Positions 1 through 64,000 of a stretch of 64,000 nucleotides of DNA are shown in pieces. How positions within the stretch are numbered: the stretch's first letter is position 1; each line of letters starts with the position of its first letter. The position numbers and the translations under genes are program-made. The DNA is taken from NCBI GenBank assembly GCA_963812605.1, contig CAWEWF010000014.1:96001-160000 (forward strand), read 5' to 3'. The stretch is from an uncultured Verrucomicrobiae bacterium (GTDB lineage Bacteria > Verrucomicrobiota > Verrucomicrobiia > Palsa-1439). Below the pieces are notes generated by a model, which saw only the letters and a program-made list of their open reading frames with translations, did no database searches and was not told where the DNA came from.

Positions 1-10
1 TCAAAGGTTT

Positions 11-2023
11 ATGCTGATGAAGCTTGATATCGATTCTTCAACGGGATCGCGACCGGCAAGACGATATCTTTGTACTGTAATTGGCTTCACAATGATTTGT
101 TTTCATGGGTGCACGAATCGATTAGACATACCCGCAGGTTCCACCGTGAGCACGTCATCGGGATCGAATGTTCAAACGATCAGCGTGTCCCCTTTTATCA
201 AGTCGTTCAGAAGTCCACCGGCTATTTCTTCCAGCAGGGTACGAATCTGTTCTTGTCGACAGGCGTCTGCTCTGTGAATCCTGCAGAGTGGTCACCGGGT
301 GCCGGCGGAGTCCATCCTGAAGAAGGCACAAGGTTCCTACGATGCCTTGCCGCGGTTCGGTGGCAATACCCAGCAGTGGGCTGTAGCCACGGTGGATCGG
401 ATTCGCTCATGGGGCTTCAACACCGCTGCGGCTTGGTGCGATGAGGAGATCTACAAGCAACCGATTCCATGCGCGCGCGTAATCTGGTTCGGCAACGATT
501 CGCCGAGTGGCAACCGCCTTGTGGATGTGTTCAGCGCCGATTACGCGGCGCTGATTGAGGGCACCGCCGCAAAAGATGTCGAGCCGCACCGAAACGATGC
601 ATGGTTGATCGGGTATTTTATAAATAACGAACTGCCGTGGTACGGTGAATTCGGCTGGGCAACCGATCCTGAGAAGTCGTTGTTTAACCAATACTTCGCA
701 TTGCCCCCGGGCGCGCCAGGGCGACGCGAACTGTTTCGTTTTTTGCACGAACGCTACAGCTCCGTCGAGAAGCTGAAAGCGGATTGGAATACCAGCGCTG
801 CCGACTGGGAAGAGTTGGAGAAAGAAGCGCACCTCACCGGCACGACGCTTACAGCTCATCGCGTGAAGTTTTCCTGGGCCGGCCGCGTGGCGGAACGTTA
901 CTTCGCGTTATGCGCGGAGGCCATCCGCCGCCACGATCCGAATCATCTGATTCTTGGCTGCCGATTTGCAACCAAACCGCCGCGTTCTGTTGTCGAGGCG
1001 ATCGGCAACTACGCCGATGTCGTCAGTATCAATATGTATTCTAAGAGCGGCGATCTGAACTTGGAATACTTGCGTAACGTGTATGCGCTCACACGTAAGC
1101 CCATCATGATTACAGAGTTCTCCTGGCGCGGGATGCAGAACCGTTCTGGCGATGCGAACACGGGCGGCGCGGATGTGACCGTCCAGACTCAGCAGGAGAG
1201 GGCGGATCACTATCGACGTTACGTCTCGCACCTGCTGCAGGAGCCTTACATAGTCGGCATGCATTGGTTCCAATATGTGGATCAACCGCCGGCTGGCCGT
1301 TATCTCGACGGTGAGAATTCCAATTATGGCATCGTTGATATCCATGACGAGCCCTATGAGGAACTGACCGGCGCGATGCAGCAAACCAATGCGCGTCTAC
1401 CATCGCTTCGAGAGGGACGAGTGGGGACGGTTCCCGTCGCATTCGACGAGAGATCATGGAACGAATTGATGCCGATCCACGTCGCCGCAGGCAAGCTCGC
1501 TCAGCCGGTAATATTAGCAGCCGCAACGTCGAAAGCACCTCTGTCTTTGTTTGAATTGCATGCCGACAGTTCGCAGGGGAATCAAGGGGCATGGGAACGC
1601 GCTCCCGATGCCTGGATTTTCCATTATCAATCTGCTCGCGGGTGGGGGGTGCACGGTGACATACCACTTGAGGAGATCCTGCCCGCAGGTGCTGCCAACG
1701 TCGAAGTCGAGCTTCAAGCGCCATCTGGTTTGCAAATGCAAGTGTTCCTCCAAGAGACCGGGGATGGCCCGACAGGTCTACAAGTGTATCAAGGCAAGAA
1801 CGGTGCCGACGGTGAATCATTCGAGTTGCCACAATTCGCTGCCACGGGTACACGTCAGGTCGTACGCTTCAACTTGAACGATTGTGTGCGTCGGGTTTAC
1901 TGGGGTAACCAGGGGGGCAATCTAACAGTAGATACACAGGGACTCCGCAGCCTGAGTATCTATCTCCATGCCGGACAGGGATCAGGCGACGTACGCATCT
2001 ATGCCGTTAGCTTTACAAGTTGA
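11..2023 (+). CDS. Secreted glycoside hydrolase, GH50/beta-agarase-like, with C-terminal CBM11-like domain; 5' end frameshifted
   Basis: ORF 299-2023 has WGFNT, LIGYFINNEL, DPNHLILGCRF, KPIMITEF and VGMHWFQYVDQP motifs. The upstream frames (11-277, 70-444) supply a lipoprotein-like signal (FHGC) and N-terminal residues. Confidence 0.7.
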
Positions 2024-2177
2024 GGTAACACACGTATCAGACTTTGGATCAGTATCGCGGGGATTGCCTTAAATCCCAAACTGGACTGGAGGCGAGACAT
2101 GCCAAGGCGCGATGAGAACGACTAAACCAACGGCCCGCACTTGCCGCGCAGGTTTACCGGAGAACTCGTCAACGAAA

Positions 2178-2834
2178 CTACACGCGACGCCGCTTGGCGA
2201 ACGCGACAAGACCCAGCAGACCCGTCAGCGCCAGCGCGACGGTGCTCGGCTCGGGAACCAGCGTCTGGTCATCGAAGTAAACGGTGACCGGTGTGGCATC
2301 AAGGACGAGATCAAACACCTGTATGGACGCCGTGCCCGCCGGAGCAGTAGCCGTTACTGACAGTGGCACCCAAACACCCGCCACGGCATTGGTGCCGTTG
2401 ATCTCATTGCCGAGCTCGGCGTTTCCTGGCGACGTCTCGGCAGTACCGAGATTACTCCCCGTGCCAGCGGGTCCAGACCAGTAGGTAATCTGCAAGGCGC
2501 CCCAAGTGTTGACGTTGGTGCCGGGGACTGTTGGCGTGAGGCCAAATGCCGTCATGGTGAAAATCTGACCAGCACTCGCCGGGAACGTTTGATAAGCGCC
2601 TGGGACGGTGAAACCTCCCGGGCCCGCCAACTTGTTTGCATTTGTTCCGGAATGCGCGAAGTCGGTTGAAAACACGCCGCCGTTAAAGAACGTCCAACCG
2701 CCAACACCGTTGCCGGAGGGGCTGGTGACCGACCCTTCAGAACCTGGATCTACGAGAAGATTGGCCCTACTCGTTGTGGACATAGTCAGTGTGCAGACGG
2801 CGACGCAGACCAGTAGAATACTAACTCGCTTCAT
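2178..2834 (-). CDS. PEP-CTERM sorting domain protein
   Basis: N-terminal signal peptide; C-terminus VPEPSTVALALTGLLGLVAFAKRRRV (PEP motif, TM helix, basic tail). Confidence 0.92.
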   Translation of the reverse strand: MKRVSILLVCVAVCTLTMSTTSRANLLVDPGSEGSVTSPSGNGVGGWTFFNGGVFSTDFAHSGTNANKLAGPGGFTVPGAYQTFPASAGQIFTMTAFGLTPTVPGTNVNTWGALQITYWSGPAGTGSNLGTAETSPGNAELGNEINGTNAVAGVWVPLSVTATAPAGTASIQVFDLVLDATPVTVYFDDQTLVPEPSTVALALTGLLGLVAFAKRRRV

Positions 2835-3065
2835 AACCTTATCTCCCTTGGGTTTTACTAACCCTAACTATACTCGCTTGATGCAAATCATTGCAGTTTC
2901 TTCGAAATATGTCAAGCGCATATTTAGAAGCAAATGGGAACCCGTGGGTACATCATGACCCCCCTGTGGTGAAGTTGAAGGTGATGAGTATGAGGCGGCT
3001 GCGGGATGGCCAGCCGCATACGTCAATTCACAGCATGTGTGAGATGGGAGCGAGGACGCTCCACT

Positions 3066-3425
3066 CTACGATGAGCCTCTACTGATCGGGGTGATACTGA
3101 TCAAGGCTACGAAAGGTTCGGCACGGTCAAGATCGGCATACCGTCTGGGTTGCATGTGGACTGTGGCGAGTTCATTTTCCCGGAGCAAATCGGCCAGTCG
3201 ACCGAGACGCCAACCCAAAATCATCACGTCGGCGTTGGAGAAGGCGAGCGCAAGTTTTTGCGGCGGAGCGTTCTTATCTTGCCCCGCGTCCGGGTTGGGT
3301 TCCAGGGTGTAATCAATCAACTGGTTGGTGTGAAAGCCACGCCGGCGCTCCTCGTCGACATGGAACTCGATGCAGGCGCAATACTTGACGGAGGTTGTAT
3401 AGCAGTCGTCTTTGGTGGGGTGCAT
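3066..3425 (-). CDS. Hypothetical protein downstream of relaxase (119 aa)
   Basis: ATG at 3425 (MHPTKDDCY...), 22 nt after the reconstructed relaxase stop. The ORF track fuses it to the relaxase because of a frameshift. Confidence 0.65.
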   Translation of the reverse strand: MHPTKDDCYTTSVKYCACIEFHVDEERRRGFHTNQLIDYTLEPNPDAGQDKNAPPQKLALAFSNADVMILGWRLGRLADLLRENELATVHMQPRRYADLDRAEPFVALISITPISRGSS

Positions 3426-3447
3426 GGGGTGATTGAGGGTTGAATGT

Positions 3448-6400
3448 TCAGACACCAATGCCGCGAGAGTGGCCGATGCTTTCAGGCGGGGTGATGCCCC
3501 GACGCAGCTTGCGGCGGGCGGACTGCTCTTGCTGCAGAGCTTCCTTGACCGTGCGAGATCGTTTGAGGCCGCTGGTTCGTTTGACGGAGTCGGCCGTTTG
3601 ACGGAGTCAGCCTGTTTTATGGACTCAGCTTGTTTGATGGACTCGGTTTGCTCAAACTTGGTCGTGACAGTTTCCTTTTGCTCAATGACGGACCGTTCGC
3701 GAAGCCATCGCTGCACATCTTCGGCCACCTGTGCGAGCCGTTGCACCGGAGATAAACGCGTGGCGCGGAAAGCTCGCGGCGACTGACGCATCGGGCGCAC
3801 CGTGCGAAAATCTTGGTGCACCGCGCTCGCCGGGGTGCCGATATCCTGCTCTTGCTGCGGTTGTCGCAGGAAACCGAGTTTGGCCAGGTCATCGCGCAGG
3901 CCTTGGAGTTCGACCGCAGCCTTGCGTTCGTGCGAATCGGTCACGCGACGCGCGAGCAGTTCGGCATCATCGGTGAACACATGAACACGCTTGCGCCCGC
4001 GCGAAATGGAAACGTAGAACTGTTCACGGTTCACCGCGCCGAACGAACGCGACGATGCGACCAAAAGCACGTCATCGACGGTCTTGCTCTGTGATGAGTG
4101 TGAGGTTACGGCGTAGCCGTGGGTGAAGGTGTTGAATGTGCCAGGCAGCACCCGGCCATCGGTGAGACTGATACGGCCACCGCTGATCTCCCGAACCTGA
4201 ACACGCTCACCGTTGATGAACTCTTTGCCATGATTAGCTTGCAACAATAGCCAATCGCCAGCAGCGACTTTCAACTCGCGGGACACGCCCACGTCGAACG
4301 AGGCGGCGGCACCGGCCGGGATAAAATCCACTTCCATTCCATCCGGACGGCGAACGCGCAGTCCGTTTTCGAGAACGGCTCGGATTTCGACCGTCTCGCC
4401 CCGATCAAAGTCGCGCGTTTTTCTGACAAAGCGCAGGCGTTGACCCGGTTCGTACTGGTTCGTATTCTTCTTTTGCGCTTGCGTCCACGAGAGCGAATCA
4501 AAAACGCACACTGTCTGCTCATCCTGGCTGACGACACCCTCAGCTTTCAGAACCTCGCGCACCTTCTCGGTCACCGCCTCAATCTCGGCCCAAGTGGGCG
4601 AGACCAGCAATGCGGACCTGCCTTGTTTGGTCGCCGACAGGTATGCCTCAGCCGCCTGCTGGTAAAGCTGCCCATCATCCGTCGCCGCCTCCGTGACCGC
4701 GCCAAGTTCCACGAGCTTGGCAAACGCCTTGTCGGTCTGTTTGGCAGCAGCCAGTTCGACGACCTGACGGAAGACGGCGGGTTTCTGGCGGCGGATGGTG
4801 GTCAGTTCGCTGAAGCGGTAGGAGGAATACTGTTCAAGGATGCGCAGCGCATCGCCGCGAGCAACGGAAGCGTGTTGGCCGGTGTCGCCGGAGAGCACCA
4901 CACGAGCGCAGTTACTAACGGCCAGATTGAACAGTTTCACCATGTCATCGAGGCCAACAGCGCCGGCTTCATCCAGGACAATCACGCTGCGGGCGGAAAG
5001 TGTTCGCTGCATGGCCCAATCCGTCAGCAGCTTGGCAAGCGTGACCGCTTCCAGCTTGTCCTTGCGTAGCGTATCGGCAGCGGCAGCAGTCGGAGCGCAG
5101 AACAGAGCCTCGAAACCTTCGTTGTCGAGTATCCGGTTCAGTTCAACGAGGACCGTGCTTTTACCGGTGCCTGCCAACCCACGGAAGCCGGTGAAGCGGT
5201 CCGGGCTGGTGAGAACATGTTCCAATGCTTTGCGCTGATCCGGGCCGAGATGAGACGGCGGTTCGTAGCCGCTGGTCATCGGGGTGACGGTGTCGATGGT
5301 GGCGTTGACCGTGCGAATCAACAAAAGCTCCTTGGTGAGGATGTCGCGGGTCGAGAACTCCGAACCGACGCGCACCAGCTCAGAGCGTTCCGCCAGTGCA
5401 TTCTTTAGCAGCGGCAGGTCCAGTTGGCCGCAGCCGTTGACCAGGGCGGCTTCCAGAATCTTGTGTTGCGGCGCGACCGAAGCACGCTCGAAAACATGCG
5501 CGATGCCGTGGTCAACAGCCTCGCGCATCGTGACCGAGTGGGTGAAATCCCCCGACTGACCATTGGCCGCTTCGACCACTTTGCGTAGCGCCCGTTTCTC
5601 GAAGAAACCGATCTCGCCAAGTTGCTGTCGGCGCACTTGATCATCGGACGCGCCCTTGAGCTTCTTGGGGCGGGACTGGTGGACGACGTGAGCGATCTCC
5701 TGCTTGGTCAGTTTGCGACCGAGCTTCGCCTCCTGACGTTTCACGGCCAGGTCCCGTTGCTGCGACCGTTTCGAGAACCGGTCAATCAACTCAGGCGCGA
5801 CGCCCTCGATCTCGAACCCATTGGCGGCCTTCCGGGTGCAGTAGCCCGAGCCGGTGGAGCCGCTTGGCCAGTTCGTTGCGATAGACGGCCGTGCCGTAGT
5901 TGAGCGCACCGAACATATCGCCGGTTTGCAGCGCCTTCCACCGCTTCTCGGACTTGTCCCAAGTGCAGTTGAACAGGACGAAATGCGTGTGCAGTTGCGG
6001 GTCCAGGGCGCGGGAAGTCGTATGCAGGAACGCTGCGCCAACCAAGTTGCCAGTGATGCGATCCTGATCTTCGAATGGCGGCCTTGCGGATACGCGTGGC
6101 GGCGAACTGCTCCAACTCACGCAGTGCCATCGTGGAGGCCTCTTGGTGTGCCTCGATGATGCGATGGTCATTCATCATGACCGCCAGAATCGACACCGAC
6201 TTGGGCGGCGAGCAGACGAAATCGAAATAGAGCCGACGCTCCCGGAACTGTTGCGGGGTGAGTTGTTCGCCTGTAGTTGGGTGCAGGTTATCGCAGAGGC
6301 GCAGGAACGCTTCGCGGGCGACAGCCTCACCTGGCTGCAAGCCCAACTGTTCTGCGCCGATGCCAATCCAATGACCGCCTTGATCGTGTGCCAACACTTC

Positions 6401-6490
6401 GCCCTGAGCGTAGTAATCGTTGTGGGAGAGGTGCTCGTCGAAGTAGGTCGTGGCAGCGGCTCGATTCTTTTGTGGGATGGCGCTGAACAT
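3448..6490 (-). CDS. mobF: MOBF (TrwC/TraI-type) conjugative relaxase-helicase, with about 3 frameshifts
   Basis: N-terminus MFSAIPQKNRAAATTYFDEHLSHNDYY (catalytic Tyr region); 3H motif HTTSRALDPQLHTH; helicase motifs GLAGTGKS, VLDEAG, HGYAVTSHSSQSKTVD; reconstructed C-terminus SIGHSRGIGV*. Confidence 0.9.
3575..3648 (-). repeat. Imperfect 18-bp tandem repeat in relaxase C-terminus
   Basis: Minus strand gagtccatcaaacaagct / gagtccataaaacaggct / gactccgtcaaacggcc / gactccgtcaaacg, encoding ESIKQA ESIKQA DSVKR DSVKR. Confidence 0.7.
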
Positions 6491-6608
6491 GGCTGAGGAG
6501 GTTACCGGAAACCGTCGCTTAAAGTTGTTCCCAAATGGGAACCACTTGGCAGGTATCCTTGTGGTGATATGGGCGGCGTTGAAAGCGCCATTAGTCATCG
6601 CTCCGCAG

Positions 6609-6640
6609 TGTCGCACGAAAGTCGGCGTGTGTTATGTATC
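6609..6640. promoter_or_regulatory. Candidate oriT/nic region
   Basis: tgtcgcacgaaagtcggcgtgtgttatgtatc lies about 120 bp upstream of the relaxase start; imperfect GAAA-loop hairpin reminiscent of the R388 nic hairpin. Confidence 0.4.
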
Positions 6641-7000
6641 TGCTACACGCGATAACGAGGTGGGCCGGGCTATAACGCTCACCGATGTCAGCGAGTATTC
6701 ATGCGGCACACTGTAACCGGAAGAGACGGACCGACCATTCGCAAATGCGATCAAATTGAACAGGCCAAGTGTGGCAGAGAAACGGAAGAATTCGGGATGA
6801 CACTTACCCCGCCTCAAAGCGGTGACGAAGCTGCTCGACCGGTGTCGGTCTGGCTGCTCGGTGGACAACGCGTGGCCGCATCGCGGACTGACGAGCGGAC
6901 TCCGCATGGCTGTCGGCAGGATCCGCGTGGTCGCACGAGTCGGCGAATGTCTCGCCGCTCGAATGTCAGCCACGAATCAAACCATTGAAATGACAATACC

Positions 7001-7387
7001 ATGAGCACACCGATTGATTACACGAGGCTGGCCGCAACCCTGGACTACGCGTCGCTGGAAAAGAAGCTGGATCAATTAACGCAGCTTGATCCACCGAGGA
7101 CGCGCAAGACTGTCGCCGACGTGTTGGAGCCACTGCGCGAACGGTTGCTCGATCTCCACCGCAAGGGGTGGAGCAGTGGCCAACTCGCCGACGAGCTGAA
7201 AACTGCCGGCGTGCCGGCGAGTGCGGCACGCTTACGCGAGTGCCTGAGTCGCTGGACGGCACGCGGCGACGGAGCCGCCAAGTCGCGCACTCGCTGCAAA
7301 TCAAAACGCGCTTCTGCGAACGCACAGGCAACGATTAGGGGAGCCACACTGGAAGGAGCAACGACAATCAGACCGGACAGGTGTTGA
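7001..7387 (+). CDS. Small helix-turn-helix protein, probable relaxosome/mobilisation accessory factor
   Basis: LRERLLDLHRKGWSSGQLADELKTAGVPASAARLRECL HTH-like pattern; divergent from the relaxase across the oriT candidate. Confidence 0.6.
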   Translation: MSTPIDYTRLAATLDYASLEKKLDQLTQLDPPRTRKTVADVLEPLRERLLDLHRKGWSSGQLADELKTAGVPASAARLRECLSRWTARGDGAAKSRTRCKSKRASANAQATIRGATLEGATTIRPDRC

Positions 7388-7971
7388 CGGTACGTTGAAG
7401 GCACATGAAATCATCACCGCTTACTCACCGGTGGAATGCTGGCAGACCCGGCGGGGCGGACGCTTCTGTCGCGTTCCGCTCGCCGCGTCTGCGGCGCTGT
7501 CAGGGCGTAGCGACGGCACAGTGTCGTCCGTGGCCGCGCGTTGCTTGCCACCGACGACCAGACAGCGATCGTCAGATGGCAGTCAGCCAATTTGGGAACA
7601 CTCCGTGGTCGCGGACACACCCTGTCCGCACAGCATGCTCTCGCCGACTCCAATCATTCTCATCGCCGACTGCGAGGGATATTCACGCCGTCCTCTACGC
7701 GTCCTGTTTATGACCAGCACGGTCAAATGACTCTCCATCGTGCCATCCATGGGCGCATTATACTGCTGTATCAGTCACCAACTCTGCGTGAGTGGCCTCT
7801 TGATTGTACGGCTCGCTGCGCGCCGTCAAGATGTTCCTCGCTGCGCTGCGGTCCACCGCTGACGCTTCTTGACAGCGCTCGCTCCGCCAGCGGCCTGGTT
7901 TCTAGTACTTCACGCTGGAGCTTTTCACTGAAGGCAATCAAGCCGAAATCCATAGTACGAAAAAGGTGTCT

Positions 7972-8253
7972 ATGAACAATCAACGAACACAACTGCGCAC
8001 CACTGGCGCAGAAACCACCGCGGCACCGATTGCGCCCGGCAATTGTGGCGCGGCGCTTCCTGAGTTCGGACGGCTCGCCGACGTTCGACGCTTATTCGGG
8101 TTGAAACGTAGCTTCACCTACCAACTGATAAACGAGGGGAAAATCCGCAGTGTGAGTTTGAGAAAAGCCGGTGCGAAAACCGGCTGTCGACTGATCCACA
8201 TGCAATCCGTCCGGGACTACCTGACCTCTCAAATGGAAGGGGGTGCGTCGTGA
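7972..8253 (+). CDS. AlpA/excisionase-like DNA-binding protein
   Basis: FGRLADVRRLFGLKRSFTYQLINEGKIRSVSLRK...RLIHMQSVRDYL winged-HTH pattern next to a tRNA. Confidence 0.8.
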   Translation: MNNQRTQLRTTGAETTAAPIAPGNCGAALPEFGRLADVRRLFGLKRSFTYQLINEGKIRSVSLRKAGAKTGCRLIHMQSVRDYLTSQMEGGAS

Positions 8254-8441
8254 ACACGAAACGCGGAAAGATGGCTGCATTGGTGGGCATCCGAGCACGC
8301 AAACAGAATACCGCAACCGCTTTTACACACCTGCGGACAAGCCCGAACGCAGACGGACTTGTTATGAAATTGTGTTATGAAATCTGTCTGTCTACTAGTC
8401 TTGATCACGAAATATCTCAATTTTACTATAGAAAAAGAAGT

Positions 8442-8533
8442 TGGCGGAGGGGGCGAGATTCGAACTCGCGAGGGCCTTTGCAGACCCCACACGCTTTCCA
8501 GGCGTGCGCATTAGACCACTCTGCCACCCCTCC
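8442..8533 (-). tRNA. tRNA-Ser(GGA)
   Basis: GGAGGGGTGGCAGAGTGGTCTAATGCG-CACGC CT GGA AA GCGTG, long variable arm, GTTCGAATC...CCTCCGCCA. Confidence 0.97.
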
Positions 8534-8554
8534 GATGACTGAAAGCGCTGAACT

Positions 8555-8737
8555 TTACTCCGGGGGTGGCGGCAGCGTCAACTGCTGCAACAACCACTCT
8601 TCCTCGAGCGGGCTGAGGTCGAAGCGGACGGCGGTTTGTTCGATGGCGTCGAGCTTGGTGATGCCGGGCGTTTCCTTGAGCAGGTTGCTCAACCATTCCA
8701 GCGCGTGGGCGCGTTTTTCGGCTTCGGCTTTGCTCAT
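8555..8737 (-). CDS. Small hypothetical protein (60 aa)
   Basis: MSKAEAEKRAHALEWLS...EQTAVRFDLSPLEEEWL; ATGA overlap with tsaC stop and GGAGG RBS. Confidence 0.7.
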   Translation of the reverse strand: MSKAEAEKRAHALEWLSNLLKETPGITKLDAIEQTAVRFDLSPLEEEWLLQQLTLPPPPE

Positions 8738-9711
8738 GTTTGACCTCCTTTGCCCGCGGCCCGCAGCAATCGGTCGCGGACGGCGAGACCGAGTCCCTGC
8801 GGTACCGGCAGCAGGCACAATACCACTTCCATACCCTGTGTGTCCAAGTCGCGCAACTGGGCGAAGACGGTTTGGGCCAGCCGCTCAATGGTGGTGGTTG
8901 TGTCCAACACGCCAACGCGTTTGCCGTCGTTACGCAACTTGTCGGCTCGCGCGCGAAGTTCTTCCTCGTTCTCGAACAACTCAACCTGTGCGCGGGGTGC
9001 GTAATGTTTGAGCGTCATACCGGGACCGGCAAGGCCGGCACGCGCGACCTCGTCGGCGACACCGGTCGCGAGTCGCACGGTTCCGAGCACCTTCTCCAGT
9101 TGCTCACGGCTCACGCCGCCGGGCCGCAGGATTGCCGGCGGCGATTGCGTCAGGTCGATCACAGTGGATTCCACGCCCACCGGCGTGGGGCCGGCATCCA
9201 GAATCAGGTCCACGCGGTCACCCAGGTCCTCAGCGACGTGCTCGGCGCGCGTGGGGCTGGGACGGCCAAAGCGATTGGCGCTCGGGGCGGCAATGGGCGC
9301 ACCCACGATGTCCAGCAGCGCGGCGGCGACGGGATGCCACGGCATCCGCAAGGCGACCGTGGCCCGGTGCGCGGTCACTTCGTCGGGAACTTGCGCGGCT
9401 TTTTCGACGACCAGGGTCAACGGCCCCGGCCAGAACCGGCTGACGAGCAGTTCGAATTGCGGCAACAACCGTTTCATGAGCGCATGCGCCATCGGCAGGT
9501 CGCGGACGTGGACAATCAGCGGATCCCAATCGGGCCGATCTTTCGCCGTGAAGATTTTGCGAACGGCCTGCGGGTCGAGGGCGAGGGCACCGAGTCCGTA
9601 AACGGTTTCAGTCGGGAACGCTACGAGCCCTCCGGCGCGCAGAATCTCCACGGCGCGCTCGATGGCCTGGCGTTCGGCGTCGTGGGGATCGACTTTCAGG
9701 ATATTCTTCAT
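8734..9711 (-). CDS. tsaC: L-threonylcarbamoyladenylate synthase (Sua5/TsaC)
   Basis: VAFPTETVYGL, FWPGPLT, AAPSAN, ILRPG, C-terminal SUA5 domain HYAP. Confidence 0.95.
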   Translation of the reverse strand: MKNILKVDPHDAERQAIERAVEILRAGGLVAFPTETVYGLGALALDPQAVRKIFTAKDRPDWDPLIVHVRDLPMAHALMKRLLPQFELLVSRFWPGPLTLVVEKAAQVPDEVTAHRATVALRMPWHPVAAALLDIVGAPIAAPSANRFGRPSPTRAEHVAEDLGDRVDLILDAGPTPVGVESTVIDLTQSPPAILRPGGVSREQLEKVLGTVRLATGVADEVARAGLAGPGMTLKHYAPRAQVELFENEEELRARADKLRNDGKRVGVLDTTTTIERLAQTVFAQLRDLDTQGMEVVLCLLPVPQGLGLAVRDRLLRAAGKGGQT

Positions 9712-9810
9712 TCGCCGCCGGGCATCCAGTGTGACACACGGCGGAAATGGTTAGAAGCAGGATTTTCTTGCGAGGAACGGACGGGAATGAAAGAGTGGCG
9801 GCACGACTGC

Positions 9811-10665
9811 ATGAAGAATACTGGCATCCTGCTCGTGGATTGTCCTGACCAGAAAGGGATCGTGGCGACGATCTCCGAATTTCTCTACCGTCATAACGCC
9901 AATATCCTGCATGCCGATCAACATCAGGACGGCGACCTCAGGTTGTTTCTCACGCGCGTGGAGTGGGACCTCGCCGATTTCAAGTTGCGGCCGGCGGATT
10001 TTGAGAGGGCATTTGCGCCGATTGCGAAGCAGTTCCGGATGCGGTGGCGATTGGAGCTTTCATCCCGGCGGCCGCGGGTCGCGATCTTCGTCTCGAAGTA
10101 TGACCATTGCCTGGTGGATTTGCTGTATCGACACGAGAGCGGCGAATTGGCGTGTGAGGTTCCGATCATCATTAGCAACCATCAAGCCGCGGAACGGCTG
10201 GCGAAGTTCCACAAGATTCCGTTTCACCTGATCGCGATTGAAGATGGCCGGAAAAAAGAGGCGGAACGACGGCAACTGGCGCTATTGAAGAAGCACGCCA
10301 TTGATCTCGTGGTGCTCGCCCGCTACATGCAGATCCTGTCGCCCGAATTCGTGACGCAATATCCGCAACGGATCGTGAACGTGCATCATTCCTTCCTGCC
10401 CGCGTTCAGCGGGGCGCGGCCTTATCACCGGGCATTCGAGCGCGGCGTGAAGCTGATTGGCGCAACGAGTCATTATGTGACGGAAATCCTGGATGAAGGG
10501 CCCATCATTGAGCAGGACGTGGTACGCGTTTCGCATCGCGATCAATTGACAGATTTGATCCAACGCGGACGGGACCTGGAGAAGGTGGTGTTGTCCCGCG
10601 CGGTCCGCTGGCACATCGAGCATCGCATTCTGGTGTACGCCAAAAAGACGGTGGTTTTTGACTAA
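9811..10665 (+). CDS. purU: Formyltetrahydrofolate deformylase
   Basis: CPDQKGIVA ACT domain, LARYMQILS, NVHHSFLPAF, GVKLIGATSHYVT. Confidence 0.96.
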   Translation: MKNTGILLVDCPDQKGIVATISEFLYRHNANILHADQHQDGDLRLFLTRVEWDLADFKLRPADFERAFAPIAKQFRMRWRLELSSRRPRVAIFVSKYDHCLVDLLYRHESGELACEVPIIISNHQAAERLAKFHKIPFHLIAIEDGRKKEAERRQLALLKKHAIDLVVLARYMQILSPEFVTQYPQRIVNVHHSFLPAFSGARPYHRAFERGVKLIGATSHYVTEILDEGPIIEQDVVRVSHRDQLTDLIQRGRDLEKVVLSRAVRWHIEHRILVYAKKTVVFD

Positions 10666-10745
10666 TCCGGTTCGGAAATTGATTGCACCACCTGTCTGCA
10701 AGCCGTCTGCAAACTGGCACATGGACTGCTACAAAAAGCCTGCCT

Positions 10746-11189
10746 ATGAGATCCAAGACCAATTCCTCGAAGAAAAAGTTCCTTTTGGTTGCCGAGGACG
10801 ACGAGTCGCTTGGCGCGCTCGTTTGCGAGGCGCTGCAAGCCGCGGGGTTCAAGACGCATTGGGTCAAGGATGGCATCGAGGCGCTCAATTACGTCCTGGA
10901 ATCCCGGCCCGATGGCATTGTTTTGGATCTCCTTCTTCCGCGGCTCAGTGGTTTTGAAATCTGCGGCATGGTGCGCAAGAGCCGGGCGGTGCAGTGGACG
11001 CCGATCATCGTGATGTCCGGCCGCGCCGAGCACTGCGACAAGATGCAAGCCTTCGAACTCGGCGCCGACGACTATGTGATCAAGCCGTTCCGCGTCGAGG
11101 AACTGGTCGTGCGCATTGATGCCGTGCTCCATCGCAACGCCGAGCGGGCCTACCCGACGCCATTCCTCACGTCGTCCTACAACGCCTAG
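10746..11189 (+). CDS. Single-domain response regulator (OmpR-like receiver)
   Basis: LLVAEDD, IVLDLLLP, GADDYVIKPF; no output domain. Confidence 0.85.
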   Translation: MRSKTNSSKKKFLLVAEDDESLGALVCEALQAAGFKTHWVKDGIEALNYVLESRPDGIVLDLLLPRLSGFEICGMVRKSRAVQWTPIIVMSGRAEHCDKMQAFELGADDYVIKPFRVEELVVRIDAVLHRNAERAYPTPFLTSSYNA

Positions 11190-11295
11190 TACTCCGCGCG
11201 AGATCTTCACTCGGCCGAATGTCAAAGACCGGCTGTGCTCCCATTATTTCCTTGAGGGAAGGCCGCCGGAACAGGTAGTGAGTGGACACCGCGCG

Positions 11296-12887
11296 ATGAA
11301 CCAGATACACAACCCAATCCTCCGGGGTTTTACCCGGATCCGTCATTTCTCCGGGTCGGCGACGATTATTACATCGCCAACAGCACCTTCGAATGGTTTC
11401 CCGGCGTGCCGATTCACCATTCCAAAGACCTCGTCAACTGGCGGCTGATCGGCCACGCGCTGACCCGCCGTTCCCAACTGAATCTCGTGGGCATCGGCGA
11501 TTCCGCCGGCATCTGGGCGCCGTCGCTGAGCCATTGCGAGGGGCAATTCTGGCTCATCTACACCATCGTCCGGACGCGCGTCGGCAACTTTAAGGACGTG
11601 CATAATTACCTCGTCACAGCGCCGGACATTCTCGGGCCGTGGTCGGACCCGATCTATCTCAACTCCAGCGGATTTGACCCGTCGCTCTTTCATGATGACG
11701 ATGGGCGCAAGTGGTTGGTGAATATGCTTTGGGACTTTCGCAAAGACCGTTCACGGTTTGCCGGTATTGTGCTTCAAGAGTACGATCCGCAAGCGAGGAA
11801 ACTTGTGGGTCCGATCCGAAACATTCTTGCCAAAAAAGTGCTTACCGAAGGTCCCAATCTCTACAAGCACGACGGTTATTATTATCTGATGCTCGCCGAG
11901 GGCGGCACCGGCTGGAGCCACGGGATTTCGATGGCGCGCGCCAAATCCATCACGGGTCCGTATGAACTCGATCCCCAAGAATCGATCCTGACGGCGCGCG
12001 ATGATGAATCCATCGAACTGCAGAAGGCCGGCCACGGGGAATTGGTTGAGACGCCGTCGGGCGAATGGTATTTGGCCCACCTCTGCAGCCGCCCCGTCGG
12101 CAAGGAACGCCGGTGCATCCTGGGACGTGAAACAGCCATTCAACGGGTCGCGTGGTTGGCTGACGGATGGTTGCGCCTGGCTGCCGGTGGCACACGACCG
12201 CAGATTGAAGTCCCCGCGCCAAAGGACGTGGCGCTCCATCCCTGGCCGGCGGATCCAGACCGGGATGATTTTGATTCGGCGAAACTCAGCCCGTCGTGGA
12301 GTTCACTGCGCGTTCCGGTGGAGGAAAGCTGGTTGACGCTTACAGAGCGCCCGGGCTGGCTGCGGCTGCGGGGAAGGGAAAGCCAACATTCCTTTTTCGA
12401 GCAAAGCCTGGTTGCCAAACGCTTGACAACCCTCCGTTGCACAGTGGAGACGTGCGTTGAATTTAGCCCCACACATTTCACACAGATGGCCGGGCTGATC
12501 TGCTGGTATGACACACGGACGCATTACTACCTGCGAATCACACATGAGGAATCGCACGGCAAAGTCCTCGGGATCGTCCTGACGGATGACGGCAAGTATG
12601 ATGAATTGACCGACAGCCAGATTGGCATCGCAGATTGGAAGCAGTGTTATCTTCGCGCCAACATCGACTGCGAGCGCCTCCAGTTTTTCGCTTCGGCAGA
12701 TGGGCGGCAATGGCAACCCATCGGCCCCAGCCTCGATGCCACGAAGCTCGCGGACGATTATGGCCAGGGTCTCCACTTTACCGGCGCCTTCGTCGGCCTA
12801 TGCGCGCAGGACCTGGGCGGAACGCGTGTCGTCGCGGACTTCGACTATTTCTCGGTCACAGTGAATGGTACGCTCGGAGGGATTTGA
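11296..12887 (+). CDS. GH43 beta-xylosidase/arabinofuranosidase; frameshift near 11330
   Basis: NPILRGF..PDPS..RVGDDYYIANSTFEWFPG, GIWAP, GFDPSLF, EGPNLYK, C-terminal FTGAFVG...ADFDYF. Confidence 0.92.
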
Positions 12888-12942
12888 ACCCCCAACCCTC
12901 GGTTCCGAAGACCGATGCTCTATCCAGTTGAGCTACGAGCGC
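12866..12942 (-). tRNA. tRNA-Arg(TCG)
   Basis: GCGCTCGTAGCTCAACTGGATAGAGCA-TCGGT CT TCG GA ACCGA-GGGTTGGGGGTTCAAATCCCTCCGAGCGTACCA. Confidence 0.96.
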
Positions 12943-12951
12943 AAAAAAAGA

Positions 12952-13029
12952 TGGGGTGACCGACGGGATTTGAACCCGCGACAGCCAGATCCACAATCTG
13001 GAGCTCTACCAGGCTGAGCTACGGCCACC
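12952..13029 (-). tRNA. tRNA-His(GTG)
   Basis: G-1 plus GTGGCCGTAGCTCAG...CCAGA TT GTG GA TCTGG...GTTCAAATCCCGTCGGTCACCCCA. Confidence 0.96.
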
Positions 13030-13134
13030 ATCTCAAAGTGTTGCGTTGCTTGGAGCGGCGCGAATTTAGCATTGCGGCGCTCTGGGGGTCAAGTTATCGT
13101 GCGGAAACTCCGTGGAGGAGCCATCCGGGCCGTG

Positions 13135-14253
13135 ATGAAAAAGATCGCGCTTCTTATCCTGACCCTCGTGCTCGCGCAGGGCGCGCTGGGACAGGTCGAT
13201 ACCGAATCCCGACGGACACTGATTCTGCAGACAAGTCTTTCTCTTCGCGGCGAGGAACAACCGAATGCGTTCGGGTACTATTGGTTCAACCAGGACAACT
13301 ATCCATGGACGAACACGGCGCTACGGGTGATCTTCGCGGGAGTTTTCGGGGATGCCGAGCTAAGTTATTTCCTGCCGGGCAACACCAATATCGCCATCGG
13401 CGCGGGTTTGGGCGGCGGATTGTATATCAACAGCATTACGCCCTATCGCGACGGCGAACGCCTGACGCGCCAGCAGTTCTACGGCGACGTGATCACGGCG
13501 CGCGTGTTTATCAACGACTCGATCCCCAATTCGACGCCGTTGCCCCTGAATTTGCGCGCCACGTACGGCGTCACCGGCGCGTTCTATCGCAAGACTGATA
13601 CCACCAGCGGCTTCACGATCCCCAATGACTTTTACGAGCAGTCGCTGACCGCTGAGTTCCGCTTTGGCGGCATCGAGCCGGGGCTTAGTGCCCGGCGCGG
13701 CGTGGAAATTTACGTGGCCGCCGATACAGACTACCGCAGTGGTTTCGATGCCTTCGGGCCGGATGGCTCGTTACTGCCGGCCCACACGCAGTACGACCGG
13801 GTTTACGGTTCACTTTCCGCGAAGATCCCCGTGCAGCAAACGACGTTCTACGCGCGCGTTGGCGGCGGATTGGGCGAGAAACTGGACGAACTCAGTTCGT
13901 ACAAGATTGGCGGAAACCTTCTCGGCGTCGAGCCATTCACGGAGACGGTGCACGGCTATTATGTGCGCGAGTTTTTCGCGTCCGATTTTGGGATTGCCAA
14001 TCTTGAAGTCAATCAACAGCTCACGGAGGAGCATGCCGTGATCGTCCATCTTTACGGAGATTGGGCGGTGGTGAAACCGGTGCCGCCCGACCCGCCGGAT
14101 TGGGACAACATCTTCGGTATCGGCACGGGTCTGAGCTTTCGGGCAATCAGGAACATCGATTGGTTGATCAGTTACGGCTATGGCATCAACGCCATTCGCG
14201 ACGGTACCCGGGGTGCCCACGAGATTGGCCTGGCGCTGCAAAAACAATTCTGA
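13135..14253 (+). CDS. Probable outer-membrane beta-barrel protein
   Basis: Signal peptide MKKIALLILTLVLAQGALG; amphipathic Gly/aromatic strands; C-terminal Phe (LALQKQF). Confidence 0.7.
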   Translation: MKKIALLILTLVLAQGALGQVDTESRRTLILQTSLSLRGEEQPNAFGYYWFNQDNYPWTNTALRVIFAGVFGDAELSYFLPGNTNIAIGAGLGGGLYINSITPYRDGERLTRQQFYGDVITARVFINDSIPNSTPLPLNLRATYGVTGAFYRKTDTTSGFTIPNDFYEQSLTAEFRFGGIEPGLSARRGVEIYVAADTDYRSGFDAFGPDGSLLPAHTQYDRVYGSLSAKIPVQQTTFYARVGGGLGEKLDELSSYKIGGNLLGVEPFTETVHGYYVREFFASDFGIANLEVNQQLTEEHAVIVHLYGDWAVVKPVPPDPPDWDNIFGIGTGLSFRAIRNIDWLISYGYGINAIRDGTRGAHEIGLALQKQF

Positions 14254-14308
14254 AGCCGACCGCCAAACTTCGGATTTACACGCCTCCTCGACGCGGTATA
14301 CTGCGCTG

Positions 14309-16072
14309 GTGAACCGCATTCGTCTTCTTCCCGAGCAGGTTGCCAATCAGATCGCCGCGGGCGAAGTGGTCGAGCGGCCCGCCTCGGTCGTGAAGGAGTT
14401 GGTGGAAAACTCGCTCGACGCGGAGGCCCGGCGCATCACGGTCACCATCAAGAACGGCGGGCGCTCGCTCATCAATGTTGCCGATGACGGCTTCGGCATG
14501 GGCCGGGACGACGCGCTGCTGGCGCTGGAACCGCACGCGACCAGCAAGATTTCCAAGGCGGAAGACCTGCACAGCATCACATCACTCGGGTTTCGTGGCG
14601 AGGCCATTCCGAGCATCGCGGCGGTTTCACGGTTCACACTCACGAGCCGCGAGCGTGGTACCTTGAGCGGCACGCAGATCGAGATCGCGGGCGGAAAAAT
14701 CCTTTCCGTGTCCGATGTGGGGGCGGCGGAAGGAACGGTGGTGGAGGTCCGCAACCTCTTTTTCAATCTGCCCGCGCGCCGCAAGTTCCTGCGTTCGATA
14801 CCCACCGAGACGGCGCACATCGAGCACATCGTTACGCTGTGCGCGCTGGCGCATTCCCAGGTGGCGTTCCGGCTGGTCGTCGATGGTCGCGAAGTCTTCA
14901 ATCTCGCGCCGACGAAGGACCTGCTCGGTCGCCTGCGCGAATTCCATGGCGCACGGCTTGCCGAGGAACTGCTCGCGGTCGACCTGGCGCGCGGTGATGT
15001 ACGGGTCACGGGATTCATCGGCAAACCCGGCGTCAGCCGCGCCGATCGTCGTCAACAACATCTCTTCGTCAATCACCGGCCCGTCGAGAGCAAGGGCATC
15101 AACTACGCGCTGCTGGAGGGATATCACACAGCGCTGATGAGAGGAAAATTCCCCGTGACGTTCCTCTTTCTCGAGATCGACCCGGAGGTGGTCGATGTGA
15201 ACATTCATCCGGCCAAGCGCGAAGTGCGCTTCCGCGATGAGTTCGTCGTGCGCCAATGCGTGATCGATGCCGTGCGCGCCGCGCTGGAGCCGGAGGTTGC
15301 GGGTTTGCGCCCGGTTCAAAGCGAAGGCTGGCCAAAAGCCGAGCCGCGGGCTTTTGCAGCGTCAGCGCCTCCGCCCCTGGTTCTGCGAGCGGCGAGCGAC
15401 CTGACAAGTCATTCTCAACAACAACCGACGATGCCTTTGCCCCTGGAGGGCGAGGCTCCTGCCGAGCCATCCACCCAGGTCCGCACCGAGGAAGGTTTGT
15501 GGCGGATCCTCGGCGTAATCGGGCAGCTATACGTTTTGGTCGAATCGCCGGAGGGCCTGGTGTTGATGGACCAACACGCGGCGCATGAGCGCGTGCTCTT
15601 CGAGAAAATGCTCCGGGAATTGGAAACCGATTCCGCGCCGGCCCAGAAGCTTTTGCTGCCGCTCACACTCGAATTGGATGCGCGGGACGCGGCGTTCCTT
15701 CACGCGAACCAAAAAACGCTGCATAAGCTGGGCATTGGCGTGAGTGAGTTTGGCGAGAAGACTTTTCTGATCGATGCTTTACCGCCGTATTTCCCCACCG
15801 CCAACCTCGCGCAGACGTTCCGCAACATCATTGACGAACTGCGGCAAACGGGTGAAGAGGTGCACGTACGGCGGTTGAGCGAAGACCGCATTGCCACCAC
15901 CGTCTGCCGTCACGCCGTGAAGGCGCATGACCCGTTGCGCGGTGAGGAACTGCGCGCGTTGCTGCAACAACTTCACCAGTGCGAATTACCCTACACCTGT
16001 CCGCACGGTCGTCCGACCATGATCCAGATGTCGTACGCCGAGTTGGAGAAGAAGTTCGGAAGGAAAGCGTGA
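14309..16072 (+). CDS. mutL: DNA mismatch repair protein MutL
   Basis: NQIAAGEVVERPASVVKELVENSLDA, GFRGEA, DQHAAHER, CPHGRP. Confidence 0.98.
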   Translation: MNRIRLLPEQVANQIAAGEVVERPASVVKELVENSLDAEARRITVTIKNGGRSLINVADDGFGMGRDDALLALEPHATSKISKAEDLHSITSLGFRGEAIPSIAAVSRFTLTSRERGTLSGTQIEIAGGKILSVSDVGAAEGTVVEVRNLFFNLPARRKFLRSIPTETAHIEHIVTLCALAHSQVAFRLVVDGREVFNLAPTKDLLGRLREFHGARLAEELLAVDLARGDVRVTGFIGKPGVSRADRRQQHLFVNHRPVESKGINYALLEGYHTALMRGKFPVTFLFLEIDPEVVDVNIHPAKREVRFRDEFVVRQCVIDAVRAALEPEVAGLRPVQSEGWPKAEPRAFAASAPPPLVLRAASDLTSHSQQQPTMPLPLEGEAPAEPSTQVRTEEGLWRILGVIGQLYVLVESPEGLVLMDQHAAHERVLFEKMLRELETDSAPAQKLLLPLTLELDARDAAFLHANQKTLHKLGIGVSEFGEKTFLIDALPPYFPTANLAQTFRNIIDELRQTGEEVHVRRLSEDRIATTVCRHAVKAHDPLRGEELRALLQQLHQCELPYTCPHGRPTMIQMSYAELEKKFGRKA

Positions 16073-16605
16073 GTGCCAACTGTCCCCGTTGCACGAAGCC
16101 ACTCAAGGAACAACAGCTTGACGCGCTGTCGTTTCGTTGTTGTCGCGACTGCAAGGGGATGTTGTTGTTGCATCGCGATTTGATCGATGTGTTGGAGAAA
16201 AGCTGGCACACGGTATCGTGCGAGACGGCGGAGACAATGGCTTTTCGCGCGGCGGAGGGTTGGCAGGATGAGCCGAAGTTCCTTTGCCCCGATTGCCACC
16301 AGGCAATGGAAAAGTACGGTTACATGGGTATTGGCGCGATCCAGATTGACCGTTGCGATCCTTGCGCGCTGATGTGGCTGGACGCGGATGAATTGCAAAA
16401 CATGGTCCTGGCACTGGCGAAAACGAATTACCGCGCCGAAACGGCGTGGCAGGAATCCAAGGAACGCGATTGGGACATTATCACCCCGGTTGATTTGTCG
16501 GATCCCGGCGTCAGAGCGACGGGCGGTGGTCCGTGGTGGTTATACGGGGCGGGCGATTACCAGTTGGGGCCGGCCTTCTCGCTCCTCAGTTTGCTTTTTC
16601 GCTAG
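16069..16605 (+). CDS. Double zinc-ribbon (zf-TFIIB-like) protein
   Basis: CPRC...CRDCKG and CPDC...IQIDRCDPCALMWLDADEL; GTGA overlap with mutL stop. Confidence 0.75.
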   Translation: MSANCPRCTKPLKEQQLDALSFRCCRDCKGMLLLHRDLIDVLEKSWHTVSCETAETMAFRAAEGWQDEPKFLCPDCHQAMEKYGYMGIGAIQIDRCDPCALMWLDADELQNMVLALAKTNYRAETAWQESKERDWDIITPVDLSDPGVRATGGGPWWLYGAGDYQLGPAFSLLSLLFR

Positions 16606-16631
16606 GGTTCTGCTAGCCTGCAGCCAAGCTT

Positions 16632-18515
16632 ATGGTCAGGACACCACGGGTGGTCGTCTTTTTACCGGGACTATTGATGTACGGTGTCCTCGTCTTTGCG
16701 GGGCCTGCCGATGTTCCCGTTACGTTTCAAATTAACACGAACACCACCGTTGGAGAGAGCATGTTTGTGTTGGGCAGCATTCCCCAGTTGTCCAGTTGGA
16801 ATCAGGTCAACGCAATCAAGCTGGTGCCCTCCAGTTGCATCGGCTCCGTGTGCACGTGGACCGCGAGCGTCGGCATCCTGCAAGGTACGAGCTACGAATA
16901 TAAGTTCGTGAGCCGTAACGATTGCGCGACCTGCTACAGCGACGCCAGTAACGTTGCGTACGAGCCGCCCTTCAATATCAACCGCACCGGCGCCACAGCC
17001 AGCGAGCCACCTTCGCCATGGAACGGGAAGACGATTTTTTATTTGTCAGGTTGGTCAAGCGTTTCACTGCTGTACTCGAATACCACGACGGGCTCCTTTG
17101 CCATCCTGCCGATGCAGGCTGTCGGCCCCGGTCGCGGCGGCGCCGAGAAACTCTGGCGCGCGGACGGCGTCAACCATGCGGGCGAAACGAATCTGGTCTT
17201 CGTGTTCACCGACAACCAGGGCCACTATGACAATCCTGACGGAGTGGGCGGGCGCAATTACGAGACACCGCTGGATGCCGCCGTTGTCCAAGACGGACAG
17301 GTGTACAACTACTGGCCGCCGCCGTCTGTTTCAACCAACCGCGTGGTCTCGTTCGCCATCACGCCAACCAACGGGCTTCCGCAGCGGACGATTCGCGTAT
17401 ACTTGCCGCGTGGCTTCAACGAGAACGCAACGAAGAGCTATCCGGTGTTGTACATGCACGATGGCCAGAACCTGTTTTTGGGAATGGCGGGGTTGAGCGG
17501 CTACAGTTGGGGAGCGGACACGAATGCCGCAAACCTGATTCGTTTCGGCAAGATGCGCGAGATCATCATCGTGGGCGTGGCCAGCGACACGGGCAACCGT
17601 TTTTGTGAATACGCTCCGCCCGGTTGCCCGTACAGCGAGTGCAGTCAGCCCTCCGGCGACCAATACGCCTCCTTTCTGGCGGATCAGCTCAAGCCTTACA
17701 TCGACAACACATACAGCATCACGACCGGCAGGACATTAACCGATGCTGATGACACGGGGATTCTCGGTTCCTCGTTGGGGGGATTAATCTCGGCGTACAT
17801 CGGTTGGCAACGATCGGGCACGTATCACAGGATTGGAGCCATGTCGTCGTCATTCGATATTTGTTCTCCCATCCCCGCACCGGATACGAAACGGCCAATC
17901 CGCATTTACCTGGACAGCGGGAACATGGATGCGCAGGGCTCCATTGGCAGTAGCGATGATCTATTGAGTACGGTCGGTGAGCGTGACAACTTGGTCAATA
18001 ATGGATACGTCTTCAACATTGATCTTGATCACATGATCGGCTATGGCCATTGGCACAGCGAGCAATGGTGGGCGGTGCGCTTGCCACGCTGCTTCACCTT
18101 CTTGTTCCCGACCAGCGACGAGGCCAATACGGTCCTGGATGCCGCTACGCCGCCGCGGATCACGAATCTCCAACTCACCGGGCCGAGCAACATCGTGACC
18201 TGGACGAGTTACCGACTGCGAACGTACGCGGTACAAGGTGTCACAAACGAGCAGTATTCGAGTTCGATGACGTGGAGCGATCTGTTCGTCACACCCTTGC
18301 CAGAGCCGCTGCTGTGGAATTATCCAAGTGTCGGTGTCAGCAATACGTTTCATTTCCTTCGTGTACGTGAATCCGACCGTCCCCCTTTGGCCGAATTGAC
18401 CCGGCCTGGCGTCAGGGTCAAGTTAGCGTCCCAGGACTTTGCGGGCTTCGCGGACATCGGCAGTAATCTGCGCTTTCAATGTTTCCGCCGACGTGAACTT
18501 CTGTTCGTCGCGTAA
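16632..18515 (+). CDS. Secreted alpha/beta hydrolase (esterase) with N-terminal CBM20 starch-binding domain; true 3' end probably near 18380-18400
   Basis: VTFQINTNTTVGESMFVLGSIPQLSSWN...YEYKFV (CBM20); YPVLYMHDGQNLF, GSSLGG nucleophile; read-through overlaps ribF. Confidence 0.8.
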   Translation: MVRTPRVVVFLPGLLMYGVLVFAGPADVPVTFQINTNTTVGESMFVLGSIPQLSSWNQVNAIKLVPSSCIGSVCTWTASVGILQGTSYEYKFVSRNDCATCYSDASNVAYEPPFNINRTGATASEPPSPWNGKTIFYLSGWSSVSLLYSNTTTGSFAILPMQAVGPGRGGAEKLWRADGVNHAGETNLVFVFTDNQGHYDNPDGVGGRNYETPLDAAVVQDGQVYNYWPPPSVSTNRVVSFAITPTNGLPQRTIRVYLPRGFNENATKSYPVLYMHDGQNLFLGMAGLSGYSWGADTNAANLIRFGKMREIIIVGVASDTGNRFCEYAPPGCPYSECSQPSGDQYASFLADQLKPYIDNTYSITTGRTLTDADDTGILGSSLGGLISAYIGWQRSGTYHRIGAMSSSFDICSPIPAPDTKRPIRIYLDSGNMDAQGSIGSSDDLLSTVGERDNLVNNGYVFNIDLDHMIGYGHWHSEQWWAVRLPRCFTFLFPTSDEANTVLDAATPPRITNLQLTGPSNIVTWTSYRLRTYAVQGVTNEQYSSSMTWSDLFVTPLPEPLLWNYPSVGVSNTFHFLRVRESDRPPLAELTRPGVRVKLASQDFAGFADIGSNLRFQCFRRRELLFVA

Positions 18516-19355
18516 TTTCGACAGAAAGAGAACCTCGACCTTCTGGCCGTAGAGTTCCCGCGTGAAATCGAGAATATGCACTTCCAACACCCGGGGCGAT
18601 TGCGCACCCGCGAAAGTAGGGCGCACGCCAATGTTGACCACGCCACCAAACTGTTCCGAACCGATGATGACGCGCACGGCATAGACGCCATCGGGCGGGA
18701 GAACCTCGTCATGGGGATTCAGGTTCGCGGTTGGGAAGCCCAATTCGCGTCCGCGTTGGTTGCCTGCTTCGACGGTGCCGAGAATCGAGAACGTTCGTCC
18801 CAACATCGCGGCAGCGCGTTCGAGTTGGCCCTGCAATACATGCTGTCGAATCGCCGTCGAACTGATCATCTCTTCGCCCAGCATCACCGATTTGATTTCC
18901 CTGGCAACGAAGCCGTATTGTGGTGCAAGCGCCTCCATCAATCGCACATCACCCGCGCGATCGTGGCCGAAGCGGAAGCGGGTGCCGACGCAAATCTCCT
19001 GCAGTTGATTTGTCTGGCGCGCGACCATCTTGATGAATTGTTCCGGCGGCGTGAGCGAGAACGGTTTGTCGAACGTGAGCAACAGGCAGGCGTCCACGCC
19101 GAGTTTGTCAATGAGCGCCAGCTTATGCTCGGTGGAAGTCAGCAGCAGGGGGGCCTTGTCGGGCTGCAGAACCCGCAGCGGGTGCGGGTCAAAGGTTAAC
19201 ACCACCGCGGCGCCGTCCGCCGCTCGCGCGTCATCGCGCGCCTGTCCCATTACGCGCTGGTGGCCCAGATGAACGCCATCGAACACGCCAATGGCCAGGC
19301 ACACCCTTTGGGAGTGCTTCGCCAGTTCTTCGAATGTGCGAAAAACCTGCATCAC
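18423..19355 (-). CDS. ribF: Bifunctional riboflavin kinase/FAD synthetase
   Basis: GVFDGVHLGH, ISSTAIR, GRELGFPTAN, NIGVRPTF. Confidence 0.97.
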   Translation of the reverse strand: MMQVFRTFEELAKHSQRVCLAIGVFDGVHLGHQRVMGQARDDARAADGAAVVLTFDPHPLRVLQPDKAPLLLTSTEHKLALIDKLGVDACLLLTFDKPFSLTPPEQFIKMVARQTNQLQEICVGTRFRFGHDRAGDVRLMEALAPQYGFVAREIKSVMLGEEMISSTAIRQHVLQGQLERAAAMLGRTFSILGTVEAGNQRGRELGFPTANLNPHDEVLPPDGVYAVRVIIGSEQFGGVVNIGVRPTFAGAQSPRVLEVHILDFTRELYGQKVEVLFLSKLRDEQKFTSAETLKAQITADVREARKVLGR

Positions 19356-20077
19356 GCAGCATTGGTGCCGACAAACTTCAGGATGGGAATGATGAGCGAT
19401 TTCAATTCTTCACGTGTTTGTGCCAGGACCACCGGGAGCTGGTGGGCGTCGTTTACATCGAATTTTCCGGACCGCGTGCGCCGCAACTCGTGAAGGTGCG
19501 CGCCGCAGCCAAGCAGATCGCCAATGTCCGAACAGATCGTGCGCACATACGTACCCTTGGTGCAGGCCACGCGAAACGTGATACGCGGCAGTTCGATCCC
19601 CATCACGCGAAGATCATAGATGTGAATGTGCCGCGGTTCGCGTTCGACCGTCTTGCCTTTGCGCGCAAGTTTATAGAGCGGCGTGCCCTGATGTTTGACC
19701 GCGCTGACCATCGGCGGAATCTGTTGGATGTCACCGCGGAATTTGGCCAGGACCTCTTCAATATCTTCCGCAGTGAGCGCCGGCACCGGTTTCTCAGCGA
19801 TGATCTCGCCGTCCGCATCCTGCGAATCCGTCGAGACACCGAGGATCATGGCGCCTTCGTACGCCTTGTCATCGGACATCAACCGATCCTGTAGTTTGGT
19901 CGCGCGCTCCAGGACAAGAATCAACAAACCTGTTGCGGCCGGGTCCAGCGTGCCGCAGTGGCCCACCTTCTTGAAGCCGAAGTGACGGCGCACGCGGTCC
20001 ACGACATCGTGCGACGTCATGCCCGCGGGCTTGTCGATCAATAAGACGCCGTCAAATGGTGAAAGCTGCGCTTGCAT
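19352..20077 (-). CDS. truB: tRNA pseudouridine(55) synthase
   Basis: DKPAGMTSHDVV, KVGHCGTLDPAATG, KGTYVR. Confidence 0.97.
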   Translation of the reverse strand: MQAQLSPFDGVLLIDKPAGMTSHDVVDRVRRHFGFKKVGHCGTLDPAATGLLILVLERATKLQDRLMSDDKAYEGAMILGVSTDSQDADGEIIAEKPVPALTAEDIEEVLAKFRGDIQQIPPMVSAVKHQGTPLYKLARKGKTVEREPRHIHIYDLRVMGIELPRITFRVACTKGTYVRTICSDIGDLLGCGAHLHELRRTRSGKFDVNDAHQLPVVLAQTREELKSLIIPILKFVGTNAA

Positions 20078-20090
20078 GGGGCCCGGAAGC

Positions 20091-21074
20091 TTACAGTACT
20101 GCCGCAGCCAGCGCTTCGCTCACGGCTGCGAGCACTTTGTGCTCGATCTCGTGTGGTTCGCCCGAAAGGCGCGCGCCAGCAGCTTCGCGATGACCGCCAC
20201 CGCCGAAGCGACGGGCGATGGAATTCACGTCGACCTTCTGGTGTTTCGAGCGCAGGCTGATACGGACCTTGCCCGGCTCGGCCAATTCTTCGAAGAGCAG
20301 CGCCACGACGACGCCTTCAATCGCGCGAGCATAGTCAATCAGCCCTTCCGTGTCTTCGCGCTTGGCGCCGGACTCCTCGAACATCTCGACCGTGACCCAC
20401 GTGTAGGCAATGCGCTTCTGGTCGGTCAACTGGAGCTGCGCGAGCGCCTTTTGGAGCAACATCAGTCGCGCATACGGATAACTCTCGTAGACCTGGCGGC
20501 AAATCTCGCCGACGTTAATTCCGGTGTCCACCAGTTTGGCGGCGACCCGGAGCGACTCGGAGGTTGTGCCGGCGTAACTGAAAGAGCCGGTATCCGTCGA
20601 AATGGCTGCGAACAGGCAGGTCGCGATTTCCTTGGTCAGTTTGAAACCGCCGCGATGGATCAGGTCGTAGGCAATTTGTCCCGCCGCAGGAGCTTCGGGC
20701 ACAATCCAGTTGATTTCGGCGAACTTTTCGTTGCTGACGTGATGGTCAATATTGATGAAGTGCTTCTTGCTGCGAATCCGTTGTGCCGCGGAGCCGACCC
20801 GCTGCCAGGTGGAGGTGTCGATGGCGATGACGACATCAAAATCCTTTGGGTCGGCGGGTGGGCGGGAGATCAAATTGGCCTGCGGCAGAAAACGGAATTT
20901 CGCGGGAACTTCATCGTCATTCCAGGCCTCGACCGTCTTGCCAAGATCCTGGAGCAGCAGCACGAGCGCCAACTGCGAGCCGATCGCGTCGCCGTCGGGG
21001 CGGTAGTGCGTGAGCACCAGGAATGTGGACTGGCTTCGCAGCAACTCGCTGATTTGCTGGACAGGATCACTCAT
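20091..21074 (-). CDS. nrnA: DHH-family oligoribonuclease/PAP phosphatase
   Basis: HYRPDGDAIGS, IDHH, TDTGSF, FGGGGHREAAG. Confidence 0.93.
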   Translation of the reverse strand: MSDPVQQISELLRSQSTFLVLTHYRPDGDAIGSQLALVLLLQDLGKTVEAWNDDEVPAKFRFLPQANLISRPPADPKDFDVVIAIDTSTWQRVGSAAQRIRSKKHFINIDHHVSNEKFAEINWIVPEAPAAGQIAYDLIHRGGFKLTKEIATCLFAAISTDTGSFSYAGTTSESLRVAAKLVDTGINVGEICRQVYESYPYARLMLLQKALAQLQLTDQKRIAYTWVTVEMFEESGAKREDTEGLIDYARAIEGVVVALLFEELAEPGKVRISLRSKHQKVDVNSIARRFGGGGHREAAGARLSGEPHEIEHKVLAAVSEALAAAVL

Positions 21075-21420
21075 CGGCCGGTTCGCCCCCGAGTTCGTCG
21101 AGCAAATGCTCGATGTGAGTGGCGTGCGCCTCGGTTTCGTCGAGAAAGAACTTCAGCCGCGGTGTGTATTTGAGGACGATGCGGTGCGCCAGCTCGTGCT
21201 GGATGTGGCCATGTCGGCGATCGAGCGTGTCGAGGGCGCGCTGCTTCTGTTCGGCCGAACCGATCACGCTCAGGTAGATCCGCCCGTCCTTGAGGTCGGG
21301 GCTGATCTTGGCGGAGGTGATCGTGACGAAACCGCAATCGGTCAGGTTCAACTCCAGCACGATCTGACTGACCTCGCGCTTGACCAATTCAGAGACTCGT
21401 TCAATTCGGTGGTTGCTCAT
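21067..21420 (-). CDS. rbfA: Ribosome-binding factor A
   Basis: MSNHRIERVSELVKRE...ISPDLK...LKYTPRLKFFLD. Confidence 0.95.
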   Translation of the reverse strand: MSNHRIERVSELVKREVSQIVLELNLTDCGFVTITSAKISPDLKDGRIYLSVIGSAEQKQRALDTLDRRHGHIQHELAHRIVLKYTPRLKFFLDETEAHATHIEHLLDELGGEPADE

Positions 21421-21512
21421 GGTAATGTTGGCCCAAGAAAAGGGAAGAGCGGGCGACAGGACCTGGATCATTCCGTGTTTCGTCCTCCGCGTTGGGCGGT
21501 TGAGTTTTGGGT

Positions 21513-23846
21513 TTACAGACTCGCCGCGACTTTTTCGACCGTGTAGCACTCCAGGATGTCGCCTTCCTGGATTCCAGGGAAATTCTCCAGCCGCAAGCCA
21601 CACTCCGACCCGGCTTTGGCCTCCCTGACGTCGTCTTGAAAATGTTTCAGGCTCGAGATGCGTCCCTCATACTGCACGGCCTTGCGACGCAGCAATCGGG
21701 CCCGCGCGCTCCGCGCGATGCGGCCATCAGTGACCACGCAACCCGCCACCGGCGGGCCCTTGGAAAGCTCGAATACCTTCCGCACTTCCGCGTGGCCGAT
21801 CACGACTTCCTTGGAATCGGGCTCCAGCAGGCCTTCCATCGATTCCTCGACCTGCTCTATCAACTCATAAATGATGGTGTACAACTTGATCTGCACATCC
21901 TCGTGCTTCGCCGCATCCGTGACGCCACTTTCTGGTTTCACGCGAAACCCAATGATCACGGCGGACGAAGCGCTGGCGAGCAGGACGTCGTTTTCCGTGA
22001 TGCTGCCGACCGCGCCATGGATGATTTCGAGTTCGATCTTCTCGCTCTTCAGTTTGCCCAGCGAATCGGCGATGGCTTCGAGCGAGCCTTGCACGTCGGC
22101 CTTGAGGACGAGGTGCAGCTTCTTGCGCTCGCCGTCCTTGAATTGCGTAAAGAGATCTTCGAGCCGTGAACCGCGCGCCTGTCCCAGGATCGCGCCCCGC
22201 GCCTCGAGTTCGCGCTGTTCGCTGAGGGCGCGGGCTTCTTTGTCGTTTTTCATGGCTGTGAACTCCGCGCCGGCATCGGGCAAACCGGAGAGGCCGACAA
22301 CCTTGACCGGCGTGGAGGGCGGCGCCTCCTTGATGCGCTGGCCTTTGTCGTTGATCAACGCGCGGATCTTCGCCCAGAACGGGCCGACCACGATGCCATC
22401 GCCCACGTGCAACGTGCCTTTGCGCACCAGCACGGTGGCGGTCGGTCCCATCCCCGGCTCGATCTGCGCCTCGATCACGTTGCCGCGCGCCGGGACTTTC
22501 GGGCTGGCTTTCAATTCCATGATCTCGGCTTGCAAGAGGATCATTTCCAGCAGCGTATCGATACCCTTCTTCGTCGTCGCGGAAACCTCGACGGTGATGG
22601 TTTCGCCGCCCCAGGATTCGGGACTAAGCCCGTGCTCTTGCAGTTGCTTTTTCACGCGGTCGGGATTGGCGGTCGGCAAATCGCATTTGTTGATGGCCAC
22701 GAGGATCGGCACCTGGGCGGCCTTGGCGTGATTGAGGGCCTCGATGGTCTGCGGCATGATGCCGTCGTCCGCGGCGACGACGAGGATCACGATGTCCGTG
22801 ACATTCGCGCCGCGCGCCCGCATCTTTGTGAAGGCCTCATGGCCGGGCGTGTCGAGGAACGTGATGGTCTTGCCTTCTGGCAGGGAGACGACACTGGCGC
22901 CAATGTGCTGCGTGATGCCGCCGCTCTCGTGGGCAACCACGTCCGTCGTTCGAATCGCATCGAGCAGCGAAGTTTTGCCATGGTCGACGTGACCCATGAC
23001 GGTGACCACCGGCGGGCGCGGCATCAGGTCGGTGGCTTGTTCTCCCACCTCGAGCGGCTCGACTTTCTTCGGCGGGGCGTGGACCGTGCCGGCGCCGCGT
23101 TCGCGCTTTTCCAGCTCGAAGAGGAAGCCGTGACGTTCACAAATCTTGCGCGCAATGTCTTCGCCAATGGTTTCCGACGGGTTGGCGAAAACATTCATGG
23201 TCATTAACTCGGCCAGCAGGACATGCGACTTGATGCCGATGCGCTGGGCGAAGTCCCGCACGATCACCGGCGGCTTCATTTGCACAACCTTGTTGCCCTT
23301 GTCGTCCACGATAAACGCGGGTTGCGTCGGCGTCGCTGGCGCATGGGCAGTCGGTCGTGGCGCGGGAGCGGGCGGTGCCACTGGTCGGTGCGCCGTCGTG
23401 ATCTTCACGGTCGGCTGCGGCGCGGGAGCCGGCCTCGGGGGCGCCGGAGTCGGTGTGGGTTTTGGAGCGGCGACCGGCGCCGGTGCGGGCGCCTGGGACA
23501 TCGGCGGTGTCACGACGGTCTTTGCCGGAGCCAGTTGGGGCGGTTCTGTGACGGCTTTTGGCGGTTCGGCAAGAGGCGCGGGTGGCGGAATGGTGGCGAC
23601 CACCGCGGCGCCGTCGTTTTTCTCAGCGGCTACAGCCGCCGGTGTTGCGGCCGGGGAGGCGGGCGCTTCGGGTGCGGCCGGTGGCGGCGCGACGTATCCG
23701 TATTCCTTTTCAATCGACTCGGCGGTGATCTTGTCGACGGTGCTGGAGTGGCTCTTCACGGGATAGTTCATCGTGTGCAGCTTTTCGATCATGTCCTTGT
23801 TCGAAAGGCCGCACCGCTTTGCCAACTCGTGTACGCGAATACTCAT
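21513..23846 (-). CDS. infB: Translation initiation factor IF-2
   Basis: IF2N domain, Pro/Ala-rich linker, [20 protein letters not shown]. Confidence 0.98.
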
Positions 23847-25144
23847 TACGCCTTTGGTTCACCCTCCGCCTTCGGTTCATCCTCCGTGGGCTGGGCCGCT
23901 TCGCGCCGTTCCTGCTCCGCATTGGCGGCCTGTTGCGCCGCCGCTGCTTTTTCCGCGCCCAAAATATCGGTCAGATCATTCAGGTCCGCCGCGAGCAATC
24001 CTTCCAGGGAATGGAAACCGCCCTTGACCAGACCCTCAGCCGTCTCACGATCAATTCCCTGGATCGTCATGATCTCTTGTATCGCGCGCGCAACTTTCTC
24101 TTCGAAGCCCAGTTCCGCCGTCTCTTCCTTCTCAATCTCTATGTTCCAACTGGTCAGCTTGGCGGTCAAGCGCGCGTTCTGGCCTTTTTTGCCGATGGCC
24201 AGGGAAAGCTGGTCGGGGTCAACGATGATTTTCACGGAATGCCGCGCCTCGTCGATGACGAGATTCCGCAGCTTGGCCGGGGCCAGCGCGTTGGTGACGT
24301 ACTGCCGAACATTCGGGTCCCAACGGATGATATCGATTTTTTCGCCGCTGAGTTCGCGGACGATGTTTTTCACACGCATCCCGCGCATGCCGACGCAGGC
24401 GCCAACGGGGTCGACTTTCTCGTCGTGCGACAAGACGGCAATCTTCGTCCGATAACCCGCTTCGCGCGCGATGCCTTTGATCTCGACCGTCTTGTCGGCG
24501 ATTTCCGAGACTTCGAGTTCAAAAAGTTTGCGGACAAAATCGGGATGGCTGCGGGAAAGGACGATCTCCGGGCCGTGCGCGGCATTTTCGACGCTCAGCG
24601 TGTAGGCGCGGATGCGGTCGCCCGGTTGGTACTCTTCGGTGGGCACGCGCTCGCGGCTGGGCATGATGCCTTCGATCTTGCCCAGGTCGATGATGACGTC
24701 GCTGCGTTCGAAGCGGCGCACCGTGCCGGAAAGGATGTCGCCGGCGCGGCCCTTGAACTCCTCGAACACCATGTTCTTTTCGACCTGGCGGATGCGCTGG
24801 AGCATCGCCTGCTTGGCGGTTTGCGCGGCGATGCGCCCAAAATTCTGCGGCGTGACCTCGATTTCGATGTTTTCACCGAGCTGGGCGGCCGGAAACCGAC
24901 GGCGCGCGTCCGCCAACGAAATCTCATCGTGCTTGTTGACGACATTCTCGACCACCAGTTGCTTGGCGAGGGCGCGAATCACGCCCGTCTTACGGTCGAT
25001 TTCAATGCGGAGATCGCGTGCGGGACCGACACTTTTCTTGGACGCTTGCAGCAAAGCCTGCTCGACGGCCTCAAACAGGATTTCCCTGTCAATGCCTTTT
25101 TCGCGCTGAAAATATTCTACTGCGACTATTAGTTCACCGCTCAT
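23846..25144 (-). CDS. nusA: Transcription termination factor NusA
   Basis: FGRIAAQTAKQ, S1 and KH domains, LSLAIGKKGQNARL. Confidence 0.98.
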   Translation of the reverse strand: MSGELIVAVEYFQREKGIDREILFEAVEQALLQASKKSVGPARDLRIEIDRKTGVIRALAKQLVVENVVNKHDEISLADARRRFPAAQLGENIEIEVTPQNFGRIAAQTAKQAMLQRIRQVEKNMVFEEFKGRAGDILSGTVRRFERSDVIIDLGKIEGIMPSRERVPTEEYQPGDRIRAYTLSVENAAHGPEIVLSRSHPDFVRKLFELEVSEIADKTVEIKGIAREAGYRTKIAVLSHDEKVDPVGACVGMRGMRVKNIVRELSGEKIDIIRWDPNVRQYVTNALAPAKLRNLVIDEARHSVKIIVDPDQLSLAIGKKGQNARLTAKLTSWNIEIEKEETAELGFEEKVARAIQEIMTIQGIDRETAEGLVKGGFHSLEGLLAADLNDLTDILGAEKAAAAQQAANAEQERREAAQPTEDEPKAEGEPKA

Positions 25145-25180
25145 AAGCGTTCCGTATCCTTCGTCGGCACAACCCTTTCA

Positions 25181-25216
25181 GGGAACAAAAAAGTGGGTTT
25201 TTGACCCACTGGTTCC
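25181..25216 (-). promoter_or_regulatory. rimP-leader-like attenuator hairpin upstream of nusA
   Basis: Minus strand AGTGGGT-caaaa-ACCCACT followed by a T-run, about 40 nt before the nusA start. Confidence 0.7.
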
Positions 25217-25334
25217 ATACCGCCAAAATCTACCCGCAAAATATAGGTGAATCACCGGAATCGGTCAAGCTCATATCAAGCCGGGCGTAACGGGCTTGTT
25301 TTGCGACGCGCCGGGCCCTTACAATGCGCGGCCA

Positions 25335-25960
25335 ATGAACCTGCCGAACAGGTTGACCGTCGCCCGCATCGTCCTGACCGTATATTTTGTCATGGCCCTG
25401 CTGTTGCCGCCGGCTGGCTGGATCCGCTCGCATTTCCCGTTTGGGAAGACGACGGCGCTGATTATCTTTGTTGTGGCGAGCCTGACGGACTGGTGGGACG
25501 GCTGGTACGCTCGGCGGCACAATATGGAGACGAGCTTCGGCATGCTGTTGGACCCGCTGGCTGATAAAATCCTGACGACGGCGGCTTTCATCTGCTTTAT
25601 CGAGCAGCCCAGCTACCGACCGGGCGTGCCATTGGTCCAGGCGTGGATGGTGCTGGTGATCGTGGCGCGGGAATTCCTCGTCACGGGACTGCGATTGTTG
25701 GCCGTCCAACAGGGCGTCGTGCTGCGCGCCGAGCGGCTGGGCAAACACAAGACCGTCTCGCAAATGGTGACGATTATTTTCATCCTGCTTGGATTGGCCG
25801 CCCGTGAGGATTGGAATTGTTTTGGCTGGAGCCTCAGCGGTTCAACGTGATATTTTCACGGTCGGCGTTCGGGTTGATGCTGTTGACCGTTGGGCTGACG
25901 CTTCTCTCGGGCATCGTCTATTTCTACAAGAACGGGGAACGCTTCCTTCATGATGCGTGA
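25335..25960 (+). CDS. pgsA: CDP-diacylglycerol--glycerol-3-phosphate 3-phosphatidyltransferase; frameshift near 25835
   Basis: MNLPNRLTVAR, TDWWDGWYAR...FGMLLDPLADK, REFLVTGLR, GKHKT. Confidence 0.93.
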
Positions 25961-26421
25961 TCGACTTGTCAAATTCGTGGCAACTGGCTTTGGGGTTGGT
26001 TATGTGCCGGTGGCACCGGGTATCCGCCGGCTCGCTGGTGGGGATCGGCTTCTGGTGGGCGCTGAACCAAACGCAGCATGTCTGGCTGCGCGGTCTATTA
26101 CTGGTGCTCGCCATTGCGCTGGCCGTGTGGTTCGCGGGCGCCGCTGCGGAATTGATGCATCATCCCGACCCGTCGAGTGTCGTGATCGACGAGATCGTGG
26201 CGATGCCCCTGGTGATGATCGGTTTGGGCGCGCGTTGGTGGCATGTGGTTGTGGCGTTTGCGCTCTTTCGTCTTTTCGACATTTGGAAACCACCACCCGT
26301 TCGTGAAGCGGAGGATTTTTCAGGAGGGATTGGAATCGTGTTGGATGATCTGTTGGCCGCCGCCTATGCTTGCCTGGCGACGCATCTGGTCGTGTATTTG
26401 GTCAGTTTGACGGGGCGTTGA
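25953..26421 (+). CDS. pgpA: Phosphatidylglycerophosphatase A; frameshift near 26025
   Basis: ATGFGVGYVPVAPG, DPSSVVIDEIV, FRLFDIWKP, GIVLDDLLA. Confidence 0.92.
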
Positions 26422-26653
26422 GCTTGGCGAGGAAAACCTCGAGCTGGCCGGTGTCGAAGTTGGCAAGGACATGACCATCCACGACGATGGTGGGAACAAA
26501 ACGCTGGCCGGAAAGACGCCGCATCTCCTTGTCGGCAGCCGCGTCGCAGCCCACGTCAATTTCCTCAAACGCGATGCCGTGCGCCTTCAAATAATCCTTG
26601 GCTTCAACGCACCAGCCGCACCAATTGCGCGAGTAAAGTTTGACGTGCCGCAT
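26402..26653 (-). CDS. Glutaredoxin/NrdH-like redoxin (intact copy)
   Basis: VKLYSRNWCGWCVEAKDYL CxxC motif, VPTIVVDG. Confidence 0.92.
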   Translation of the reverse strand: MRHVKLYSRNWCGWCVEAKDYLKAHGIAFEEIDVGCDAAADKEMRRLSGQRFVPTIVVDGHVLANFDTGQLEVFLAKLNAPSN

Positions 26654-26666
26654 GATTTTTCCTTGT
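26488..26666. repeat. Left copy of 179-bp direct repeat (5' part of glutaredoxin gene)
   Basis: Matches 28064-28242 at 171/179 positions by manual alignment. Confidence 0.95.
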
Positions 26667-26985
26667 TATTAAGATGCACAAGTGGAAAAGGAAGTCGCAC
26701 TATAATGCACAAGTCGAAGTAGAGGAAGGAGAGGTTTTTTGAGCATTCCTTCCATCTCGTTTCGTTGTCGCCCGTTCAGACTTCTCGCTCAACGTTTTGG
26801 CCCTGTGATAACGTGTCGGATTTTGCGGCGAAATAGCAAACTGTTGGAAAAGCACCATTTGTCATGAAAACTGGTGTGATTTCTGTGGACGGTGGCTGCG
26901 AATTGGCTGGTTGCAGAGGTACGAGTCCTGCCTGCGAGGGCTCTTGCTTGGTGAAGTGGATTTGGTACGCTAATATCTTGACCGT

Positions 26986-27297
26986 ATGGAGATTCCATCT
27001 TCACAGTGCCCTGTAACAGAGTTGAAGCCCCGTGGCTGGCCTTACGCATTGGAGAGCGTCGTTGCATTGCTTCTTATGGGATTCTTCATCCCCATTAATT
27101 ATCCAGGTGGGCATGGTCATCCGTACTGTGGAGTTAATGGTGCAGCATTTGCAGTGTTATGCGCTGCCATCTGTTGCCACGGATATCTGTGGTGTCCCCG
27201 ACATCTGCTTTGGGCGAAGGCCGTCACCTTCATTTCCCTCACACTTTCCTTGAGTTTCACCATGTGGTGCGTGCTTACGTACATTTTGCACACTTGA
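26986..27297 (+). CDS. Small membrane protein (about 3 TM helices), lower GC than flanks
   Basis: Hydrophobic stretches VVALLLMGFFI, AFAVLCAAICC, AVTFISLTLSLSFTMWCVL. Confidence 0.5.
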   Translation: MEIPSSQCPVTELKPRGWPYALESVVALLLMGFFIPINYPGGHGHPYCGVNGAAFAVLCAAICCHGYLWCPRHLLWAKAVTFISLTLSLSFTMWCVLTYILHT

Positions 27298-27526
27298 GTC
27301 GCTTCACTTGCCGAGTTGCTCTAGTAAATACGGAAACCTTTGTGAGTTGAAACCGCAAGGTTCGCAAACCGTCCAAAGCGGGGAGTCTCGGAAGTGGCGG
27401 GAGGCAGGGTTAGAATTGAGGCGGAGAGGGGCCAGCGCAAGGGGTTCACCCCTGCGCGGCCCCTCCGCCCCTGAAGTGTGTTAGATGACGAGCTGACGGG
27501 GTGCAAGGAGCGGCGAGGTGGGGGGG

Positions 27527-27763
27527 CTACGGGCGGCGTCGGGACGCAATCCAGAGGTCGAACATGGCGGGCCTGTCGGAAAAGTGACGGTGGCATCGTC
27601 GGCAGAGACAAATCCCATTGTCGAGGACAAGTTGGAGGGACGGCGTGCGGGAACGGGGGATGATGTGGGCGGCGTCCAGATTTGTCTCGGAGCGGCAGTG
27701 TTGGCAGCACCACTCGTCTCTGTCGAGGACGGCGAAGAACCAATCGTGGAGGTTGTGAATCAT
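27527..27763 (-). CDS. Minimal HNH endonuclease (78 aa)
   Basis: VLDRDEWCCQHC...LDAAHIIPRS...LDNGICLCRRCH: Zn-binding CxxC pairs plus H-N-H residues. Confidence 0.8.
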   Translation of the reverse strand: MIHNLHDWFFAVLDRDEWCCQHCRSETNLDAAHIIPRSRTPSLQLVLDNGICLCRRCHRHFSDRPAMFDLWIASRRRP

Positions 27764-28063
27764 CGGGGCCTTTCCGCGAGAACGACTCGCTGTTGAAAAG
27801 AGCGCACCCCGTAGTTTTTTTTCGAGGGGAGAGGGGCGGAAAAAAATGTCAAGGAGGAACGCACCGCAGACGGCGGGGGGAGGGGGTCGAGGAGCGTAGT
27901 ATCCTTGACACTCGCGAAGGGGTAGAATCGAAGACCAGCGAGGAGAGCCTAAAATCAATCGAGTCGGACGAGTCAGCTAGGCGAGGGGGTTCGGTCGTGT
28001 CGTTGGGAGGTCTTTAGGGATTCAGCGCCAAGAGAGCATGAGACTGGAGAGGGGAACTACATT

Positions 28064-28242
28064 TGGTGGGAACGAAACGCTGGCCGGAAATACGCCGCAT
28101 CTCTTGGTCAGCAGCCGCGTCGCAACCCACGTCAATTTCCTCAAACGCGATGCCGTGGGCCTTCAAGTAATCCTTGGCTTCAACGCACCAGCCGCACCAA
28201 TTGCGCGAGTAAAGTTTGACGTGCCGCATGATTTTTCCTTGT
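28064..28242 (-). pseudogene. Truncated glutaredoxin 5' copy (right direct repeat)
   Basis: MRHVKLYSRNWCGWC...GQRFVPT, then runs into unrelated insert sequence. Confidence 0.9.
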
Positions 28243-28304
28243 GAATCGCCCGCTAACATCGCAGATTGGATGCCGTTTGCAACCTTACGGTTGCGGGTAA
28301 ACTC

Positions 28305-29887
28305 ATGAAAATCCTGATTGCCGATCCAATCTCAAAGCGCGGTGTCGAGTTGCTGCGGGCCAACAAGGCCTTCCAAGTCGATGAAAATGTCGGCCTGAAA
28401 GAGGACGCGCTCTGCGAAATCATTGGCGGGTACGACGCGCTCATCGTGCGCAGCCAGACCAAGGTCAACAAGCGCGTCATCGAGGCCGCGAAGAAACTTC
28501 GCGTGGTCGGTCGCGCCGGCGTTGGCGTCGATAATGTCGACGTGGACGCGGCCACGCGCCGGGGCATCATCGTGATGAACACGCCCGGCGGCAATACCAT
28601 CTCCACCGCGGAGCACACGTTCTCGATGATGATGGCGCTGGCCCGCAATATCCCACAGGCCCACATGTCGATGAAGGCGGGGAAGTGGGACCGCAAATCT
28701 TTTGAAGGCGTCGAACTCTACAACAAGACGCTCGGCATCATCGGCATGGGACGTATCGGCACGGAAGTGGCCCGGCGGGCGATTGCGTTCGGGATGCGGG
28801 TGTTGACGTATGATCCGTTCCTGAGCCTCAGCCGCGCGAAGGCACTGCAAGTCGAAGTCGTGGAACTCGACGAGATCTACAAGCGCTCGGATTTCATCAC
28901 CGTGCATGTCCCGATGACCGACCAGACGCGCGGGATGATCAACAAAGACACGATTGCGAAGATGAAGAACGGCGTGCGGCTGATCAATTGCGCGCGCGGC
29001 GGCATCATCAACGAGAAAGATTTGTACGACGCCATTAAGAGCGGCAAGGTCGCCGGTGCCGCGCTCGACGTATATGAGCAGGAGCCGCCGAAGGATTCTC
29101 CATTGTGGAATTGCCGCAGGTGGTGATGACCCCGCATCTGGCGGCGTCAACCACGGAAGCGCAGGAATCGGTCGGTGTCGAGGTGGCCGAGCAGATTGCC
29201 GATGTGCTGGCGGGCGGCACCATCCGCAACGCCGTGAACATGCCGACCATCGATGCGAAAGTGCTGGCCGTGCTGCAGCCCTACCTGACGTTTGGCGAGA
29301 AGATGGGCCGGCTGTTGGCCCAGATCGCGCCGCGACGCATCGAGCGGTTGTCGATTGAGTTTTGCGGCAAGGCGGGCGAGTTGGAGAGCGGCCCGATTGG
29401 GCGGGCGGTGTTGAAGGGGTTTCTTGAAAACGCCCAGGGCGGCGACGTGAATTACGTCAATGCTCCCGTGATTGCGCAAACGCTCGGCATTCGCGTTGGC
29501 GAAGTGAAGAGCAGTGAGCCGATTGATTATGCGGAGTTGATCAACGTCCGCGCGTTTGTAGAAGGGCAGGTGGCGAGCGTTTCCGGGACGTTTTACGGTT
29601 CGCCGAACAATCCGCGCATCGTCCGCATCAACGACCGGCCCGTCGAGGCCGTGCCGCACGGCGTGCTGTTCATCATGAGCAACAAGGACCGGCCCGGCAT
29701 CGTCGGCTGGATCGGCACGACCATGGGCAAACACGGCGTCAACATCGCCAGCATGTCCCTCGGTCGCGATAAAGAAGGCGGCCAGGCCCTCACCGTCCTG
29801 AACCTCGACAGCCCCCCCAGCGACGCCCTCCTCGCCGAGATCCGCAAAGACAAGGACATCTTCGACGTGAAGGTGGCGAAGCTGTGA
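28305..29887 (+). CDS. serA: D-3-phosphoglycerate dehydrogenase; frameshift near 29105
   Basis: GRAGVGVDNVD, GMGRIG, NCARGG, TPHLAAST.EAQ, C-terminal ACT domain NKDRPGIVG. Confidence 0.97.
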
Positions 29888-30378
29888 AGTATGCGCGGTT
29901 TGAAGAATTGCCGGTCTGGCAGGCGGGAATGGAACTCGCCGAGAAGGTCTTCCGTTTGACCGAGCACAAGAGTTTCAGTTACAAGGGGGATTTGCGAAGT
30001 CAATTGCAGCGCGCCGCATTGTCGGTTTGCAACAACATCGCGGAAGGTTTTGAACGCGGCACGACACCCGAATTGCTCACATTCCTCTATATCGCCCGTG
30101 GTTCGGCCGGTGAAGTGCGTTCGATGCTCATTTTGTGTGATCGCCTTCCATACTTCGCCGATTTCAAATCTGAAATCTCAGATCTCAGATCCAAAGCCGA
30201 ATCTATCTCCCGCCAACTTCGCGCTTGGGCTGATTCCTTGCAGAACTCGGATATTAAAGGCCAGCGGTATCTCACCGAACGCAGCCGAGCCGAAGACGAT
30301 CAGAAGAAGCGAGCCGATGCTTTCGTCGCCAAGCTAAAGAAAGTGCAGCAGAAGGGATCAAATACGATTTCTGCGTGA
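29884..30378 (+). CDS. Four-helix-bundle protein (23S rRNA IVP/bAvd-like family)
   Basis: RFEELPVWQ, QLQRAALSVCNNIAEGFER, FLYIARGSAGEVRS. Confidence 0.92.
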   Translation: MKYARFEELPVWQAGMELAEKVFRLTEHKSFSYKGDLRSQLQRAALSVCNNIAEGFERGTTPELLTFLYIARGSAGEVRSMLILCDRLPYFADFKSEISDLRSKAESISRQLRAWADSLQNSDIKGQRYLTERSRAEDDQKKRADAFVAKLKKVQQKGSNTISA

Positions 30379-30407
30379 GATCGTCATTCGAGAGAACCTG
30401 CCAATGA

Positions 30408-32127
30408 ATGTCTATGAAACTCTCTCCTGACAAAAAGCTGGCGGGCATTCTGTGCCCGGTGTTTTCGATTCGCACGGAGGATGACCTGGGCATTGGCGAT
30501 ACTGAGGGCGTGCGCCAGATGATCGATTGGTGTCACGAGCATGGGTTTGGCCTGTTGCAGGTGCTGCCGATCAACGAGACGAGCGACGACAATTCGCCTT
30601 ACAATGCCATCAGTTCGATGGCGCTTGGATCCGACGACGATCGCCATCTCGCCCAAGTATCTTCCGGATTTGTCAGTGGCGAAATTCAAGGAGATTGCCA
30701 AGCCGGGGTTGCTCAAGGAATTGCGCGCGGGCGCGGTGAAGTACACGAAGGTGAAGGAACTGAAGCGCTCGCTGTTACGCGCGGCGTTTGAGGCGTTCCT
30801 GGCGGAGCACTGGAACAAGAAGACCGAGCGCAGTGAGTCGTTTCGCGCGTTTCTCGGCGAAAATGGGGACTGGATTTCCGATTATGCGATGTTCCGCGTG
30901 CTGATGGAGGACTACCATGACTGGCCCACGTGGGACGAATGGCCGCTGGATCGCCAGAACCCAAAAAAGGCATGGTCATGGTTCCTGTCGTTGCCCACGC
31001 GGCAACGCGATGAGTACGCCGAGCGCATTCTGTTCTGTGCCTACGTCCAGTGGATCGCTTACGATCAATGGAAGAAGGTCAAGGAGCACGGCACAGAAAA
31101 AAAAGTGTACTTGATGGGCGACATCCCTTTCGGCGTCAATCGCTACAGTTCCGACGTGTGGGGCAATCGCGCCATCTTCGATCTCACTTGGAGCGGGGGG
31201 TGTCCGCCCGAGAAGGTTTTCAAGGTGGATCCGTTTACGGAGAAATGGGGACAAAACTGGGGCATTCCGCTCTACAAATGGGACGTATCGCGCGCGCGCA
31301 ACCACGATTGGTGGCGTATCCGCTGTGGCAACATCCACAAGGTATTCCACCTGTTCCGCATCGACCACGTGTTGGGTTTCTTCCGTATCTATTCGTTCCC
31401 GTGGCCGCCGAAGGAAAACGGGAAATTCCTGCCGCTGACCGAGGAACAAGCCGTGAAACGCACCAGTGGACGTTTGCCGCATTTTCAACCGCACGCCGAC
31501 GACACTCCCGAGGGAGCGAAGCTCAATCAGAAGCAAGGTGAAGAGCTGCTGGCGATGGTGCTGGAAGCGGCGGGGGATACCGCCGTTGTCGCGGAAGATT
31601 TGGGGGTCGTGCCGCCGTACGTCCCGTTGGCACTGGAGCGCCTGAAAATTCCCGGGTACAAGATCCCGCATTTTTTGCGCGAGAAGGACTACTCCTTTGT
31701 CGATGGCAAGACCTATCCGCGTTTGTCGCTGGCAACGCCCGCGACGCACGACCACGAACCGATTGCGAGAATGTGGCATGAGTTGTGGGAGAAAGCCGAT
31801 AGCGGCGACGACGGCGCGCGGTGGGATTTGAAGCGCTGGATGAAATTCTGCGGCGCGGAACAGGAAGCGCCCCCGCGCGAGTTCAATGATCGCATCCATC
31901 AACTCATCCTTCGCGGCGTGCTCAACTCCAATTCCTGGTTCGCCGTGTTCATGATCACTGACATTTTCGGCACCGAAGGCCGTTTCAATGTTCCCGGCGC
32001 GGTCAGCGAAGGGAATTGGTCCTACCGCCTCGACAAAACGATGGCCGAACTCGACAACGATCCGCAACTTCTCCACAAAACGCAGATGTTCACGAAGCTG
32101 GTAGAGGAGAGCCGCCGTCTGCCCTAA
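30408..32127 (+). CDS. malQ: 4-alpha-glucanotransferase (GH77); frameshift near 30628
   Basis: GIGD, LQVLPIN...SPYNAISS, LMGDIPFGV, GQNWGIPLY, FRIDHVLGF, AEDLG, THDH. Confidence 0.95.
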
Positions 32128-32128
32128 G

Positions 32129-32578
32129 TTAATTGGCCGCCCTCACGTGGATCGTTCCGAGCACTTCCTCAGCATGGCCCGGGGCTTTCACCTTGCGGAA
32201 GATTTTTTTGAGGGTGCCGTCGGGGGCGATGACGAAGGTGCTGCGTTCGATGCCCATGTACTTGCGACCGTACATCGATTTCTCCTTCCAGACGCCGTAC
32301 GCCTCGGCGATTTTGTGGTCTTCGTCGGCGACGAGCGAGTAGGGGAGGCCGTGCTCGGCAATGAACTTTTCGTGCGACTCGGGTGAGTCGGGGCTAATGC
32401 CAAGCACCACGGCGTCGTTGTCCTGGATCTTTTCGTAGAGGTCGCGGAACTCGCACGCTTCCGTGGTGCAACCGGGGGTAAAATCCTTGGGGTAGAAATA
32501 AATGATGATGGTCGAGCCTTTGTTGGCCGCTAATTCGAGAAACGACGGGGCTTTATCGCCTTCCTTTAATTCCTTCAC
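32129..32578 (-). CDS. bcp: Peroxiredoxin BCP
   Basis: YFYPKDFTPGCTTEACEFRD, ERSTFVI. Confidence 0.95.
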   Translation of the reverse strand: MKELKEGDKAPSFLELAANKGSTIIIYFYPKDFTPGCTTEACEFRDLYEKIQDNDAVVLGISPDSPESHEKFIAEHGLPYSLVADEDHKIAEAYGVWKEKSMYGRKYMGIERSTFVIAPDGTLKKIFRKVKAPGHAEEVLGTIHVRAAN

Positions 32579-33242
32579 GGTGATCTCCTTTCAACTTCAC
32601 GCCAATTTTCGGGCACAGATCCGCAACTTCACATTGGATGCAGTCCGGGCGGCGCGCGATGCATCGTTTTCTTCCATGCCAGATTAGCAGGTGCGAGAAA
32701 TCTATCCAGTCTTCTCGCGGCACTACCTTCATCAGCGCTTGCTCGATCTTTTCGGGCGTCGTCTGCCGGGTCAATCCCAGGCGTCGCGACAGGCGCATGA
32801 CATGCGTGTCCACCACGATGCCTTCCGCTTTGCCGTAGGCGACGCCCAGGACGACGTTCGCCGTCTTGCGGCCGATACCATCGAGTTGGATGAGTTCATC
32901 GAGCGTGGCGGGTACTTTGCCAGCATGATTTTTCGTGATCCCCAGGCAACAGTTGCGGATGGAGCGGGCTTTGTTGCGGAAGAAGCCGGTGCTGCGAATC
33001 AGCGACTCCAGATCCGTTAATTGCGCGTCAGCGAAATCCGTGGCGGTGCGATAGCGCTTGAAAAGCGCGGGGGTAACGAGGTTTACGCGGGTGTCGGTGC
33101 ATTGGGCGCTGAGAATCGTGGCGATGAGTAGTTGGAGCGGGTTGTCGTGGCGCAGAGCACAACGGGCATCAGGGTAAGCGGCCCGCAAGCGGCGAAGAAT
33201 GGCACGGTAGCGCGGCAACAATTTGCTCTTGGCAAGGCCCAC
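32553..33242 (-). CDS. nth: Endonuclease III
   Basis: LLIATILSAQCTD, GIGRKTANVV HhH, VDTHV, CIARRPDCIQCEVADLC 4Fe-4S motif. Confidence 0.96.
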   Translation of the reverse strand: MGLAKSKLLPRYRAILRRLRAAYPDARCALRHDNPLQLLIATILSAQCTDTRVNLVTPALFKRYRTATDFADAQLTDLESLIRSTGFFRNKARSIRNCCLGITKNHAGKVPATLDELIQLDGIGRKTANVVLGVAYGKAEGIVVDTHVMRLSRRLGLTRQTTPEKIEQALMKVVPREDWIDFSHLLIWHGRKRCIARRPDCIQCEVADLCPKIGVKLKGDHREGIKGRR

Positions 33243-33324
33243 GGTTCGCAGTATAGCATAGGTGTAAGAACACACGCAGTTACACCGTCGCTATTTCAAA
33301 AAAGAGGAAGAGGAGAGAGTAATT

Positions 33325-33637
33325 ATGGCCCACGTTGTGGCTGAACCCTGTATCGGTTGCAAATTCACCGATTGCGTGGAGGTTTGTCCGGTCAACTGTT
33401 TCTACGAGGTTGAGGATCGGTTGTACATCCATCCCGACGAATGCATCGACTGCACTGCCTGTGTTCCGGTTTGCCCGGTGGAGGCGATTTTCACCGAGAG
33501 CGACCTGCCGGCAAAGTGGAACAGCTTCATTGCCGAGAACCGCGACAAAGTGGCCGGTGCCACCAACATCACCGTCAAGAAAGAGCCGCTTGGGCAAGGA
33601 CAAGCCCGAGTGCAAGCCAGGCGCACGCAAACCCTAG
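33325..33637 (+). CDS. 7Fe ferredoxin (FdxA-like); probable frameshift in tail
   Basis: [20 protein letters not shown]...[21 protein letters not shown]. Confidence 0.93.
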
Positions 33638-35244
33638 TCATGTGCGGCTTCGGGGCCGCTCTTGGGTGTCGTTGTGGCGGCGCCGCCTTCGCCTGATTGC
33701 TCGACGAGTTGGTAGATCGGCAGGTAGCGGTAATATACTTCGAGAATCAAGGCCCCCAATGCGGTGGAGTAGGCGGGTGTGTTGGCGAGGTCTTTGCCTT
33801 CGATCTTGCTGTTGGGGGGTGGCATCCAGCGTCCGTCGTCCTGCTGGTTCCTGACCATCGTGTCGCGGATTTGGCCATTCCAATACGACCAGTAGAAACT
33901 GCCGCCCTGGAACATGGCTTGCGTCATGTAGTACCAACCGTACATCACGTAATCGCCCTGGCTCTTGCCCCAGTCAACTTTCTGTTCACGCAAGTAGTCC
34001 AGCGCACCCTTGAGGCGCGGGTCCTTGCCGTTACCGAGGAACTGCTGGCATAAAACGCCGACGGCGGTCATGGACGGCCAACGCTCCGGCTTTTGGTACC
34101 CGAAGCCGGGGTTCTTGGTGTCGTACATGTTCCAGAGATATTGCGTGGCCTTGTCGAAAACGGGCTGGGGAATCTCAATGCCCGCCGCCCGGGCCGACTT
34201 CAAGGCCATGATCATCCATCCCGTAACCGATACATCGGAGTCGTTGGACAAAGGGTGATAGCGCCACCCGCCAACATCCTGCGGTTTCTCTTTCGCCGCC
34301 GCTTGTCCCCTGAAGATCGCTTGCAACGCCCGATCCAGCGGCTCGCGCAGCGCCGGCGACTGCGTCATGGCGTAGCCTTCCGAAAGCGCCAGCACAACCA
34401 GGCCCTGCGAATAGCCATACGCAATGTCGTTTTCCTGGGAGACGCCGATGATCAGCCCGTTACTGTCGACATGATGCACCAGGTACTCCAATCCTTTGCT
34501 GACCGCCTGGCCGAACTCGGTTGAATCGGGCGTTTCACCGTGCCCGAGAAATGCCAGCGTCGCCAACGCCGCGCCTGCCGGTGCGCTGGAGCCGCATTTC
34601 CACGAGCCGTCCTGCTCCTGGTTGGCCTTTAACCAGCGGAGGGCCGCGATAACGGCCTTTTCGGTCTCGGCGCTGCCCTGGAATTTATTCAGGTTAATCG
34701 CGCGCTGTGGGCCCATGCGTGCCCCGAGAATGCCGCCGCCGGGACCCTTGATTCCGGTGGTGCCGATCTTCGTCTCACCCATCCCGCTCATCGGCGTCAG
34801 GCCCACGCCGCTCGGGCCACCGACGGGCCGCGCAATCGCCGTGGCTACGTCACTCATCACGCCAATGACTTCGGCGGCATTGTCCTGGTTGGCCTGTGCG
34901 GACGGAGTCAAGATGTGGGCCTCGTAGGTTTCCGGTGTGCCACCGGCGGTGGGCACGCCGCCCGCGCCTTTCCCGGGCGTTCCGCCGCCACCGCCAACCG
35001 TCGGGCCTTTGTACTCGAAATTTCGATACACCGCGTTTGGGTCGTCGGGTTCCTTGTCAGACGCGGGTGGGGGCAGGGGCGCGCCTTCAAAGGAGGCAAC
35101 GATTTTCGGGAGGATGGCCACGATTTTGATCGATCCGAGAACAGCCAGCAATGCCACATGGAACAGCAGCGCGATGATGAAGTAGCGCATGAGGCGCGTT
35201 TGCGCCATCAACCACGCCAGGAATTTGCTGGTGATAACTTTCAT
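33634..35244 (-). CDS. Membrane-anchored prenyltransferase/squalene-cyclase-repeat protein
   Basis: N-terminal [13 protein letters not shown]; Pro/Gly-rich linker; QW-like repeats [32 protein letters not shown]. Confidence 0.85.
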
Positions 35245-35247
35245 GGC

Positions 35248-38234
35248 TCACGGTTGCGCTGGGGGCGCCGGCAGGGCAGTCAATTCCTGCTTCGCGTCGG
35301 CAACAAATTTTCCCGCGGGAAATCGGCGGAGATAAGCTTGAAACGCGCTGCGCGCCGCCTCGATGTTGCCCAGGACCTTGTGGCATTGTCCGCTGCGGAA
35401 CGCTGCTTCCTCGCCGCGCGGGCCGCTGGTCAGCAGAGCCACGCGCAGGTAGTACGCGAGCGCGGCCTTCTTGTTTTCCTTCTCGTTGTCCCGAAGGTTA
35501 AAGAAGTAGTTGCCGAGCAGGAACGCGGCCTCGCCGGCATTTTCGCCCTTGGCGACGGCCATGACTTTGTTAAGGAGGTCGACCGCTTTCACGTTCGCGG
35601 GATCTTTCGGGTCGGAATCCTTGCCGCGGGCCAGATAGACCTTCGCGAGGCCCAATTCGGCGTCGATGTGCGGCGGGCCCTGAGGATTGGCAGCAATCAT
35701 CTGGTTGAAGGCTTTTTCAGCATCATCCAACTGGCTTCAGCCCGAGGCTCGCTTCCCCGATGCCGACCAGAGCGAGGGGTTCGGTGCGTGCGTCGTCGGA
35801 ATAGAGCGCGAGCGCCTTCTGGTAGGCGTCCCGCGCCTGTGCAAATTCCTGATGACGGAGCAGGGCGTTGCCGGCGGCGAGATAACTGCTGGACAGCAAG
35901 TGGTCCTTCTCCGGATCGGAGAGAAGTTTCAGCGCGGCGGTGTAGGCCCGCTGCGTGTCGTTTTCACCAAGGGCCAGGTCGATGGTGCTCGTGGCCGTGG
36001 CGATGCGGACATTGACGTTCTGCTGGTACTGGGTCGCCAGTTGATCGAGCGTGGCATAGGCGTCGGCTGAGTTTCTTCGCCTTGCGATAAAGTGCGGCAA
36101 TCTGGGCAACCGCCACACGCGCCGCGATGGGCTCGTCCTTGAACTTGCTGAGAAACTCCTCGCAGCTCGTCACGGCATCGGCGATGGCACCGCGACCTTC
36201 CAAAATACTCGCGATGCGCAGTTCGGAGGCGATGGCGACATTGCGGAGGTCTTCCGTAAGATTCGCTGAGGCTGCCGCGCGATCGATGAGGTTCCGGTAT
36301 TCGGCCATCGCCTCGTCCGGTTTTTTGTCGGTTTCAAGTTGGGAGGCAATCGCGAAGAGGGCGTTGCCGGCGCGCGCGTGGTTCGGGTAGCGTTTCACGA
36401 AGTCGCGGAGCGCGGCGATCCTTTCTGCGGTCTTCTTTTCGCCGGCATAACAATCGGCGATTTCATAGGCGGCGAACGGCGCCAGCTCAACCTCGGGATA
36501 TTTGTCCACAAGCTGCTGGTAGGCGGCGATGGCGGCCTCGAACTTTGATTGCGCGAATTGATTGCGGGCGATCTGGTAGAGCGCCTCCGGAACGAGGCGA
36601 TTATCGGGCCAGTGGTTGACGAATTCCTGGAACGAGGCAATCGCCTTCTCGAAGTTCGCCGTCGTCGTCGGCTTACCGGACGGATCAACGTCCTGCGCGC
36701 CGAGGTAGGCATAGAGATAGCCGAGTTGGAACGTGACTTCCGGGAGTAACTCGCTGTTCGGGAACTTCGCGCGAATCAGTTCGTAGTTCTTCACCGCGTT
36801 CGTCAGGTTTGCCTGAACCATCTTGGGGTCGGTCGCCTTCTGGGAAATCTCAAAATAGGAGCGGCCGAGGCGGAACAGCGCGTCGGGCACGAGTTTGCCG
36901 GTCGGATGCTTTTGCAGGAACGCCATGAAGCTGTCGCGAGCGCGGTCGAAATCGTGGAGACCGTAGTAACAAGCGGCGATGCGGAAGTCGGCAGTCTCCA
37001 AAAGTTGCGGATCCTTGTTGGTGGCGGCAAATTTCTGGAAACGGTCGAGGGCTTCCTGAAATTGGCCCGAGCCAAAGAGCGTTTCCGCCTGGAGGAACAG
37101 GGCATCGGTGGAGAAGGTGCTGGTGGGATACTTTTTTTGAAAGGCCTTCGACTCGAGGTCGGCCTCGGCAAGGTCATGGCGCTCGGTGAGCACCTGAATG
37201 AAAGCGAACTGGGCCTGCTCGGCAAGCTTGTCGTTGGGGTAGATGTTCAAGAACTCGCGATAGACCACACTGGCCTCTTCGGGACGTCCGAGTAATTGAT
37301 AGCAGTTGGCCATGCGGAAGAGGGCTGAGGCGCGCAGATCAGGGCCCGCTTTGAACTTGGTTTGAAGTTGTTGCAATTCACCCAATCGCGCCCCGTATTC
37401 GGCCACTGCGCTGCGTCGCAGATATCCTGCCCGCTGGGCTTCCAGTTCATTGATTTCCTCCTGGATGCGCTCGAGGAGCCCACTTCTGGACTGGACACGT
37501 TTGTAATAAGTGATGGCATCCGCGTAACGCTTGGCGTCGAACATGGCTTCGCCAGCGAGGAAGAGGCCTTCGGTGGCGCGCGGATTACCGCGTTGCGCGG
37601 CGATTTGCCGGTAGATCTGATGGGCGTCATCGTAATTCTTTTCAGCGGTCAGGATCTGGCCGAGGAGAAAGAGCGCGTCAAGGGAGGCGACGGGATCATC
37701 CGTAAACCGGGCTCGCGCCGCTTGCACAACAGCCTTGGCGTCTTTCAGGTCATTCTGTTTAAAGAGCGTCCAGGCCTCGCCGAGCATTGCCTGCGAGAGC
37801 ATCGCGTGCTTCGGGTATTGCGTTTCGAACTGGCGGTAGAGATCGATGGCTTTCGGATAATTTTTCAATTCACGGTAGCACTCGGCCTCTTTGAGGATGG
37901 CTTCGGGAATGATGGGGGCGGTCGGGTAGGCCTTGATGAGGCGGGCGAAGGTATCAATTGCCTCCTGATACCGGTGCAGCCCGATCCAGCACCAGCCCTG
38001 GAAGTAGATCGCCTGCGGTACGGCTGTGCTCAACTTATTTTGGCTCTCGTATTTTTGAAAGGCGACGAGCGCTTCGGTCATCTTGCCGTCGTCGTACAGT
38101 TGGCGCGCGTCGGTGAAACCCTTTTCCGTGACCGATTCTGGCGCTTGCGCCAGCGCCGGCCGCATCCGTCCCGAAACCAATAACAGGGTCATCCACAGAG
38201 CCAAGAGACGAGGAATGTTGCGCGCCGGCATCAT
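35248..38234 (-). CDS. Large periplasmic TPR protein (BamD/CpoB-like repeats); 2 frameshifts
   Basis: Signal peptide; repeated A..F..F...YP.....DALF TPR units across ORFs 35964-38300, 35723-36118 and 35248-35730. Confidence 0.85.
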
Positions 38235-38659
38235 TGGGTGGAAGCCACGTTTTCGGCGAGCGGACGGAACGCGACCTTGGTCAGGTGCGCCTGGGCACAA
38301 GCATCCAGCGCGCCGATCACATCCTGATAGCTGGTTTCGGGCTCGGCCTCGATGACGATGGTCGTGTCCTGGCCGATGGTGGCCAGTTGCAGCATGGCGT
38401 CGCGGAGGCTGACGATGTCGTAGGTATTGGCATCGTTGACGACGATATTGTCCTTATCCTTGACGTGCAACACAATGTCGAGCGGCACCTGCGTGGGGGC
38501 GACCCTGGCGCTGACCAGCGGCAGTTTGGCGTCGATGCGCTTCTCGCGTTTGTCGAAGGTGGAGAAGCTCATGTAGAAAATGAGCAGGATAAGAATCGTG
38601 TCGATCATCGGGATGATCTCGACGCGACCGCGCTTCATGGCTCGCCGTTTGAGTTTCAT
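38231..38659 (-). CDS. exbD: ExbD/TolR family biopolymer transport protein
   Basis: VEIIPMIDTILILLIFYM (conserved Asp); IEAE..TSYQDVIGALD. Confidence 0.92.
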   Translation of the reverse strand: MKLKRRAMKRGRVEIIPMIDTILILLIFYMSFSTFDKREKRIDAKLPLVSARVAPTQVPLDIVLHVKDKDNIVVNDANTYDIVSLRDAMLQLATIGQDTTIVIEAEPETSYQDVIGALDACAQAHLTKVAFRPLAENVASTQ

Positions 38660-39066
38660 TTTTCCAACGTCGCGAACGTAACATCGGCAATGCCCGCCCG
38701 GGAACAGACCTTCATGAAAGCGCTGAGGTCCTTATAGGTCATTTCGCGGCTGCCGCGCAGGATCAGCGAGTTCAGGCCCGGGTCCGCCGCCTTCATGCGG
38801 CGCAACAAATCCGGCAAGTCATCGACCTTGTAGGGATGACCGCCCACCGTTACGTCGTCGGAGGAAAACATATTGACGATAATCTGGTTGGGCGTCTTCT
38901 TGAACTCATCGCCGGAGACGGACTGCGGCAGTTTGATATTGGCTTCCCGCTCCATTTCCGCGAACCGCGAGAAGCTCATGTAAAAAATCAGCAGGATGAC
39001 GATCGTGTCGATCATCGGGATGATCTCGACCCGTCCGCGTTTGATCTTGCGACGCTTGACCTTCAT
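38656..39066 (-). CDS. exbD: ExbD/TolR family biopolymer transport protein
   Basis: VEIIPMIDTIVILLIFYM, IKLPQS, ILRGSREMTY. Confidence 0.92.
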   Translation of the reverse strand: MKVKRRKIKRGRVEIIPMIDTIVILLIFYMSFSRFAEMEREANIKLPQSVSGDEFKKTPNQIIVNMFSSDDVTVGGHPYKVDDLPDLLRRMKAADPGLNSLILRGSREMTYKDLSAFMKVCSRAGIADVTFATLEK

Positions 39067-39075
39067 CGGCCGGGC

Positions 39076-39837
39076 TTAATGCTGGATGGAGGATTTGAGG
39101 ATGACCATCAATTCGGTGAGGCCCCGTTCCATATCCATAAGGATGGCCTCCTTTTTGCCGGTGAAATAGTTGTAGGCGAAAAGCGCGGGAATAGCGACGG
39201 CCAGACCGGTTGCGGTATTGATCAAGGCCTCGGAAATGCCGCCGGCCAACTTGGTCGGATCACTCATCCCGATGGCGGCCACGATGCTGAACGACTTGAT
39301 CATGCCGACCGTCGTACCCAGCAGCCCGAGGAGCGGACACAGGGTCACCATGGAATCGAGTTGGGGCAGGTACTTTTCCATGGAGATCATTTCCTTGGTC
39401 ACCGCGCCCTCCGCAAGACCTTCAACCTGCTCGGGCGCGTAGCCATCGCGGGCGGCCTGGATGGTGGTGCGGATCACCCGGCCCGCGACGCCGGGGGCGT
39501 GTTCGATCGCGGTGAGCGCTTCCGAGAGTGTGCCCGCCTGTTTGATCTTCAGGATCAACTCCTCGGCGTTGCCTGTCGCGCCGCGATAATACATGAACCG
39601 TTCGATGAGAAGCGTCACAGTCAGGATTGAGCAAGCGACGAGCACGAAGAAGACATAAGGAGGGGTCTTCGCGACCTCCCAGATCATTGCAAAAGCGCTT
39701 TTCTGGACGACAGGAGTCGCGGCGGCGGTCGCTTCCTGGGCCTGGGCCAGAAAGGCCTGGCCGATGAAAACAACAGCGGACGCTGTCAAAAAAACGCGGA
39801 ACGCAATTCGGGATGCTCTAGTAGATAGTACCGGCAT
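39076..39837 (-). CDS. exbB: MotA/TolQ/ExbB proton channel protein
   Basis: PLLGLLGTTVGMI, LAGGISEALINTATGLAVAIPA. Confidence 0.93.
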   Translation of the reverse strand: MPVLSTRASRIAFRVFLTASAVVFIGQAFLAQAQEATAAATPVVQKSAFAMIWEVAKTPPYVFFVLVACSILTVTLLIERFMYYRGATGNAEELILKIKQAGTLSEALTAIEHAPGVAGRVIRTTIQAARDGYAPEQVEGLAEGAVTKEMISMEKYLPQLDSMVTLCPLLGLLGTTVGMIKSFSIVAAIGMSDPTKLAGGISEALINTATGLAVAIPALFAYNYFTGKKEAILMDMERGLTELMVILKSSIQH

Positions 39838-39990
39838 GGTGGTGACCTCCGATTAGGAACGCTGGCAACATCGTCGCGTCGAGTTTATAGGTACTCGCGG
39901 CAAACATGGCAAACACTTTCCCTCGCGAACCTGGCGATGGATTACCTGTCCCGCAGTCTGTCGAACGCGCCTGGAAATCAACCGGGAAAG

Positions 39991-42105
39991 CTAATGGGTC
40001 TTCGCTTCCGCGTCTTTCTCGGCCATCGCCGCCCGGCGACTGAGCTTGACGCGGCCCCGGTCATCGATCCCGAGCACTTTGACCCAGGCTTCATCGCCGA
40101 GTTTCAGCACGTCTTCCACCTTGTTGACACGGTGGTCGGCAATTTCGCTGATATGCAGGAGGCCATCGCGGTCGGGCATGATCTCCACGAAAGCGCCGAA
40201 TTCCTTGATGCCAACGACCTTGCCACGGTAGATTTTGCCGACTTCGACTTCGGCGGTGATGGACTTGATCTGTTCGATGGCGCGGTCAGCGGCTTCGCCG
40301 TCCGTTGAGAAGATGTGGATTGTGCCGTCGTCCTCGATGTCGATCTGGCAGCCGGTGGCTTCCACGATTCCCTTGATGACCTTGCCTTGCGGCCCGATGA
40401 CGGCGCCGATCTTCTCGGGGTTGATGTGGATGGCGGTGATGCGCGGCGCGTACTTGGAGAGGTCGGCGCGGTTCGTCTTGATCGTCTCATTCATCTTATC
40501 GAGGATCAAACCACGCGCTTCACGGGCCTGTTCGAACGCCTGACGGGTCAACTCGAGAGTCAAACCATGCAGTTTGAGGTCGGTCTGGAAACCGGTGATG
40601 CCTTTGCGGGTGCCGGCCACCTTGAAATCCATGTCGCCGAAATGATCTTCGGAACCGAGGATATCGGTGAGCATGGCGGACTTGCCGGTCTTCTCGTCCA
40701 CGACGAGACCGATGGAAATGCCCGCGACCGGGGACTTCATTGGCACACCGGCATCGAGCAGGGAAAGAGTCGCACCGCAGACGCTCGCCATCGAGGTCGA
40801 ACCGTTTGATTCCATGATCTCGGAGGTCACGCGAATGGTGTAGGGGAAATCCACTTCGTCGGGGATCATCGGTTCGACGGAACGCTCGGCGAGCGCGCCA
40901 TGGCCGATTTCGCGGCGACCCGGAGCGCCGGTGCGGCCGGTTTCGCCGACGCTGAACGGCGGGAAGTTGTAATGGAGGATGAATTTCTTTTCCGTCGGAC
41001 CACCCGTCCACGCGTCCATATCTTGCGTATCGGATTTTGAGCCCAGCGTGGTCATGACCAGGGCCTGCGTTTCGCCGCGCTGGAAAATGGCGGAGCCATG
41101 CGTGCGGGGCAGGATGCCGACTTCACAGTGCAGCGGACGAAGATCGCGCGAGCCGCGGCCGTCGGGGCGCTTGTTGTCATTGACGATGGAATTACGGATG
41201 GCGTCGTTCTGAATCTTGTGGAACGCCTCCTTGAGCTCGAAGGGGGTGATGTCCGGGAATTTCTTCTTGAGGCCCTCGACCAGTTTCTCCTTGCAGGCGT
41301 GTTCGGCCGCGTGACGGGCGAGCTTGCCCGGGGTGAGAATGGCGCCGAGGATTTGACCGCCAATGAGTTCGCGGGCGGCGGCCTGGATTTCCGGGCTGAC
41401 GGTGTACAACTTCACCTGGCGCTTGGGTTTGCCGGCCATTTTCACGAGTTCGTTAATACCGGCGACAATCTTCTGGGCGTGGCCATGGGCGAATTCGACC
41501 GCCTTCATCATGTCCGCCTCGGAAATTTCCTGGCCGGCGCCTTCGATCATGACGAGGTCTTTTTCGTTGCCGACGTAAACGAGGTCGAGATCGCTGTCTT
41601 TGCGTTGTTCGTGCGTGGGGTTGACGATGAGTTCACCGCCGACGCGAGCGACGCGGACCGCGGCGATGGGGCCGTGCCAGGGAATATCGGAAACCGCCAG
41701 CGCCGCCGACGCGCCATTGATCGCGAGCATGTCGGGATCATTCACGACATCCGCGCTGAGCAAGATGGCGATGATTTGCGTGTCGTTGTAAAAGCCTTCG
41801 GGAAACAGCGGGCGGCAGGGACGGTCGATCATGCGCGCGGTGAGGATTTCCTTCTCGGTCGGTCGGCCTTCGCGCTTGAAATAGCCGCCGGGGAATTTGC
41901 CTGCCGCCGCCGCTTTTTCGCGGTAGTCAACGGTGAGTGGAAAAAAGTCGAGTTCGTCGCGGGTGGAATTGCTCGCGACCGCGGTGACGATCAGGACGGT
42001 TTCGCCGTAGGTGACAACGGCGGCGCCGTCGGCCTGTTTGGCGAGTTTGCCGGTTTCGATGATGAGTTCTTTGTCCCCGATGGGGACGCGTACGGTGTGC
42101 TGCAT
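39991..42105 (-). CDS. pnp: Polyribonucleotide nucleotidyltransferase
   Basis: FFPLTVDYREK, RREIGHGALAER, DMDFKVAG, KH and S1 domains. Confidence 0.98.
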   Translation of the reverse strand: MQHTVRVPIGDKELIIETGKLAKQADGAAVVTYGETVLIVTAVASNSTRDELDFFPLTVDYREKAAAAGKFPGGYFKREGRPTEKEILTARMIDRPCRPLFPEGFYNDTQIIAILLSADVVNDPDMLAINGASAALAVSDIPWHGPIAAVRVARVGGELIVNPTHEQRKDSDLDLVYVGNEKDLVMIEGAGQEISEADMMKAVEFAHGHAQKIVAGINELVKMAGKPKRQVKLYTVSPEIQAAARELIGGQILGAILTPGKLARHAAEHACKEKLVEGLKKKFPDITPFELKEAFHKIQNDAIRNSIVNDNKRPDGRGSRDLRPLHCEVGILPRTHGSAIFQRGETQALVMTTLGSKSDTQDMDAWTGGPTEKKFILHYNFPPFSVGETGRTGAPGRREIGHGALAERSVEPMIPDEVDFPYTIRVTSEIMESNGSTSMASVCGATLSLLDAGVPMKSPVAGISIGLVVDEKTGKSAMLTDILGSEDHFGDMDFKVAGTRKGITGFQTDLKLHGLTLELTRQAFEQAREARGLILDKMNETIKTNRADLSKYAPRITAIHINPEKIGAVIGPQGKVIKGIVEATGCQIDIEDDGTIHIFSTDGEAADRAIEQIKSITAEVEVGKIYRGKVVGIKEFGAFVEIMPDRDGLLHISEIADHRVNKVEDVLKLGDEAWVKVLGIDDRGRVKLSRRAAMAEKDAEAKTH

Positions 42106-42226
42106 GCTGGGATTCGAACGCCCGGCAAGTATCGGATTAATGGAATGATGTCCGCCCGCGCCGCCTCGCGGAGTAAGCGGGCATCAATCCATCAATCCTC
42201 CAACGCCTGCCGGGCCAATCGCCTTT

Positions 42227-42499
42227 CTACTTTCTGAGGTTGAGTTTCTTGATAAGTTCGGAGTAGCGCTTCGTGTCGGTATCGCTCAAATAATCGAGCA
42301 ACCGCCGCCGCTGACCTACCATTTTCAGCAGACCACGCCGCGAACTGTGGTCCTTCTTGTGCGTCTTTAAATGTTCGGTCAACTCGTTAATGCGCGAGGT
42401 CAGCAGGGCGACCTGCACGTCCGCCGAGCCCGTGTCTTTCGGGTGCAGCTGAAATTGTTTGGTGACTTCCGTCTTTTTTGCCAGGGCAATCGTTTCCAA
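42227..42499 (-). CDS. rpsO: 30S ribosomal protein S15
   Basis: [13 protein letters not shown]...[22 protein letters not shown]. Confidence 0.98.
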
Positions 42500-42592
42500 T
42501 GGTATTACGCCTTTCTCATTTGAACTCCGTCAGTTTAGCGAGGCCGGGGAGGGGTGTAAAGCCCGTTTTTTGGTTAATGTACCAAGCCCGTT

Positions 42593-45500
42593 TTACTCGC
42601 GATTGGACATTGCATCGATGCTGACGGTGGCATCGATTAACTGGGCAATGGCCTGGATGCCTCGCGCTTGTGAGATTGCCTCGCTCGCGGAGGGCGCATA
42701 TCCCGATTGCCCGAAGTGTCGATAGGCATACTGATAACGTAGGTAACGCATGTGCGAGGGAGACTTTGCCTGTTCCTTCTCGCGTTGTTCCAGAATGGCG
42801 GTGGCGGCTTTCAATGGATAGGTGGAATCGGGGTGGGGGGCTTGCAGCTTGGCGGCGGTGTCCAACGTCTCGGCCAGGGCGCGGAGGTCGGCGACATCCG
42901 ACAGGTCGGGCTGCTCGTGATGAAATTGCGGGTCGAGGCGTACGAGATTCAAGATCGCCGCATCACAATCGGTGTGCGTGAGATAAACGTGAGTGCGGAG
43001 GCCTTCGATGCGTTTCCAGGCGTTGATGTAATCCGGGTCGAGGGCGACCGCCTTGCGATAAGAAGCGAGCGCTTCCTGATAGCGACCCTGTTCTTCGCGC
43101 AAATAGCCCAACAAGTAATGCACCTGGGGTTTGGTGGGTTGTCTGGCCACCAGGCCGGTGAAGACCTTTTCGGCGATACCCTGGGCGCGTTGGCCCTCGA
43201 AGATGTGCTCGCAGCCGAAACAGTGACTTTCCATGCGCCCAAAACTGGTGGGCATCAGTTCATAGGCGCGTCGGTAATGCTCCTCGGCGGCATGATTCTG
43301 CGCCAGTTCCGCCAACCGCAACGCGGTGCGCGACTGCACGCAATACGCGTCGGCGAAGTGGGTGAGGGCATCCTCGTACATCGCCACCGCGCGCTTGAGC
43401 AGGCCCGCCTCGTAATAGTCATCGGCTTGTTCGGAAAGACGGATTGTTTTGACGGCCTCCCGGTAGGTGGTGGCCTGGGCGAGGTCGCCCCGAGCCTCGA
43501 GAATGTCACCCAGGACGGAGTAGACCCGCATGCGGTCGCCGTGAGGCTCTTCGCCGTCGGATGGATCGATGGCGATGGCCTGGCGAGCGATCCGCTCGGC
43601 TTCATCGAGTTTGCCGGCGCGTCGCAGCAGTTCCGCCTTCCAGATCAACGGGCGTTCTTCAAATTGGTCACGGCGAAAGAGTTCGTCGAGCCGCGGGAAA
43701 AGGTTGTCATCGCCGAGTGAAATGAGCAACTGATAGGCTGGGCCGTAGCCACCGACCTGTCGAGGTATGCGTTAAGAATCGCGCGGGCTTCGGCCTTGTG
43801 GTCGGTGGCCGCCAGCGCCGAGGCTGCGACCACGGCCAATGGTTCTTCGCGCCCGCAACTTCCCCTCGAGCAATCCCGCCAGATCTTTCCGTCCCCACCA
43901 GGGCGCGTCATTCAGCAAAACCACCACGTCCGTGTGGCGTCCCGCTTTGTGATAAACACCCGCCAATTCAGAGAGGATTCGGCTCGATTCGGGGGGTGAA
44001 GTCATCGGGCGACATCTCGTTCTGCGCGGCCAACTGTGCTTCATCACGCTTGATGGCATCGCGCAACGCGGCGAGCAATACGGACTCGGCCTCGGGACCA
44101 CGGCCAAGATCCAGCAGGGTGGACGCGAGATGTTCGGCATCGTAAACGCCGGAGTCGTTACCAGTGCTTGCGGCTGTACGCTGACGCATTGCCCGCAAGC
44201 CTTCTTCCACCCAGTCATCGTGCTTGAGCAGGCGACCGAGTTCGATGAGTTTTGTGGCGGCATCGCCCGTCGTGCTGCGTGTCAATTCCATGAACTCCTT
44301 GGATAAAAACCCTCAGGAATGTCGCCGCCACTCTGTATCATCTGGGTCATGGCGGCCAGTTCGGCGTCCTTTGATTGGGGTGGAGCCGTCAAGAACCTTG
44401 CGGAGTTCGGCCACGCCTTCGTCGAGACGGTCGGCGGCCAACAGGGCATTGGCGAGATGTTTGCGGATGGTGAGCCGTTGCGCCGGGGTCAGGTTGGGGC
44501 GGTCGGCGGCCGCGCGAGTAGGGGCAGACATCTCTCCGTTTCGCCGACCCGAGCGGCGAGTTCGATGTAGTTGTCCCAAAACGGCAACTACGGTCGGTCG
44601 GTCAGCGCTTCATGGAGAAAATCGTAGAGTTGACGCGTATGGCCCGCCCGAGTCGAGGGCGTCGAGCGCTTCCGTTTGGAAGATTGGCTTCCAACTGGTC
44701 GGGAGTTGCGGCTGTCAGATCGAATTTTTTCAGCAGGTCCGCAGCGTCCTTGGATCTACCCGCGGCGATGAGCCCGAGCAGATAGTACATCTGCGCGTTG
44801 CGCCGGTTAAAATTACGGGCGTTCTGAAACATGGCACGGTGGGAGAGGCTGGCGAAGACGAGAAGCGATGTCGGATGCCCCGGCGTTTGTCGATACGGTT
44901 GATTCCTGCGGCGTTTCAAATTTCTTTTCAAGGGCCTCGTATAAGGGCACTGCGTCCAGCGTGCAGACAAGTTGCCATTGGGCGACCTTGAGTTGATCGG
45001 CCATTTCGAGCGCCAATCGTTGCGCGAGCGCGCGGGTGTCATCGCCCACAGCGACCGTCAATTGGACCGGCGCTGCCAGCGCGCTCCGCAACAATTTCTC
45101 CGCGCGTTCCTGGCCGACGAGCGTAACGAGGTCCGGAACATTCACGGTGGGCGTGTAAGTCTCCGTTTCGTCGGCCGAATTGCCCGACTGCAGCGCGGAG
45201 GCGGAAGCCATCCGACTCATCTGGTCAACCTGTTTTTCGAACCCCTTGACGAGACGGTCCGGGTCATCGGAAGCGCTGTCGAATGTCTCGGCAAAAGTTG
45301 GAATTTGGTAACTTAGTTGCGCCAGGGAAGTATCCTTGCCTTCCGTGACAACGGATTCGAAGGCGGTGAGATCATCGCGCTGCGCCTTCCGGTCATTTGT
45401 TAGTACGTGGACGAGGAGGCGCAGGCACAACTCGCGAATGGCCGCGGCGCCCTTGCGTTGGGGGCGAGATCCGACCGCGGCGGCCAGCGCGTCCCAGGCG

Positions 45501-45840
45501 CTCGGCGGCGGCAGGGTGGCAACGACGGCCTGAAACTGGAGCGGCTGCATCATGGCTTCGCTATCGGTGGGGTCAGCCGGTTTCTAGACCAGAGCGAAAT
45601 AGCGGTCGACCAAGGTGAGCCAGTGATCCGCGGCGTCCTTGGGCGCGATGTTCGTAGATGACGCGCGGGATGACTTGAGATCGGCAAGCAGCTTATCGCG
45701 TTCGTTGGCGGGCGAGTTGGTGGGCGTCGCGGCGCTCGTGGCGGAAGCTTGTTCGAGAATGGCGGCGGCGCCCTGGAAACCGCTGCCCTGGCCGGCAAAG
45801 CAAGAATCGTGATGATGAAGCCAATGCGAATCCGCGACAT
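42593..45840 (-). CDS. Large secreted TPR protein, broken by multiple frameshifts
   Basis: Consecutive minus-strand ORF fragments; signal peptide MSRIRIGFIITILAL; C-terminal TPRs and an ESHCFGCE motif. Confidence 0.65.
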
Positions 45841-46012
45841 GCGCCACCTCCTGGGGATGTTCAGAATGAAACTGGCAGGCTTCTTGGAAGCCCCAATACC
45901 AGATGTGAGAATTGCCTGTGTTGGCAGAGAAGGTATCGTGCGTGATTTTTATCACACATCCAAGTGTCACCAAAAGAAGAAAAACGCGGCGACTCACGAT
46001 AATTGCTGGTCG

Positions 46013-46986
46013 TTACGGCCGCGGTTCTGGCAGGATTTGAGGAAGCTGTGAACTGGGGACTGGTTGGGTGATGGCTTTGCGAATGGGGGCCAGCGGCGCA
46101 GTGTCATCGAACACGATCCGCCCTCCGCCGTTTTGACGCCAAGGTCCTTCCAGAGTTTATCGAGATCCGTTGACTGCGGTGTGGCGCTCATTTTGTCGTA
46201 GAGTTCACGGAGAACTGGAACACCCGTGGCGCGGTCGCCGATTTCAAGGGCGCGAAGAGGTCCCAGTCGGCTTCGATGGTTCCACCATGTTTTAGAATCG
46301 CGCGCAAAGCGTCTTCCAAACCCAGCTTATTGCCGGCCCGTCTGCGGATCTCGATGTCGGCGAGCAAACAAAACCGTGCGCCTCCCCAATAGGTATTGGC
46401 CCAGGTATGGGTGAAAAATCGAGCCCTCGATCCCGCGGTTGTGGCAAGCCTTGCGGCATGCCGCGCACCATATCTCCCCAAACGTTTTCGGGCGAAAAGT
46501 TCGCCATCGCGCGCCCGGCCATAGGCTCCACGTAGGTCGCGAGGCCTTCTTCAATCCAGTGATGCTTCCGGTCACGCTGGGAAATGCCAAATGCACCATC
46601 TCGTGGGTCATGAGCCACGAACGCGCAAGATCGCTGGCCGTGCTGGATCGTCCGACTGAAACAGTGATCAGCGCACCATCCGAGCCGGAGGCCTGACCGG
46701 GCTCCGCGCCGTGTCCGTCGTCCAAGCTCACGCGGGATGTCCAGGTGCACCACGGGGAACTGTCCATAAACGTCGTCACCGCCCGCGCCGCCGCGCTTAT
46801 CCAGTTAAGAACGATGGGCCGTAGCGGCTCCGGGGCAGTGGAAGTGAATACGAGATCAATCTTTGAATTGCCCACGACGAACTGCGCGTTGGTTTGCGCG
46901 GCGTTGGCTGCCGGAAGTCCGAGACAGATTGCGAAGACCAGTAATCTGGCGAAGTCAGCAAAAGGAGATCGCAATGGTTTCCTCAC
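46013..46986 (-). CDS. Secreted gluzincin-type (M61/M1-like) metallopeptidase; frameshifted
   Basis: WLMTHEMVHLAFP (HExxH) followed by WIEEGLATY; TYWGGA..CLLADIEIR. Confidence 0.7.
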
Positions 46987-47244
46987 GGCTGGTCAGTACA
47001 ATGTTCTGTGTGCAGCCAACTTGCACACGGTCCCGGGCCTGTAAACCCAACACGATGTTTCGCAAACCGTCAAATCCCTTTGTTCATGCAAAGCCCGGTC
47101 TACTTCCGTAGAACAGGAGCACGCCGACAGAGCGGCGTGGCTACAGGACGATGGCGGGAGAGGGAGTGCGGCTTGTACACGCTTCATTTGACAATCACGG
47201 ATGCGGACGGTAGCATCGCTGCGCAGAGTTGCCAAGAAATGGTT

Positions 47245-47320
47245 GGGGACGTAGCTCAGTTGGTAGAGCGCCGCAATGGCATTGCGGAGGCCACGGGTTC
47301 AACTCCCGTCGTCTCCACCA
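47245..47320 (+). tRNA. tRNA-Ala(GGC)
   Basis: GGGGACGTAGCTCAGTTGGTAGAGCG-CCGCA AT GGC AT TGCGG-...GTTCAACTCCCGTCGTCTCCACCA; G3:U70 pair. Confidence 0.97.
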
Positions 47321-47431
47321 ACCCGCTTTTTGGCCGTTTTGGGCAGGTTTCCAAAAGCCTTGCATTTTCCCCCAATTCCATTACATTGACGCGCCTCCTG
47401 AGGCGTAAGTGCTCTCCTCGGACGTAAAGAC

Positions 47432-49264
47432 ATGAACAGCAACATTCGAAATATCGGCATTATTGCGCACGTTGACCACGGCAAGACAACGTTGGTGGAC
47501 AAGCTGTTGCGTGAGGGCGGGGTCTATCGCGCTAACCAGGCCATGGAAGAGCGCGCGATGGATTCGATGGACCTTGAAAAGGAAAAGGGCATCACCATCA
47601 AGGCCAAGAACGCCTCGGTCCACTGGGGTGGGCATACCATCAATATCGTGGACACACCCGGGCATGCGGATTTCGGTGGGGAAGTGGAACGCATCCTCGG
47701 CATGGTGGACGGCGTGTTGCTGCTGGTGGATGCGTTCGATGGTCCGCAGGCGCAGACGCGGTTCGTATTGAAGAAAGCGCTGAGCCACGGCCTGAAGGTC
47801 ATCGTGGTCATCAATAAGATCGACCGCGAACACGCCGACCCGCACAAGATGCACGACAAGGTGCTGGAGCTTTTGCTGGAGTTGAATGCCACCGAAGAGC
47901 AATTCAACGCGCCGTTCATTTATGCCAGCGCCCGCAACGGGTACGCCGTGAAGAAAATCGGGGACCCGATCACCAACGGCATGACGCCGTTGTTCGAAAC
48001 CATTTTACAGCACATCCCGGCGCCGGCAGCCGACGTCAAGGCGCCGTTCCAAATGCTCATTAGCAATCTCGATTGGAGCGATTATGTGGGCCGTATTGCC
48101 ATCGGCAAGATCACCGGCGGTACCGTCAAGATCGGCGACTCCATCGTGTGCATTCACAAGGACGGCAAGCGCGAACGCGCCGCCGTGACGAAGGTCTGGG
48201 AATTCAGCGGCCTGAAGTCCGGCGAAATCGTCAACGGCGAGGCGGGGAACATCGTTGGCATCTCGGGATTCGAGGAACTGGCCATCGGTGAGACTCTCTG
48301 CGACAGCGAGGAACGTGAGCCGGTGCCGTGGACCGAACTCGATCCGCCCACGATCCAGATGCAGTTTGCCGTAAATGATGGCCCGCTGGCGGGCAAGGAC
48401 GGCAAATTCGTCACCGCGCGTCATATTCGCGAGCGTCTCTACAAAGAGATTCGCACGAACATTTCCCTGATTGTCCAGGACACCGAGGCGGCCTACATTT
48501 TCCTCGTCAGCGCCCGTGGCGAAATGCAGATTGCGGTATTAGTCGAGCAAATGCGCCGCGAAGGATACGAAGTCCTCGTCTCGCGTCCCGAAGTGATCCT
48601 GAAGAAGGATCCCTCAGGCCGAACATTGGAGCCGTTTGAGACGTTGTGGGCGGAGGTGCCCAATGAATGTCTCGGCGACGTGATGCAAAACCTGGCCGGC
48701 CGCAAGGCCCAGATCACCAACATGCAACACCATGCGCACGGGGTCAGCCTGGAATGCACGATCCCGACGCGCGGTCTCATTGGCTTGGAGACGGACCTTG
48801 TGAACCTCACCAGTGGGCGCGGTGTGATCAGTCACATGTTCAAGAGTTACGAACCTTTCAGCGGTGAAATCACGACGCGACTCACCGGGACGTTGGTTTC
48901 CATGGAAACCGGCATCGCCACCGCTTGGGCGCTAAATAATATTCAGGAACGCGGCCGTCTTTTTGTCGGTCCGCAGGAAGAAGTCTACGCCGGGATGATT
49001 ATTGGCGAAAATCCCCGCGCGGAGGATATGCCCGTCAACCCAACCAAGACCAAGCACTTGACGAATATGCGCAGCCAGGGTGACGGCAAGGGGATTCAAT
49101 TGGAACCTCCGCTGAAGATGAGCCTCGAACGCGCCCTGGAATATATCGCCGCGGACGAATACGTCGAAGCTACGCCGAAAAATCTTCGTCTCCGCAAGAA
49201 AATCCTGAACGCTGTGCAGCGCAAGCGCGCCGCGCAATCCCAGTCCGCCGAAGTTGTTGCGTAA
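47432..49264 (+). CDS. typA: Translational GTPase TypA/BipA
   Basis: IAHVDHGKTTLVD, DTPGHADFGGEVER, IPTRGLIG, EATPKNLRLRK. Confidence 0.97.
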   Translation: MNSNIRNIGIIAHVDHGKTTLVDKLLREGGVYRANQAMEERAMDSMDLEKEKGITIKAKNASVHWGGHTINIVDTPGHADFGGEVERILGMVDGVLLLVDAFDGPQAQTRFVLKKALSHGLKVIVVINKIDREHADPHKMHDKVLELLLELNATEEQFNAPFIYASARNGYAVKKIGDPITNGMTPLFETILQHIPAPAADVKAPFQMLISNLDWSDYVGRIAIGKITGGTVKIGDSIVCIHKDGKRERAAVTKVWEFSGLKSGEIVNGEAGNIVGISGFEELAIGETLCDSEEREPVPWTELDPPTIQMQFAVNDGPLAGKDGKFVTARHIRERLYKEIRTNISLIVQDTEAAYIFLVSARGEMQIAVLVEQMRREGYEVLVSRPEVILKKDPSGRTLEPFETLWAEVPNECLGDVMQNLAGRKAQITNMQHHAHGVSLECTIPTRGLIGLETDLVNLTSGRGVISHMFKSYEPFSGEITTRLTGTLVSMETGIATAWALNNIQERGRLFVGPQEEVYAGMIIGENPRAEDMPVNPTKTKHLTNMRSQGDGKGIQLEPPLKMSLERALEYIAADEYVEATPKNLRLRKKILNAVQRKRAAQSQSAEVVA

Positions 49265-49269
49265 GCCGT

Positions 49270-51229
49270 CTGTTGGCGGTTTACTTTCGCGATATGGGCG
49301 GCCTGCCTGATAAAGATTCAGGCGCTCTTGAAGGCGCGCGGCGAGTTCACTTTCGTTGCTCCCATCCGCCAGCACGATCGCCTTCTGAGCAGTTTGGATT
49401 GCCTGACTGAACTGCGCCTCGGCGTAGGCGGCGGCGAGTGTGTCCAGCGCATCGACTCGCTTATTGCCAGTAAGATGCAAAGCCGCTCGGCCAGTTGTAC
49501 GGCCTCGCCGGGATTGCGGAAGTTCGCATCCTTATTCGTCGCCAAAATCCAGGCCAGCCCTTTCAGGGGCAACGGCCAGTTGGGTCTTAGCCGGACCGCC
49601 TCCCGATATTCCGCGATGGCGTCGGCTGTCTTTCCCTGACTGGCCAGAAAGCTCCCAGGTTGTAATGCGCCTCCGCATGGTCGGGATTGAATTGTCGCGC
49701 CAGTGCGAACTCGCGGATCGCATCCGACATTTTTCCCTGGCTCGCCAGGGCAACACCAAGGTTGTAGTGGGCCTCGGCAGAATCGGGCTTGATCCGCAGC
49801 GCGGCTTGATATTCCGCAGTCGCCTCGACAAATCTGCCCTGCGCGGCCAGTGCGCTGGCGAGGTTGCTGGTGCCGTTGCCGAATCAGGGTTGATTCGCAA
49901 CGCCGCTAGAAATTCGCTGGCCGCTTCGCCAAGATGGCCATGCTCCGCCAGGGCTTTCCCGAGGTTTTCGTGCGCGACAACATTGTCTTTCGTGACGCGC
50001 AGCGCGTGACGGAAAAGTGTCTCGCTGTTTTGCCAGTACTGGATCTGTTGCGCGGTCAACAGCGCGCAACTCAGGAGCAACGCAACCGCAACAGCCGTCG
50101 CCGGAATTCTTATCGCGGATCGCTTTGCCAGATCGCCGGGCAGACACCAGGCCAGCATCATGAACAATCCAACCGAGGGGATATACATGTAGCGATCCGC
50201 CATCGAAAAGGTCCCCACCTGCACCAAGCCGATCACCGGCACCAAAGTTCCCAGATACCATAGCCAGCCGTGGCAGATACGGTAGACGTTTACCCTTCGA
50301 GATGGCCAGCGACGACACGGCGACCAGAACCGCCGCCGCAGCGCACACCGCAGCGGGCGACCAAGTCTGATAGGGGTAGAAACAGCTAGATTCACCGGCA
50401 GAGAATATTCCCCAAGTACCGCACGTAGGACACCAGCGCATTTGCGATGCGGGCGGTGATAGGGAGTTTGTCAATAGTATGATCGAGCCACCGCGCTGCT
50501 CAGCCCAATAGGTTATGACGCTTGCGACGATCATCAAGGCGAAGAGCGGTAGTTTTTCCAGCAGCAAATAGCCGGGAGAGCGTTTTGTCTTTGCCTCGAC
50601 CACTGATGATGCCCAGCGGTCCGGCCAGGGGCCAGTAATCCAGCAGCAGTAAAACAAATGGCAAGGTCACCAGCATTGGCTGGCCATCAGTCCGAGGGCG
50701 TACAGTACCAGCGTCAGCGCGTAGCGAATGCGATTAGGGTCTCGACATAGCGGACATACGCCAGCATCGTCAGCATCCAAAAGAAAGTGCTCAGGAACGT
50801 CCTTGCGCTCCGCCACCCAGGCCACGGATTCCACGTGAAGCGGGTGCAGAGCGAACAGCGCCGCCACCAATGCACTTCGCCATGACGCGGCGGTTATACG
50901 ATTGAGGGCAATGAAAAGCAGGAGTGTATTGGCGATATGGAAGAGGAGATTGACCAGGTGATGCGCGCCCGCATTCAATCCTGAGAACGGCAATCGGTCA
51001 GCAAGACAGCCAGGTCACCGGATCCAGATGCTGAAGTGTGTTGTGGTGAACGCCCAGACAATCCCGGGCGGCGTGAGTCCGCCCTGTACGTGTGGGTTCC
51101 CCGTGACATAGGTGTCATCATCGTAGTTTGAAACTCGAAGTGGCGGACCGGCCAATAAACAGCGGTCGTGACGGCTGTCAGGCACAGGCAGATCAGAAGA
51201 CTGCGACGCCACGAGGATGTATCAGTCAT
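49270..51229 (-). CDS. TMTC-like membrane glycosyltransferase (GT-C) with C-terminal TPRs; many frameshifts
   Basis: NYDDDTYVTGNPHV, HLVNLLFH, HPLHVESVAWVAERKD, ADRYMYIP, WQNSETLF, then TPRs. Confidence 0.75.
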
Positions 51230-51420
51230 GGCGGCAAAATGATACTCAGATGATACGGTTCATCATTGGAAGGCGGCATTGGTGGTAAGTGTAGTTCGCG
51301 AGGGATGGCAATCAAAGAGGAAATCACTCAGGTTATGGGCCTATTATCTTGACCTCATTGGAGCGTAATGTTCTACTGGTATTTGGAGAAGCAGGGCCGG
51401 TAATTTTGGGATGAGGCGAT

Positions 51421-54143
51421 ATGAAGTCGAGGTTTGCTACCGCAATTATTGTCGCCACGCACATTGCCCTTGTTGCTTACGCCGCCCGCGCCGACGACAA
51501 CAGTTGGACGGCTGCCAGCGGTGAATGGGAAGCCGGGAGCAACTGGTCGCTGGGCGTCCCGCCGACCAACACACAATCAACCATTCTCATCACGAACGAT
51601 ACGACCAAGACCGTCACGATTGACGCCACGACTTCAGGAAGTTTTCCGGATACCCTGACGATCAACGATCTGACAGTCTCGGCACCCGTGAAATCGACGA
51701 ACACTCTCTTTCTTTCCAACGCCGGCATCGGCACACCGTTGCAAATCCAGGATCAATTGACGATTGGGGATGGAGGATTCCTGTTGATCACGGTTCCGCA
51801 ATAAACGCCGTCAACGGGTTCAGCATCAATGGCGAGGTTACTTTGCTCGACGGATCGGTAACCGTGGCGAATAATTTCGCAGCGGGAACATTCATCGACG
51901 GCGACAATTCAGAGATGACCGTATCCAATGGCACATTTTTCACACAATACATGCAGGTGGGTACATCGCACGGGCCGAAGAGAATCCTGAGGATTGCCGG
52001 GCCGGCACAACTGAATTGGTCTACGATTTGGCTATTGGCATTTTCGGTGACGGATCGGGGTGCGTGACTGGCGGGCAGCTATTGGATCGGCGCAGAGATA
52101 GGAATCGGACTTTACTCTGGTGGCGTCGGTCAAATGACGGTTTCCAATGGGACCGTCCTAGCTGGATACATCTACGCCGGGGCCGGCACGACGGAGGGGA
52201 AGGCACACTGACAATCAGTGGCGGCACGGTTACGATCAATAATGATCTCGGAATCGGGCCGTATCCAGGTACGACAGGGGCGGCGTGGATCAGCGGTGGT
52301 CAGTCCGTATGTGACAAATGGCACCATTTCTATTGGAGACGGTGGTGACGCCAGCCTGACGGTGTCCAACGGGAGCGTGTTGGCGCAGAATATACGCCTT
52401 GGCTCGAATCCCAATGCACAAAGCTCACTGACGTTTGCCGGGGGCGTCGGGATCATTTCGTCCGGTATCGTTATCGGCGACTGCAACGCTGGCGGATCAG
52501 GCGTGCTGACCATGAACGGCGGCGATGTATTTGTTATCAATACCACACACAATGCCACGGTCGACTTCTGCCATGGACAGCCGATTGTGGACGGCGGTTT
52601 CCTGTGGATTGATAGGCTCGTTATGACGAATTCTGTGGCCTGTTTGTTCGCAACGGCGGTACGCTCGTTGTCGGGGACCTGGTCCTCGATCCAAATCTGG
52701 ATGCTGATGGCGATGGACTGCCGAATGGGTGGGAACAGAGCCACGGATTCGACCCCTTGAATGCGGCTGACGGTGTCGTCGGGCCGGTGAATAATTGGAC
52801 GGGCGGTTCTGACAAATGGGAAACAAGCGGCGATTGGTCGCTGGGTGTGCTTCCGTTTCTCACGCAGGCCGGGATCCAGGTTGCCAACGCGTGCTAAAGA
52901 CTGTAACCCTCGATGCGTTCACCTCCAGCAATTTCCCCGATTCAATGTTCATCCGTTCGTTGTCCTTGTCTGCGCCATCAAGGTCGACCAACGCCCTGAT
53001 CCTGAACGACGCGGGCACCAACGTTCCCTTACATCTTCTGGGCGGGCTCGACATTGAGAGGCTGGGGGTTGCTTGACGATCACAAATTCGGCGACGCTGG
53101 TGGGTGGTTCCTTCGATATCGGCGGCAAGGTGAGTATTCTTGGAGGAACACTGACGGCCACGGGTCCCACCACGTTACTCGGCACCTTTACCGCGGGCGA
53201 ACTGACAGTTTCTAATGGAACAGTACTGGCCGGGCTTACGTTTATCGGCATCGGTTCTGGTTATTCAGCCGACAACCAGCTTACCGTTGCCGGTGGCACA
53301 GTCTGCTTGGTGTCGGATCTTAACCTCGATTCGCGAGCTTCGGTGTGGGCCACCGGCTGGCCAGTTGGTCGTCACGAATGGCATGACCGACCTTCAAACC
53401 GGCTCGCAGATGTCGGTATCCAACGGGACAGCGGTGGCCCGGAATTAATTATCCAACAAGGCACTCTTTCCCTGCTGGGCGGCACGGAAATTGTCTCTTC
53501 CAACCTGTTGGTCGGCGACTGCGGATCGTACTTCGGTGACCCCTTCAACTTCCCTGGCAGCATGACTGTCGATGGAGGCGCCCTGTTTGTGACCAACGCA
53601 AGTGGTACCGCGGTGCTCGAGGTCCGTAGTGGGACGTTCACACTTAACTCCGGGACGGTCACGGTGGACCAGTCCGTCATGACCAGCGGCTGTGGATTAT
53701 TCGTTCGCAATGGCGGTACCTTGATCGTTGGCACGCTGTGCTCGATCCGAATCTGAGTGCGGTGGGTGACGGCATCTCGAACGGATGGAAACAGCAGAAC
53801 GGCCTCGATCCGCTTGCGCCGAATGTCGCCAATGAGGATTCCGATGGCGATGGCATGTCCAATTTGCAGGAGTATCTGGCCGGGACCGATCCGACCAATG
53901 CCGCGTCATTCTTTGGCATCAGCGCCATCGCACGAGAAGGCAATGACGTGCGGATAACGTGGACAATGGGGAGCGGTAAGACCAATTCATTGCAGGTCGC
54001 GACCGGGGCCGGGCACCCGCCTCACGTACAATTTCACGGACTTGTTTATTGCGACCGATACCGTTGGCTCGGTGACCAACTACCTCGATGTCGGCGCCGC
54101 ATCGCAGACCCAGCGCTTCTATCGCGTTTGGCTTGTTCCGTAA
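51421..54143 (+). CDS. Large secreted beta-repeat protein with two tandem modules and DxDGDG Ca-binding motifs; many frameshifts
   Basis: Signal peptide; W..G.W....NWSLG repeats; G.LT.SGG repeats; DSDGDGMSNLQEYLAGTDP; C-terminus QRFYRVWLVP*. Confidence 0.7.
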
Positions 54144-54198
54144 GCCTCTTCGTGACGCGCCAGCCTCCGGGCTTGCTTTTTTCCCGCGCATAAGAAGA

Positions 54199-56444
54199 AT
54201 GTCCCGCCAATATGGGACTATTCAGTTGGTGAACTCGCAATTTCAAAGCGTCGGAGCCGTCCGAAAACTCACAAGGCGCGGCAACATTCTCGATTTTCAC
54301 TGCGAGCATGGACGGGTTCGCATCGCAATTCTCAGCGACGGCATTGTGCGCGTGCGCGCGACACAAGCCGGCGAGTTCGGTCCAAACTTTTCGTATGCGG
54401 TCGCGAAGAAAAAATGGTCGAAGGTGACGGCAACGGTTCGGGATGGCAAAGTGGTCACCCTGCGCACGAAGAAGCTGTTGGTGACCATCGCCAAAGCGCC
54501 GTTACGAATCGAGTTCGCCGGGGCCGACGGCACGGCATTGAATGGCGACCAGCAAGCGCACGGGATGGGGTGGGAAGGGACGAAGTGTCGCAGCCATCGA
54601 TAGCTCGCGGCGACGAGATGTTCTGTTGCGGCGAGAAGACCAGCCCGTTCAACAAGCGCGGCTCGAAGACGACGTTCTGGAATGAGGACGATCCAAATCA
54701 CACATACCTGTCCGAGGCCATTTACGTTTCAATTCCCTTTTTGATCTCCATCAGGCCCGGTGCGCATTACGGCATCTTTTGGGACAACACACATCGGACG
54801 CAGTTCAACCTGGGGCAGGTTGCGGACGAGAGGCATTACATCCTCGAATCCGACGCGGGCGAGGTCGATTACTATTTTTTTGCCGGGCGACTCGGTGCAC
54901 GACGTGGTGCGCGGTTACGCGCAATTGACCGGAAGGATGTGGATGCCGCCGCGATGGGCGCTTGGCTTTCAGCAGTGCCGCTGGAGCTATATGAGCGCTG
55001 AGGAGATCATGGACCTCGCGAGGAATTTCCGTAAACGGAAGATCCCTTGCGATGTCATCTATTGCGACATCGATTACATGGACGGTTACCGTGTATTTAC
55101 GTGGAACCCCAGGACGTTCCCCCAACCGCGCAAGATGATCCAGGGTCTTGCCCGGTCCGGTTTCAAACTCGTTACGATCATCGATCCCGGTGAAGAACGA
55201 CAGCAAGTATGCTGTGTGCCGCGACGGGCGTGAGAAGGGGATGTTCGTGAAAAAACCGGAAGGCGGGTGGTTCACCGGCGACGTGTGGCCTGGCGAGTGC
55301 CTGTTTCCGGATTTTACCAGCCCGCGCGTGCGGCAATGGTGGGGACCGTGGCATAAAGAATTGCTGGACGTTGGCGTGGCGGGGATCTGGGATGACATGA
55401 ACGAGCCGTGGTACGGAATTATCCCGGCGGCACCATGCCGCTCGATATCGCGCACGATTACGATGGCCAGCCGACCACGCACGCCCGCGCCCACAATGCT
55501 GTACGGTTTCAATATGGCGCGCGCCTGCCATGAGGCCCTGCGCAAATTGCAGCCGAGGCAGCGACCTTTCGTGATCACCCGCGCGGCCTACGCCGGATTC
55601 AGCGCTATTCGATGGTCTGGACCTGCGACAACCAGAGCTTGTGGGAGCAATTGGCAGTCAGCATTCCCGAATGCCTGAACCTCAGCCTCTCCGGCGTCCC
55701 TTTCTGCGGTCCCGATGTCGGCGGCTTCGGCGGCAACTGTACGGGAGAACTGCTCGCGCGGTGGACGCAGGCCGGGGCGTTTTTTCCATTTTTCCGTAAC
55801 CATACCGCGTTGCATACGCGACGGCAGGAACCCTGGGCGTTTGGCAGGAAGGTGGAGGATGTTTGCCTGTGCTACATCAGCCTGCGCTACCAGCTTCTGC
55901 CGTATTTTTATAATCTTTTCCATGAAGCGACGGCAAGCGCAGCGCCCATCATGCGGCCCCTGTTTTGGGAATTCCCCGACGATCCCCACGGCTACGCAGT
56001 GGATGACCAGTTTCTTCTCGGCGCGTCATTGCTTGTCGCACCCATTATCAAGTTGGGAGCACGCCAGCGCGCGGTCTATCCGCCGGCCGGAGCGACTGGT
56101 ACGACTATTGGACGAAACAAAAACATGCTGGCGGCCAGTACGTGACGGCACCTGCGCCGTTCGACATGCTGCCACTTTTCGTGCGCGCGGGTTCGATTAT
56201 TCCCATGACCAAACCGGTGCAGTTCGTTGGCCGAAAATCAAGCGGGGAGATTATTCTCGATGTTTATCCGGGAAAAAGACCGCCGGTGATCTCTACGAAG
56301 ACGACGGCGAAAGTTTTAACTACGAACGGGGCGCATATTCCCTGACGCATTTTTCGTGGTCGGACGACAGGTTGAAAGTGGACAAGCAGAAAACCGGTCA
56401 ACAAATCAGCGGCGAAGAAGTATCGAACTATCGTCGCGAGATAA
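54199..56444 (+). CDS. GH31 alpha-glucosidase; multiple frameshifts
   Basis: PPRWALGFQQCRWSY, DIDYMDGYRVFTW, GIWDDMNEP, WTCDN, GPDVGGF, PFFRNH, PIMRPL. Confidence 0.9.
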
Positions 56445-56979
56445 ATGGATTATCTTTGATGTAAAAGCGCAGGCGCCTCTTCGCCCAGTGCCTCGCGTAA
56501 TCCACACCGATCCGCGGTCGTTTGACGATTGCGAAAGGATCGGTCCTGCGTGGCGCAGCGATATAAAAATCGTCACTTAACAGGTCGTGCGCGTTGAGAC
56601 GCTTGTCGATGCGCAACGCATTACAGAGCAGACCGGGGCCCTGGGTTCGTCCTTTGAGATTCTTCACCGGCTCGACGGCTCTCAATAGGACAGCCGATGC
56701 GTGACCTTCGCGCTCGGTTACGACGTTCATACAATAGTACATCCCGTAGATCAGGTAAACATACGCGTGGCCGGGAGGTCCAAACATCACTATTGTTCGG
56801 TCGGTTTTTCCCCGGGCCGAATGCGCGGCCAAATCATGCGGCCCGAGGTACGCCTCGACTTCCACAATCCTGCCGATACGCTCCAGCCCGCGCGATTCAT
56901 GCACCAAATATTTCCCAAGTAATTCGCGGGCGACCACGATGGTCTCGCGGTCGTAGAAGGCGCGCGGCAGTTTTCGCAT
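56428..56979 (-). CDS. mpg: 3-methyladenine DNA glycosylase (MPG/AAG family)
   Basis: GRIVEVEAYLG, MFGPPGHAYVYLIYGMYYCMN, AVLLRAVEP, GPGLLC, RIGV. Confidence 0.95.
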   Translation of the reverse strand: MRKLPRAFYDRETIVVARELLGKYLVHESRGLERIGRIVEVEAYLGPHDLAAHSARGKTDRTIVMFGPPGHAYVYLIYGMYYCMNVVTEREGHASAVLLRAVEPVKNLKGRTQGPGLLCNALRIDKRLNAHDLLSDDFYIAAPRRTDPFAIVKRPRIGVDYARHWAKRRLRFYIKDNPFISRR

Positions 56980-56999
56980 GGCGACGCGGCGGATGGCGG

Positions 57000-57590
57000 T
57001 CATCCGATTTCCGCTGCATCAAGATCGACCAGCCGAGTGGACAGAAGCCGCTCTCGTTGGTAGTGAAGCGGAACTCGCGCAGTTCGAGGATGTCGAACAG
57101 CGGCCCAGTCGTCCCGCATTTCCGGCTCGCTGACTACGGGCGGTCCCGTCGTATCTTCCTTGGAATTACCAGCCAGGCTCAACCACCAACTGCCGGTGCG
57201 CGTTGCGCGCTTGAGAAATTGCTGAAAGGCTTTCAGGTCTTCGGTTCGCAGGCAATGATACACGCCCCGGTCAAAAAGCATGTCGTACGGCCCACCCGGA
57301 TTGTCTCGCAGGGTATCGGCCACCCGAAAATCCACTGGCACCCCCGCGGCATGGGCCTTCTCGCGCGCGATCTGAATGGCCTGGTCGACGATGTCGGTCG
57401 CGGTGACCTGAAATCCGCGTCGTGCCAGCTCGATGGCATTGGTTCCCGTCCCACAACCGAAATCAAGGACTGTAGTCCCCGCAAGCTTCCCGTCATTCAA
57501 TATGCGGAGTAATTCTTCGCTTGGGGTTCCTGAATCCCAGGGCGTGTTTCCGCTCGCATATCTCTCGGCGAAATCAGGTTTCTCGGGCAT
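57000..57590 (-). CDS. Class I SAM-dependent methyltransferase (TPMT-like); frameshift near 3' end
   Basis: PWDSGTP, VLDFGCGTGTNA, FDRGVYH. Confidence 0.88.
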   Translation of the reverse strand: MPEKPDFAERYASGNTPWDSGTPSEELLRILNDGKLAGTTVLDFGCGTGTNAIELARRGFQVTATDIVDQAIQIAREKAHAAGVPVDFRVADTLRDNPGGPYDMLFDRGVYHCLRTEDLKAFQQFLKRATRTGSWWLSLAGNSKEDTTGPPVVSEPEMRDDWAAVRHPRTARVPLHYQRERLLSTRLVDLDAAEIG

Positions 57591-57606
57591 GCTGATGTCC
57601 ACTAAA

Positions 57607-57770
57607 GGTACTGATACGTTTTCGAGAATTCCATGTCACCCTGAGCGAAGCGAAGGGTCTCACTATACTGTTGGCGGGCGCGCAAAAAGAGAGATTCTTC
57701 GCTTCGCTCAGAATGACAGAGCGAAGAAAGTTTCGGTGATTTCGAATAATGTTCAAAACGTGCCAGTACC
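57607..57770. repeat. Nested palindromic repeat element (MITE/REP-like)
   Basis: Outer IR ggtactgatacgtttt / aaaacgtgccagtacc; inner IR tgtcaccctgagcgaagcgaagggtctc / gagattcttcgcttcgctcagaatgaca. Confidence 0.8.
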
Positions 57771-57798
57771 CCACTCAAAGGCCATTCGACAGCCTGGT

Positions 57799-58404
57799 TT
57801 ACTTCTGCTCTGCCGCCTGTTTCACCACCTCGGCGTTGATCTGGATCGTGACATCCTCGCCGACCATGAGGCCGCCGGCTTCAATGGCTTTATTCCATGT
57901 CAGGCCATAATCCTTGCGATTGAGCTTGGCGTTTATTTCGAGTCCCATGACGGAGCCGCCCATCGGGCTCTTGATCGGGCCTTTGAGCGTGAAGGGAAGG
58001 GAAACATCTTTCGTCACGCCATGCATCGTGAACTTGCCGACCAGTGTCTGGTTATTCCCGTCCTTCTTGACTTCCGTGCTCTCGAACGTGATGGTCGGAA
58101 ACTTTTCGGCGTCGAAAAAATCAGGACTGCGCAGGTGATTGTCGCGTCTCTCGATATCCGTATCGATGCTCTTGGCCTGAATGGTCCCACTTGCTCCCTT
58201 CAGCGCGTTGCCGTTGTCCGGATCGACCGTGATCGTGCCCTCAAACTGGCGAAAACGCCCGTGGACCGTATTGACGACCATATGATCGATTGAAAAATTA
58301 ACGGAGGTGTGTGCGGGATCGACTTTGTACGTGTCCAGCGCCAGCGCGGTTGATCCGATCAAGGCGCTGACGCCCCAGATGGCGACGATGCGAACAATTC
58401 TCAT
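57799..58404 (-). CDS. YceI family periplasmic protein
   Basis: YKVDPAHTSVNF, RDNHLRSPDFFD...PTITF, LNRKDYGL. Confidence 0.93.
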   Translation of the reverse strand: MRIVRIVAIWGVSALIGSTALALDTYKVDPAHTSVNFSIDHMVVNTVHGRFRQFEGTITVDPDNGNALKGASGTIQAKSIDTDIERRDNHLRSPDFFDAEKFPTITFESTEVKKDGNNQTLVGKFTMHGVTKDVSLPFTLKGPIKSPMGGSVMGLEINAKLNRKDYGLTWNKAIEAGGLMVGEDVTIQINAEVVKQAAEQK

Positions 58405-58509
58405 GACGGCTCTCCTCTAGTTTATGTATTCCTATTAGTTCCGCCGGTAACGATCCCTGACAGCCCAACACACCGGAGCGTGGCATGAATTTCATGCCAA
58501 ATCAATCGC

Positions 58510-58933
58510 TTACTCTTCCAGTTTTGCGTCCATGGTAATGGTGGCTTTCAAGACGCGGGAAATTGGACAACCTGCCTTCGCATTATTGGCCGCCGTTTCA
58601 AACGCTGCGGCTGTTGCGCCGGGGACCTTCGCGCTGACATCGAGGTGCACAGCCGTGAGCGTCCAACCCGTCTCCAGTTTCTCCATGCTTACGGTCGCGG
58701 TCGTGGCGATCCGCTCTGCTTTCAGGTTCGCGCCGCCCAGTTGCCCGGAAAGCGCCATCGAGAAACAACCCGCATGCGCGGCGGCAATGACTCTCGGGGT
58801 TGGTCCCGATGCCGCTTTCAAACCGGGTACTGAATGAGTACTGCGCGTCTTTCAGTACGCCGCTGTCGGTCGAGATCGTGCCCTTGCCATCCTTCAACGC
58901 ACCCTGCCAAACCGCTGATGCTTTTCGTTTCAT
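58510..58933 (-). CDS. osmC: OsmC family peroxiredoxin; frameshift near 58793
   Basis: [43 protein letters not shown]. Confidence 0.92.
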
Positions 58934-59080
58934 GATTTCGATTCTCCGGAACAAGATGATGCTGTTTTATACGATCGTTTTCTCGACACCACCTTCAGCC
59001 CGCACGGGACCGACGCGTGGCTGGGGCCGCCCATTGACAAACACCCTGCTTTTTCCGTTGAGTTTCAGGTTCACCGTCGG

Positions 59081-59782
59081 TTACCAGGGAATCGGCTTTC
59101 TGTCGCGCAGGAACTGCCCCGTCAGATTACGCGGCGCCTCCGTGGCGAGCCAGGTCACGGTATCTGCGCCTTGTTGGACCGTGCGCGGGGCGTTCGCGCC
59201 GCCCATATCGGTCTTGACCCAGCCGGGGCACACGGAGTTTACCGAAATGCCTTTGTCACCCAACGCCGCGGCGAACTGGCGCGTGACCGCGTTAAGCGCC
59301 GTTTTGGAGATGCTGTAGGCTGGATAGGTGTTGCCCATATCGCTCAACTGGCCGAGGCCGCTGGACATGTTGACGACGCTTGCCCGCGGACTCTTCACGA
59401 GCAATGGCAGGAACGCCTGCGTCACGCGCAGCGGGCCGAGAGTGTTGGTCGTCAGTGTGCGCAGAAATACGTCGTCCGGGACTTCGTCGATGTTCTTCTT
59501 GTCTTCCATGATGGCGGCGTTGTTCACCAGTACGTCGAGGTGATCGAACTTTGCCGCCACGATACTCGCAGTGTTCTCAATGCTCGTGCGGTCGCTCACA
59601 TCAATTTCGACGAATTCGGCCGATGCGCCGCCTTTCTGGAGCGAAGCGGCCGCCTGTTTGCCAGCATCAGCTTTGCGCGCTCCCAGAAGCACGTGATAGC
59701 CCTTTTCCCCAAGTTGACGCGCGATCTCGTAGCCGATGCCTTTGTTCGCGCCCGTTACCAATGCAATTCTGTCCTTCGCCAT
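59081..59782 (-). CDS. Short-chain dehydrogenase/reductase (carbonyl reductase-like)
   Basis: [31 protein letters not shown]. Confidence 0.93.
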
Positions 59783-59907
59783 CCCGTATTCCTCCACAGA
59801 TGTTAATCCCAAAAAACAGGGTGAGCAATCCACGTCACCCGGCCGTGCGCTTAGGATGCCGTTACCGGGATTTCGATTCGCATTCCCGGCGCCAGTCCCA
59901 AAAACAA

Positions 59908-59941
59908 GGAGCCTGTCCCCGAAAAAGAGGGGACAGGCTCC
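59908..59941. terminator. Perfect 13-bp hairpin (terminator or REP-like)
   Basis: ggagcctgtcccc-gaaaaaga-ggggacaggctcc just downstream of the minus-strand coiled-coil gene. Confidence 0.7.
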
Positions 59942-59962
59942 CTGACGAAGCGCATCGAACAA

Positions 59963-61403
59963 CTATTGGCCGCTCTTGCTCTGGTTCAGATCGTGGCGGT
60001 GCAATTGGCCCTTCAATTCAGAATTCTGCTCCGCATACGTATCCAACAAGTTCCGCAGATACGAATTCTCGTTACGCAATTGCTTCATAACACGCACATC
60101 CGGGGCCTCGGCTGGGGCTTCGGAGGCGGCCTTCCTTTCCGCGGTGAGTTTTGCGCTGAGGTCCTTGTTCTCCTTCTCGAGTTCGTTGACACGAGCGCTG
60201 GCCTTCTTCCCCTTGTCCGCTTCGGCGCGGGTGGCGGCGAGTTCATCCTGCAGCTTTTTCAGTTCCGCCGAGTTATCAACCGGCACGGGTTTCGCGGCAA
60301 CAACGGCCGCCTTCTTATCGGCGGCGGCGAGCTTCGCGCTGAGGTCCTTATTCTGTTTCTCCAGGTCAGAAACCTGGCTGGCAGAATTCTTCGCCTGGCC
60401 GAGTTCTTTTTGCGTTTCCGCCAGTTGGGCGCGCAGGCTTTTGACTTCGCCGTTGTCAGCAACCGGTGCCGGCGCAACGGCGGGTTTGGCAGCGACTTGT
60501 TTCTTCAAGTCGGCGACCTCGGCTTTGGACTTGTCAAGTTCGGTGCGCAGGCTCTTGACTTCGCCGCTGTCAACCACAGGCGCAGCCGCAGGTTTAGCGG
60601 CGACCTGCTTCTTCAAGTCGGCTATTTCGGACTGCGATTTGTCGAGTTGAGCGCGCAGGTTCTTGACCTCGGAGGAATCTGCGGGCGCGATGTTCGTCTT
60701 CTTTTTCAGTGCTGCCAGCTTGGCGGTCAGATCCTTGTTCTGTTTCTCCAGATCGGCGGCGGCCTTGTGCGCCTTATCCGCATCGACATGGGCGTTGTCC
60801 GCTTCGGTCCGCAGTTTCTTTAACTCAGCAGTATCCGTCGGTGCCGGTGTAGCCAGCTTCGCGGCAACGGCCTTCTTTTCAGCGGCCGCCAGTTGCGCGC
60901 TCAAGTCCTTGTTCTGCTTCTGCAAGTCGGGAACCTGCGCGGCGGACTTCTTCGCCGCATCAGCTTCGGCGCGGGTCTTGTTCAATTCCGCCCGGAGCTT
61001 CTTCACTTCGGCGGAATCAGAGGGCGCGGCATTGACGGCCGAAGATCCCTTGTCAAAGTTTTGCGACGGCTCCGCAGACGCCTTTGGCGCCGTTGGGGCA
61101 GTCTTTACGGCCGGAGCAGGCGGCGGAGTGGTCGGTACTTGGACCACAGGCGTGACCACTGGTGCCACAGATGCCGCCGTAGCGGGGCAGGAGGCGGTTC
61201 GGGCAATTTCGTCTTGACCGCATCAAAACGAGATTGGCAGTCCTTCAGGCGGTACTCGACCATCTGCGGATTCCAGTCCGGCGCATTGATTCGAATGCTG
61301 TGCAAAATGCTGAGCGCAGACTGATAACTGCGGTACGCAGTCGCAAGGTCTGATTTCTCTTCAGCAGCCTGACCTTGTTCGACGAGAACAAAGGCATCCG
61401 CAT
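59963..61403 (-). CDS. Coiled-coil repeat protein; N-terminus frameshifted, start uncertain
   Basis: Repeats DLEKQNKDLSAKLAA and SxEVKxLRAxLxK; N-terminal PDWNPQMVEYRL fragment. Confidence 0.7.
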
Positions 61404-61617
61404 AGCGGGAACCGGGTCAGCGGCCCAGGCATATTTGGCAGGTACCGTGGCCGAAGGCACACAGTCGTCGCGAACAAAACTACTAGACGTTTCTTCATCA
61501 GGAAGCCTCCTTGCACAAGGCTATAGCGAAACGGGACACAGAATGCAACTATTTCGTTTCACCCGACCGTGACAGGGTGGCGCAACGATATCCTGCCGAA
61601 TCGCGCAACCGGGTTCA

Positions 61618-62084
61618 CTAGTGGTGATGTCCGCCGGGACCGTGAGCGTGGCCGTGGCTCAATTCCTCTTTTGTCGCCTCGCGGACTTCTGTGACCTCGA
61701 CATCGAAGGCCAGATCCATGAGCCAGCGGATGATTACCGTCAAGGGTGACATGGGTCTCGGTCACTTTCAAGGCGGTGACCACGGGCGAGTGTGAATCCT
61801 GTCCGGCACGGAAGCGGTCGCCCGCTTTGATGCCGCGGGTGGGCATCTGGTCCAACGGCACCTCAATGACGTTGTCCGGGTTTTTTCGCCGTAGGCATCC
61901 TTGGCCTTGACCTTGACGTGCTTCTTGTCCCCAACCTTCATTCCGCTCAACTGCGTTTCGAGTCCAGGAATGATCTGACCGACGCCTTGAGAAAAGTCAG
62001 CGGCTCGCCGCAGGCGGAAGAGTCGAGAATTTTGCCATCCGGATCCGTCAGCGTATAGTGGAATGAAATGATTGTTTGGCTCAC
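61618..62084 (-). CDS. slyD: FKBP-type peptidyl-prolyl isomerase SlyD; frameshifted
   Basis: [37 protein letters not shown], His-rich tail [12 protein letters not shown]. Confidence 0.9.
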
Positions 62085-62277
62085 GGTGGTTGACCTTTCT
62101 GTGATTCGTTCGGGCGGCACCCTACGATGGTTTGAGCGATTTGTCGAAGAAGAAAGCGACGGGGGAGCGGGGAAATTGATCGGTAGAACTCCACGATCTG
62201 TTCTCCAGCGAGCGTTCCTCCTTGAGTTTACCGCTGTGTATGGTTAGAATACAAACTCCGGCTGGGAGAGCTTTCTG

Positions 62278-64000
62278 ATGCTCATGACGCACTCCTCAAG
62301 AACCATTCCCGTAATTCTCGCAACATTATTACAAATTTGCTTCCCTGGGCACTGTCTTGCCAGTCCCCCGACCTCAACGAATGCAATTCTCTTTGTTACG
62401 CAGGTGCCGATGCCGACGGAGGTTAATGCACGAGAGATCACGGCGAGCGTTGTGAATGTTTCTTCGTCGTTTGGAAACCAGCTTGGTGACACCGCCTCCT
62501 GCGGGCGCGGTGGGGCGCCCTGGATCTGGTACCCCGACGGCTCGGTGACGAACCTCACGAGGCTCGCGGGTTATGGGGCTACGAACACGTTTCAGGGCGC
62601 GAATAGCATCGCCGTCCGCGAGCCAAGCGTCCATTGGGACGGGGCCAGGGCGCTGTTCAGCATGGTTGTTGGTGCGCCGAGCAACCAGACCGACCTCACC
62701 AAATTCTACTGGCAAATTTATGAGATCTCGAACTTTGCTGTGAAAGGCCAGACCCCGCTCATCACGTACGTGTCAAATCAGCCCACGAATTACAACAACG
62801 TCAGCCCTACATACGGCACGGATGGACGCATCATCTTTGCCAGTGACCGGCTACGCGACGGTTCGGCGTACCTGTATCCCCAGCGTGAAGAGTATTTGCA
62901 GTTGCCAACGGTATCGGGCCTGTGGAGTCTTGACTCACAATCGGGTGATTTGTTCCTGCTCGAACACTCACCATCGGGATCGTTCAAACCCTACGTGGAC
63001 AGCGTTGGCCGCGTCATTTTCACGCGTTGGGACCACCTCGCGCGCGACGCGGAAGCTTTGACGGACCGGAAGGGACGACCACGAATAACATGTTCACGTA
63101 CTCTGACGAATCCGCCAGCGGCGTGGTCACGACGAACATGGCAGAGGTGTTCCCCGAGCCGCGCTCGTCCGACAACGCCGCACTGGCAGGCACCAACATG
63201 CGGGGCAATGAGTTCAACCAGTTTTTCCCGTGGGCGATCGACGAGGACGGCACTGGGGAGGAAGTCGTCAACCACGTCGGGCGGCACGAACTGCTGCAGA
63301 CCGTACCCAGTTCGACATTCACGAACGACCCAAACATCGTCACGCTCGATCACACGCAGCGATTTAACACCAACTACGTGAGCAGCTTTTTCCCGTCGCG
63401 GGAAGACCCGAACACGCCCGGTCTATTCTACGGTGTTGACGCGGGCGACATCGGTACGCACAACGCCGGGCGGATTGTCACGTTGATGGCAAATATTAAC
63501 ACCAACCCTGATTTTATGGTGATCAACTATCTCACCGCGGCGGTGCTGCCATTCCAGCCGAATCCGGGGGGTCTCTACCGCAATCCGCTGCCGATGAGCA
63601 ACGGCGTGCTGGTCGCCATACACGCGGGGAACGCCACCAATCTGGACTCCAACGTCGGCACCCCCACCGCGCCAAAGTCGATGTACGATTTCCGCCTGAA
63701 GACACTCAAACCGTCCGGGGGCCTTTTCGTGCCTGATAAATTCCTCACGCCGGGCTTTACCAATACGTTCAGCTACTATGTTGGCTCCAATCTGGTCACA
63801 AGCAGTGGCGCTCTCTGGGAACTGGATCCTGTCGAAGTCGCTCCGCGTTCGATCCCGCCCAAACGGGTTGCGAGCGTACAAACCATCGAGGGACAGGTAT
63901 TCACAGAAGAAGGCGTCGATCTGCCCACGTTCCAGAATTACCTGCGCACGAACAATCTTGCGCTCGTCATCAGCCGCAACGCCACCGCCCGCGATCATGC
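62278..64000 (+). CDS. Secreted TolB/PD40-like beta-propeller protein (HzsA-related family), partial and frameshifted
   Basis: Signal peptide; AILFVTQVP, REPSVHWDG..ALFSM, YNNVSPTYGTDGRIIFASDR, GRVIFTRWDHL; runs off the window. Confidence 0.6.

Follow-up and report, generated by a model that had tools for sequence, protein, structure and literature searches.

The window analysed here is a stretch of 64,000 nucleotides, and the locus of interest comprises a glutaredoxin gene, grx, and the DNA next to it. A repeat search of positions 24000-31000 detected two direct repeats of 179 nt each (26488-26666 and 28064-28242; 96% identity, spacing 1576) around an insert of 1,397 bp. A script count, with matches at 171 of the 179 positions, agreed with this result and with the initial annotation, which had described the same arrangement. 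All other direct repeats in these 7 kb were 27 nt or shorter. The repeated sequence extends from 13 nt upstream of the grx ATG to the first base of codon 56. One copy is part of the intact gene and the other one is a truncated copy, or stump, corresponding to an ORF (28014-28259) that reads on into the insert after codon 55 and matches the Pfam Glutaredoxin family (E=9.7e-15). The stump is fused to the left end of the insert, and the same junction nucleotide was found in the genome G011 and in the related metagenome contig L108. The features of the locus are listed below.

26402-26653, minus strand: intact glutaredoxin gene grx, 83 aa, CGWC site (Pfam Glutaredoxin, E=6.7e-18)
26488-26666, minus strand: repeat copy A, leader and codons 1-55 of the intact grx (repeat search)
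26667-26685, minus strand: element right end (CCACTTGTGCATCTTAATA), adjoining ACAAGG of the grx leader; in family copies TTGTRCATYTTAWATA lies beside CAAG
26696-27419, no strand assigned: window-specific segment in place of the Rep gene (alignment with L108)
26698-26714, minus strand: second, degenerate right-end-like sequence (ACTTGTGCATTATAGTG), resembling the right end of the G005 copy
26986-27297, plus strand: orphan putative ORF of 103 aa, hydrophobic by eye, candidate gene only
27337-27388, plus strand: one of 22 copies in the genome of an intergenic repeat, about 55 nt long and found throughout the genus, cassette-boundary-like
27420-27469, no strand assigned: GC-rich perfect hairpin after the HNH gene, marking the edge of homology with the Rep-bearing L108
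27527-27763, minus strand: intact gene for an HNH endonuclease of 78 aa, which passes the Pfam cut-offs of HNH (E=5.1e-7) and HNH_2 (E=1.7e-6)
27823-27946, minus strand: conserved non-coding block upstream of the HNH gene, containing TTGACA, which accompanies HNH at other loci
28040-28063, minus strand: element left end (AATGTAGTTCCCC...), a variant of the family terminus (A)AACAKG (junction table of 11 copies plus 7 metagenome copies)
28064-28242, minus strand: repeat copy B, truncated grx 5' fragment consisting of a 13-nt leader, codons 1-55 and 1 nt (repeat search)
28243-28304, no strand assigned: native divergent region between grx and serA, formerly upstream of the whole grx and now driving the truncated copy only

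The 45 nt that precede the ATG (GGCATCCAAT.TGCGATGTTAG...CACAAGGAAAAATC) are kept ahead of all stumps and also in the nine genomes of the genus that have one grx copy, and the serA-like ORF starts at 28266/28305. The intact grx is separated from its native promoter, behind which the stump remains. Comparison within the genus bore out the earlier proposal of a mobile insertion after which grx remains whole with new DNA upstream, while a truncated copy follows the native promoter, and a promoter swap at grx is plausible. A simple sigma-70 promoter scan of 26300-28400 found no site, including at the right end, and the single Rfam match in 26000-28700, a miRNA, was at chance level (E=0.62). The right-end sequence at 26667-26685 is the only site of its kind in the window genome.

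The same architecture, in the same gene, is present in seven other genomes of the genus and in L108, which makes an assembly artefact an unlikely origin of the structure in the window. Grx was occupied in 8 of the 17 assessable genus genomes (G000, which is the window genome, G002, G004, G005, G007, G009, G010 and G011) and its site was empty in 9. Among the relatives, to which the initial annotation had looked for a comparison, some were empty at this position and others had larger, fuller elements there. In the seven genomes with readable junctions the stump ends at codons 55, 55, 40, 24, 24, 19 and 15 (five distinct lengths), while in G004 it is broken by the contig end after codon 34. The repeats at grx measure 57, 71, about 72, 122 and 179 nt; a length that varies this much at one gene does not fit a fixed att site. 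Variation was also found between near neighbors. The flanks of G011, G010 and G015 are 95-96.5% identical, yet the three genomes have a stump to codon 55, a stump to codon 19 and an empty site, respectively. L107 and G002 are 99.96-100% identical, yet they differ by 85 nt of stump, a stretch that ends exactly at the left terminus, and the stump reaches codon 65 in L107 and codon 40 in G002. The variable point therefore changes between near-identical strains. A contig (X2) from a public soil sequencing run, which may be the source sample, bridges the right junction of the window (26607-26757) with no mismatch. Four soil runs gave short low-depth contigs only, and neither joints nor reads from an empty site or a circle were seen in them.

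The contig L108 has the junction found in the window, a nearly identical left end, an HNH protein 79.7% identical to that of the window and a 179-nt repeat whose copies are 100% identical. Its positions 1-1103 align to window positions 28542-27421 and its positions 2168-3366 to 26695-25500. Between the aligned parts L108 has 1,064 nt with a Rep gene, and the window has about 725 nt of other DNA. This segment (26696-27419) has a GC content of 0.47-0.52, against 0.55-0.65 on either side, and the 103-aa ORF located in it has no Pfam match and no homolog among 17 genomes of the genus. The hairpin at 27420-27469 also lies 3' of HNH in L108 and in a second contig, L109. The conserved block at 27823-27946 has copies 70-80% identical adjoining HNH homologs in G007, G009, G016 and G024, and it is also found in L108 and L109. 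The Rep gene was found neither in the window copy nor elsewhere in the window genome, which is 90% complete. The initial suggestion of a decayed or non-autonomous element is supported, and the window copy is both. A separate idea, in which half of the family's hairpin block would have been lost in the window, was dropped since L108 and L109, which are complete and close, also lack the block.

Taken together with the relatives, the insert very probably belongs, as a degenerate copy without Rep, to a family of small integrative rolling-circle elements that had not been described before and is almost confined to one genus of verrucomicrobial soil bacteria. Complete members measure 1.7-4.5 kb; their two main products are a small HNH endonuclease and an HUH replication initiator, which is divergent and similar to Pfam REP_ORF2-G2P. 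The left terminus reads (A)AACAKG, in many members a conserved hairpin block comes next, and then there are a conserved leader and the HNH gene (78-115 aa). The HUH initiator (275-305 aa) is encoded on the opposite strand, often together with a small zinc-ribbon-like ORF whose cysteine pairs were recognized by eye and which has no family match. The right terminus, TTGTRCATYTTAWATA, lies 0-4 nt from a host CAAG, which in many cases coincides with a gene's AAGGA ribosome-binding region. The target DNA is duplicated directly over 57-179 nt, starting at CAAG and with a variable far end. Everything to the left of the variable point and to the right of CAAG is intact, and therefore both neighboring genes survive. 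Of 16 copies, 14 have CAAG no more than 4 nt away from the right junction, the exceptions being two degenerate Rep-less grx copies, and CAAG is present at all six target sites. A tally by eye placed AACA at the left junction of all but three of the listed copies: the window copy and L108, which share the variant AATGTAG, and the first element of L113.

The anatomy described above was found at six target sites, grx and five others, where the direct repeats measure 139, 101/80, 108, 76 and 119/96 nt. The proposal of a grx-specific element does not stand with this range of targets. An all-against-all comparison of the ORFs from 11 copies showed that the shared long genes are HNH and Rep, and small ORFs had no family match. 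An element at a site other than grx, G015:C2, has an HNH region 90-93% identical to those of the grx copies in G005 and G011, a similarity that we read as recent spread.

It is hardly credible that the locus originated by an old tandem duplication of grx, with erosion of the upstream copy and unrelated DNA in between, or by an artefact of mixed-strain assembly. The grx copies within one genome are more alike than copies from different species, a pattern expected from gene conversion between tandem paralogs. Nonetheless, duplications flanked by these same ends and genes also occur at five other, unrelated targets, the three genomes with nearly identical flanks are in three different states, and independent assemblies give agreeing junctions at grx. 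The model of the initial annotation amounts to a classical integrase island or satellite with a grx fragment in its attP; the integrase would then have to act in trans. The duplicated 5' part does keep the gene intact, like that of elements entering the 5' ends of genes, of which SXT at prfC is reportedly an example. However, no recombinase domain was detected in the three ORFs scanned from the window insert or in nine from three other grx inserts and one other element. The complete copies carry the HUH Rep and HNH, which are the long genes shared across the 11 copies, and the repeat takes lengths of 57-179 nt at one gene. The only tyrosine recombinases of the genome are located elsewhere and are far below the integron-integrase cut-off (TIGR02249, best score in G000 92 bits versus 265). 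An integrase-type element is consequently very improbable.

The other repeat within the insert, the copy of about 55 nt at 27337-27388, belongs to a set that forms same-strand arrays ahead of unrelated small genes. It was compared with the attC sites of integron cassettes, which would be imperfect palindromes with AAC...GTT cores lying between co-oriented cassettes. TIGR02249 scored over the cut-off in none of 13 genus genomes and in 15 of 41 family genomes, and a profile of the motif found nothing beside the integron integrases that sister genera have. When folded as single strands, some full-length copies pair an arm containing AACCGC with one containing GCGGTT. Covariation is weak, with a compensatory change in only 1 of 23 pairs in the consensus fold of nine copies. 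An origin of the motif as a tRNA-derived att site was considered and dropped because a tRNA is present at only two of nine motif loci; Rfam identified one tRNA only in four motif-array loci.

The amino acid sequences of the six Rep proteins from the genus share invariant FxTxT, RxHxH and Y...K motifs. In the complete copies these correspond, in order, to HUH motifs I (uuTu; F99/T103), II (HuH; R145-H147-H149) and III (Y..K; Y187...K194). The Pfam family PF23343, REP_ORF2-G2P, matched four of the six at E<=1 (best E=3.4e-6), and the first member tested scored 20.6 bits against a gathering cut-off of 27.8 bits. Among 25 remote relatives collected by a search with the family profile, 19 matched PF23343, 12 of them over the cut-off, and one database relative bears a precomputed match to the same family. 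The other Pfam match of the six proteins, PH_FT_C, is weak and unrelated (E=0.013), and the scans found no transposase family. One of the six matched PHROGs (E=6.8e-4), a sequence search of the PDB gave no meaningful match, and tblastn found no Rep among 72,556 plasmid and 50,697 phage records. An AlphaFold model built with the six sequences has the expected strand-helix-strand-strand order around the motifs and is unreliable (mean pLDDT 45.2). A family-level search found Rep in 8 of the 17 genus genomes, with one weak match in 27 genomes of other genera. A second search found no match at E<=1e-10 in 400 other genomes sampled across the phylum, a sample without a positive control. All eight metagenome loci recovered with the Rep alignment also hold an HNH homolog.

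The HNH hallmarks (zinc-binding cysteines, catalytic His, Asn and second His) are present in the family, and the columns C..C, LD.AH, N and LCR..H are kept in ten of its HNH proteins, including that of the window. Comparison of the window and L108 HNH genes gave a pN/pS of 0.23, and purifying selection still acts on the window gene. No other gene of the family is kept as widely as HNH, which is intact in the Rep-less window copy, several species are occupied at the same site, and the G011 insert also encodes a T5orf172/MUG113 plus HNH_repeat protein of the homing-endonuclease type. These observations agree with a homing process in which HNH cuts empty grx alleles and repair off the occupied allele copies the insert, the duplicated 5' fragment being flanking homology only and Rep being cargo or a replication aid. 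We consider this explanation improbable. The nearly identical HNH regions found at different target genes (G015:C2 and the grx copies) argue against grx-specific cleavage, and homing leaves the defined ends, the CAAG rule and the variable duplications unexplained.

We tentatively propose, at somewhat less than even odds, that a rolling-circle element carries a captured fragment of its target and recombines at it. Copying would begin at the left end and overrun the right end into the flanking gene, so that the product would be a circle with the element and a host fragment reaching from CAAG to the variable point X. The circle would re-enter a related chromosome by recombination at the host fragment, duplicating it, either via a Rep nick at CAAG or via host homologous recombination. 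The fragment would act as an address label and lead the element back to the gene it came from. In the lineage of the window the Rep module was replaced by the approximately 725 bp of unrelated DNA, and the window copy is therefore probably immobile. In favor of the proposal, L109 is a contig of 2,270 nt with a 70-nt terminal overlap inside the element and the order right end, ACAAGG, grx to codon 19 and left end GAACATG; it could be a collapsed tandem array instead of a free circle. Tandem arrays with a right end-fragment-left end junction occur in L112 and L113. Our overall confidence, roughly 0.55, is a blend of that in the identification of the family (about 0.9) and that in the mechanism (about 0.4).

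The divergence between the two repeat copies bears on how they arose. In the window they differ at repeat positions 75, 84, 117, 132, 136, 138, 151 and 168. Five of the eight differences are synonymous changes at third codon positions; the other three change codon 42 at two positions (AAG/CAA, K/Q) and codon 47 at one (CTT/ATT, L/I). A codon-path count gave six synonymous and two non-synonymous. The pN/pS between copies is 0.09 in the window genome and 0.23 in G011, and functional grx orthologs have values of 0.19-0.20. Against a neutral reference of about 0.6, which is our own estimate for one neutral and one constrained copy, binomial P values calculated by hand were about 0.013 and about 0.05, respectively, from only 8 and 15 substitutions. 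The synonymous excess noted at first inspection is thus real, within these small numbers. The replacement 5' half that had also been proposed fared less well. The full grx copy in the window is nearer than the stump to three of four near relatives, which fits a resident gene and an imported or decaying stump better than a replacement 5' half, though either copy may be the imported one.

These copies also bear on a replicative integration like that of AAV. Rep would nick CAAG, synthesis would copy 57-179 nt of host DNA and switch to a repeat-less circle at the left terminus, and Rep would rejoin the strands at the right end, in such a way that the repeats would be identical at birth and the stump would decay later. 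The repeats are 100% identical in 7 of the 10 Rep-bearing copies (L108, G010, G005, G002, L110, G015:C2 and L113), as this pathway predicts directly, and lower in the Rep-less grx copies (95.5% in G000, 90.4% in G011, 74% in G009 and 69.5% in G007). For the capture model, the same identity requires moves within a clone or gene conversion. One fixed and one variable boundary, the variable point that differs between L107 and G002, and the window differences at positions 84, 132, 136 and 138, most of the total and unique to the stump, are also in favor of replicative integration. On the other hand, the divergence of the copies looks selected when compared with the 0.6 estimate, the junction nucleotide shared by G000, L108 and G011 requires common descent or a preferred switch point, and L109 has the grx fragment between the two ends. 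We regard replicative integration as unlikely, though a serious contender, and retain the captured fragment as the preferred mechanism.

If the captured fragment steers reintegration, the family would be a natural model for homology-addressed insertion, in effect a natural "ends-in" gene-targeting vector that replaces the promoter as it goes. It is possible, if rather doubtful, that the family represents a new kind of bacterial mobile element, a rolling-circle element with Rep and HNH that enters between the promoter and the ribosome-binding site, leaves the neighbors unharmed, uses a captured fragment as a homology address and replaces the promoter. The combination of a phage- or plasmid-type Rep and HNH with long, variable, gene-sparing duplications would widen known rolling-circle mobility. 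For annotation, the family explains why, at grx and at five more sites in this genus, a promoter is displaced and half a gene is paired with a whole one, an otherwise puzzling arrangement. Complete copies are tiny (from 1.7 kb), with clear ends and a four-base target rule, and so the mechanism should be easily tested in vitro.

Several known systems share part of these properties. Elements that rebuild a gene from a fragment in attP also keep their target functional, by supplying or duplicating its 5' part together with new DNA upstream. Their integration depends on a tyrosine or serine recombinase and on a fixed core site, in contrast to the family described here, in which the scanned ORFs encode no recombinase and the repeat length varies. 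Replicons of the G2P/ORF2 type (filamentous phages and small plasmids) have in common with the family the three HUH motifs and the PF23343 profile link. The elements described here differ in being integrated, with long target duplications, and no structural or other phage genes were found among the ORFs scanned. The titles and abstracts searched, all from open-access literature, contained no description of a bacterial Rep and HNH element with long target duplications, and the bacterial HUH elements IS91, ISCR and IS200/IS605 are described as being without target duplication. According to one account, IS91 has an HUH enzyme, 5'-CTTG at one end, a subterminal palindrome and single- and double-stranded circles, its imprecise termination (one-ended transposition) carries flanking DNA along, and it makes no target duplication (PMC13181058). 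The likeness of IS91 and ISCR to the family includes these traits other than the missing duplication, above all the HUH enzyme and CTTG, the complement of CAAG. In IS91 elements CTTG/GTTC adjoins one end, and here this tetranucleotide lies 0-4 nt from the right end in the same 14 of 16 copies and at 6 of 6 sites. The differences are the duplications of 57-179 nt, against none described in IS91, the match to REP_ORF2-G2P with no other Pfam family that would fit a transposase, and the presence of HNH. The orientation of the genes relative to the tetranucleotide end also looks different in our reading.

Any resemblance of the family to AAV at AAVS1, where an HUH Rep nicks a chromosomal site, is in outcome only. 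As a eukaryotic virus, AAV has hairpin ITRs, its Rep includes an SF3 helicase, and it has no sequence relationship to these elements. Replitron-1, a eukaryotic HUH Rep transposon, is described as inserting in a specific orientation at a short target, with similar short sequences at both termini, target-site duplications of variable length and, at the right end, a stretch of varying length derived from the DNA downstream of the parental copy (PMC10288648). All four features, as given there, are the same in the family. Replitron-1 differs in its hosts (algae and plants), its short duplications and "fuzzy ends," the lack of HNH and of any described gene-sparing placement at ribosome-binding sites. 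The family would be a bacterial counterpart to the behavior described for AAV and Replitron-1.

The 179-nt direct repeats were located by a repeat search of the surrounding 7 kb at 26488-26666 and 28064-28242, where the initial annotation had placed them, and no further direct repeats longer than 27 nt were found in the 7 kb around this pair. The two copies are identical at 171 of 179 positions, and all 8 differences lie within the last 105 nt: five are synonymous third-position changes, and of the other three, codon 42 (K/Q) has two and codon 47 (L/I) has one. Copy A is the start of an intact glutaredoxin gene (grx). Copy B, the stump, adjoins a divergent serA-like gene, and its grx reading stops after codon 55. 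The features are as follows.

Features of the grx locus and its insert
26402-26653, minus strand: intact grx (glutaredoxin, 83 aa), the continuation of copy A
26667-28063, described in the grx direction: insert, beginning with a short terminal stretch
27946-27823, grx direction: conserved non-coding block
27763-27527, minus strand: intact HNH endonuclease gene, 78 aa (Pfam HNH and HNH_2 above cut-off)
27469-27420: perfect GC-rich hairpin, after the HNH gene
From the hairpin to the right end: lower-GC segment of ~725 bp, holding a 55-nt repeat and an orphan ORF
27388-27337: the 55-nt repeat, inside the ~725-bp segment
Within the ~725-bp segment, strand opposite to grx: orphan ORF, 103 aa

The right end of the insert, CCACTTGTGCATCTTAATA, abuts ACAAGGAAAAATCATG of grx. 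A Pfam scan of the insert ORFs detected no integrase or other recombinase domain, in agreement with the initial annotation, and insertion through an integrase is one of the less likely explanations. The neighboring serA-like dehydrogenase (28266-29887) is read as two overlapping ORFs, 28266-29126 and 29105-29887, with an apparent one-base frameshift near 29100-29126 within ...CCATTGTGGAATTGCC..., which may reflect a genuine break or an error of base calling.

The pgpA-grx-serA locus, which the initial annotation had singled out for comparison, was surveyed in 40 relatives, first with a DNA search and then by tblastn mapping, and two states were found within the genus. Nine genomes (G001, G003, G006, G008, G012, G013, G014, G015 and G016) have an empty site, with a single grx and conserved native upstream sequence. 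In eight others, namely the genome under study (G000), G002, G004, G005, G007, G009, G010 and G011, an insert of 1-3 kb separates a grx stump from a full grx; G017 was not assessable and was left out of the count. That the arrangement is an artefact is also among the less likely explanations. The stump ends at the identical nucleotide of codon 55 in G000 and G011, at codon 40 in G002, at codon 24 in G009 and G007, which have the junction in common, at codon 19 in G010 and at codon 15 in G005, while in G004 contig ends break the stump. All full grx copies at these occupied sites have, in place of the native upstream sequence, a conserved stretch from the element side, ...TTGTGCAT(T/C)(C/T)TA(T/A)TA. 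Since G011, G010 and G015, whose flanks are 95-96.5% identical in a flank-based tree, differ in state (stump to codon 55, stump to codon 19, and empty, respectively), occupation of the site turns over even between close relatives. In the same three genomes (loci L038, L039 and L050) the grx 5' halves are 87-91% identical, against 95-96.5% for the flanks, which would fit element-driven allele exchange at grx.

Other insertions were observed at this locus. The G011 insert (L038, G011:C48) encodes, at 2183-2902 on the minus strand, a 239-aa protein with Pfam HNH_repeat, a homing-endonuclease-associated domain, and MUG113/T5orf172, alongside a truncated family HNH; the grx hotspot thus holds a second kind of selfish nuclease gene. 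In the G005 insert (L040, G005:C17), part of the NAD-binding motif of a 2-hydroxyacid dehydrogenase, LNLYNKTLGIIGMGRIGMF, lies in reverse complement directly inside the left terminus; it resembles the neighboring serA and may be host DNA captured in an earlier overrun. G014 (L044, G014:C84) keeps the native grx upstream sequence and has an unrelated ~950 bp at the other end of grx, between its stop and pgpA; this insertion has an ORF of 222 aa, hydrophobic by eye.

The closest complete counterpart of the window copy is the metagenome contig L108, from an organism ~84-86% identical to the window at the grx locus. Both have in common the stump junction (...CCCACCA|AATGTAGTTCCCC), the left end, the conserved block and the hairpin, and their right ends match. 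The interval from hairpin to right end is 1,064 nt encoding a Rep protein in L108 and ~725 nt of unrelated DNA in the window, which indicates that the window copy lost Rep. No Rep was found elsewhere in G000 (genome 90% complete). The HNH proteins are 79.7% identical, with pN/pS of 0.23 and all catalytic columns kept, and have evolved under purifying selection between these copies. Homing driven by the HNH enzyme is a less likely explanation for the insertions. A second right-end-like sequence, ACTTGTGCATTATAGTG, was observed at window 26698-26714, 12 nt inside the true right end and at the edge of the window-specific segment, and hints that this segment may derive from another family element via tandem insertion or recombination.

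The large ORF of the family (275-305 aa) is, by its sequence, a predicted rolling-circle initiator. The motifs FxTxT, RxHxH and Y(x6)K are invariant in all six genus proteins, in the order expected of HUH enzymes. Pfam REP_ORF2-G2P (PF23343) matched four of the six with scores below or near cut-off (best E=3.4e-6), and a PHROG 'replication initiation protein' profile matched one. A profile of 19 family Reps detected 173 proteins at E<=0.001 among 1.84 billion representatives; PF23343 was found in 19 of 25 remote matches sampled, above its cut-off in 12. The family is tiny: among 5.8 billion proteins it has 17 clusters, none of them named. Rep was found in 8 of the 17 genus genomes; the 27 genomes of other genera in the family gave one weak match, and the 400 other genomes sampled across the phylum, a sample without a positive control, gave none. 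Plasmid and phage collections yielded no tblastn match to Rep, and the predicted structure was too uncertain for use.

HNH homologs at other loci of the genus share 39-64% identity with one another, and four non-grx copies carrying HNH are flanked by long direct repeats. Searching metagenomes with the Rep alignment added eight contigs (L107-L114), of which L111 showed no direct repeat within its recovered part. Genes at the non-grx sites were named by eye or from single Pfam hits.

Target sites and direct repeats of family copies (copy; target; repeat length; repeat identity; Rep)
G009:C10; 5' end of cytidylyltransferase-like gene; 139 nt; 97%; Rep-bearing
G005:C1; one gene's end plus 4 codons of arginyl-tRNA-synthetase-like gene (by eye); 101 nt; 100%; no Rep found
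G013:C66; end of DUF47-like gene (by eye), ahead of phosphate-transporter-like gene; 108 nt; 95%; Rep-bearing
G015:C2; gene end ahead of biotin-carrier-like gene; 76 nt; 100%; Rep-bearing
L108; grx; 179 nt; 100%; Rep-bearing
L107; grx
L110; same site as G005:C1; 80 nt; 100%; Rep-bearing
L112; sixth site, tandem array; 119 nt; 99%; Rep-bearing
L113; sixth site, tandem array; 96 nt; 100%; Rep-bearing
L114; same site as G013:C66
G002, G005, G010; grx; 100% each; Rep-bearing
G000, G011, G009, G007; grx; 95.5%, 90.4%, 74% and 69.5%, respectively; Rep-less

When the copies are turned so that HNH is on the top strand, all have one arrangement: host DNA and repeat 1; a left end starting (A)AACAKG; a hairpin block, GTTACGAGACGCTAGCGCTCTCGTGCTCT, which most copies have and whose stem shows compensatory changes in G002 and G005; the conserved block and HNH; often, on the opposite strand, a small zinc-ribbon-like ORF and the 275-305 aa ORF; and the right end, TTGTRCATYTTAWATA, followed by repeat 2. 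Repeat 2 starts at CAAG or within 4 nt of it in 14 of the 16 copies, a rule seen at each of the six sites, and at three sites this CAAG lies within CAAGGAAA..ATG, the ribosome-binding region. In every case the duplication runs from this fixed point to a variable one; therefore, genes wholly on either side stay intact. In the G005:C1 element (4.5 kb, locus L098) a 17-nt unit is repeated ~43 times in tandem at 6799-7534. Outside the window, at G000:C14:818095, a family hairpin block, ACGAGACGCTGCGCTCTCGTGC, lies directly 3' of a tRNA-Leu(CAA) gene; it has neither HNH nor Rep in its vicinity and may be another element relic at a tRNA site.

As the repeat identities show, fresh-looking repeats mostly, although not perfectly, track Rep. 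The variable boundary seems to be remade often while the element end is preserved, because L107 and the locus of G002, at 99.96-100% identity, have stumps that differ by 85 nt (codon 65 and codon 40), a difference that stops exactly at the left terminus. The main rival to the mechanism proposed below, a replicative route of the kind described for AAV, would be the simpler explanation for the number of perfect repeats and for the rapid change of the boundary, but the selection signature fits it less well. In the window pair, 6 synonymous and 2 non-synonymous changes give a pN/pS of 0.09, and in the G011 pair 8 and 7 give 0.23; functional grx orthologs have 0.19-0.20, and we estimate ~0.6 for a neutral stump beside a constrained gene. 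Binomial estimates against this expectation gave P ~0.013 (G000) and ~0.05 (G011), with few substitutions in each. On these small counts the differences look selected, which favors the earlier proposal that both copies were under coding selection; they would have diverged within functional genes of separate lineages. Polarized with relatives, four window differences are unique to the stump (positions 84, 132, 136 and 138) and four are ambiguous; the full copy is closer than the stump to G012, G004 and L108, by 5 positions each, and not to G006. Between species grx is 75-93% identical and repeat pairs inside one genome are far more alike. An old tandem duplication of grx is a less likely origin of the repeats.

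From these sequences we infer a mechanism of capture. Rep would nick near the left end, and rolling-circle copying would proceed through the element and overrun the right end into the adjacent gene; similar overruns are described for IS91, in one-ended transposition (PMC13181058), and for Replitron-1, with its 'fuzzy' right ends (PMC10288648). Closure of the product would yield a circle with a host fragment from CAAG to the variable point. This circle could enter a related chromosome by recombination at the fragment, either catalyzed by Rep at CAAG or through host homologous recombination, leaving the stump, then the element, then the whole gene. At a new site, the first entry would be directed by Rep to a CAAG, and in the next overrun round a new fragment would replace the old. 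The contig L109 (2,270 nt) has the structure expected of such a circle with a single copy of the host fragment: its first and last 70 nt are identical, the overlap is located inside the element, and the right end is followed by ACAAGG, grx to codon 19 and directly GAACATG of the left end. A collapsed tandem array would have the same appearance, and such arrays exist (L112 and L113). Capture would account for the selected-looking divergence in G000 and G011, the junction common to G000, L108 and G011, and the structure of L109 together with the return to grx in many species.

The ~55-nt repeat (core AACCGCAAGGTTCGCAAACCGTCCAAAGCGGGGA) has 22 copies in G000, one of them at window 27337-27388, on contigs C1, C2, C6, C8, C10 and C14 (e.g., L009, C6:448000-462000, and L010, C6:348000-360000). 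They form same-strand clusters spaced by 300-2300 bp, each copy just 5' of an unrelated small gene (by eye NUDIX-like, lipoprotein-like, PIG-L-like and others), and the fold of some full-length copies is an imperfect palindrome of ~95 nt that takes in the ribosome-binding site of the next gene. By their sequence these arrays look like cassette arrays; an integron integrase was found in none of 13 genus genomes and in 15 of 41 family genomes.

The open-access literature searched, mostly at the level of abstracts, gave no account of a bacterial element of this kind. In its mode of action the element would resemble rolling-circle transposons of the IS91 or Replitron type, and it belongs to neither; likewise, it resembles AAV integration in outcome without being a member of that system. 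Its enzyme is a predicted G2P/ORF2-type Rep, and the scans gave no transposase family. IS91 elements make no target duplications (PMC13181058), whereas the element has long ones. The HNH gene that it carries also sets it apart from the IS91 and Replitron systems.
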